Source: Candidatus Iainarchaeum sp. (GTDB taxonomy: Archaea > Iainarchaeota > Iainarchaeia > Iainarchaeales > JAZDDZ01). Taken from it: a stretch of DNA of 28,812 nt. The DNA lies in the NCBI GenBank assembly GCA_043809245.1, contig JAZDDZ010000050.1, positions 1 through 28,812 on the forward strand. The letters run 5' to 3'. A program made the translations under genes and the position numbers. The notes beneath the pieces were generated by a model. The model saw only the letters and a program-made list of their open reading frames with translations. It was not told the DNA's origin and did no database searches. Positions within the stretch are counted from its first letter, which is position 1. Each line of letters opens with the position of its first letter. This document shows, in pieces, positions 1 through 28,812 of the stretch.

Positions 1-38
1 GTGCTTTTTCTCGAACAACATTTACAGAATTAGTGCGT

Positions 39-141
39 TTAAGGGGACCATCTGGCTGTTCCCCTTAACAACCCCTTACCAAAGCCTCGATTCATCTATC
101 CCCTAAAGGGGATAAAGGTTTCTCTCGGCAACGGAACTAAA
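39..141 (-). mobile_element. Probable terminal region of an IS200/IS605-family element (body lies left of the window)
   Basis: Perfect hairpins TTAAGGGGA(39-47)/TCCCCTTAA(60-68) and TATCCCCT-AA-AGGGGATA (97-114), set in a TTCATC...CCCCTAAAGGGG...TTTCTC context that resembles subterminal palindromes of IS200/IS605 ends. On the minus strand it follows TTTA (138-141), a plausible target tetranucleotide. It abuts a start-less ORF. Confidence 0.45.
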
Positions 142-142
142 C

Positions 143-451
143 GGTTATGGAGCCTCCATCAAAAAGGATTATAAATTTCAAGATGCAGGTTATCGAATTG
201 TTGATATCAGAGATACGTATGGCATTCTTGTTGAAACACCCAAATGTAGGTATGCCAGTTTAAAAGGAGAAAAGCAAGGCGATATTTATTGTGAAAGAAT
301 TAGGGTTAAAGAGTATAGGTTAGCAGAGGATAACACAATACTTGTCAATCGAGTTTTAGATGAAAAGTATACGCTTGTGTTAAGAGTCATACCTGATACA
401 AACAATTTGAAGATAGGTAAAATAGAGATTGTAGACAGTTTCTGCACCTAA
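143..451 (+). pseudogene. 3' fragment of an interrupted gene (~102 codons, GYGASIKKDYKFQDAGYRIVDIRDTYG...KIEIVDSFCT*)
   Basis: Stop-free frame from 116 to TAA at 449-451 in AT-rich DNA with no start codon near its 5' end. Begins at the putative IS boundary. Absent from the ORF track. Confidence 0.55.
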
Positions 452-477
452 AGTCCACTGCCTGCACCTAAAGTGCC
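442..477. repeat. 13-bp direct repeat CTGCACCTAAAGT x2 (20-bp period), possible right end of another transposon
   Basis: Copies at 442-454 and 462-474. The minus strand reads GGCACTTTAGGTGCAG from 477. The upstream ORF's stop codon lies inside the inner copy. Confidence 0.7.
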
Positions 478-510
478 TTTATAAACCCCCTAAAAGTGCA
501 AAGCTAAGCC

Positions 511-518
511 ATTTTCCC
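511..518. repeat. Left copy of putative 8-bp target-site duplication (ATTTTCCC)
   Basis: Directly abuts the left TIR; matches CTTTTCCC at 4553-4560 at 7/8 positions. IS6-family elements make 8-bp duplications. Confidence 0.7.
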
Positions 519-540
519 GGCTTTGTCGCAAAGTCGTCGT
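519..540 (+). repeat. Left terminal inverted repeat GGCTTTGTCGCAAAGTCGTCGT
   Basis: Reverse complement of 4531-4552 is GGCTTTGTCGTAAATTCGTCAT (3 mismatches). Confidence 0.85.
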
Positions 541-562
541 TTTTGGCTGTTTTTCTGGCGAA

Positions 563-577
563 TGTCGTATTCGTCAG
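563..577 (+). repeat. Inner left inverted repeat TGTCGTATTCGTCAG
   Basis: Perfect 15-bp reverse complement of 4505-4519. Confidence 0.9.
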
Positions 578-593
578 ATTGGGGGGGCTGTAA

Positions 594-1619
594 ATGACCC
601 CTAAGGATAGGAAACGAAAGGGAGGTGAAGGCAAGCGTAAACGGAGTAAGCGACAACTGAGCAAACCAAAAATAGGCAAACGAAAGGCTAAAAAAGAGAA
701 AATACATAATATTGAAGAAAAAATGGACAAAGTTTATGTAATTATCGGGGGCTTGGCAATACTCACTTTAGTTTCAATTGTCTTTTCAGCCATATCTTTT
801 TCTTCTACCTCAAATATCCAAAATATACTTTCTTCACAAGCAGAGACCATTTCTGAATCAACATCTTCAAGAATTAGCGATAGATTTATGCCAAAATTAA
901 ACGAAATTGGCGAAGATGTTAATAACCTAAACCGAAAATTAGTTGATATTAATAATGCACTTTGGTTAGAATCTGAACAACATTTTTTAGAGGTCATGAA
1001 CAAAGTTGATGATTCAATTGTAGCAGTAATTGCCGCGCCTATAAAAGAGGGGCGAGAAGGATTAGGCGTTATTTATGTGGATAATCTTGGAAATGAAGGA
1101 TATATTGGAGCGGGATTTTCAATTAATAGCGCGGGACATATATTAACTGCAAGGCATAATGTAGATGGTTTTGAAACAATACTTTTAATGTCTGCGGATG
1201 GAACAATAATATCTGTTCCCAAAGAGATTATTCTTTATCCCCCATCAGGCGATTTAGCACTTATACCAATAAAAACAGACATTCCCTCTGTGGAACTATT
1301 AGAACAAGGAACATTAGATATAGGTTCTAATATTGGCTTTATTGGTTTTCCTATTCCAACTAAGGATGGTGCTATAGTGGAAACTAAAGCAACAGGAACT
1401 ATTTCAGGATTTTATTATTATGAGTATCGCGGTAAAAAAGTACCAGCCTATGTAATCCATTCATTGGCAACACATGGTAATAGTGGTGGTCCGATTTTTT
1501 CTATGAAAACGGGGAAAGTAGGAGGCATGATTAATCAGGGCATTTCTGAAAATATAGTCGGCATAGCATTAGGTTCAGCATTTAATAAGGCTAGCTTAGG
1601 ATTACCTAATCCAAGTTAA
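594..1619 (+). CDS. Membrane-anchored trypsin-like (S1/HtrA-type, no PDZ) serine protease; real start may be ATG 723
   Basis: Catalytic triad motifs LTARHNV, GDLALI and HGNSGGP; TM helix VYVIIGGLAILTLVSIVFSAISF followed by a coiled-coil linker. Confidence 0.85.
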   Translation: MTPKDRKRKGGEGKRKRSKRQLSKPKIGKRKAKKEKIHNIEEKMDKVYVIIGGLAILTLVSIVFSAISFSSTSNIQNILSSQAETISESTSSRISDRFMPKLNEIGEDVNNLNRKLVDINNALWLESEQHFLEVMNKVDDSIVAVIAAPIKEGREGLGVIYVDNLGNEGYIGAGFSINSAGHILTARHNVDGFETILLMSADGTIISVPKEIILYPPSGDLALIPIKTDIPSVELLEQGTLDIGSNIGFIGFPIPTKDGAIVETKATGTISGFYYYEYRGKKVPAYVIHSLATHGNSGGPIFSMKTGKVGGMINQGISENIVGIALGSAFNKASLGLPNPS

Positions 1620-1621
1620 AA

Positions 1622-2749
1622 TCATAAACTTTTTTCTATCAGGCTTAACCATTTATTTCTTTCTAACTGTAAATTTATTCCTGCTTTTTCTGCTGGCGTT
1701 TTGCCGATTGTGGAATTGTTTTTGACGAAGTTGTGGTAAACCCTATGCCCATTCAACCATTTCTGCGTTGAAGCGTTTGATTTGAAGCCCCTGCGTACCT
1801 TGTCAAATTCTCGGAATTCGTTGTGGTATCGTTCCACTAAATTGTTGTTAATGATTTTTCTCCTGCCAACAATACTTATGTGCTTTGTTCTTTGCGATTT
1901 TGTGCGGAATTCTTTGCCTATGGCTTTGCTGTAAGTCCTCAGCTTGTCAGTAATAATGTATTTTGGTTCTATTGCGTTGGCGTTGTTTTCTTTTACTTCG
2001 TTGAAGTGCTTGCGGGCATCCTTAACAGTTCTTCCCTCTGTCAAAGTTGAGGCTAAAACGTATCTGGTGCTGTGGTCTATTGTGTTCCAAGCGTAAACCC
2101 ATTTGCCTTTAGACTTAACCATTTGCTCGTCGGAGTGAAACTGTCCGCTTAATTGAGGTGTAAACTTGTTTGTGTACTGTTCTATTTTTGCCGTGAACTT
2201 GTTTATCCACCTGCGGATTGTGTCAAAGTGAATTCTAATGTTATAGAATTGGTAAATGGTGTCGCTGATGTCCCTTAAGCTTAGCCCTTTGAAGTATAAG
2301 TCCATTGCGAGGGTTATTATTTTTGCGTCTGCTTTGCAGTATTTGATGGGTGTTTTTACAAAGTTTTTTCCGCAGGATTGGCAGTATAGTTTTTGCTTTG
2401 CTCCGTTCTTGTTTTTCCTGAAGCCGACTTTTACTATTTTGTTTGACCAGCAGAAAGGGCATTCGTCTTTGTTTTCGTTCACTTCTTTTTCCAAGTCAAA
2501 GCCGTCTAACTCCGTTTTGTGCTTGGCTTTCAAAAAGAATTCTGTGGCGTGAATGTGCTTGCATTTAACGCCCCTTGCTTTAAAATCGGGGCAACTGCAT
2601 TGCCAGCCGTCAATGTGCTTGACTTCATATTTTCCGTTGCCTGATTGGCTTGGAACTAAAAACTCTTCCTTGCTTACAGCAACAGGCACATCGCCTTTAG
2701 CGATAATTGCCAGCCCTCTTATTTCTCTTGAGTCCATATTAACAACCAT
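1622..2749 (-). CDS. IS6-like DDE transposase with N-terminal SWIM zinc finger, zinc ribbon and HTH
   Basis: SWIM CSCPDF...CKH; zinc ribbon CPFC...CQSC; HTH LAMDLYFKGLSLRDIS; DDE motifs HSDEQMVK, IITDK and NNLVERYHN. Confidence 0.9.
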   Translation of the reverse strand: MVVNMDSREIRGLAIIAKGDVPVAVSKEEFLVPSQSGNGKYEVKHIDGWQCSCPDFKARGVKCKHIHATEFFLKAKHKTELDGFDLEKEVNENKDECPFCWSNKIVKVGFRKNKNGAKQKLYCQSCGKNFVKTPIKYCKADAKIITLAMDLYFKGLSLRDISDTIYQFYNIRIHFDTIRRWINKFTAKIEQYTNKFTPQLSGQFHSDEQMVKSKGKWVYAWNTIDHSTRYVLASTLTEGRTVKDARKHFNEVKENNANAIEPKYIITDKLRTYSKAIGKEFRTKSQRTKHISIVGRRKIINNNLVERYHNEFREFDKVRRGFKSNASTQKWLNGHRVYHNFVKNNSTIGKTPAEKAGINLQLERNKWLSLIEKSL

Positions 2750-2820
2750 TAATAACTATTAATAATAAATAGCGAAGTGTTTATATATCTTTCTATTAAT
2801 GACTATTAGTGGTTGTTAAT
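2738..2820. promoter_or_regulatory. Divergent promoter: central TATA element flanked by 27-bp inverted operator-like repeats
   Basis: ATTAACAACCATTAATAACTATTAATA (2738-2764) matches the reverse complement of 2794-2820 at 23/27 positions; TTTATATAT lies in the middle (~2780-2788). Confidence 0.7.
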
Positions 2821-2950
2821 GGCTAAGAAACTTATTTTAGATATTGATGAAGCCACATGGAGAGAGGTATTAAAATACAAAATAGATTATGGATTAAAGA
2901 ACAATAATCAAACAGTTATAAAGCTCATACAAAAAGGATTAAAACTGTAG
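2819..2950 (+). CDS. 43-aa ribbon-helix-helix-like regulator (MAKKLILDIDEATWREVLKYKIDYGLKNNNQTVIKLIQKGLKL)
   Basis: ATG 2819, TAG 2948-2950. Alternating beta-strand KKLILDID followed by two amphipathic helices split by Gly. Divergent from the transposase. Too short for the ORF track. Confidence 0.7.
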   Translation: MAKKLILDIDEATWREVLKYKIDYGLKNNNQTVIKLIQKGLKL

Positions 2951-2966
2951 CTAACCAAAGTTCTAA

Positions 2967-4199
2967 ATGGCAATTGGACAACCAACTCAGCAAAGAATTA
3001 CTTGGTTTTATCAGAGAGATAAGGAAGGCGCTCTTGAACTTGCCCCTCCATTCCAAAGAAAACCTGTTTGGAGTATGAAAAATAAATCCTTTTTGATTGA
3101 CACAATAATTCAACAACTTCCAATACCAGAAATTTATATGCAAATAAAAACAGATAAAGATGGAAAAACCAAATATGTTGTTGTGGATGGGCAACAAAGA
3201 TTAAGAGCTATATTAGAGTTTCTGGAAGGAGAATTTTCTATTCTCTCAGACGATAACCCCACACACGGAGATAAAGAATTTAAAGAACTCCCTGACGGGG
3301 TTAAAAAAGACATTTGGGATTATGCTCTTGTAGTAAGAGAACTTGAAAATACTACTGATGAAGGAATAAGAGGAATTTTCACTAGATTAAATAAAAATGT
3401 TGTTCCATTAAATAGACAAGAACTAAGAAACGCTCGATTTGTTGGGGAGTTTATAAAATTGATGACTGAACTTAGCGAAGATACTTATTGGGCAGAAAAT
3501 AGAGTTGTTTCTCCAAGCGACATAAGAAGGATGCTTGATGTTGAATTCATTAGTGATTTGTTTATAACGACGATTCACGGAATTCAAGATAAAAATTCAG
3601 ATACCCTTGATAATTTTTACAAAATGTATGATGCACAATTCCAAGACAAAGAACCGCGAGAAAAACAGTTTAGAAAAACTTTAACAATTATTGACGATAT
3701 ATTAGGAGATTTAAAACCAACCCGCTGGCATTACAAAAATGATTTCTACTCTTTATTTGTAGTAATATCTGAACTAATAAATGAATACCAATTTCCAACC
3801 GAGAGATATCCATTAATAAAAGACTCTTTAAACACATTTATTTCAGAAGTTGATTTGAAAGGAACAAAATCGACTCAATCACTAATTAAGGAATATTCTG
3901 AAGCATCGGAAGCACACACAACTAACCAAAGTCAAAGAAAAAAGAGAGTAAACGTAATTCGCCAATTAATAATCCCCTTCTTAATCGCAAAAGACCACAA
4001 AAGAAATTTTACTGAGGAAGAAAGACGAATATTTTGGAATATGGCTAAAGAGAAAAAATGTGCTCTATGCAAAGATGAAGTCAAATGGGCGGAATATGAG
4101 TTAGACCATATAACCCCGCATACAAAAAGTGGGAAAACCGAGTTACAAAATGCACAGATAACTCACAAAAAATGCAATGCCTCAAAAGGGGCAAAATAA
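2967..4199 (+). CDS. DUF262 (ParB/Srx-like) + C-terminal HNH nuclease, GmrSD-like putative modification-dependent restriction/defence protein
   Basis: PPFQRKPVW, VVDGQQRL and FTRLNK motifs; C-terminal CALC...ELDHITPHTKSGKTELQNAQITHKKCNASKG. Confidence 0.85.
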   Translation: MAIGQPTQQRITWFYQRDKEGALELAPPFQRKPVWSMKNKSFLIDTIIQQLPIPEIYMQIKTDKDGKTKYVVVDGQQRLRAILEFLEGEFSILSDDNPTHGDKEFKELPDGVKKDIWDYALVVRELENTTDEGIRGIFTRLNKNVVPLNRQELRNARFVGEFIKLMTELSEDTYWAENRVVSPSDIRRMLDVEFISDLFITTIHGIQDKNSDTLDNFYKMYDAQFQDKEPREKQFRKTLTIIDDILGDLKPTRWHYKNDFYSLFVVISELINEYQFPTERYPLIKDSLNTFISEVDLKGTKSTQSLIKEYSEASEAHTTNQSQRKKRVNVIRQLIIPFLIAKDHKRNFTEEERRIFWNMAKEKKCALCKDEVKWAEYELDHITPHTKSGKTELQNAQITHKKCNASKGAK

Positions 4200-4223
4200 T
4201 TAATCTATAGAGGCGGGATAAAA

Positions 4224-4508
4224 ATGTTCAGAGTAATTAATATTGAAAAACTAAAAAGGATTTATAGCCAAACCAAAAGCCAAGACCTAAAAGATACAAT
4301 AAAAGTGTTCATTGAAGCATACCATACAATTAATCCCTTAGACCAAGAGCTTCAACAAATCAAGGCAAAGCTTTCTCAACTGGAAGAAAAATATGTAGAG
4401 CAAAACTATTCAGTTGATGATGTTGATTCAAAAGCCGATGACTTAAAGAGTGAGATAGATGACTTGGAACGAAGGATACTTGACCTTGAGGCAAAAGAAA
4501 AAAACTGA
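4224..4508 (+). CDS. Small coiled-coil protein, transposon cargo
   Basis: 94 aa with heptad repeats (LQQIKAKLSQLEEK, LKSEIDDLERRILDLE); GAGG upstream; stop codon inside the inner IR. Confidence 0.65.
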   Translation: MFRVINIEKLKRIYSQTKSQDLKDTIKVFIEAYHTINPLDQELQQIKAKLSQLEEKYVEQNYSVDDVDSKADDLKSEIDDLERRILDLEAKEKN

Positions 4509-4519
4509 CGAATACGACA
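4505..4519 (-). repeat. Inner right inverted repeat CTGACGAATACGACA
   Basis: Perfect match to 563-577. Confidence 0.9.
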
Positions 4520-4530
4520 GGCAAATTCAT

Positions 4531-4552
4531 ATGACGAATTTACGACAAAGCC
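4531..4552 (-). repeat. Right terminal inverted repeat
   Basis: ATGACGAATTTACGACAAAGCC, 19/22 match to 519-540. Confidence 0.85.
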
Positions 4553-4560
4553 CTTTTCCC
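4553..4560. repeat. Right copy of putative target-site duplication (CTTTTCCC)
   Basis: 7/8 identical to 511-518. Confidence 0.7.
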
Positions 4561-4652
4561 CCTTTTTAAATAGGTTTTTAAAGCTTTAGCAAGGATTTTT
4601 ATTTAGTGGGATTAAAACTAATTCACCTTAACCGGTGGGTGGCTGCTTTAAA

Positions 4653-5228
4653 ATGCAATACCAAATTGTGAATCTTGTTGCTTCCGCGAATTTGAATGCA
4701 ACACTTGACTTGTATAACTTGGCGGTAAGCATTCCAAACATTGAGTACGAGCCGGAACAGTTTCCAGGCGCAATTTTAAAGCTGAAAGAGCCCAAGGTTT
4801 CAATGCTTTTGTTCAAGAACGGAAAAGTAATCTGCTCCGGCGCGTCAAGTGAAAAGCAAATCAGCCTCGCTGTGCTAAAGGCAAGCAAACTGATTCACGA
4901 AATACAGCGTGGAGTGAAAATACAGAAGAACGCGAAATTTCAGGTGGTAAATCTTGTTGCAACCGCGAACTTGAACATGACCCTTGACCTTTTCAAGACA
5001 GCAATGAATCTGGATAACGTTGAATACGAGCCGGAACAGTTTCCAGGCGCAATCCTGCGCATTCACGAGCCCAAGATAACGCTTCTTTTATTCAAAAACG
5101 GAAAACTCATCTGCGCCGGCGCAAAAAAAGAGGAATTCCTGCGAAAAGGCTTAAAGAAGGCAGCGAAAATAATTCGGCAGGTTAACAGGCCGGAAAAAGC
5201 GAAAAGCGCTGCGAAGGCGAAAAAGTAA
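4653..5228 (+). CDS. tbp: TATA-box-binding protein
   Basis: Two TBP repeats, each with VNLVAxANLN...EYEPEQFPGAIL...LLFKNGKxICxGA. ATG 4653 preferred over GTG 4635, whose GGTGG looks like an RBS. Confidence 0.97.
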   Translation: MQYQIVNLVASANLNATLDLYNLAVSIPNIEYEPEQFPGAILKLKEPKVSMLLFKNGKVICSGASSEKQISLAVLKASKLIHEIQRGVKIQKNAKFQVVNLVATANLNMTLDLFKTAMNLDNVEYEPEQFPGAILRIHEPKITLLLFKNGKLICAGAKKEEFLRKGLKKAAKIIRQVNRPEKAKSAAKAKK

Positions 5229-5241
5229 GGTTTTGCAAGCA

Positions 5242-6168
5242 CTACTTCAACCGCAGGTATGTTCGCCTTTTTTTCATTGAATCAGTTATTGTAAAACCTG
5301 ATTGTTTAGCGGCTTTTCTATACGCCGAGTAATGCATTCCGGGCGTTTGGGTTTTGATTCTTGTAATTTCAGAATTGACTTTTTCCCGAATTGTTTGCAG
5401 ATTTTTTTCTGTTGCCGGGTCTCTTACCGAGCCATTAACGAAATGTTTCTGGAAAAGCCCTAACTCTTTTTCGCTAAGTTGCCCGCTCTTTTTCATTGAA
5501 TGGGCAGTTGCGAGTTCATTTGTGTCCATATAACTGTGAAGTTTTGGGTTAATTGCATAGGCGCGGGGAAATGCCTCGCAAAACGAGTCAACAAGGTGGG
5601 AAAGCAAAGGCTTTTTGAGTGCAGCTTCAAATTCTTTCACCAGATTATTATACTTGCCGCCCTGCATGTTTCCCAAAAGCACGGTTGGCGCGTTATTTTT
5701 TCCCAACACCAAATCAAAATGAAATGAAAAAACAAGTTTGCCGCGTTCATTATTCGGGTTTTTTTTATAAACTTGAATGCAGCAGTTTCTCTCTCTGCCT
5801 TTAAGGTCTCCACCCGAACCAAGCCTTAATTGATAGCCTCTTCGCGCTATTTTATTAATGGCTTCGGACAGGGGTGCGAAAAAATTCCTGAGGATAAAAA
5901 CCCGGGGCGTTGCATTAAGTTCAGGCAAAGGCACCTGCCTTTCATGGGGTTTCGTAACCTGAACGTAGGCAGTTATTGGGTCAAGCCATCCGACAAAAGC
6001 CTGAAAATTTTCCATGCCCCAAGCCCTGGTGCTCTGCTTAATTAAATCCAGGTCGCTTTCCAGTATCCCTTTTTTGGTTAAAAGCATTTGAGGCCAGCTT
6101 CCCTTTGACAAGCCAATCCTGCCCAGCTCCTCTAAAGCCTTTTCATGTGAAACCCATTTTTCACGCAT
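5242..6168 (-). CDS. Hypothetical protein with possible VirK/YbjX (DUF535)-like domain
   Basis: 308-aa ORF. Segment LVFSFHFDL...TVLLGNMQGG...AYAINPKLHSY resembles the DUF535 pattern (LFIGGLQG...AVSxxxHIY, recalled, not searched). Confidence 0.55.
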   Translation of the reverse strand: MREKWVSHEKALEELGRIGLSKGSWPQMLLTKKGILESDLDLIKQSTRAWGMENFQAFVGWLDPITAYVQVTKPHERQVPLPELNATPRVFILRNFFAPLSEAINKIARRGYQLRLGSGGDLKGRERNCCIQVYKKNPNNERGKLVFSFHFDLVLGKNNAPTVLLGNMQGGKYNNLVKEFEAALKKPLLSHLVDSFCEAFPRAYAINPKLHSYMDTNELATAHSMKKSGQLSEKELGLFQKHFVNGSVRDPATEKNLQTIREKVNSEITRIKTQTPGMHYSAYRKAAKQSGFTITDSMKKRRTYLRLK

Positions 6169-6227
6169 AATACTGAAAAAAAGGGGAACTTCTGAATTTA
6201 ACCATTTCTGATGCCAAAAAGTAAGCC

Positions 6228-6234
6228 TTTAAAA
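6228..6234 (+). promoter_or_regulatory. TATA box of the 5S rRNA gene
   Basis: TTTAAAA preceded by an A-rich BRE-like stretch, ending 23 nt before the 5S start. Confidence 0.55.
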
Positions 6235-6256
6235 CCATTCAGTGCAGTAATATTTC

Positions 6257-6376
6257 TGATTAGCGGCCATAGCTGCAGGGAAACACCCGGTCTCGTTCCG
6301 AACCCGGAAGTTAAGCCTGCATGCGCCGTGGTGTGCACTGGGTTATTGCCTGGAGCGCCCTGGACGCTGCTAATCA
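6257..6376 (+). rRNA. rrf: 5S rRNA (archaeal type, stand-alone)
   Basis: Helix I TGATTAGCGGC/GCTGCTAATCA; conserved GGCCATAGC...ACACCCGG TCTCGTTCCGAACCCGGAAGTTAAGCC; 120 nt. Confidence 0.95.
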
Positions 6377-6377
6377 C

Positions 6378-6412
6378 TTTCTGTTTTTATTTTTTTCCAA
6401 TACTCTTTTTTT
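6378..6412 (+). terminator. Oligo-T terminator region after 5S rRNA
   Basis: Successive T-tracts (TTTCTGTTTTTATTTTTTT...CTTTTTT). Confidence 0.55.
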
Positions 6413-6973
6413 ATGGATTTAGAGCAGGGGCCCGCATTGGAGCCGCATTTCGGCTTGAACCTTGAACTGCAGGGCAAAGCATTATTTAAGAGAATAACTG
6501 ATTTTCTTCTGGAAGAGCAAAGAGAATTCATTGAAACAGGCGACCCATTCAAGCTTAAACCTATTCCGGTTGAAAAGCTTGTGCATGAATTTGGGATGAA
6601 AGTAAATGCAATTCATAAGCTTTTCAGGGTACACGGCTACAATAGGATCGTAACTGTAAACAGGAATGGCAAAGAAGTTAAAGTAGGCGTTCCCGCCGGG
6701 CTTCTTTTTGGAAAACCTCCATCAGGCTTAATTGATGCGCTTGTTTTGCGCTCAATGAAAGAATTCAAGGGCAGAGAAAAACCCGTGACATCAGAAGAAA
6801 TAGCAAAATTAATCAGGGAAAAAACAGGCAGAGAAATTGCGCGCAGGACAATTTCCGCTTCAATTGGCAGAATGCAAATAACTGAGGGAATAAGAAGGCA
6901 GCAAACGGGGGCGCCAAAGCCTGAAAAGCAGTCAAAGTCAAGCAGACCAATAAGGCGCAGGAGAACACATTGA
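6413..6973 (+). CDS. Protein resembling the isolated C-terminal DNA-binding region of sigma-54 (RpoN)
   Basis: EEQREFIETGDPFKLKPIPVEKL parallels RpoN EQQxFFxxGxxxxKPMxLxDIA; KPVTSEEIAKLIREKTGREIARRTI parallels KPLSDxxIxxxLxxxGxxVARRTV (RpoN box). Confidence 0.7.
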   Translation: MDLEQGPALEPHFGLNLELQGKALFKRITDFLLEEQREFIETGDPFKLKPIPVEKLVHEFGMKVNAIHKLFRVHGYNRIVTVNRNGKEVKVGVPAGLLFGKPPSGLIDALVLRSMKEFKGREKPVTSEEIAKLIREKTGREIARRTISASIGRMQITEGIRRQQTGAPKPEKQSKSSRPIRRRRTH

Positions 6974-7035
6974 TTTTGCATTGTTCTCACAAAAACCGTT
7001 CCTTTTAAAAGTTATTTATAATATAGGTTTTTCTT

Positions 7036-8958
7036 ATGCCTGAGGAAGCCCCTGAGCCGAATTTTCTGCTAAGGCAATTGCATCACCTGAAGATGCATAA
7101 AAAAGAGCTGTTTATTGTTTTCCTCATATTCGTTCTCGGTTTCGCCATCAGGGCGCACCTGATGAAATGGGGCTTGTTCTTTGAATTTGACTCGTATTTT
7201 CACGCGAGAATCGTGAGCTATATTCTTCAGAGCGGAACCTTGCCTGCATTTGACCCTGCGGCATACTATTATCTTGCGGTTCCATCAACCCTGCCGAACG
7301 TGCAGTTCTTCTGGTATTTCAGCGCAGCATTTTACAAAATTTTCACGTTAAACGCGCCATACGATAAAGGGCTATGGATTGTTTTCGTGAAAATCCTGCC
7401 GGCATTGTTCGGCGCGTTAACTGCAGCGGCAATGTATTTTTTAGGCAAAGAAACTTATGGAAAAAAAGCAGGAATCACTTTCGGGGTTTTGGGAGCGGTA
7501 ATTCCCGCGTTTGTTTACCGGACAATGGCCGGCTTCTTTGAAGACGACTCCTTGGGCTTTCTTTGGATGGTTATAGGATTCATTTTCCTTGCGCGCGCAA
7601 TGAAGGAACTGGAATTCAACAAGAAAAGCATTACAAACGCGGTTCTTGCAGCAGTGTTCTTTTTCATCATGGCTTTGACCTGGGATTTGTTCCTTTTGGT
7701 GCCTCTGGTTCTTGTCGGATACTTCATCATGACTCTTGCAGTGATGTGGTTCAGGAACACTGAAACCAAAAAAATAGTTAATTTTGTAAAAATTTTTGCA
7801 GTGGCATTCGTGATAATGGGAACTCTTGCAACACTCAATGATGGGGGAAGGTGGATTGAAAGGGACTTGACCTACGTTCAGCTTTATGTTCCCGTTACTC
7901 CAGACAACATTACAAGGGGACAGGAGAAAGGCGCAGGGGTTTTGGCGCAGACAGTCGGAGAGGAAAACGTCGGAATACAATTCTGGGGAAACAAGTACAA
8001 TGGCTTGGTGTTCCTTCCGTTCCTTGCCTTGCTGCTGATTCCTTACCGTGTGCTTAGGAAAAAAGACGACTATTTTTCATTCGTTTTCTTTGTATGGATT
8101 TGCATCACGGCTTACATGGCCTTCAACAAATTGAAGTTCACCTACACTTTCGGAATCCCGGTTGCGATTGCAGGGGGAATAATGGTTGCAGAGCTGTTCG
8201 AGTTTTTGGGCGGCAGGACACAGTTTGAGAAAAAAATCATCGGCGTTTTCATGGCGTTCATCCTTTTGCTGGGCATTGGCGCGGGAACATATTTTGTTTC
8301 ACAGAACGTGCCTAACATTGAGAACACGCCGGGATGGATTCCCGCGCTTGAATGGCTAAAGGATAACACGCCAGTTGACTCAAACGTGTTCAACTGGTGG
8401 GATGAAGGCCACTGGATCAGCTTCATGGGCGAAAGGAATGTTGCAACTGACAACAGGAACATTGCGGGAGACGAAATTGTTTCCGCATTCATTGTATCCG
8501 AGGACCCTGAGGCGGCTTACAGGATAGTGAAGGACACTGGCTCCAATTACATCATGTTCGGCCAGGATTTGCTCTACAAACAGGCATCGCTTGCAATGTT
8601 CGCTTTCGGAACCGTTGATTTCTCGGACCCAAGGCTTGCAAGGCTTAACGGCCCGAGCGCTGCTTTTTTCTGCGGCTATGATGCAACAGCAAAGAGTTAC
8701 TCGTGTGGAGGAAACACTTTAGGCGAAGCGGACATGGCTTCGCTTCCAAGCACCTGGCAGGCGCAGCCAAACCAATTGCTGAATGAAACAACCCCTGTGT
8801 TCATTTACCGCACACCGGACAATTCCACGCTGATAATAGAGAACGCTGTTGGAAACAACACAATGATTGTAAGGCTCTGGATGCATGACCCCTCATTGGA
8901 CAAATACTACGAGGAAGTTTACTCTAATCCAGGCGTGAAGATCTGGAAAGTAAAGTAA
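7036..8958 (+). CDS. aglB: Oligosaccharyltransferase (STT3/AglB)
   Basis: EFDSYFH, multiple TM helices, GFFEDD, TVGEE, and WWDEGHW (WWDxG motif). Confidence 0.95.
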   Translation: MPEEAPEPNFLLRQLHHLKMHKKELFIVFLIFVLGFAIRAHLMKWGLFFEFDSYFHARIVSYILQSGTLPAFDPAAYYYLAVPSTLPNVQFFWYFSAAFYKIFTLNAPYDKGLWIVFVKILPALFGALTAAAMYFLGKETYGKKAGITFGVLGAVIPAFVYRTMAGFFEDDSLGFLWMVIGFIFLARAMKELEFNKKSITNAVLAAVFFFIMALTWDLFLLVPLVLVGYFIMTLAVMWFRNTETKKIVNFVKIFAVAFVIMGTLATLNDGGRWIERDLTYVQLYVPVTPDNITRGQEKGAGVLAQTVGEENVGIQFWGNKYNGLVFLPFLALLLIPYRVLRKKDDYFSFVFFVWICITAYMAFNKLKFTYTFGIPVAIAGGIMVAELFEFLGGRTQFEKKIIGVFMAFILLLGIGAGTYFVSQNVPNIENTPGWIPALEWLKDNTPVDSNVFNWWDEGHWISFMGERNVATDNRNIAGDEIVSAFIVSEDPEAAYRIVKDTGSNYIMFGQDLLYKQASLAMFAFGTVDFSDPRLARLNGPSAAFFCGYDATAKSYSCGGNTLGEADMASLPSTWQAQPNQLLNETTPVFIYRTPDNSTLIIENAVGNNTMIVRLWMHDPSLDKYYEEVYSNPGVKIWKVK

Positions 8959-8988
8959 TTATGCGGGCATTTTTTTTAAGGTGAAAAA

Positions 8989-9990
8989 TTGCAGAACCTC
9001 GCGGCAACACTCGCAATCTCATTCGTTGTGTCGCTTGTTTCCACTTTTCTCGTGATGCCTTTCCTGATAAAAAAATTGAAAGCAAGGGGCTTGGTCGGAA
9101 AGGACATGAACAAGGCAGGCGAGCCAGAGGTAACTGAGTTGGGCGGAACAGGCGTTATCTTTGGCTTCAGCTTTGGATTGGTTGCCGCAATTTTTTCATT
9201 CACTTACCTAGACCTTGTTGAACTGAATTTAACGGTTTTGCTTGCCGCTTTTCTAACGATTCTTTTAGTTGGATTCATTGGAGTAGTTGACGACCTCATT
9301 GGCTGGAAGAAAGGCCTGCGCCAATACCAGCACGCGTTAATGCCATTGGTTGCAGCGCTTCCCTTGATGGCTGTTAGGGCGGGAACAACTGAGATGGCGA
9401 TTCCATTGCTTGGCACTGTGGGCTTTGGAATCTTTTACTCGTTAATTCTTATTCCCGTTGGGGTTACTGGCGCTTCAAACGCGTTCAATATGCTTGCTGG
9501 GCTCAATGGTTTTGAGGCAGGGCAGGGAATAATAATTTTGAGCGCAATGAGTTTCATTGCGTTCTTCGCGGGGCAGGTTGAGGCAACAATAATCGGCGTG
9601 GCGCTTGTCGCGGCACTGCTTGCATTCATTTTTTTCAACTGGTTTCCCGCAAAGGTTTTCGGCGGCGATTCCCTTACACTAATGATTGGCGCAAGCATTG
9701 CCACAATTTCAATAATAGGCAACATGGAGAAAATCGGCGTGATGATGCTCGCGCTATACTTTGTGGAGCTAATCATTAAGGCGCGCACTAAATTCCAGTC
9801 CGAATGCTTCGGCGAAATACAGAAAGACGGAAAACTGGAGCCGCCAAAGCAAAAAGGAAGCCTAACGCATTACGTAATGGCGTGGAAGAGGCTGACTGAA
9901 AAACAGGTTGTGCTTACAATATTTGCATTGCAGGCAATCGTTGCAGTGCTTGTCGTATTCTACTCTTTTTTCCTCACGCATCTTTTCTAA
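8989..9990 (+). CDS. aglH: UDP-GlcNAc:dolichyl-phosphate GlcNAc-1-phosphate transferase (AglH/ALG7, MraY-like family)
   Basis: GKDMNK, ELGG, GVVDDL, NAFNMLAGLNGFEAG, FNWFPAKVFGGDS; polytopic membrane protein; TTG start after AGGTGA. Confidence 0.88.
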   Translation: MQNLAATLAISFVVSLVSTFLVMPFLIKKLKARGLVGKDMNKAGEPEVTELGGTGVIFGFSFGLVAAIFSFTYLDLVELNLTVLLAAFLTILLVGFIGVVDDLIGWKKGLRQYQHALMPLVAALPLMAVRAGTTEMAIPLLGTVGFGIFYSLILIPVGVTGASNAFNMLAGLNGFEAGQGIIILSAMSFIAFFAGQVEATIIGVALVAALLAFIFFNWFPAKVFGGDSLTLMIGASIATISIIGNMEKIGVMMLALYFVELIIKARTKFQSECFGEIQKDGKLEPPKQKGSLTHYVMAWKRLTEKQVVLTIFALQAIVAVLVVFYSFFLTHLF

Positions 9991-10061
9991 CGCATTTAAA
10001 CTGGTATTACCTGATTATTAAATGATATTGCTTTAAAAACAGTTCACGCGCCAATATTTCT

Positions 10062-10322
10062 ATGTTCGTAAGGTGGAGCCTGCATTCAAAGCACATGTTT
10101 GCCGAAAGGGCAGTAAAGCTTGGGATTAACTACGGTGATGTCGAGCTTGAAATAAAAAAACAGCGCGTGAAAGTCAGGGAAGAGAAAAATAAGTTCAGGA
10201 CAATCTTTCAGGCGGGCGGCTCAGTCCTTACTGCAATAAAAATCGAGACAAATGAATTCATTCATGTTTTGACTTTGTGGGAAGCAAACGAAAAGGAGGT
10301 TGAATTATGGAGAAAGAAATAG
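10062..10322 (+). CDS. Putative RelE/BrnT-like (DUF4258-type) toxin
   Basis: 86 aa, SKHMFAERA...I pattern and C-terminal IHVLTLW strand; overlaps the downstream Zn-finger gene; TATA-like TTTAAAA ~24 nt upstream. Confidence 0.55.
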   Translation: MFVRWSLHSKHMFAERAVKLGINYGDVELEIKKQRVKVREEKNKFRTIFQAGGSVLTAIKIETNEFIHVLTLWEANEKEVELWRKK

Positions 10323-10636
10323 AGTGCCATTTGTGCGGCGGCAAAGCACAGCTGAGAATGGAGGAATTATCACTTGACGATGGAAGGATAACAGTCAGGG
10401 ATTCCCCTTACTATGCGTGCATAAAATGCAAAGAAGAATTTGCCACAAGTGAACAGATGCAGGATTTGTCCGAACAGATTAACACTAAATTTGTTTTCCA
10501 GAGGCCGATAATAAACGCGGGCAGAAGCCTTGCGATTACCCTGCCGGCAGACATAGTGCAATTTTACGGCCTTAAAAAGGGAAAAAAAATAAAGATAATG
10601 CCTGAAAACAAGCACACGCTTAAGGTGAAGGTCTGA
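10307..10636 (+). CDS. Putative antitoxin: YgiT/MqsA-type zinc finger fused to AbrB/SpoVT DNA-binding domain
   Basis: CHLCGG...CIKCKEEF; C-terminal IINAGRSLAITLPADIVQFYGLKKGKKI; GGAGG RBS. Confidence 0.75.
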   Translation: MEKEIECHLCGGKAQLRMEELSLDDGRITVRDSPYYACIKCKEEFATSEQMQDLSEQINTKFVFQRPIINAGRSLAITLPADIVQFYGLKKGKKIKIMPENKHTLKVKV

Positions 10637-10705
10637 ACTATTCGTTTCTTGCACCAATTCAGCACTGTTTTAAAACACCTTTTCCCTGAAATAAGTTGAT
10701 TGCAG

Positions 10706-11674
10706 ATGAAATTATGCCTTGCTTGTTCTGCCGGGGGGCACCTCGCGGAAATGCTCCAGCTCGAGGAATTTTACTCGAAGCGCGAACATTTTTTTCTCAC
10801 ATTCAGGAGGCCCGATTCGGAGGATTTGGCGAAAAGGGAAAAAGTTTTCTTTGTTGAAAGGCCGGCAAGGAACCCCCTTGCATTCATCCTGAATTTTTTC
10901 CAGTCACTGAATGTCTTGCTAAAGGAAAAGCCGGATTTGGTTCTTGCGACTGGCGCTGATGTAACTGCCAGCATCTGCCTGCTTGCGAAAATTCTCCGGA
11001 AAAAAATGGTTTTCATTGAATCCTTTTGCAGGCCGTTCAGGCCATCTTGGAGTGGCAGAATTGTGCACCCATTCGCTGATTTGTTCATCGTGCAGTGGCC
11101 TGAAGTGCATAAAGCTTACAAAAAAGCTGTTTTTGGCGGGCCGATTTTTTTAAGCGGCGGAAAAAAAGCCGCCGCATCAGGCAAGGGAAGCGGGGTTTTC
11201 GTTTCCGTGGGAACGCACCCGCAGCAATTCAACAGGCTGCTGGAGAAAGTTGGCGAGCTGGTTGGGCGGGGAAAAATTAAGGAAAAGGTTTTCGCGCAAA
11301 GCGGTTACACAAAATTCAAGGCAAAAAATTTTGAATCGGTTGATTTCATTGCGCCAAAGGAATTTGAGGAGAAGGTTAAAGGATGCAAGTTGTTCATAAC
11401 GCATGGGGGGGAGGGAAACATTGGCCTCGGTTTGCAGCTTGGAAAAAAAATGGTTGTTGTGCCGCGCCTGAAAAAGTTCGGCGAGCATTCAAACGACCAC
11501 CAATTGGAGTTAACGAAAGCGGTTGAGGGTGCTGGGCAGGCGCTCGCGGTTTACGGCATTAATGAATTGGAAGGCGCAATAGGCAAGGCAAAAAATTTCA
11601 CGCCAAAAAAGCTTGAGGGTGGAAAAATAATCGAAATTCTGGAGAGGTTTGTTTCAAATGGAAAAACTGCCTAA
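10706..11674 (+). CDS. Alg14-Alg13 (PssD/PssE-like) fusion, UDP-sugar transferase
   Basis: N-half CSAGGHL...ATGA...FIESF...VQWP (Alg14); C-half VFVSVGTHPQQFNRL...ITHGG...VVPRLKKFGEHSNDHQ (Alg13); joined by a Gly/Ala/Lys linker. TTG 10700 is an alternative start. Confidence 0.9.
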   Translation: MKLCLACSAGGHLAEMLQLEEFYSKREHFFLTFRRPDSEDLAKREKVFFVERPARNPLAFILNFFQSLNVLLKEKPDLVLATGADVTASICLLAKILRKKMVFIESFCRPFRPSWSGRIVHPFADLFIVQWPEVHKAYKKAVFGGPIFLSGGKKAAASGKGSGVFVSVGTHPQQFNRLLEKVGELVGRGKIKEKVFAQSGYTKFKAKNFESVDFIAPKEFEEKVKGCKLFITHGGEGNIGLGLQLGKKMVVVPRLKKFGEHSNDHQLELTKAVEGAGQALAVYGINELEGAIGKAKNFTPKKLEGGKIIEILERFVSNGKTA

Positions 11675-12542
11675 GGCAAGCATTGTCATAGCCGCTTACA
11701 ATAATGCGAAAACGCTTGAAAGGGTTCTGGACGCGATGCTTGAATTGATTTACCCGAATGATTTTGAGGTCATTGTCGCAAACGACGGCAGCACTGACGG
11801 AACGGAAAAAATGCTCGCCAAAGAATTTGGAAAACAGGAGAAAATCAAAATCATCAATTTGCAGCATGGAGGCGTCTGCAAGGCGAGAAACGCGGGAATA
11901 AAGGCAGCGAAGTTTCCAATTGTAGTTAACATGGACCATGACTGCATTCCCGCAAAAAACTGGCTGAAGGAAATGGTTCATGGTTTTTCGCATGAAAAAA
12001 CCGGGGTTGTTAGCGCATACGATTATTTTGGGGGAACTTCAACCGCCTTCCGCAAAGAATTGCTGGAGAAAGTCGGGGGATACGATGAGGCGTACAGGTA
12101 TTACCGCGAGGACACGGATTTGAGCTTCAAGATAATGGATTTGGGTTACGAATTCAAGTTGGTGAAAGCCGATTATGTTCATGACCATGAAATGGTTAAG
12201 CCAAAGGGATTTGGCGGAATGCTTGCGCATTTGCTGCAGAGGCTTTCCTATCACCAAAACGATGTATTGCTTTACAAAAAGCACCCCACAAAAATTTGCG
12301 AAGAGTTTTTGCACATAAAATTCGGCTTTCTAGCGAACCCATTGGATGACTTCAAGGCAGCCACGGGCCTTTGGCAGAAGGGTGCAAAGCTTTCCCTGAG
12401 CTCGCCTAGGGGAATAAAGGTGATTGAGAACAAAACCCCGTTGCATACAGCCGCGATTTTTCTGGCGGGAATAGCTTATGTTTTCGCGGTGAAGGCAAGC
12501 AGGCTTTACGGCAGCATCAGGTTTGGGAAATTGTTATTGTAG
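11658..12542 (+). CDS. Glycosyltransferase family 2
   Basis: SIVIAAYN, NDGSTD, ARNAG, DHD, EDTDL. Confidence 0.9.
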   Translation: MEKLPKASIVIAAYNNAKTLERVLDAMLELIYPNDFEVIVANDGSTDGTEKMLAKEFGKQEKIKIINLQHGGVCKARNAGIKAAKFPIVVNMDHDCIPAKNWLKEMVHGFSHEKTGVVSAYDYFGGTSTAFRKELLEKVGGYDEAYRYYREDTDLSFKIMDLGYEFKLVKADYVHDHEMVKPKGFGGMLAHLLQRLSYHQNDVLLYKKHPTKICEEFLHIKFGFLANPLDDFKAATGLWQKGAKLSLSSPRGIKVIENKTPLHTAAIFLAGIAYVFAVKASRLYGSIRFGKLLL

Positions 12543-12566
12543 AAGTATTTGCGGGTTAAAATAGGG

Positions 12567-13187
12567 TCAAATAATGTCAAGATCAAAGGCTATTATTTTT
12601 CCGCGTTTTGGGTCGTAAAAGCAGTTGTAGGCAGTTAAATCATATACCCCTGTTCCAATAAGCTGCTTATTTGCGTTTAGTATTGTATTGCGCAAGCTTT
12701 TATTTAATTCAGGGTCCTTAATTTCAGAAACAGTTTTAAAGTTATAATATCCGGCCACCAGAAAGCTTCTTCCCCTGTTTTCTACTGCAAGCTGGTATTG
12801 TATTGGTTGAATGCCATTGTCGGCAAGTATTCGTTGTGCAGCCCTCATAGCAGCCATTTGCCTGGTTCCTGCCTGTTCGCCATCACACCTTTTCTTTGGG
12901 ATGTTACGCTCCTTCACAAACAAGGCGCTCCTGCCTCTTGCAACAAGAAAACAACGGGAAAATAGGTTTGAGATTTTTAATCTCTTCACAGTTAAACCCC
13001 CTATTTTAATCTTTGCCCCTAGATGTTTTCCCTCCAGGGCTTTTCTTCCCTCTAAAAAATCTGAAATTATTCCTTTGTTCCGCCTTAGAAAATTCCTAGC
13101 TCTGCATGTATAGGCTATTGCTCCGTGCCTGAATTCTTTTAATGTAAACGGCTTAAGCGGTTTAACAGTAGGCCGCATTTTGCTCAC
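12567..13187 (-). CDS. Minimal protein-kinase-like fold protein (hypothetical)
   Basis: LFVKE (beta3 Lys), YDLTAYNCFY (catalytic loop DxxxxN) and IIAFDL (DFG-equivalent); very basic N-terminus; GGGG RBS before GTG. Confidence 0.55.
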   Translation of the reverse strand: MSKMRPTVKPLKPFTLKEFRHGAIAYTCRARNFLRRNKGIISDFLEGRKALEGKHLGAKIKIGGLTVKRLKISNLFSRCFLVARGRSALFVKERNIPKKRCDGEQAGTRQMAAMRAAQRILADNGIQPIQYQLAVENRGRSFLVAGYYNFKTVSEIKDPELNKSLRNTILNANKQLIGTGVYDLTAYNCFYDPKRGKIIAFDLDII

Positions 13188-13252
13188 AGTTAATTCCCCT
13201 TCGTTTTTTGTACCAGAAAGAATGTATTTTTTAAGGCTTCATTTTCTAATTA

Positions 13253-13350
13253 TATCAAAGGACAAAAAATACAGATACAATTGTCCTTTGATAGTTATCA
13301 AAAGACATTATTTGATAAAATATTTTTAATGTCTTTTGATATTATATAAA
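13253..13350. promoter_or_regulatory. Array of four TATCAAARGACA boxes (two perfect inverted-repeat pairs) directly upstream of a TATA box
   Basis: 13253-13265/13281-13293 (13 bp perfect) and 13296-13310/13327-13341 (15 bp perfect); TTATATAAA at 13342-13350. Confidence 0.75.
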
Positions 13351-13393
13351 TAAGGGTTATCTTGTTTTTTAAGGTGTGTTGGGCGGTCTTTGA

Positions 13394-14371
13394 ATGCAGT
13401 CAGTACTTGTAACTGGGGGAGCGGGTTTCATTGGAAGCAATTTCGTGAGGTTCCTGCTGAAAAAATACTCAAAGGTAAAAGTGGTTAACTTGGACAAGCT
13501 TACTTATGCTGGAAATTTGGATAATTTGAAGGGATTGGAGGAAAACAAGAACTACAAGTTCATTAAAGGCGACATCTGCGATGCAAAGACCGTGGAAAAG
13601 GCAATGAAGGGCTGTGATGTTGTAGTGAATTTTGCAGCGGAATCACACGTGGACCGCTCAATTGAGGACCCTGCATCGTTTCTCAGGACTGATGTTTTCG
13701 GAACATATGTTTTATTGGAGGAAGCGCGGAAGCAAAAAGTGGAGCGGTTTGTGCAGATTTCAACCGATGAAGTTTACGGAAGCGTGGAGCAGGGAAGCTC
13801 AAAGGAAACCGATGCATTGATGCCCCGTAATCCATACTCGGCTTCAAAGGCAGCGGCTGACAGGCTTGCTTACAGTTTTTATGCAACTTATGAATTGCCC
13901 GTAGTAATAACTCGTTCCTCGAATAATTATGGGCCATATCAATACCCTGAAAAAATCATTCCGCTTTTCATCACAAATCTTTTGCGCGGAAAAAAGGTGC
14001 CGTTGTATGGAGACGGAAAGAATTCAAGGGACTGGCTTTACGTGGAAGACAACTGTGAAGCGATTGATTTGGTTTTAAGCAAGGGAAAAAACGGCGAAGC
14101 CTACAACATTGGCGCGGGAAACGAGGTTGAGAACGTAAAGCTCACGGAAATGATTCTGGAGGCGCTTGGAAAGGGAAAGGAATCAATTGAGTTTGTAAAG
14201 GACCGCTTGGGGCATGACAGGCGTTATTCGCTTGACTGCGGAAAAATTGAGGGGCTTGGATGGAAGCCGAAAGCGGAGTTCAAGAAAAAGCTGGTTGAGA
14301 CAGTGGAATGGTATAAGCAGAACAAGTGGTGGTGGAACAGTCCAGTTGAAAAAAAGGGGGCAAAAAAGTGA
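13394..14371 (+). CDS. rfbB: dTDP-glucose 4,6-dehydratase
   Basis: VTGGAGFIGSNF, DKLTYAGN, AAESHVDRSI, STDEVYG, YSASK, GHDRRY. Confidence 0.96.
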   Translation: MQSVLVTGGAGFIGSNFVRFLLKKYSKVKVVNLDKLTYAGNLDNLKGLEENKNYKFIKGDICDAKTVEKAMKGCDVVVNFAAESHVDRSIEDPASFLRTDVFGTYVLLEEARKQKVERFVQISTDEVYGSVEQGSSKETDALMPRNPYSASKAAADRLAYSFYATYELPVVITRSSNNYGPYQYPEKIIPLFITNLLRGKKVPLYGDGKNSRDWLYVEDNCEAIDLVLSKGKNGEAYNIGAGNEVENVKLTEMILEALGKGKESIEFVKDRLGHDRRYSLDCGKIEGLGWKPKAEFKKKLVETVEWYKQNKWWWNSPVEKKGAKK

Positions 14372-14439
14372 AGTCCGATTTCGCAGGGGAAATCTACTGT
14401 CTAGAAAGTAGCTTTAATTCACCCAAAACAGAATACTTT

Positions 14440-15288
14440 ATGTCCGAAACATATTCAATCGATAAAGAGTTTATTGAAAAGCAGTATTTTGAGAATAATA
14501 AGTCGCAAGAAGAAATTGCCAAAATGCTGGGAATTTCTCAATGGGTTATAAGCAATAGAATGAGAAAGTATGGTTTTAAAACTAAAAAAAGAACATGGAG
14601 ATTGCACAAAAAAATTTACTCATTAGATGAATCTTTTTTTGACAACCTGAACAATGAAAATGCATGGATTCTTGGCTGGATGGCGACTGATGGATATGTT
14701 CGCCGGATTGGTAATTCATTTAGTTTTGGGCTTAAATTAGCTAAAAAGGATGAAGAAATTATTTATAAGATAAAAGAGCCGTTAAAATTTAACGGAAAAA
14801 TTTATCAAGTTATAGAAAGATTAAGGAAAACATCAAAAGATTACAGGCAAGTTAACCTGAAAATTACTAGCGAAAAAATTGTTAAAAGGTTAAATGAATT
14901 TGGGATAATTGAGACCAAGACAAAAAAATTAGAATTTCCTGCATTAATTAGCCAAACAGAAGATGAATTCATCATCAAATCGTTTAGTTTAGGCGCGTTT
15001 GAAGGGGATGGGAGCATATTATTTGATGAAACGTATAAATCCCCTTGTTTTCAGATAGTTGGAACAAAAGAATTTTTATCAGGAATCCAAAAACAAATTA
15101 TGAAATATCTTGGCTTGCCAAAAACAAAACTTACAAAAAATATAAAAAATAGCAATCATTACGCGTTAAGGTACCGTGGAAGATTTCAAGCAATCAAGAT
15201 TTTTGATTGGTTGTACTCTAATCCAATGCATTTTCTGAAAAGAAAACACGAAAGATATTTAGAAATAAAAAGGAGGCTATCTTATTGA
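14440..15288 (+). CDS. Free-standing double-motif LAGLIDADG endonuclease with N-terminal HTH (frame open from GTG 14368)
   Basis: Motifs WILGWMATDGYV and SLGAFEGDGSI; HTH KSQEEIAKMLGISQWVISNRMRKYG; AT-rich relative to flanks; TATA-like CTTTAATT ~14412-14419 before ATG 14440. Confidence 0.85.
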   Translation: MSETYSIDKEFIEKQYFENNKSQEEIAKMLGISQWVISNRMRKYGFKTKKRTWRLHKKIYSLDESFFDNLNNENAWILGWMATDGYVRRIGNSFSFGLKLAKKDEEIIYKIKEPLKFNGKIYQVIERLRKTSKDYRQVNLKITSEKIVKRLNEFGIIETKTKKLEFPALISQTEDEFIIKSFSLGAFEGDGSILFDETYKSPCFQIVGTKEFLSGIQKQIMKYLGLPKTKLTKNIKNSNHYALRYRGRFQAIKIFDWLYSNPMHFLKRKHERYLEIKRRLSY

Positions 15289-16025
15289 AAGGTATTATTC
15301 TTGCCGGTGGAACGGGAAGCAGATTGTTCCCCTTGACGAAAATAAGTAACAAACATTTGCTGCCAATTTATAACAAACCAATGATTTATTACCCGCTGCA
15401 AACTTTGAAAAGCGCAGGCATCAAGGATATTTTGGTTGTCACTGGAACAAACCACGCAGGGCATGTATTCAGCCTGCTTGGTTCCGGCAAGGAGTTCGGC
15501 GTGAAGTTTTCTTACCGCGTGCAGGATGATGCCGGCGGGATACCGCAGGCAATTGGCTTGGCGGAAGAATTTGTCGGGGAAGACAAATTTGTTTCAATTA
15601 ACGGGGACAACCTGTTGTTTGAATCCATTGCCCCGTTTGTAAAGGAATTTGAGAAAGGAAAGGAAGAGGCGCGGATTCTGCTGTATAAAACAACAAAAGA
15701 AGAGGCAATGAAAGCGGGGGTTGCAGTGCTTGAAGGTGAAAAAGTAGTGAAGCTCGTTGAAAAGCCGAAGGAGCCGCCGACAAACTGGGTTTCAATAGGG
15801 GTTTACATGTACACTCCTGCAGTTTTTGAAATCATAAGGAAACTGAAGCCAAGCGCGCGCGGGGAACTGGAGATTACTGATGTGAACAACGAGTACATTA
15901 AGCGCGGGGCATTGAAGGCAAGCAAAATAAGCGGCGAGTGGCTTGACGCCGGAAGCTTTGACGAATTATTGCGCGCAAACAATCTGGCGAAAAAAATGTT
16001 TGACGCGGGAAAAATGAAGTGGTAA
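15285..16025 (+). CDS. rfbA: Glucose-1-phosphate thymidylyltransferase (short form)
   Basis: MKGIILAGGTGSRLFPLT, KHLLPIYNKPMIYYPL, EKP, SARGELEITD, WLDAG; TTG start with AGGAGG RBS. Confidence 0.95.
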   Translation: MKGIILAGGTGSRLFPLTKISNKHLLPIYNKPMIYYPLQTLKSAGIKDILVVTGTNHAGHVFSLLGSGKEFGVKFSYRVQDDAGGIPQAIGLAEEFVGEDKFVSINGDNLLFESIAPFVKEFEKGKEEARILLYKTTKEEAMKAGVAVLEGEKVVKLVEKPKEPPTNWVSIGVYMYTPAVFEIIRKLKPSARGELEITDVNNEYIKRGALKASKISGEWLDAGSFDELLRANNLAKKMFDAGKMKW

Positions 16026-16026
16026 A

Positions 16027-17469
16027 ATGAAAATTCTTTTGCTTAACCCGCCTTTTTTGAAGAAATTTTCAAGGACTTCAAGGAGCCCTGGTGTTTCAAA
16101 GGGAGGCTGTGTTTACTATCCCCTTTGGCTTGCTTATGCAGCGGGAGTTTTGGAAAAGGAAGGCCATGAAGTTAAATTAATTGATGCGCCTGCGCAGAAT
16201 ATGGAGTTAGAGGAAGTGGTTGCAGCTGCAAAGGAATTTTCACCGGAACTTGTTGTTTTGGACACGAGCACCCCGAGCATTTATTCCGATGTGAAATGCC
16301 TTGAGGGAATAAAAAAAGCGGTTAAGTGCTTTGCGGTATTGGTTGGAACGCATGTGAGTGCATTGCCAAAGGAGTCGCTTGAATTGTCAAAGGAAATTGA
16401 CGCGATTGCAAGGCACGAGTATGATTACATTTTGAGGGATTTGGCTAATGCATTTGAGGAAGGAACTGATTGGCGCGGAGTGAGAGGATTGACTTTCAGA
16501 AGCAACGGAGCAGTCCAGGGTACGCCTGACATGCATTTCATTGAGAAACTGGATGACCTCCCTTTCGTTTCAGCGGTTTACAGGAACCACTTGAATTACA
16601 AAAATTATTTTTATCCCGCAAACCTTTACCCTGAAATAACAATCATCACGGGAAGGGGCTGCCCTTTCCAGTGCACTTACTGTGTTATGCCGCAGGCAAT
16701 GAACGGAAGGAGATATAGGTATAGGAGCGTTGAAAATGTGTTGAGGGAGTTAAAGTACATAAAGGAAAATTTTCCTGACGTGAAAGAGGTTTTCATTGAA
16801 GATGACACTTTGACCGCAAACAGGCAGCGCGTGAAGGAATTGTGCGACAAAATTGTTGCGGAAAAATTGAAGATTAGGTGGAGCTGCAATGCACGCGCAG
16901 ACGTGGACTTGGAGACCCTGCAGAAAATGAGGAAAGCTGGCTGCAGGCTTTTATGCGTTGGGTTTGAAAGCGGAAGCCAGGAAATACTGGACAACATCAA
17001 AAAAGGCACAAAGCTTGAGGTTATAAGGCAGTTCATGAAGGACGCGAAAAAAGCAGGAATTCTGGTGCACGGCTGTTTCATGATGGGCAACCAGGGAGAA
17101 ACAAAGGAAACAATCGGCAAGACAGTCAAGTTTGCGGTGGAGCTGGAGCCTGATTCAGCGCAGTTTTTCCCGATAATGGTTTACCCTGGAACAGAGGCGT
17201 TTGATTTTTTCAGAAAAAATGGGTTCATTACAACGGATAATTTCAGGGAATGGTTAAAGGAAACAGGGGAGCACAACTGCATTGTTTCAAGGCCAGGCCT
17301 GAGCAATGAGGACCTGGTTAAGGAATGCGATAACGCGAGAAGAGTGTTTTATTTGAGGCCAAAATACCTTGGAAAAAAATTGCTGCAGGGAATAACCAAT
17401 CCAAAAGAACTGCCAAGGCTCGTGAAAGCGTCAGGCACGTTCTCAAAGTATCTTTTAAAGAGAAACTAG
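16027..17469 (+). CDS. B12-binding-domain radical SAM protein (HpnJ-like)
   Basis: LLNPP...YYPLWLAYAAGVL N-terminus; GRGCPFQCTYC; EDDTLT; VGFESG. Confidence 0.88.
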   Translation: MKILLLNPPFLKKFSRTSRSPGVSKGGCVYYPLWLAYAAGVLEKEGHEVKLIDAPAQNMELEEVVAAAKEFSPELVVLDTSTPSIYSDVKCLEGIKKAVKCFAVLVGTHVSALPKESLELSKEIDAIARHEYDYILRDLANAFEEGTDWRGVRGLTFRSNGAVQGTPDMHFIEKLDDLPFVSAVYRNHLNYKNYFYPANLYPEITIITGRGCPFQCTYCVMPQAMNGRRYRYRSVENVLRELKYIKENFPDVKEVFIEDDTLTANRQRVKELCDKIVAEKLKIRWSCNARADVDLETLQKMRKAGCRLLCVGFESGSQEILDNIKKGTKLEVIRQFMKDAKKAGILVHGCFMMGNQGETKETIGKTVKFAVELEPDSAQFFPIMVYPGTEAFDFFRKNGFITTDNFREWLKETGEHNCIVSRPGLSNEDLVKECDNARRVFYLRPKYLGKKLLQGITNPKELPRLVKASGTFSKYLLKRN

Positions 17470-17484
17470 GGAAGGAATTTTTGC

Positions 17485-18069
17485 ATGATGAGCAGGATGG
17501 GTTTTTTCCTTTCATCCGTGAAAGGAAAGACGCTGGATGTTGGCTTTAATGTCGGGCCGTTGCATGAAAAAATCAGGGAAAAGCTTGGCGGGGAAAATGT
17601 TTTTGGGGTTGACTTGACAGTGGAGAAAGAAGACGCGCATTACAAGAAGGCGAAAGCGGAAGCGCTTCCCTTTGCAGACGCGTCTTTTGACACAGTTGTG
17701 GCAGGGGAATTGGTCGAACACCTTGAAGAGCCAAAGATTTTTTTCGAAGAAGCCAAAAGAGTGCTGAGGGAAAACGGCGCGCTTGTTGTTTCAACGCCGA
17801 ACAGGAAAAGTTTGGTGAACAGGCTGTTCAAATCATATGAGACAACGGTGCACCTGAACCTGTTTGACGAAAAGGATTTGGAGAGAATTATGGAAAAAAA
17901 CGGTTTTGCCGTGGAGAAAAAGGCTTTTTTTCCTTACGCGGAGGAAAGCAGCAGCGGAAGCAAAATGAAGTGGCTGTTTGCCCTGCGAGGGGCATTGGAT
18001 TTTCTTCTCCCTAATGGGTTAAAGGAGCAGATGTGTTTTGCCGCGAAAAAAAAGGGGGAAGGCGCTTGA
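17485..18069 (+). CDS. Class I SAM-dependent methyltransferase
   Basis: LDVGFNVG, LPFADASFDTVVAGELVEHL, STPN. Confidence 0.88.
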   Translation: MMSRMGFFLSSVKGKTLDVGFNVGPLHEKIREKLGGENVFGVDLTVEKEDAHYKKAKAEALPFADASFDTVVAGELVEHLEEPKIFFEEAKRVLRENGALVVSTPNRKSLVNRLFKSYETTVHLNLFDEKDLERIMEKNGFAVEKKAFFPYAEESSSGSKMKWLFALRGALDFLLPNGLKEQMCFAAKKKGEGA

Positions 18070-19058
18070 AGGCATCAGTCATTGTTCCCGCATTCAATGC
18101 CGAGAAAACGATTGGGCAGTGCCTGGAATCGCTTTTACAGCAGTCATTTGGCAGGAAAGAGTTTGAGGTTCTTGTCGTGGATGACGGCAGCACTGATGGA
18201 ACAGCGGAAAAAGTGAAAAAGTTCGGGAAGGAAGTGAAGCTTATAGCGCAGGAAAACAGGGGCCCTGCCGCTGCGCGCAACAACGGCGCAAGGAATGCGA
18301 AAGGAGAAGTGCTTGTGTTCATTGATTCTGACTGCGTTGCGGAAAAAAACTGGCTGCAGGAAATGGTTGCGCCAATTGATGAGGCTGAAAAGATTGTCGG
18401 GGTTCAGGGCACTTACAGGACAAGGCAAAACGAATGGGTTGCGAGGTTTGCGCAGCTGGAAATAGGGCAAAGGCACGAGAAGATGGCTGAGGAAAAAGAA
18501 ATTGACTTCATGGGAAGCTATTCCGCCGCGTTCCTGAAAAAGGTTTTCCTCGCGGTTAACGGTTTTGACGAAACTTTTCCGATTGCCTCGGGAGAGGACA
18601 CTGATTTGAGCTTCAGGATTTCATCCAGGGGATACAGGTTTTACTTCAACAAGAACGCGGTTGTATGGCATCTGCATCCAAGCTCGCTGCTGAAATTCCT
18701 GCGCATCAAGTTTTTCCGCGGTTATTGGCGCGTGTGGGTTTACGGGAAAAATAGGGGGAAAATTCTGCATGACAGCTATAGCTCAAGGGCTTTAAAGCTG
18801 CAGATGGCGCTTGTTCCGCTTGTTGCATTGAGCGCGGTTTTCGCGCCTTTCAGCGGAGCAGAGGTTGCACTCGCAGGGGTTGCACTTTCAGCAGTGCTTG
18901 CTGTTTCAATCATTCCCCTGACTTTCTTCATGCTCTCAAGGGATTTTTTTGTGGGAATTGCAAGCCCGATAGTCATCTTGATGAGGGCCGCGGTGATTGA
19001 TGCGGGAGTCTGCTATGGGCTGGTTAAAAAATTATTTGCTGGAAATGGGGGAAAGTGA
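18066..19058 (+). CDS. Glycosyltransferase family 2 with C-terminal TM helices
   Basis: SVIVPAFN, DDGSTD, ARNNG, DSD, GEDTDL; TTG start overlapping the upstream TGA. Confidence 0.9.
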   Translation: MKASVIVPAFNAEKTIGQCLESLLQQSFGRKEFEVLVVDDGSTDGTAEKVKKFGKEVKLIAQENRGPAAARNNGARNAKGEVLVFIDSDCVAEKNWLQEMVAPIDEAEKIVGVQGTYRTRQNEWVARFAQLEIGQRHEKMAEEKEIDFMGSYSAAFLKKVFLAVNGFDETFPIASGEDTDLSFRISSRGYRFYFNKNAVVWHLHPSSLLKFLRIKFFRGYWRVWVYGKNRGKILHDSYSSRALKLQMALVPLVALSAVFAPFSGAEVALAGVALSAVLAVSIIPLTFFMLSRDFFVGIASPIVILMRAAVIDAGVCYGLVKKLFAGNGGK

Positions 19059-20183
19059 ATGGGAAAAAAGGTTTTGGTTACGGGCGGCGCGGGTTTCATC
19101 GGAAGCCATCTTGTTGAAGCATTGCTGGAAGAAGGTAATGAAGTTGTTGTATTGGATAATTTAAGCGAGCAGGTGCATGGAAAAAATTCAAAGGGCCCCG
19201 GCTATCTAGACAAGGGAGCGGAATTCATCAAAGGGGATGTGAGGAACGAAAAGGATCTGGCAAAGGCGATTGACGGCGCGGAAGTGGTTTTCCATGAGGC
19301 GGCTGCTGTCGGAGTCGGGCAAAGCATGTATGAGGTAAATGAATACATTGACAACAATGATTTGGGCACTGCAAAACTGCTGGAGCATTTGATAAAAAAA
19401 GAGCACTCCGTGAAAAAACTTTTGGTGGCGTCTTCAATGAGCGCTTACGGCGAAGGGCTTTACTTCTGCGGAAAATGCAAAATGGAAAGGGAGCCGGGGC
19501 TTAGGGAAGAAAAGGAAATGCAGAAGGGAAACTGGGAGCAGTCCTGCCCTGAATGCGGCTCTGAACTAAAAGCGGTTGCAACTCCTGAAAGAAAAAAACT
19601 GGACATTAATTCAATTTATGCCTTAACGAAAAGAAACCAGGAGGAAATTGTTTTAATGCTTGGAAAGGCTTACGGCATTCCCGCGGTTGCATTGAGGTAC
19701 TTCAATGTTTTGGGGCCAAGGCAGTCGCTGAGCAACCCTTACACTGGAGTTGCCGCAATTTTTTTGAGCAGGGTGAAGAACAAAAAGCAGCCGATTGTTT
19801 ATGAGGACGGCTTGCAGAGCCGCGATTTTGTTTCAGTGCACGACATTGTTAATGCAAACCTTTTGGCGATGAAGTCAAATGCAGCAGACTATGAGCCATT
19901 CAATGTGGGCACTGGAAAGCCGTCAACGATAAAGGAACTCGCGGAAACAATTTGTTCGGCTTACAATTTTAGGGAAGGGCCAATTTACACACAAAAGTTT
20001 AGGAAAGGCGACATAAGGCACTGTTACGCTGACATCTCCAAGATTAGGAAAAAATTGGGCTTCGAGCCGGGCTTTTCGCTGGAGAAAACAATCGCGGAAC
20101 TCATTGAGTGGAGCAAAAAAGAGAAAGCTATTGATAAATTCGATGAAGCGAACAGCGAGCTGAAAAAATTCGGATTGGTTTAA
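19059..20183 (+). CDS. NAD-dependent nucleotide-sugar epimerase/dehydratase (WbiB-like, Cys-containing insert)
   Basis: VTGGAGFIGSH, YALTK, GPRQSLSNPYTGV; CGKC...CPEC insert. Confidence 0.88.
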   Translation: MGKKVLVTGGAGFIGSHLVEALLEEGNEVVVLDNLSEQVHGKNSKGPGYLDKGAEFIKGDVRNEKDLAKAIDGAEVVFHEAAAVGVGQSMYEVNEYIDNNDLGTAKLLEHLIKKEHSVKKLLVASSMSAYGEGLYFCGKCKMEREPGLREEKEMQKGNWEQSCPECGSELKAVATPERKKLDINSIYALTKRNQEEIVLMLGKAYGIPAVALRYFNVLGPRQSLSNPYTGVAAIFLSRVKNKKQPIVYEDGLQSRDFVSVHDIVNANLLAMKSNAADYEPFNVGTGKPSTIKELAETICSAYNFREGPIYTQKFRKGDIRHCYADISKIRKKLGFEPGFSLEKTIAELIEWSKKEKAIDKFDEANSELKKFGLV

Positions 20184-20196
20184 GGGGAATTGTGGA

Positions 20197-21309
20197 ATGG
20201 AAAAATTCAGAGTGCTTCACGCGGTAAACCATTTTTCACCTTGCGTGGGGGGCGTGGAGAGGATAACTGAGCAGTTGTGCCGCGAACTTTCAGCTAAAGG
20301 AATAGAGTGCGCTGTTGTGTGCTTGGACAAATGCGCTTATTCGCGTGAAAAGCTGCCGAAAGAAGAGGAAGCCAACGGAGTGAAGGTGCATAGGGTGCCG
20401 TTCCTTGACCTGAAATATTATAAGCTTGCGACGAAAGCGCTGAAGTTTGCCAATGGCTTTGACTTGGTGCACGTGCACGGCCTAGGGTTTTTCTCTGACG
20501 CGTTTTCCTTGTTCTCCAACAAGAAAGTTGTCATAAACACGCATGGCGGCATCTGGCACACAAAGGAAATCGGATTGCTGAAAAAAATTTATTTTAGCAC
20601 GCTTAACAGGCTGGCGCTGAATTCCGCTGACGCTGTAATCGCGGACAGCAAAAGCGATTACGAAATCTTCAAAAAGATTTGCAGGAAAACCACTCTGCTG
20701 GAAAATGGTGTTGATGTAAATGCCATGAAAAAATTGCGCGGGAAAAAGAATTTCAGCCAATTTTTGTTTGTGGGAAGGCTTTCAAAAAACAAGAGGATTG
20801 ATTTGCTGTTGGAGACATTCGCTGAATTGAAAAGGAAAGGCATTGGGTTTAGGCTAGTGGTTGCGGGAGAGGACTGGGAGCACATTCTCCCGGAACTGCA
20901 GAAGATTGCGCGAGAAAAAGGGATTGAACGCGAAGTTGTATTCACGGGAAAGGTTTCGGAAGAAGAGCTGCTTGAATTGTACAGGGAAAGCGGGTTCTTT
21001 GTTTCCGCTTCAAGGTTTGAGGGATTCGGCATAAGCGCGGTGGAGGCAATGGCTGCCGGCTGCGTTCCCTTGCTGCATGAAAACGAGTCTTTCAGGAATT
21101 TTGTAAGCGATGGCGAGAATGGATTTCTGCTTGATTTTCAGGAAACTGAAAAAAGCGCGGAGAAAATAGCCGGTATCACGGGAAAAAGCATTAAAGAGAT
21201 TGAACTAATTGCGGGAAATGCTTTCTCAAGCGTTGAAAAATTCGGCTGGGAAAAAAAGGCGGGCGAATACATCGCGTTATACAAAAGGGTTTTGGGTGAA
21301 AGCGCATGA
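20197..21309 (+). CDS. Glycosyltransferase family 4
   Basis: GGVE, FVGRLSKNK, EGFGISAVEAMAAG. Confidence 0.92.
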   Translation: MEKFRVLHAVNHFSPCVGGVERITEQLCRELSAKGIECAVVCLDKCAYSREKLPKEEEANGVKVHRVPFLDLKYYKLATKALKFANGFDLVHVHGLGFFSDAFSLFSNKKVVINTHGGIWHTKEIGLLKKIYFSTLNRLALNSADAVIADSKSDYEIFKKICRKTTLLENGVDVNAMKKLRGKKNFSQFLFVGRLSKNKRIDLLLETFAELKRKGIGFRLVVAGEDWEHILPELQKIAREKGIEREVVFTGKVSEEELLELYRESGFFVSASRFEGFGISAVEAMAAGCVPLLHENESFRNFVSDGENGFLLDFQETEKSAEKIAGITGKSIKEIELIAGNAFSSVEKFGWEKKAGEYIALYKRVLGESA

Positions 21310-22421
21310 AAAGAATCTCAATTGTTTTCGGGACAAGGCCTGAAATAATAAAGCTCGCCGAATTAATGGTTCTGGCAAAGGAAAAATTGGGGGGCAATGC
21401 GAGGATAATCCACACTGGACAGCACTATTCGTTTGAATTGAGCAGCAGTTTCATTGAAGAGCTTGGCTTGCCTCAGATTGACAGGAACCTGGAAGTTGGC
21501 TCAATGGGCTCCGCAAAACAGTTAGCGGAAACAATTGAAAGGCTTGACGAAGAGTTAGAGGAATTCAGGCCTGAAATCGTCCTTGCGGAAGGCGACACTA
21601 ATTCGGTTCTTGCGGCTGCAATCGCGGCAAACAAGAATGGAATTCCATTCGGGCACATTGAAGCCGGTTTAAGGAGCTTTGACCGCTCCATGCCAGAGGA
21701 GCTTAACAGGATTGCCGCGGACCAATTTGCGGATTATTGTTTTGCACCGACAAAAACCGCTCAAAAAAATTTGCTGGATTCCGCGGTTGCCAGAGAAAGG
21801 ATTTTTTTGACTGGGAATACAATTGTGGAAGCTGTTGAAAGGAATCTCGGAATTGCGGAGAAAAAGTCAAAGGCATTGGATGAATTCGGCCTGGAAAAAG
21901 AGGGATTTGTTTTTTTCACCGCGCACCGCGCGGAAATAGTGGACAAAAAGGAAAGGCTCGCAGGGCTTTTGGAGGGATTGAAGGGAGTAATGCAGCCTGT
22001 GCTTTGGCCGATGCACCCGAGAACGGAAAAAAACATCGAATCGTTTGGACTGGGAAAAAAGTTAGGGGAAATAAATGATTTGGTTGTGACAAAGCCATTG
22101 AGTTACTTTGATTGCCTTAAGCTGTGCGCTTCAAGCAAATTCATCGTAAGCGATTCAGGCGGACTGCAGGAAGAGGCAAGCATTTACAAGAAGCCCATTC
22201 TCGTGACGCGTGAGAACACTGAGCGGCCTGAAATAATCGGCTCCTTTGGAACTCTTGTCGGATGGAATGCTAAAAAAATCGCATCGGAAAGCAGAAAAAT
22301 AAACCAAGGTTATGGAAAGCTAAAGAGAAAGCTTGCGGCAACGAAAACGCCTTTCGGAGACGGAAAGGCAAGCCAGCGCATCCTCAAAATTTCGCTTGGA
22401 GAAAAAATTGGGCGGTTTTAA
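21306..22421 (+). CDS. wecB: UDP-N-acetylglucosamine 2-epimerase (non-hydrolysing)
   Basis: GTRPEIIK, TGQHY, GDTNS, HIEAGLRS, PEELNR, DSGGLQEEA, TERPE, GDGKAS. Confidence 0.95.
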   Translation: MKRISIVFGTRPEIIKLAELMVLAKEKLGGNARIIHTGQHYSFELSSSFIEELGLPQIDRNLEVGSMGSAKQLAETIERLDEELEEFRPEIVLAEGDTNSVLAAAIAANKNGIPFGHIEAGLRSFDRSMPEELNRIAADQFADYCFAPTKTAQKNLLDSAVARERIFLTGNTIVEAVERNLGIAEKKSKALDEFGLEKEGFVFFTAHRAEIVDKKERLAGLLEGLKGVMQPVLWPMHPRTEKNIESFGLGKKLGEINDLVVTKPLSYFDCLKLCASSKFIVSDSGGLQEEASIYKKPILVTRENTERPEIIGSFGTLVGWNAKKIASESRKINQGYGKLKRKLAATKTPFGDGKASQRILKISLGEKIGRF

Positions 22422-22446
22422 AAGATTAATTGGTGTGGTTTTGATT

Positions 22447-24201
22447 ATGAAGTACCTTCTTGGAATAACTTCCCCTGCATCCGCGAACCCTGCCGCTGCA
22501 CTGTTAAAGGACGGAATGCTTGTTGCTGCGGTTGAAGAGGAAAGATTCAGCAGGATAAAGCACATGGGAAAAGACACCTATCCAAAAGAGGCGATTGAAT
22601 GGTGCCTTGCCTCACAGGGAATCACGCTTGCACAGGTTGAAAGGATTGCAGTTGGGTGGAATGACGCCACAGAGCACTTGCTGAAAGAGCTTAAAATGAT
22701 GGCCCTGAACCCCCAGGGTTTTACGGGAATTGGCTCGGCTTTATTCTACTATAATAAGATAAGGAAGGATATTTTTTCACAGCAAAACAGGCAAAAAATG
22801 TCTTTTTACGCGCATCCCCTTGCGCATTCGGCTTCGTCTTACTTTCCCTCTGGCTTTGAGGAGGCAAACAACCTTTCCCTTGACAACAGGGGGGAGTCAG
22901 AGGCAACATTGCTTAGCGTGGGCAAGAGCCAGAGTGAAATAAGCGCGTTGAAGAGCTTTTCACACTTAAACTCGCTTGGAAACCTTTACGCTTCCTTCAC
23001 CGAGTTCCTCGGCTTCTGGCCGAACAGCGATGAAGGAAAAACAATGGGCCTTGCATCTTATGGAAAACCAGTTTATTTTTACGATGACGTCATTAAATTC
23101 GGAAAAGGCTCTTACACCACGCGCAGGGCATCTTACTCAAACTATTTTTCACCAGCGGAGTACGCTAGGCTGATGAGAAGGGCAGCAAAAAAAATCGCTT
23201 TGAAGCTAGGGATGCAGGGGCTGCATGAAAGGCTTGAAAGGCAGGTTCAGCGTGACGCATTGCTTGTGAAAAAATTCGGAAAAAAAAGGCAAAAAGATGA
23301 AAAGCTGACGCAAAGGCACGCTGACATCGCGGCAACAATTCAGGCTATTTACGAAACCGCGCTTGTAACGCTAGCGGCATGGATGCATGAAAAAAACGGA
23401 ATAAGGGCATTCACAATCGCGGGAGGATGCGGCCTGAACTGCGTGGGCAACGGAAAGCTTTTGGAGCAGGAATTCGTTGACGACATCTTTATCCAGCCCG
23501 CTGCAACTGATGCTGGAACTGCAATCGGGGCAGCGCTGCTAGAACACATTAAGCAGGGTGGAAGGAACGAGTGGAAAATGGACCACGCATATTACGGCCC
23601 GGAATTCGGCAATGCTCAGATAGAGGCTGAGCTGAAAAAATCAGGATTAAAGTATTCGGCGGAGAAAGCAATTGAGGGAAGGGCAGCGGAACTGATTGCA
23701 AAGGGAAAAATCATTGGCTGGTTCCAGGGAAAAATGGAAATGGGGCCAAGGGCTTTGGGTTCAAGAAGCATTTTGGCAGACCCGACTGTTTTTGGAATGA
23801 ACGATAAGGTCAATAACCAGGTAAAGCACCGCGAGGCATGGAGGCCTTTCTGCCCGTCAATGCTTGCAGGGGCAGCAAAAGAATACCTTGAAAACCCCTA
23901 TCCAAGCCCATTCATGATTCTGAGCTCGCGTGTCAAAAAAGAGAAATGGAACGAGATTCCCGCGGTTGTTCACGTTGACGGAACAGCAAGGTCACAGATG
24001 GTGGAGAAAAAAGTTAACCCGCGCTATTACAGGCTGATAGAGGAATTTGAGAAAATAAAGGGAGTTCCAGTGGTTATGAACACTTCCTTCAATGACCGCG
24101 GGGAACCGATTGTGTGCACGCCGGCTGATGCAGTGAAGACTTTCCGCACAACAAACCTGGATTTCATGGCAATAGGCGATTATCTCGTAAGGCAAAAATA
24201 A
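22447..24201 (+). CDS. NodU/CmcH/TobZ-family carbamoyltransferase
   Basis: EEERFSRIKH, EGKTMGLASYG, AGGCGLNC, GPRALGSRSILADP, VKHREAWRPF, HVDGTAR, NTSFN. Confidence 0.93.
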   Translation: MKYLLGITSPASANPAAALLKDGMLVAAVEEERFSRIKHMGKDTYPKEAIEWCLASQGITLAQVERIAVGWNDATEHLLKELKMMALNPQGFTGIGSALFYYNKIRKDIFSQQNRQKMSFYAHPLAHSASSYFPSGFEEANNLSLDNRGESEATLLSVGKSQSEISALKSFSHLNSLGNLYASFTEFLGFWPNSDEGKTMGLASYGKPVYFYDDVIKFGKGSYTTRRASYSNYFSPAEYARLMRRAAKKIALKLGMQGLHERLERQVQRDALLVKKFGKKRQKDEKLTQRHADIAATIQAIYETALVTLAAWMHEKNGIRAFTIAGGCGLNCVGNGKLLEQEFVDDIFIQPAATDAGTAIGAALLEHIKQGGRNEWKMDHAYYGPEFGNAQIEAELKKSGLKYSAEKAIEGRAAELIAKGKIIGWFQGKMEMGPRALGSRSILADPTVFGMNDKVNNQVKHREAWRPFCPSMLAGAAKEYLENPYPSPFMILSSRVKKEKWNEIPAVVHVDGTARSQMVEKKVNPRYYRLIEEFEKIKGVPVVMNTSFNDRGEPIVCTPADAVKTFRTTNLDFMAIGDYLVRQK

Positions 24202-24214
24202 AAAGAGGGAATAA

Positions 24215-25252
24215 ATGAATGCATTGTTTTCAACCTATGCAACGGCTTTCAAAGCCAAGGGCGGCGGAGAGGTGCAGCTGCTGAAAACAAGGGAAGCATT
24301 GGAGAAATTAGGCGGAGTTAAAATTGATTTTTTTGATGGAAAACAAAGGCTGTCAGACTACGCGCTTCTGCATAACTTCAGCATTGCAGGCGATTGCCTT
24401 GAAACAGTGAAAAACGCGAAAAAAGCGGGGTTAAAAGTTGCGGTTTCAACTATTTACTGGCCTCAGAATGAATACGCGTTAAAGGAAAGGATTCCATTGC
24501 ACAAAAAAGTGAAGAAGATTGCCTACTCTTTCACGGCAAATCTCGGTTTTTCAAAGGCAAAAGAGATTATTTCGCTTGCGGATGCATTGCTGCCGAACTC
24601 GCAAGCGGAAGCGGAAATTCTGCGGAAAGAATTCGGCGCGGAAAAAGGGAAGATTTTTGTTGTGCCCAACGGAGCGGATGAAGGGTTTGCAAATGCAAAG
24701 CCAGAAGAGTTTTGGGAAAGATTCGGCTTCAAGGATTTCGTTTTGTATGTTGGAAGGATTGAGCCGAGAAAAAACGTTTTGGCGCTCATCAAGGCAGCGA
24801 AACTTGCTGGAAAAGAACTGGTTATCATTGGAGATGCGCCGGAGCACACGAAAGACTATTATGCCGAATGCGTGAAAGAGGCTGCCGGCGGGAAAGTGCA
24901 TTTTCTGGGAAGGATTGGGAATGAGAGTTCGCTGCTTGCATCGGCTTATGCCGCTTGTGGGGTATTCGCTTTGCCTTCATGGTATGAAACCCCGGGTTTA
25001 AGCGCACTAGAGGCAGGGCTTGCAGGGGCAAAGGTTGTTATTACTGACAGGGGCTGCACGCGCGAATATTTTGGGAACAACGCTTTTTATGCGAATCCCG
25101 CGGATGAAAAGGACATTGCGGAAAAAATTGAAAAGGCATTCAGCGCAAAAAAAAGCAGTGAATTGAAGCAGCGCATTCAGGAGAACTTTTTGTGGGAGAA
25201 CGCAGCGGAAAAAACCCTTGAAGCCTATCGCAAGATTTTGGGTGAGCAATGA
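24215..25252 (+). CDS. Glycosyltransferase family 4
   Basis: GGGEVQ, VGRIEPRKN, ETPGLSALEA. Confidence 0.9.
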   Translation: MNALFSTYATAFKAKGGGEVQLLKTREALEKLGGVKIDFFDGKQRLSDYALLHNFSIAGDCLETVKNAKKAGLKVAVSTIYWPQNEYALKERIPLHKKVKKIAYSFTANLGFSKAKEIISLADALLPNSQAEAEILRKEFGAEKGKIFVVPNGADEGFANAKPEEFWERFGFKDFVLYVGRIEPRKNVLALIKAAKLAGKELVIIGDAPEHTKDYYAECVKEAAGGKVHFLGRIGNESSLLASAYAACGVFALPSWYETPGLSALEAGLAGAKVVITDRGCTREYFGNNAFYANPADEKDIAEKIEKAFSAKKSSELKQRIQENFLWENAAEKTLEAYRKILGEQ

Positions 25253-26097
25253 TGGCTGTAAAGGCGGAAAATCCTTTGGTTTCAATCGTTGTCCTGAACT
25301 GGAATGGAAAGGAATTATTGCGCAACTGCCTGAAGTCGCTAAGGGAGAATACGAATTATGCGCCTTACGAGGTTATTGTTGTTGACAACGCCAGCAGCGA
25401 TGGAAGCACGGAGATGGTGAAAAAGGAATTTTCCTGGGCAAAACTGATTGAAAACAAGGAGAACAGGGGCTTTGCTGGGGGAAACAACGACGGCATCAGG
25501 CAAAGCAAAGGCGAATTCGTTTTATTGCTGAACAATGACACACTCATAAAGCAAAGTGATTGGCTTGATGAAATGGTCAAGGCAATGCAAAGGCATCCCC
25601 TTGTTGGAATTCTTGGCCCAAGGCTTGTTTTCGGGGACGGAAGCGTACAGCAAATTAAAGGGGCTGAAGCGGAAAAGATTGTTAAAACTGTTTCAGGCGC
25701 GGCTTTTCTAATCAGGCAAAAGGTTTTGGATGAAATTGGATTGCTGGATGAAGGATTCAACCCGATTTATTACGAGGAAACTGATTTCTCGGAAAGGACG
25801 AGAAGAAAAGGCTTTTTGGTGATGTATACGCCAAAAGCCACAATCACGCACCTTGAGGGAGCAACAACAGGGCAGAAAAAATTCAGCAAATGGAAGTATT
25901 TTCTCGCGAAAAAAAACCGCTTAAGGTTCCAGCTGCTGAACGAGCCGCTTTGGGCGCTTGTGTTCGTGCTGCCATTTGAATTCTGCATTTCAGTTGTTTC
26001 CGCTGCACGCAGGAACGCATTCAAGGAATTATTCAGCGCCTACGCGGAAAACCGGAAAAATTTGGGGGAAATAATGGAGAAAAGAAGGGAAAGATGA
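25249..26097 (+). CDS. Glycosyltransferase family 2 (rhamnosyltransferase-like)
   Basis: SIVVLNWNG, DNASSDG, NRGFAGGNN, LLNND, YYEETD. Confidence 0.92.
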   Translation: MMAVKAENPLVSIVVLNWNGKELLRNCLKSLRENTNYAPYEVIVVDNASSDGSTEMVKKEFSWAKLIENKENRGFAGGNNDGIRQSKGEFVLLLNNDTLIKQSDWLDEMVKAMQRHPLVGILGPRLVFGDGSVQQIKGAEAEKIVKTVSGAAFLIRQKVLDEIGLLDEGFNPIYYEETDFSERTRRKGFLVMYTPKATITHLEGATTGQKKFSKWKYFLAKKNRLRFQLLNEPLWALVFVLPFEFCISVVSAARRNAFKELFSAYAENRKNLGEIMEKRRER

Positions 26098-26129
26098 TTT
26101 GGCTTACTGATAGAACGGCCAATTTCTTT

Positions 26130-27683
26130 TTAATTGAATTTTCCTGCGATTTCTTCAATGTCTTTTTCTTTTAATGAATGGAGATAGTCGTATGCAAGGC
26201 AGAGGTTTTTTTTACGGTTGTATTTTAGCTTTATCCCGAGATTTTTTGCTTCTTTTTCAATTGCAGTATTTATTTCAGGGACATATCGTGTAAGGCAGAA
26301 AGAGGAAATGTTTTCCTGGTTTTTCTTGAAGAATTCTAAGGTTTTTTCAAAGTCTTTCCTTTCCTCGCAGGGAAGGTCATACATGAAAAAAACTCGGCTA
26401 TGTATTCCGAAAGATTTGGCTTCTTTCAGTATTTTTTCAGCTTCCTCCAAGAGAAAGCCCTTTCTAATTTTTTTCAATACTTTTCCAGAACCGCTTTCAA
26501 GACCCCAGCAAAGCTCTTTCAAGCCGGCTTTACTCGCTATTTCAAATGTTTCTTTACTGAACCCCTTGTCAAACCTTGCATAAGCCCCGAATTTTATATT
26601 AATTCCCTCGCGCAAAATTCTTTTTGACAGTTCTTCAAGCCTCCGGGGTTTTAAACAGGAATCGGCAAACATTATCTTCTCAGCCCCGTATTTTTTTACA
26701 AGATTTTTAATGTCAGAAACCACCAAATCCATGCCCCTTTCAATGTAGCGCCCTTCAATTACAGGATATGAACAGTAAACGCACCTGGCCCAATAACAGG
26801 ATTTTGATGTCTGCAAGGGAAACATTTTTGGATAAAAATATTCGCCCAAAGGCAAATCATCAAAGCTTGGTGTGGGCAAAGAATTTATGTCAACTGGGGA
26901 GCCGGCCTTATTCCAAATAATTTTCCCACATTTACGGAAAGCAATGCCCGGCACGCTTTCAAAACCCTGCCCTTCCAACAATTGGCTTAAGACGTTTTCT
27001 CCGTCAGAAAAACAAACCACATCAAAAAAATCAAACACCTCTTTTTTTAGCAGTTTTTTGTTAAGCTGCGTTGCCCAGGGCCCACCTAAAAAAACCCTTG
27101 AATTTGTTTCCTCTTTAATTAAACGGGCAATGGTAAAAGCCGCAACGACCTGATTCAAGGCAACAACTGTTATAGCAAAATTACTGGATTTAATGCATTT
27201 TATTTCCTCCCGCAAGCCTAAAAACCTGTTTTTGTTGTCGCCAACTATTTTCTTTAACCCCTTTAACGATACAGCATAATCGCTTAAGGAAACACTGCTG
27301 AATAATGGGTCGTGATAAACCTCAGTGCTGGCTTCATTAAAAAATGAGCCGAGAGAAACAATTGCTGAAAAAAAGTCAAACGGCACATTATTGGCTGCCA
27401 AATCTTCCCTGAATTCCTCAAAATCCTTTTTTCCGATTTTTTCCTTTAATTCGCCAATAACACCATACCCCGTTTCATGCTTCCGTAAATACTCCCTGGC
27501 TTTATCATAGAGCGGTTTCACTTCTTCACTTTTCTTTAATTTTTGGAAGAAACCAATATTCAGGTCTTTTTGCAGAACTTTGAAGCCCTTTCCCTCCAAA
27601 TACGCCTTCAGCGCAGCCGTGCTCAAATAAGGGTATTCGGCATACCAAACAGGGGGAAAAATCAAGCAAAGGTCGTATTCCAA
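26130..27683 (-). CDS. B12-binding-type radical SAM protein, resembling peptide-modifying class B enzymes
   Basis: LIFPP...PYLSTAALKAYL...DLN N-terminus; GGPW; DGE; TSKSCYWARCVYC; GLESG; AGGTGA RBS before TTG. Confidence 0.85.
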   Translation of the reverse strand: MEYDLCLIFPPVWYAEYPYLSTAALKAYLEGKGFKVLQKDLNIGFFQKLKKSEEVKPLYDKAREYLRKHETGYGVIGELKEKIGKKDFEEFREDLAANNVPFDFFSAIVSLGSFFNEASTEVYHDPLFSSVSLSDYAVSLKGLKKIVGDNKNRFLGLREEIKCIKSSNFAITVVALNQVVAAFTIARLIKEETNSRVFLGGPWATQLNKKLLKKEVFDFFDVVCFSDGENVLSQLLEGQGFESVPGIAFRKCGKIIWNKAGSPVDINSLPTPSFDDLPLGEYFYPKMFPLQTSKSCYWARCVYCSYPVIEGRYIERGMDLVVSDIKNLVKKYGAEKIMFADSCLKPRRLEELSKRILREGINIKFGAYARFDKGFSKETFEIASKAGLKELCWGLESGSGKVLKKIRKGFLLEEAEKILKEAKSFGIHSRVFFMYDLPCEERKDFEKTLEFFKKNQENISSFCLTRYVPEINTAIEKEAKNLGIKLKYNRKKNLCLAYDYLHSLKEKDIEEIAGKFN

Positions 27684-27688
27684 TTAAT

Positions 27689-28492
27689 TCACCTTTTTTC
27701 CAGAACAATGAATGTTTGTGGTGCAAAAAATTTAAACAGGGTCTTCCGAATCCCATTCTTTGAGATTTTAATCCCATTCACTGATTTAATCTTACAGTCT
27801 TTTGCCGCCAAAGACAAAAACTTTTTAGTGTTATAACACCATGGAACCCTGCTGATTAAGCCAAAATACCTGAAATGCTCAGGATTCAAGGTCATTTCAT
27901 CCAATCCAAAAAAGGCCTTAATTGAATCCAATAAGCCAAGCGATGGAACCGCTATAACTATTGTTCCCCCCTTCCTTGCCACTCTCACCAATTCCGACAA
28001 AGAATTTTCAACGCTAGCCACGTGCTCTAACAAAAAAACAGCAAAAACGCGGTCAAAAAAATTGCTTTCCAAAGGAATATCTTCAACGCTGGCTTCAACA
28101 AACCGGTCATATTCGCATGAATTTTTTCCGGACACAAGGTCCAAGCCAACCAAATAGCAGCCCTTGCCCTTCAGCGCTCCCAAAAGCTTTCCATTTCCGG
28201 CACCAGCATCCAATACGTTCATGTTTCCAGAAACTTCTGCCTCTTTTTTAACGAAATCCACAAACAGGTCAGGCGAATCAATGTTAGAGGGAAGATCCCG
28301 ATGAATGAAACTGCAAAAAAATTTGTTAAACTGCCCAGCCCCTAAAACCGTCTCCTGCCGTGCAGGGTCAATAATCTTTTCCAAAGGCGCGCTTTTCTCT
28401 AAACCCAAAAAAGCCCCTGTTTTACTGAAAACAAGAAACCCTTTCTCTTCAGGGTGATACAATTTGAGAAAATACTCACCTCTCCCCATCAT
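27689..28492 (-). CDS. Class I SAM-dependent methyltransferase with ~80-aa N-terminal extension
   Basis: VLDAGAGNG, IPLESNFFDRVFAVFLLEHV. Confidence 0.85.
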   Translation of the reverse strand: MMGRGEYFLKLYHPEEKGFLVFSKTGAFLGLEKSAPLEKIIDPARQETVLGAGQFNKFFCSFIHRDLPSNIDSPDLFVDFVKKEAEVSGNMNVLDAGAGNGKLLGALKGKGCYLVGLDLVSGKNSCEYDRFVEASVEDIPLESNFFDRVFAVFLLEHVASVENSLSELVRVARKGGTIVIAVPSLGLLDSIKAFFGLDEMTLNPEHFRYFGLISRVPWCYNTKKFLSLAAKDCKIKSVNGIKISKNGIRKTLFKFFAPQTFIVLEKR

Positions 28493-28531
28493 CCAGACCC
28501 TTTAAGCGCAACAAAAAAGAACTAAAAGCAT

Positions 28532-28612
28532 TCAGCTTTTACCCAAAGGCCTTGCGTCAAAAGTCGGAGACATGAAAATTTTCTTAACTTTCTTTTTGTC
28601 AATATTCCCCAT
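28532..28612 (-). CDS. 26-aa peptide MGNIDKKKVKKIFMSPTFDARPLGKS, candidate RiPP precursor
   Basis: ATG at 28612 preceded by AGGTGG RBS; TGA at 28534-28532; BRE/TATA upstream; T-tract downstream; first gene of the methyltransferase-rSAM unit. Confidence 0.6.
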   Translation of the reverse strand: MGNIDKKKVKKIFMSPTFDARPLGKS

Positions 28613-28649
28613 AAAAAACCACCTGTTATTATACTTTGAGCCAATCCCC

Positions 28650-28667
28650 TATATAAATATTACTTTC
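28650..28667 (-). promoter_or_regulatory. BRE + TATA promoter for the peptide/methyltransferase/rSAM unit
   Basis: Minus strand GAAAGTAATATTTATATAG, about 38 nt upstream of the peptide ATG, leaving room for a short leader that contains the RBS. Confidence 0.65.
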
Positions 28668-28738
28668 ATAAGTAACTGCTAACGGTTTTTGAGTGTTTTT
28701 GTGTTGTTTTGGCTGATAGATATGTTTAAACGCATATT

Positions 28739-28757
28739 GTAGCTACAAAGTAGCTAC
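28739..28757. promoter_or_regulatory. Tandem palindromic operator GTAGCTAC-AAA-GTAGCTAC
   Basis: Two self-complementary 8-mers with an 11-bp period, between TTTAAA (28725-28730) and ATG 28759. Confidence 0.6.
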
Positions 28758-28758
28758 T

Positions 28759-28812
28759 ATGAAAAAGACAATTTCTCTGCGCATGGAGGGTTTTGAGGTT
28801 ATTGAGAAGGTT
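28759..28812 (+). CDS. 5' end of a small protein (MKKTISLRMEGFEVIEKV...), possibly AbrB/DUF2080-like; truncated by the window
   Basis: ATG ~28 nt after a TATA box; open to the window end. Confidence 0.45.
   Translation, partial: MKKTISLRMEGFEVIEKV

Follow-up and report, generated by a model that had tools for sequence, protein, structure and literature searches.

A 4-kb IS6/IS26-related unit transposon with protease and putative defence nuclease genes belongs to a family of archaeal elements

Analysis of a 28,812-nucleotide stretch of archaeal DNA (hereafter the window) indicates that positions 519-4552 are very probably one complete IS6/IS26-related unit transposon that was inserted as one piece. 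This 4034-bp segment encloses one intact DDE transposase and has the attributes of a unit transposon, namely a single pair of inverted ends, a transposase gene accompanied by genes unrelated to transposition, and a target duplication; ISfinder would class it as an IS with passenger genes (tIS). It is a member of a large archaeal family that often carries restriction-modification genes. We are highly confident that its core consists of a 375-aa transposase extended at the N-terminus by two zinc modules, a small divergent gene that probably encodes a regulator, and two-part ends. These results support the reading proposed in the first-pass annotation and extend it to a family. The features of the element, in window coordinates, are as follows.

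511-518, no strand: left copy of the target-site duplication, ATTTTCCC, matching 4553-4560 at 7/8 positions
519-540, plus strand: left terminal inverted repeat, downstream of the transposase gene; 11/14 match to the IS6/IS26 end consensus
563-580, plus strand: left subterminal repeat, in which the end motif (TGTCG.A..CGTCA type) occurs a second time; 94% complementary to 4502-4519
594-1619, plus strand: trypsin-like serine protease, 341 aa, cargo; Pfam Trypsin_2, 1.3e-13
1622-2749, minus strand: transposase, 375 aa, with a SWIM zinc finger, a four-Cys ribbon, a helix-rich DNA-binding region and the DDE core
2738-2820, no strand: divergent control region between the transposase gene and the small gene; contains a 27-nt inverted repeat, with the two start codons lying within its arms
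2819-2950, plus strand: small ribbon-helix-helix-like protein, 43 aa from an ATG; no Pfam hit
2967-4199, plus strand: DUF262 (ParB-like)-HNH nuclease, 410 aa, cargo; GmrSD_N/DUF262 9.9e-22, HNH 1e-7
4224-4508, plus strand: predicted coiled-coil protein, 94 aa, cargo; sub-threshold coiled-coil-type matches only
4502-4519, minus strand: right subterminal repeat, pairing with 563-580 and aligned with the ends of relatives
4531-4552, minus strand: right terminal inverted repeat, upstream of the transposase gene
4553-4560, no strand: right copy of the target-site duplication, CTTTTCCC

The two 22-bp terminal repeats, already pointed out in the first-pass annotation, are identical at 19/22 positions when 519-540 is compared with the reverse complement of 4531-4552. 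In a repeat search of the window the same pair scored as 20 nt at 90% identity, which alone is weak evidence because an unrelated 20-nt pair at 90% also occurs in the window. The ends are nevertheless specific, because a 14-mer is restricted to them, they match the IS6/IS26 consensus and a second inverted pair lies directly inside them. With at most one mismatch the 14-mer at 519-532 was found only at the two ends of the element in the 28.8 kb; with at most two mismatches there were 5 matches against 0.58 expected, a number reached in 0/100 shuffles. Compared with the published end consensus GGTTCTGTTGCAAA (GG at 1-2 and G at 7, as given in PMC6807381), the two ends of the element agree at 11/14 and 10/14 positions, GG at 1-2, G7 and G10 among them. 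A scan with end profiles found no further end-like sequence inside the element or elsewhere in the window; the window's own ends were included in these profiles, and profile E-values for the window are thus circular.

Flanking the repeats, we re-read the proposed 8-bp duplication and again found 7/8 identity. As a control the right flank was shifted by 10-40 nt, and the resulting 128 comparisons gave a mean identity of 2.25/8 and a maximum of 7/8 that was reached once. The flank match alone is therefore an event of about 1%, and it gains weight because the relatives follow an 8-bp rule. The right copy lies 75 bp before the first possible start (GTG 4635) of an ORF encoding a TATA-binding protein (TBP Pfam, 1.7e-53). 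GC content is 35.8% inside the element compared with 44.1% in the rest of the window.

The catalytic region of the transposase matches Pfam DDE_Tnp_IS240 (PF13610, 1.4e-19) and, over residues 139-343, the NCBIfam IS6 model NF033587 with 134.2 bits (cutoff 125), while the IS256 model NF033543 gave 47.4 bits, below its cutoff of 150. Identity to the IS26 transposase is 25.7% over residues 144-347. The catalytic residues are those expected of an IS6/IS240-type transposase (D, D, E and, seven positions beyond the E, K/R), and D207, D268, E306 and R313 are invariant in 36/36 aligned transposases. As the first-pass annotation had proposed, it is longer than canonical IS6 transposases through a SWIM finger (1.7e-5, above cutoff) and a zinc ribbon. 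The Pfam match of the four-Cys ribbon is below cutoff; the zinc ligands of both modules (C51/C53/C63/H65 and C97/C100/C123/C126) are likewise invariant in 36/36 proteins. When the structure model of the transposase (pLDDT 81.8) was compared with PDB folds, the ISCth4 transposase of the IS256 family ranked first (6xg8_A; E 9.1e-9, TMq 0.43), and the PDB copy searched yielded no match to an IS6 structure.

We then looked at 78 fetched loci encoding relatives of this transposase. In 30 of them 31 elements of 2081-7743 bp (median 3401 bp) could be delimited; the remaining 48 loci gave none because contigs were short or ends had diverged. Perfect target duplications surround 27 of the 31 elements, 25 at 8/8 and two at 9/9, and are lacking in four (L018, L019 7013-9145, L061 and L065). 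The first-pass annotation had named transposase homologues unbounded by such repeats as the observation that would speak against it; these 31 bounded elements, which span 2.1-7.7 kb, agree instead with its view of the window element as a 4-kb IS6-like unit transposon. In one end-pairing set, 16/19 pairs were chosen by end similarity alone with the flanks read afterwards, and these 16 are still flanked by a target duplication; four end pairs found with the duplication as search key give no independent support. The boundaries of the element and the 8-bp duplication across the family are observed directly. The closest relative whose upstream end is on the contig, L002, encodes a transposase 70% identical to that of the window, and its left terminal repeat is identical to the right repeat of the window at 21/22 positions, with different genes behind it. 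None of the 31 delimited elements consists of a bare transposase gene. Across 64 ends of 32 elements the IS6/IS26 consensus is matched at a mean of 9.2/14 positions. Two-part ends were counted 31 times: the window contributes two, and the other 29 come from 20 of the 78 loci. The 10-nt stretch that follows the conserved core reappears subterminally in the same end (at least 8/10) in 34/64 ends, the comparison figure between elements being 494/3960. Our literature searches found no description of this IS6-like archaeal family.

The first-pass annotation described a single internal transposase with passengers on both sides, and this arrangement holds, with the protease on one side of the only DDE gene and the DUF262-HNH nuclease on the other. 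It had also counted the small ribbon-helix-helix gene among the cargo. The gene is present, but it is probably a core regulator of the element rather than cargo, because it recurs: 9 loci have a homologous small ORF (E <= 7e-12) that is divergent from the transposase gene, on the other strand, and begins 80-208 bp upstream of the region matching the transposase. Its predicted structure has an extended N-terminus and two helices (pLDDT 86.4); the top PDB fold matches are mostly ribbon-helix-helix proteins (NikR, CopG, MazE9, ParD, AmrZ and PutA as titled) at non-significant values (E >= 0.59). In the spacer between the two genes, the arms of the 27-nt inverted repeat (2738-2764 and 2794-2820, 85%) form a putative operator. 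Spacer inverted repeats were also seen in 8/9 relatives examined, a figure without chance control.

The protease has a basic N-terminus followed by one hydrophobic stretch that is probably membrane-spanning; NCBIfam models of the HtrA/MarP type all scored far under their cutoffs, and PADLOC matches were at the level of the protease domain only. The nuclease carries its GmrSD_N match at residues 25-158 and a DGQQR motif in its translation, and its C-terminus matches HNH PF01844, HNH_5 and HNH_4, with no DUF1524 match listed by Pfam. PADLOC matched it to NsnA (4.9e-43) and PD-T4-2_A (6.7e-26) and gave no match for the 94-aa coiled-coil ORF, and 1749 homologues of about 410 aa were found. Judged by its domains, the nuclease resembles the type IV restriction enzyme GmrSD in architecture, and its role in defence is putative. 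None of the window's cargo genes, the protease included, has a homologue in any of the 78 related loci, and the gene combination is so far unique.

The cargo of relatives varies, with up to seven ORFs per element, and has an excess of restriction-modification genes. When ORFs of 100 aa or more, transposases excepted, were counted within the elements and in the rest of the same loci, PADLOC restriction-modification matches at E <= 1e-12 were found for 11/63 cargo ORFs compared with 2/259 flanking ORFs (Fisher p = 4.2e-7). These genes occur in 8 of the 31 elements, and two more elements carry AbiE-like or SIR2 genes. A recombinase or resolvase domain was found in none of the cargo ORFs scanned with Pfam. 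Cataloguing the cargo supported the suggestion of a vehicle for defence genes, but not its restriction to small-genome archaea, as the hosts include MAGs labelled Methanoregula, Thermoplasmatota and Halobacteriales.

We propose that insertion took place in the spacer that precedes the TATA-binding-protein gene, with duplication of 8 bp of the target. The terminal and subterminal copies of the same motif of about 16 nt are probably two transposase-binding sites per end, and the transposase would bind both copies at each end and join the 3' ends to target cut with an 8-bp stagger. Movement would follow the IS6 route of a replicative cointegrate or, as the less favoured alternative, copy-out/paste-in as in IS256. 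On the IS6 route, resolution of the cointegrate by host homologous recombination is proposed because the elements are without a resolvase. The small protein may act on the 27-nt inverted repeat to repress the divergent promoters, and the nuclease may restrict modified foreign DNA, in which case the host would gain a reason to keep the element.

It is rather unlikely that the same element moves by IS256-like copy-out/paste-in, through a circular or abutted-end intermediate and without IS6-style cointegrates. The fold match to ISCth4 points that way, as do weak, sub-threshold matches to the NCBIfam IS256 and Pfam Mutator-type models, a protein of about 375-400 aa and the 9-bp repeats of two relatives. 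By sequence, however, the catalytic region scores above the curated cutoff for IS6 and below that for IS256 (134/125 and 47/150 bits), and the ends fit the IS6/IS26 consensus. As no IS6 structure was matched, the fold match may only mirror which structures have been solved. Junctions of a right end, 8 bp and a left end in L001, L002, L019 and L056 could be read as such intermediates, but the abutted ends differ in sequence on the two sides and stem from different elements, which means that no single element has formed them by circularising.

The element described here could also be a fossil, once mobile and now fixed, with its genes domesticated or decaying and transposition lost, a reading we regard as possible though unlikely. 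The window holds one copy in 28.8 kb and the transposase protein cluster has a single member from a single contig, and there is therefore no sign of recent movement; the target duplication has one mismatch and the 22-nt ends differ at three positions. Against this, five of five reading frames are open, all family-invariant catalytic and zinc-ligand residues are retained, both ends keep both parts and the composition is still foreign. That the segment is not one element at all, being an ordinary short IS6-type IS among unrelated neighbours, with inverted repeats that lie 4 kb apart by chance, or the remnant of a composite transposon built from a pair of IS copies, is very hard to maintain. Classical IS6 cargo is described as moving only between paired, directly repeated copies (PMC7986276), and chance inverted repeats are common in AT-rich DNA (66 pairs in the window), yet no end-like sequence adjoins the transposase gene, there is only one transposase, and both ends share their two-part architecture with those of relatives. 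The relatives' perfect duplications, moreover, surround multi-gene spans, and the lower GC content extends across the element.

Members of the IS6/IS26 family in the ISfinder sense (IS26, IS257, IS6100 and others) are about 0.7-0.9 kb long, up to about 1.5 kb, encode only a transposase of about 210-250 aa, and move by cointegrate formation only, with resolution by host recombination. The window element resembles them in its DDE region above the curated IS6 cutoff, ends near GGTTCTGTTGCAAA, an 8-bp target duplication and no resolvase. It differs in having five genes in 4034 bp instead of one gene in 0.7-0.9 kb, about 138 extra N-terminal residues in the transposase, a subterminal motif copy at each end, and cargo inside one element rather than between two. 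A composite (pseudo-compound) IS6 transposon is ruled out by one transposase, two end-like sequences and their inverted orientation. With IS256 (ISCth4) it shares the best solved-structure match, a similar protein length and duplications of 8-9 bp, and it differs in failing the curated sequence cutoff and in having ends of the IS6 type.

Type IV restriction enzymes of the GmrSD kind cleave modified DNA, for example with glucosyl-hydroxymethylcytosine, and other DUF262 defence proteins include SspE, PD-T4-2 and NsnA of Menshen. Like these, the nuclease combines an N-terminal ParB-like DUF262 domain with DGQQR and a C-terminal nuclease in one polypeptide, and its middle region fits the NsnA and PD-T4-2_A models; unlike GmrSD, it has a classical HNH domain (PF01844) and not DUF1524. 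In Menshen (NsnABC), as described in PMC12065111, genes for an ABC-ATPase (NsnB) and an effector (NsnC) come after an NsnA-like gene. This system was rejected for the window, where both partners are absent and the only downstream gene in the element is the 94-aa coiled-coil ORF.

Zinc-finger-extended IS6 transposases are already known from Clostridia (clades h and i of PMC7986276; VII and VIII of PMC6807381, e.g. ISCpe7). By these descriptions, on which our comparison is based, they resemble the window transposase in joining a Cys-rich N-terminal extension to an IS6-type core, measure 340-450 aa and come from bacterial elements of 1.2-1.5 kb. Within these clades, ISDsp3 of Dehalococcoides is the sole element for which the two reviews mention a passenger gene, and according to the 2021 review (PMC7986276) it is the single IS6 member with one; its 1456 bp contain one hypothetical passenger (PMC7986276, PMC6807381). 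The window element is likewise an IS6-family element with non-transposase genes inside its ends, but here the cargo habit is clade-wide and reaches seven ORFs and 7.7 kb. Furuta, Abe and Kobayashi (2010; PMC2853133) described transposon-like restriction-modification units with inverted repeats and an 8-bp target duplication, which in their account are bacterial and mostly without a recognised transposase, no archaeal case having survived their selection. Unlike for those units, a transposase, ends and a probable regulator are defined here for an archaeal family.

The first-pass annotation had proposed 22-bp terminal inverted repeats at 519-540 and 4531-4552 with flanks agreeing at 7 of 8 positions, and a direct reading of the window bears this out: 519-540 and the reverse complement of 4531-4552 are identical at 19 of 22 positions, and the outer 8-nt flanks, ATTTTCCC and CTTTTCCC, match at 7 of 8. 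A repeat search of the window scored the same terminal pair as 20 nt at 90% and detected an inner inverted pair just inside it (563-580 and 4502-4519, 94%). Alone, an inverted repeat of such size is not rare in AT-rich DNA, and the search returned 66 inverted pairs in the window, one unrelated pair also reaching 20 nt at 90%. The terminal repeat is nevertheless specific because, across the 28.8-kb window, the left-end 14-mer with at most one mismatch occurs only at the two ends of the element, and because these ends match the IS6/IS26 end consensus GGTTCTGTTGCAAA (taken from PMC6807381) at 11 and 10 of 14 positions, with the diagnostic GG, G7 and G10 kept. With two mismatches allowed, the 14-mer gave 5 matches against 0.58 expected, a number reached in 0 of 100 shuffles. 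The GC content of the element is 35.8% vs 44.1% in the rest of the window. No additional copy was found in the window (14-mer search) or in the protein database (transposase search); being single-copy there, the element gives no sign of recent mobility. On the upstream side of a TATA-binding protein (TBP) ORF (Pfam TBP, 1.7e-53), 75 bp separate the right end from the first possible start codon (GTG 4635), and the remainder of the window is an archaeal N-glycosylation/sugar cluster with AglB/STT3 and glycosyltransferases.

Two further features of the window were recorded. A frame of about 113 codons without a stop (110-451, ending at 451) lies immediately left of the insertion; it has no ATG, GTG or TTG near its beginning and may be a gene remnant or have an unusual start. 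Within the glycosylation cluster, GC falls sharply to 30.3% at 14401-15000, compared with about 45% around it; this dip lies in an ORF (14368-15288) whose sole Pfam match is HTH_50 and which may be another acquired gene.

The element contains five open frames:

594-1619, + strand: trypsin-like protease of 341 aa (Pfam Trypsin_2, 1.3e-13), with a basic N-terminus and one hydrophobic stretch
1622-2749, - strand: transposase (DDE_Tnp_IS240 and SWIM domains)
2819-2950, + strand: small protein of 43 aa, without a match in the Pfam search
2967-4199, + strand: protein of 410 aa with DUF262/GmrSD_N and C-terminal HNH domains (Pfam, 9.9e-22 and 1e-7)
4224-4508, + strand: coiled-coil-like protein of 94 aa, Pfam matches sub-threshold only

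The transposase matches Pfam DDE_Tnp_IS240 (1.4e-19) and SWIM (1.7e-5, above the cutoff), with a weaker zinc-ribbon match. The NCBIfam IS6 model covers residues 139-343 with 134.2 bits (cutoff 125), and the IS256 model reaches 47.4 (cutoff 150). Since coverage by the IS6 model starts at residue 139, the protein has about 138 N-terminal residues more than a classical IS6 enzyme. In an alignment of 36 transposases, D207, D268, E306 and R313 are invariant, as are the SWIM ligands C51/C53/C63/H65 and the ribbon cysteines C97/C100/C123/C126. These findings agree with the earlier description of a longer, IS6-like transposase with SWIM and zinc-ribbon modules, and the presence of the invariant catalytic and zinc-ligand residues makes the window copy look intact. 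Over residues 144-347 the protein is 25.7% identical to the IS26 transposase. The database holds at least 774 relatives; among the 120 listed most are 370-410 aa long (range 227-473), and the few with names are IS6 family or DDE-type transposases from DPANN, Woesearchaeota or Micrarchaeota.

With the transposase alignment, 185,579 species genomes were scanned. Of 178 pattern matches, 113 were confirmed, and the best 80 of these led to 78 loci encoding relatives of the window transposase (designated L001 to L078). A two-part end pattern (GG...TGT..., followed 10-45 nt further on by TGTCG[C/T]ATTCG) identified 31 ends, 29 in 20 of the loci and 2 in the window. End profiles found matches in 46 of the 78 loci at E <= 1, the ends used to build them, the window's included, matching their own profile by construction. 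We paired ends around each transposase before the flanks were read, obtaining 19 pairs outside the window. Identical 8-nt flanks were present in 14 of these as called and in two more (L013 and L066) after a 1-nt end adjustment; three (L018, L019 and L061) lacked a flank duplication. Four more pairs (L010, L015, L031 and L035) were found with the duplication as search key and are not independent. A blind inverted-repeat search around each transposase returned mostly chance AT-rich pairs, and 15 candidate pairs were re-read. This added seven elements with duplications (L025, L033, L053, L056, L062, L069 and a second L019 element), and L065 was retained as an element without one. The pairs at L043, L029, L049, L054, L060, L009 and L012b were dropped for lack of end-like sequence or of a duplication.

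In the final set, 31 elements of 2081-7743 bp (median 3401 bp) were delimited in 30 loci, and 48 of the 78 loci could not be delimited. Flanking repeats were 8/8 in 25 elements, 9/9 in two (L062 and L066) and absent in four; when the right flank was moved by 10-40 nt, the match averaged 2.25/8 and reached at most 7/8 (128 comparisons). The expectation that homologues of the transposase are bounded by like repeats was therefore borne out, 27 of the 31 elements having 8- or 9-bp duplications. None of the 31 delimited elements is a bare transposase gene. Nearest to a plain insertion sequence are four elements (the second L019 element, L025, L028 and L050) with a transposase frame of 518-785 aa; these longer frames (L019 5222-6991, L025 6744-9101, L028 7254-9128 and L050 7605-9161) end in the same DDE domain, which points to further N-terminal domains fused to the transposase. 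The closest relative with its upstream end on the contig, L002, encodes a transposase 70% identical to that of the window; its terminal repeat is identical to the window right end at 21 of 22 positions and the subterminal copy is also shared, with only a 101-aa ORF and the small regulator gene between this end and the transposase. The two elements thus have like ends and different cargo.

Loci are labelled as Woesearchaeota, Nanoarchaeota, Aenigmatarchaeota, Micrarchaeota, Thermoplasmatota, Methanoregula, Halobacteriales, Hadarchaeota and Bathyarchaeia, besides two bacterial-labelled bins. As they include Thermoplasmatota, Halobacteriales and Methanoregula, with one locus of the last on a 2.29-Mb chromosome, the element family is not limited to small genomes. 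The bacterial-labelled bins (L002, Saccharibacteria; L018, Kosmotogaceae) point to mis-binning or else to a transfer outside archaea.

Every end carries a terminal motif, GGnnnTGTCGnAnnnTCG, followed by a box of 4-6 nt, and after 10-25 nt a subterminal TGTCGCATTCG followed by the same box. This box varies by element (GTCAG in the window, L046 and L052; GGCACC in L039; GGCTG in L041; TGGACTT in L012) and is repeated within one element. The 10 nt past the conserved core recur at 8/10 or better in the subterminal region of the same end for 34 of 64 ends, against 494 of 3960 comparisons between different elements. From this we infer two predicted transposase-binding sites per end, in part element-specific. 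L041 (10373-10482) has two tandem copies of the entire two-part right end (about 55 nt), with the target duplication beyond the outer one.

At several loci the right end of one element is separated by exactly 8 bp from the left end of a different one (L001 1139|1148 and 4824|4833, L002 652|661, L019 7004|7013 and L056 10648|10657). In L001, L019 and L056 the inserted element has this junction 8-mer as its target duplication, so new copies seem to land in the 8 bp beside a resident end, and this arrangement suggests an end-directed targeting that builds tandem arrays. We also considered whether a third copy of the 8-mer flanks the neighbouring element in L001 and rejected this, the other three copies in the locus not lying at end-like sequences.

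The small gene had been counted among the passengers and is probably part of the element core instead. A profile seeded with the window small protein and three similar small ORFs found homologues at E <= 7e-12 in nine loci (L001, L002, L011, L015, L023, L027, L037, L040 and L071), three of which had been seeds. In all nine the gene and the transposase are on opposite strands, the gene lying 80-208 bp upstream of the transposase match. Different small ribbon-helix-helix (RHH)-type ORFs occupy that place elsewhere, with a Pfam RHH_5 protein in L012 and a homologue in L058. In the structure model of the small window protein (pLDDT 86.4), two helices follow an extended N-terminus, and the top PDB fold matches of this 42-residue model are mostly RHH proteins (NikR, CopG, MazE9, ParD, AmrZ and PutA as titled), with TM-scores mostly of about 0.6-0.83 and E values all >= 0.59, not significant; the model is consistent with an RHH fold. 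A 27-nt inverted repeat (2738-2764 and 2794-2820) covers both start codons in the window. Eight of the nine relatives examined have an inverted repeat in the same spacer, several with a GTAGTAT-type core, a count made without a chance control. The inverted GTAGTAT-like motif recurs in L011, L015, L023, L037, L040 and L071, and in this subfamily the small protein begins TSIKIDP. In the window both the palindrome and the N-terminal strand are different; operator and regulator may change together.

Among the window cargo, the 410-aa protein combines a ParB-like DUF262 domain (with DGQQR), a middle part matched by PADLOC NsnA (4.9e-43) and PD-T4-2_A, and a classical C-terminal HNH domain. At least 1749 proteins, about 410 aa long, make up its family, the few named relatives being McrA-like or ParB-like/HNH. 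In GmrSD, a type IV restriction enzyme encoded by a single gene, modified DNA is sensed by DUF262 (PMC12065111). By architecture the window protein parallels GmrSD; it differs in that its nuclease domain is HNH, without DUF1524, and it differs from Menshen in that the partners NsnB and NsnC are absent from the window element. The PDB sequence search with this protein returned nothing but a Cas9 HNH segment. The protease is matched at domain level only (PADLOC, NCBIfam). No homologue of the window cargo genes was found in any of the 78 loci by tblastn with cargo and neighbour proteins, which gave only distant TBP matches in L028 (10746-11318) and L074 (4943-5416); these are about 39% identical to the window TBP and lie within a few kb of the transposase, probably by coincidence. 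A 59%-identical DUF262-HNH homologue (P0126) and two transposase homologues (P0106 and P0113) are each listed with an 87,329-nt longest contig; they may lie on one contig, which would make a second element with this cargo type.

We searched ORFs inside the delimited elements with Pfam and PADLOC. Restriction-modification (RM) genes are of type III in L004 and of type II in L011 (methylase and ThaI-type endonuclease) and L061 (methylase and EcoRV-type endonuclease). The PADLOC type IIG restriction-methylase model is the best match in L018 and L055; it also matches in L036, where type I/II methylase models score higher. In L039 and L041 the methylase is fused with an Mrr-type nuclease; L012 encodes both a nucleotidyltransferase and an AbiEi-like protein, and L062 a SIR2 protein with a candidate defence protein. 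As a control, the same treatment was given to ORFs of 100 aa or more within the elements and to those elsewhere in the same loci. RM models matched 11 of 63 ORFs inside vs 2 of 259 outside at E <= 1e-12 (Fisher p = 4.2e-7), and any PADLOC model 13 of 63 vs 18 of 259 (Fisher p = 0.003), many of the outside matches being generic ATPases. Because ORFs of one system are not independent, RM was also counted by element, giving 8 of 31, two of which (L018 and L061) are without duplication. About half of the cargo ORFs have no annotation, and the Pfam scan showed no recombinase domain in cargo ORFs. Of the proposal that such elements are vehicles for defence genes in small-genome archaea, the defence cargo thus holds and the restriction to small genomes does not. 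Outside the defence genes, L013 (4496-5389) and L031 (5109-5990) encode proteins of about 295 aa that share 33% identity and weakly match a proteasome subunit (Ntn-hydrolase); with the trypsin-like protease of the window, they make peptidase-like cargo recurrent.

Taken together, there is one IS6-type end pair, an intact IS6-type transposase, a family-wide duplication of 8 bp (sometimes 9 bp) and a variable cargo enriched in RM genes. We propose that the transposase would bind the terminal and subterminal sites and join the ends to a target with strand cuts staggered by 8 bp. By analogy with the IS6 paradigm, in which a replicative cointegrate is resolved by host recombination (PMC7986276), a cointegrate would then form and be resolved in the same way. 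The RHH protein would autoregulate the divergent promoters, and the cargo may earn the element's keep by restricting foreign DNA.

The main rival to this scheme is copy-out/paste-in transposition as in IS256. The structure model of the transposase (pLDDT 81.8) comprises an N-terminal zinc module, a disordered linker (77-93), a beta ribbon, three helices (142-193) and an RNase-H-like core. A PDB sequence search with the protein gave zero matches. Among solved structures, the model is closest in fold to the IS256-family ISCth4 transposase (E 9.1e-9, TMq 0.43), and retroviral integrases, Mu and IstA come next. This fold match and the 8-9-bp duplications favour copy-out/paste-in; the family assignment at sequence level, which is IS6, speaks against it, and we regard the IS256-like route as rather unlikely.

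We see roughly even chances that the window element belongs to a large family of archaeal unit transposons derived from IS6 that has not been described so far, defined by a transposase with SWIM and zinc-ribbon modules, an RHH regulator and two-part ends carrying an element-specific box. Its members would be general RM/defence vehicles across DPANN, Thermoplasmatota and methanogens, inserting preferentially in the 8 bp beside resident ends and so forming tandem arrays, which could seed defence islands and new cargo combinations. In the open-access literature searched, we found no account of archaeal unit transposons of IS6 type that hold internal cargo and combine two-part ends with an RHH partner; supplementary ISfinder tables may list relatives. 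Such a family would offer a concrete, sequence-defined route for the spread of RM and defence genes among archaea, including small-genome symbionts whose defence is poorly understood. With its defined ends, 8-bp duplication and compact core of one transposase and one small regulator, it is directly testable and could underpin an archaeal transposon tool, and the co-varying box and end-adjacent insertions provide testable leads on the choice of ends and targets by such transposases.

IS6/IS26 elements are textbook insertion sequences that move other genes only as pairs, from which their clinical importance derives. An IS6 relative with genes inside a single element, across many archaeal lineages, contrasts with this pairwise carriage. 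Tn7-like transposons reportedly carry defence cargo as well (PMC8649781). RM genes are known from bacterial transposon-like units with 8-bp duplications (PMC2853133). For IS6/IS26, PMC7986276 and PMC6807381 describe the ends, the 8-bp duplication and cargo moved as pairs, ISDsp3 as a single IS6 member with one passenger gene, and zinc-finger-extended clostridial clades. The window element resembles IS6 members in its protein, its ends and its duplication, and differs from them in its size and in holding more than a single gene.

Follow-up and report, generated by a model that had tools for sequence, protein, structure and literature searches.

Insertion sequences of the IS6/IS26 family, including IS26, IS257 and IS6100, belong to the most intensively studied agents of resistance-gene mobility. 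Their ends combine cTGTt and caaa motifs with a GG tip, their insertion duplicates 8 bp of the target, and one passenger-carrying member, ISDsp3, is named in the sections of the family review cited here (PMC7986276). How the transposase assembles on the ends and how it selects targets are still open according to the conclusions of that 2021 review (PMC7986276), and the word "subterminal" is absent from the available text of both IS6 reviews (PMC7986276; PMC6807381). Harmer and Hall have suggested that archaeal "IS6" elements may merit a separate family, and the available text of the IS6 reviews reports no binding, cleavage or transposition data for archaeal IS6-like elements (PMC6807381). The hosts considered below are small-genome archaea, a group with poorly characterized mobile elements.

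The ends of phage Mu and Tn7 each contain several transposase sites, whose number or spacing is unequal between left and right; they are processed by the transposases MuA and TnsB together with accessory proteins, and insertion generates 5-bp duplications. Tn7-like elements are further characterized by TnsA, TnsB and TnsC genes, arrays of TnsB sites and TGT...ACA tips, the latter being found also in the IS481 family, whose DDE transposase is of the rve type. In Sleeping Beauty, the outer direct repeats (DRs) exceed the inner DRs by 2 bp, a length that is read by one subdomain (RED) of the bipartite DNA-binding domain, and cleavage is inhibited at the inner repeat, according to the cited sections of PMC5224488.

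The window, i.e., the whole 28,812-nt stretch of Candidatus Iainarchaeum sp. DNA that was analysed, contains between positions 519 and 4552 a DDE transposase gene, three passenger genes, GG termini and, outside the outer ends, an 8-bp duplication matching at 7/8 positions (Table 1), a level of agreement (at least 7/8) reached by random 8-mers of the window with P = 0.0008. Judging from these features, the interval is very probably a single 4,034-bp IS6-family transposon with passengers, each end of which would carry two transposase sites in direct orientation. The transposase matches the IS6 family model NF033587 with 134.2 bits (curated cut-off, 125) and PF13610 (DDE_Tnp_IS240) with an E-value of 1.4e-19 over profile positions 4-138 of 139; its SWIM match has an E-value of 1.7e-5, and it is 32% identical to that of ISCpe7 over 60%. 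The outer inverted pair (519-538 and 4533-4552) spans 20 nt at 90%, and the left terminal site is identical to the IS26 repeat GGCACTGTTGCAAA at 11 of 14 positions. An IS6-type DDE transposase, short GG-tipped terminal repeats with TGT/CAAA motifs and 8-bp direct target repeats (7/8 in the window, 8/8 in three relatives) are all present. The simple transposase-only organisation of the family (~700-900 bp, up to 1,760 bp) is not; hence the element, with its 4,034 bp and three further ORFs, is classified as an IS6-type transposon (tIS) rather than as a plain IS.

Table 1. Positions of the features in and around the element at 519-4552 of the window.
Feature	Position	Strand	Description
End-like 15-mer	496..510	-	Reads GGCTTAGCTTTGCAC on the minus strand; exactly 8 bp beyond the left terminus
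Left target-site duplication copy	511..518	.	ATTTTCCC; 7/8 versus 4553-4560
Left terminal site	519..539	+	GGCTT tip + TGTCG + 6 nt + CGTCG, IS6-type inverted repeat; begins GGCTTTGTCGCAAAG at 519
Left subterminal site	563..577	+	TGTCG + 4 nt + CGTCAG; start 39 nt inward of terminal core start
341-aa protein	594..1619	+	Trypsin-like serine protease domain (PF13365, E 1.3e-13)
Transposase, 375 aa	1622..2749	-	SWIM zinc finger, second zinc ribbon, then IS6-type DDE domain
27-nt inverted repeat	2738..2820	.	85% complementary; divergent region between transposase and nuclease genes
410-aa protein	2967..4199	+	GmrSD_N (DUF262; PF03235, E 9.9e-22) and HNH nuclease (E 1e-7) domains
94-aa coiled-coil protein	4224..4508	+	TGA stop inside right subterminal site
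Right subterminal site	4505..4519	-	Same as left site; start 28 nt inward of terminal core start
Right terminal site	4532..4552	-	GGCTT + TGTCG + 6 nt + CGTCA
Right target-site duplication copy	4553..4560	.	CTTTTCCC
TBP gene	ORF listed from 4635		After right duplication copy; PF00352, E 1.7e-53

The product of the first passenger gene matches the protease part of PADLOC RT-Protease_XI (E 1.6e-12), and the GmrSD_N/HNH protein, which matches PADLOC NsnA (E 4.9e-43), is defence-like. IS6-type ends can carry several kilobases of passengers as a unit, including this GmrSD/HNH-type nuclease and, in one related element, the gene for a large DNA methyltransferase.

Nested within the outer repeats, the initial annotation had pointed out a second, perfect 15-bp pair. 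Direct reading of the sequence bears this out: TGTCGTATTCGTCAG at 563-577 recurs as its exact reverse complement at 4505-4519, and the inverted pair extends to 18 nt at 94%. By hand arithmetic (~45 x 45 / 4^15), the chance of such a perfect inverted 15-bp pair, each arm lying less than ~60 nt from its end, is ~2e-6. The inner repeat indeed differs from the outer core by lacking 2 nt (TGTCG + 4 nt + CGTCA versus TGTCG + 6 nt + CGTCA), and the reported asymmetry of spacing is equally real, the TGTCG starts lying 39 nt apart on the left and 28 nt apart on the right; the values of 22 and 11 bp given earlier depend on the outer core end chosen. No second copy of the inner 15-mer occurs in the 1.48-Mb host genome at up to one mismatch, and the sole match with two mismatches (C49:573) lies in unrelated sequence without an adjacent element end or transposase.

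Two readings had been offered for the nested pairs, namely subterminal second transposase-binding sites or the insertion of one mobile element into another, and related elements allow them to be weighed. A table of 14 ends was drawn up, covering the window and six related loci whose transposases are 43-71% identical to that of the window; L030 and L032 also show both sites, and were excluded from the table since their tips could not be fixed. Outer and inner sites are both present at 14/14 ends, which are not independent observations because the elements are kin, the independent signal amounting to about four half-site classes. The distal half-site exists in four types, CGTCA, CGGGT, CGGTT and CGGTG (4-mer classes GTCA, GGGT, GGTT and GGTG), and outer and inner sites vary together: the two distal 4-mers of an end match at 4/4 positions in 12 ends and at 3/4 in two, with a mean agreement of 3.86 within an end versus 2.14 between different ends. 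With the half-site offset of the outer sites read at 11 nt in all 14 ends, that of the inner sites is 9 nt in 13 ends and 10 nt in one. The outer-to-inner distance, from start to start, is 27-29 nt in seven ends and 38-39 nt in the other seven, and each of the four complete elements (those of the window, L025 and G037, and G071 element B; the relatives span 3,196-5,423 bp) has one short-spaced and one long-spaced end. The sequences of the spacers between the two sites are without conservation. In G037 and in L031 element 1, the short-spaced and long-spaced ends have swapped sides with respect to the transposase gene, so the asymmetry of the ends is not tied to that gene. No end motif was found in the related loci L023, L026, L028 and L029, the ends were not recognised in L034, a 2-kb contig beginning within the transposase gene, and L024 has different inverted repeats of ~95 bp.

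The presence of both sites at all tabulated ends, the co-variation of their half-sites, the fixed 2-nt difference in offset, the two spacing classes and the duplications at the outer tips support the first reading, in which both nested pairs would be the double binding-site ends of one element and not the trace of one mobile element within another. According to the second reading, a ~77-bp miniature IS6-type element served as the landing pad for a TGT...ACA element (563-4519), whose insertion duplicated 6 bp. Its appeal lies in the perfect inner pair with its TGT start and ACA end, in the clade elements found adjoining each other's ends, and in the hexamers GGCGAA (557-562) and GGCAAA (4520-4525), which do match at 5/6 positions beside the inner pair. 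This flanking repeat is the weak part of the observation, random 6-mer pairs of the window matching at 5/6 or better with P = 0.007 for one fixed register. In the other three complete elements, the corresponding positions agree at 2/6, 1/6 and 2/6, whereas the outer GG ends are flanked by 8-bp duplications in 4/4 elements (7/8 in the window; 8/8 in L025, G071 element B and G037). Nor would co-varying half-sites and two spacings at 14 ends be expected from independent insertions into independent pads. The sole transposase inside is of the IS6 type, and it is the outer repeat that shows the end signature proper to this type (GG tip, TGT, CAAA). A Pfam scan of the ORFs of the window detected no TnsA/B/C or IS481-type integrase gene. 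A search of the 1.48-Mb host genome for the empty junction, and for MITE-like outer pairs 30-400 bp apart, returned none of either. The pattern named beforehand as telling against an insertion into a pad, with both pairs always at fixed spacing and no empty mini-element, is what is observed as far as the data reach, and we consider such an insertion extremely improbable.

Several candidate identities were also rejected. A landing-pad MITE calls for ends lying close together without an ORF as independent copies; the outer ends are found once only in the genome, in which the element is single-copy. A Tn7-like identity was dismissed given that the ORFs of 519-4552 encode no TnsA, TnsB or TnsC domains and that the duplication is 8 bp, at GG tips. 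The putative multi-site ends, with their unequal left and right spacing, resemble those of phage Mu and Tn7 in design; the same Pfam scan revealed no MuA, TnsB or accessory-protein genes among the ORFs of the window. As for IS481, the rve match of the transposase (E 0.0047; 17.6 bits versus a cut-off of 32.6) is beneath the IS6 match, and the inner TGT...ACA pair is without a duplication in the relatives.

Could the inner repeats be the functionless fossil of an old end duplication, produced for example by the insertion of an element into another and inherited clade-wide? The inner site does resemble a shortened outer core, and IS15 is a published case of an IS6-into-IS6 insertion (PMC7986276). 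Yet both sites, together with the 2-nt offset and their spacing classes, have persisted down to 43% transposase identity while the spacers have diverged beyond recognition, and joint changes of the distal half-site, affecting the outer and the inner copy alike, have occurred at least three times. Such joint change points to selection by one binding protein, and a fossil origin seems very unlikely. Alternatively, the inner repeats could act as transcriptional operators bound by the transposase or a host factor, outside the assembly of the transposition complex. In IS26, the outermost 82 bp on the left contain the transposase promoter (PMC7986276), and in both the window and L025 the last passenger ORF ends with a stop codon situated inside the inner repeat. 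In the window, nevertheless, the transposase gene starts ~1.8 kb from the nearer element end and is preceded by an upstream region of its own, in which a separate inverted repeat lies; the 27-nt inverted repeat at 2738..2820 is a possible operator. Moreover, the inner sites are found at either end and point inward alike, and their phasing by about one helical turn suits an architectural role better than an operator, which makes this explanation unlikely as well.

If the inner repeats are instead subterminal transposase sites of a single element, as we favour, the terminal site (GGCTT-TGTCG-N6-CGTCA) would be the place of DNA cutting and joining, and the subterminal site (TGTCG-N4-CGTCAG) would be bound by the element's own transposase and left uncut. 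According to the end, the two lie one or two helical turns further apart (28 nt versus 39 nt start to start). The transposase, with its zinc-finger modules and the usual helix-turn-helix region before the DDE domain, would use two modules to read the two half-sites. The inner sites may aid the assembly and orientation of the paired-end complex, the 2-nt longer spacer possibly flagging the outer site for cleavage, as at the IR/DR ends of Sleeping Beauty, and movement would follow the replicative copy-in route known from IS26.

Related elements adjoin at exactly 8 bp. The two elements of L031 do so, and G071 element B lies between the ends of two other elements, exactly in their 8-bp spacer, which it duplicates. 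The elements of the window and of L025 share one insertion site, 8 bp away from a 15-mer that starts with GGCTT, and carry different cargo; the lineage difference between their target duplications is identical in both copies. This 15-mer (496..510) is conserved at 13/15 positions at the same place in L025, and one further exact copy exists in the genome, inside a coding ORF (C42:59442). The 8-bp abutment hints at insertion beside resident ends. Of the self-targeting system suggested in the initial annotation, what stands is that whole elements adjoin one another's outer ends, 8 bp apart; the pad insertion to which it was attached is unsupported. Tentatively, the clade might combine an IR/DR-type ordered assembly, in which inner sites nucleate and the 2-nt-longer outer sites alone are cleaved, with the aiming of insertions at the 8 bp flanking a resident IS6-type terminus or look-alike, thereby stacking passenger modules, here defence-like, head to tail at one locus; we regard this combination as possible but rather doubtful. 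Should the abutment reflect true targeting, it would represent a new way of building gene arrays. An IS6 branch with two phased sites per end that differ by a constant 2 nt also offers a ready test of Sleeping Beauty-like ordered multi-site assembly.

Among known systems, the IR/DR end of Sleeping Beauty is the closest functional parallel, by likeness of design and not by descent. Each of its ends contains two direct repeats, the outer being 2 bp longer in the half-site spacer, and the same relation holds here in 13/14 ends (11 nt versus 9 nt). Sleeping Beauty, of the Tc1/mariner superfamily, differs by its unrelated transposase family, its eukaryotic host and its cut-and-paste movement with TA duplication, and its inner repeats are located much further inside, at about 165 bp.

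By its transposase and termini, the element is closest to the IS6/IS26 family, whose members measure ~800 bp; it differs from them by its 4,034 bp with three passenger ORFs and by a second, subterminal copy of the motif at each end. Its host is an archaeon with a small genome, and its transposase is 23% identical to that of IS26 over 89% of its length. An N-terminal zinc-finger extension is common to this transposase and to clade h (long zinc-finger, e.g., ISCpe7) as described in the cited part of PMC7986276. In the targeted insertion of IS911, the (IS)2 junctions of IS30 and the targeted conservative cointegration of IS26, a resident end or look-alike draws insertion, as proposed here; the IS6 review, in its available sections, considers the targeting by IS26 and refers to the studies of IS911 and IS30 (PMC7986276). 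With IS26, the unit that arrives is joined straight to the resident copy and no new duplication is made, whereas here an 8-bp spacer is retained, with duplication, and the ends that abut are of different sub-types.

The outer repeat of the element at 519-4552 (GGCTTTGTCGCAAAG) bears the end signature of the IS6 family, whose terminal repeats are described in the text of a review as having a GG tip and cTGTt and caaa motifs (PMC7986276), and is identical at 11 of 14 positions to the IS26 repeat taken from a plasmid copy (GGCACTGTTGCAAA). Its two arms match at 18 of 20 positions, and the 8-bp sequences flanking them, ATTTTCCC and CTTTTCCC, at seven of eight (chance of at least 7/8, 0.0008), 8 bp being the target duplication that the same text gives for the family (PMC7986276). 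The transposase matches PF13610 (E 1.4e-19) and the NCBIfam model NF033587 'IS6 family transposase' (134.2 bits; cut-off 125); among solved structures it had no relative at E <= 0.01. Transposase, duplication and end motif all agree with membership of the IS6 family. Judged from its sequence, 519-4552 forms a single cargo transposon of IS6 type that has two sites at each end, and the reading of the inner repeats as second transposase-binding sites, one of two offered by the initial annotation, is the right one. Four ORFs lie between the repeats, and the next gene after the element encodes a TATA-binding protein (TBP), which marks the host as an archaeon. The transposase and nuclease genes diverge, and the inverted repeat found between them may be an operator.

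Features of the 519-4552 element, in window positions
Feature	Position	Strand	Detail
Outer repeat, left	519-538		
6-mer outside inner repeat, left	557-562		GGCGAA
Inner repeat, left	563-577		TGTCGTATTCGTCAG
Trypsin-like protease domain protein	594-1619	+	
Transposase, 375 aa: SWIM zinc finger, second zinc ribbon, IS6-type DDE domain	1622-2749	-	
Inverted repeat, 27 nt	2738-2820		85% complementary, arms 29 nt apart
GmrSD_N/DUF262 and HNH nuclease	2967-4199	+	best PADLOC match NsnA, E 4.9e-43
Coiled-coil protein, 94 aa	4224-4508	+	
Inner repeat, right	4505-4519		exact reverse complement of left copy
6-mer outside inner repeat, right	4520-4525		GGCAAA
Outer repeat, right	4533-4552		

The anatomy of the inner pair stood as first noted. 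Direct reading confirmed a perfect 15-bp inverted pair, for which the chance expectation this near both ends is about 2e-6 by our own arithmetic; the repeat finder had reported it as an 18-nt pair at 94% (I12), and the outer one as a 20-nt pair at 90% (I7). Direct comparison likewise bore out that the inner motif reproduces the outer core except for a TGTCG-to-CGTCA spacer that is 2 nt shorter, and that outer-to-inner spacing is asymmetric, the cores lying 39 nt apart on the left and 28 nt on the right, start to start. No second copy of the inner 15-mer was found in the host genome (1.48 Mb, 55 contigs) at up to one mismatch, and the surroundings of the sole match at two mismatches (C49:573) are unrelated and include neither an element end nor a transposase. 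The last passenger ORF has its TGA stop within the inner repeat (CTGACG), at 4506-4508 in the window and at 5498-5500 in the related locus L025.

The second reading offered by the initial annotation was that a separate TGT...ACA element had inserted, with a 6-bp duplication, into a MITE-like mini-element of related sequence. The 6-mers just outside the inner pair do agree at five of six positions, as had been seen, a match with P 0.007 in one fixed register and a higher value when the length may be freely chosen. It is the comparison of outer with inner duplications that decides between the two readings. Outer flanks match at 7/8 in the window element (4,034 bp) and at 8/8 in the three other elements with both ends known, in L025 (5,423 bp), in genome G071 (element B, 3,677 bp) and in genome G037 (3,196 bp), and inner flanks match at 5/6, 2/6, 1/6 and 2/6, respectively. 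Duplications of the 8-bp outer type therefore accompany all four complete elements, whereas an inner repeat of the 6-bp type is confined to the window, where it is taken as coincidence. A separate inner element would also require a second transposase, and none is encoded among the ORFs; it would couple the IS6 transposase to non-IS6 ends and leave the IS6 ends without a gene. Searches of the host genome for empty junctions, with either the inner or the outer element removed, and for MITE-like outer pairs matched only the window's own two halves, yielding neither an empty mini-element nor a MITE-like pair. We conclude that the nested-element reading is wrong. A tRNA-type attachment site plays no part at this element; tRNA and Rfam scans of window positions 1-7000 and 1-5300 gave no matches.

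Support for the inner pair as second binding sites comes from related elements. Full-length relatives of the transposase were found in G030, G037, G056 and G027 (among 61 genomes) and in G071 (among the 196 genomes of the order, where G123 also gave a partial match at the start of a contig); further relatives came from six metagenome contigs and two genome contigs. Widening the search to the 215 genomes of the phylum added none to those found in the order, viral contigs had no transposase match, and within the host genome the element, its transposase and both repeats are each without a further copy. Of 1,966 candidates for the protein family, 653 database clusters pass E <= 1e-20, and those with names are annotated as IS6-family or DDE transposases from DPANN-type archaea; because this family is large, the element type is probably common yet undescribed. 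Ends could be defined in L021 (G030), L022 (G037), L025, L027, L031 (two elements), L036 (G071, three elements) and L030/L032. The last carry both sites (outer TGTCGCATTAACGGGTG, inner TGTCTAATTCGGGTG) and were left out of the tabulation of 14 ends because their tip position is unclear. The end motif was not found in related loci L023, L026, L028, L029 and L034, the last a short contig that begins inside the transposase gene. In L024 (G027:C47), a more distant relative whose transposase is 40% identical, the ends differ in design from the two-site ends of the window element and are longer, being inverted repeats of ~95 bp (about 5299-5393 and 9795-9889) whose inner arm is perfect over 23 bp and whose cores are of the TTTGCA type. 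The two archaeal-type elements of L031 sit on a 2.5-kb contig from a bin that bears the name of a Saccharibacteria bacterium, which could reflect a binning error or transfer.

All 14 tabulated ends have a GG tip followed, 5 nt in, by a core and, deeper in the element, by another. Each site comprises a proximal core and a distal half-site, which is read at an offset of 11 in every outer site, and of 9 in 13 of the inner sites and 10 in the remaining one. At the same end, the outer and inner distal 4-mers agree at 4/4 positions in 12 ends and at 3/4 in two, with a mean agreement of 3.86 compared with 2.14 between different ends. The 4-mer is GTCA in the window, L025, L031 element 2 and G071 element A, GGGT in G030 and L031 element 1, GGTT in G071 elements B and C and L027, and GGTG in G037. 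Within an element, the distal half-site has thus changed in concert at every site, as expected if one protein reads them. Start-to-start distances between outer and inner sites are 27-29 nt in seven ends and 38-39 nt in the other seven, each of the four complete elements having one short and one long end, and the spacers share no common sequence. In these comparisons, both sites, their 2-nt difference and a phasing about one helical turn apart are kept while the surroundings drift, in line with the prediction of a second binding site at each end.

A side result, which may matter more, is the abutment of clade elements at exactly 8 bp. In L036 (G071:C29, 6869-10680), the right end of remnant A is followed by CTGAAAGC, element B, CTGAAAGC again and the left end of element C; the recurrence of this sequence on both sides of B implies that B landed in the 8-bp spacer separating two resident ends and duplicated it. 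In L031 (600-720), CTGCGCCG is all that separates two elements that differ in half-site class. The window and L025 elements occupy the same position just upstream of the TBP gene with wholly different cargo, next to an A/T-rich stretch with TATA-like motifs (window 4553-4660 and L025:1-132, about 74% identical), and 15-mers that start like element ends, GGCTTAGCTTTGCAC and GGCTTGGCCTTGCAC, lie 8 bp from them. Their duplications read GGGAAAA(G/T) in the window and GGAAAACT twice in L025; since the lineage difference is the same in both copies, these sequences make two independent insertions at the site likelier than a single old one. An end-adjacent targeting habit is possible in this clade, the sample of abutments being small, and a local hot spot used repeatedly would look the same. 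G030, G037, L027 and L030 have no end-like sequence 8 bp away, and a search for abutting ends in the 196 genomes of the order gave no new case beyond the two G071 junctions (spacing 8); one further match, in G024, has 20-nt spacing. Viral contigs gave at least 120 matches to this pattern, which are treated as chance in GC-rich phage DNA because none of 80 such loci has a second TGTCG 25-42 nt inward.

The 15-mer located 8 bp outside the left end of the window element has one more exact copy in the host genome, at C42:59442 in a 154-aa ORF (~0.003 expected by chance, by our own arithmetic). A further IS6-like element with its end at window 142-510 is unproven, the adjoining 15-mer recurring in an ordinary ORF. 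Further out, the 140-nt stretch at window 1-141 has copies of 100% identity that open host contigs C46, C22, C21 and C11 and another such copy within C23, plus a 96% copy inside C8. It is hairpin-rich, has no Rfam match and always ends ...GGAACTAA, followed by a different sequence in each copy; it resembles the end of a multi-copy element at which the assembly breaks.

These elements depart from the IS6 family in several respects. Members described in the review text mostly measure 700-890 bp, and ISDsp3 is the one member with a passenger gene named there (PMC7986276), whereas those of this clade span 3.2-5.4 kb and hold several ORFs. Their cargo varies, L025 carrying an 823-aa methyltransferase-like protein in place of the nuclease and protease of the window. 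The long zinc-finger transposase is archaeal here, whereas the review text places such proteins mostly in Clostridia (PMC7986276). Despite the subterminal sites found here, the word 'subterminal' does not occur in the available text of two IS6 reviews (PMC7986276, PMC6807381), and the literature searched held no account of IS6-type elements with subterminal repeats or with a cargo of several genes, although figures or supplements could hold one. By eye, the ends of IS26 (L040) and ISCpe7 (L041) show no obvious second core copy within ~70 nt.

From the anatomy and its conservation, which are directly shown, we infer a mechanism in which the transposase would read TGTCG and CGTCA(G) through two DNA-binding modules. 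The inner sites would assist in assembling and orienting the paired-end complex, and cleavage would occur at the outer sites, which are 2 nt longer and have a GGCTT tip ahead. Transposition itself may follow a replicative copy-in route, assumed by analogy with IS26 as treated in the review text (PMC7986276). The closest parallel is the IR/DR design of Sleeping Beauty, a likeness that is functional and not genealogical. There, according to the published text, the outer DRs exceed the inner ones by 2 bp, a difference in length by which the RED subdomain tells them apart, cleavage at the inner DR is inhibited and assembly is ordered (PMC5224488). The two-site ends of this archaeal clade offer a testable parallel to IR/DR ends.
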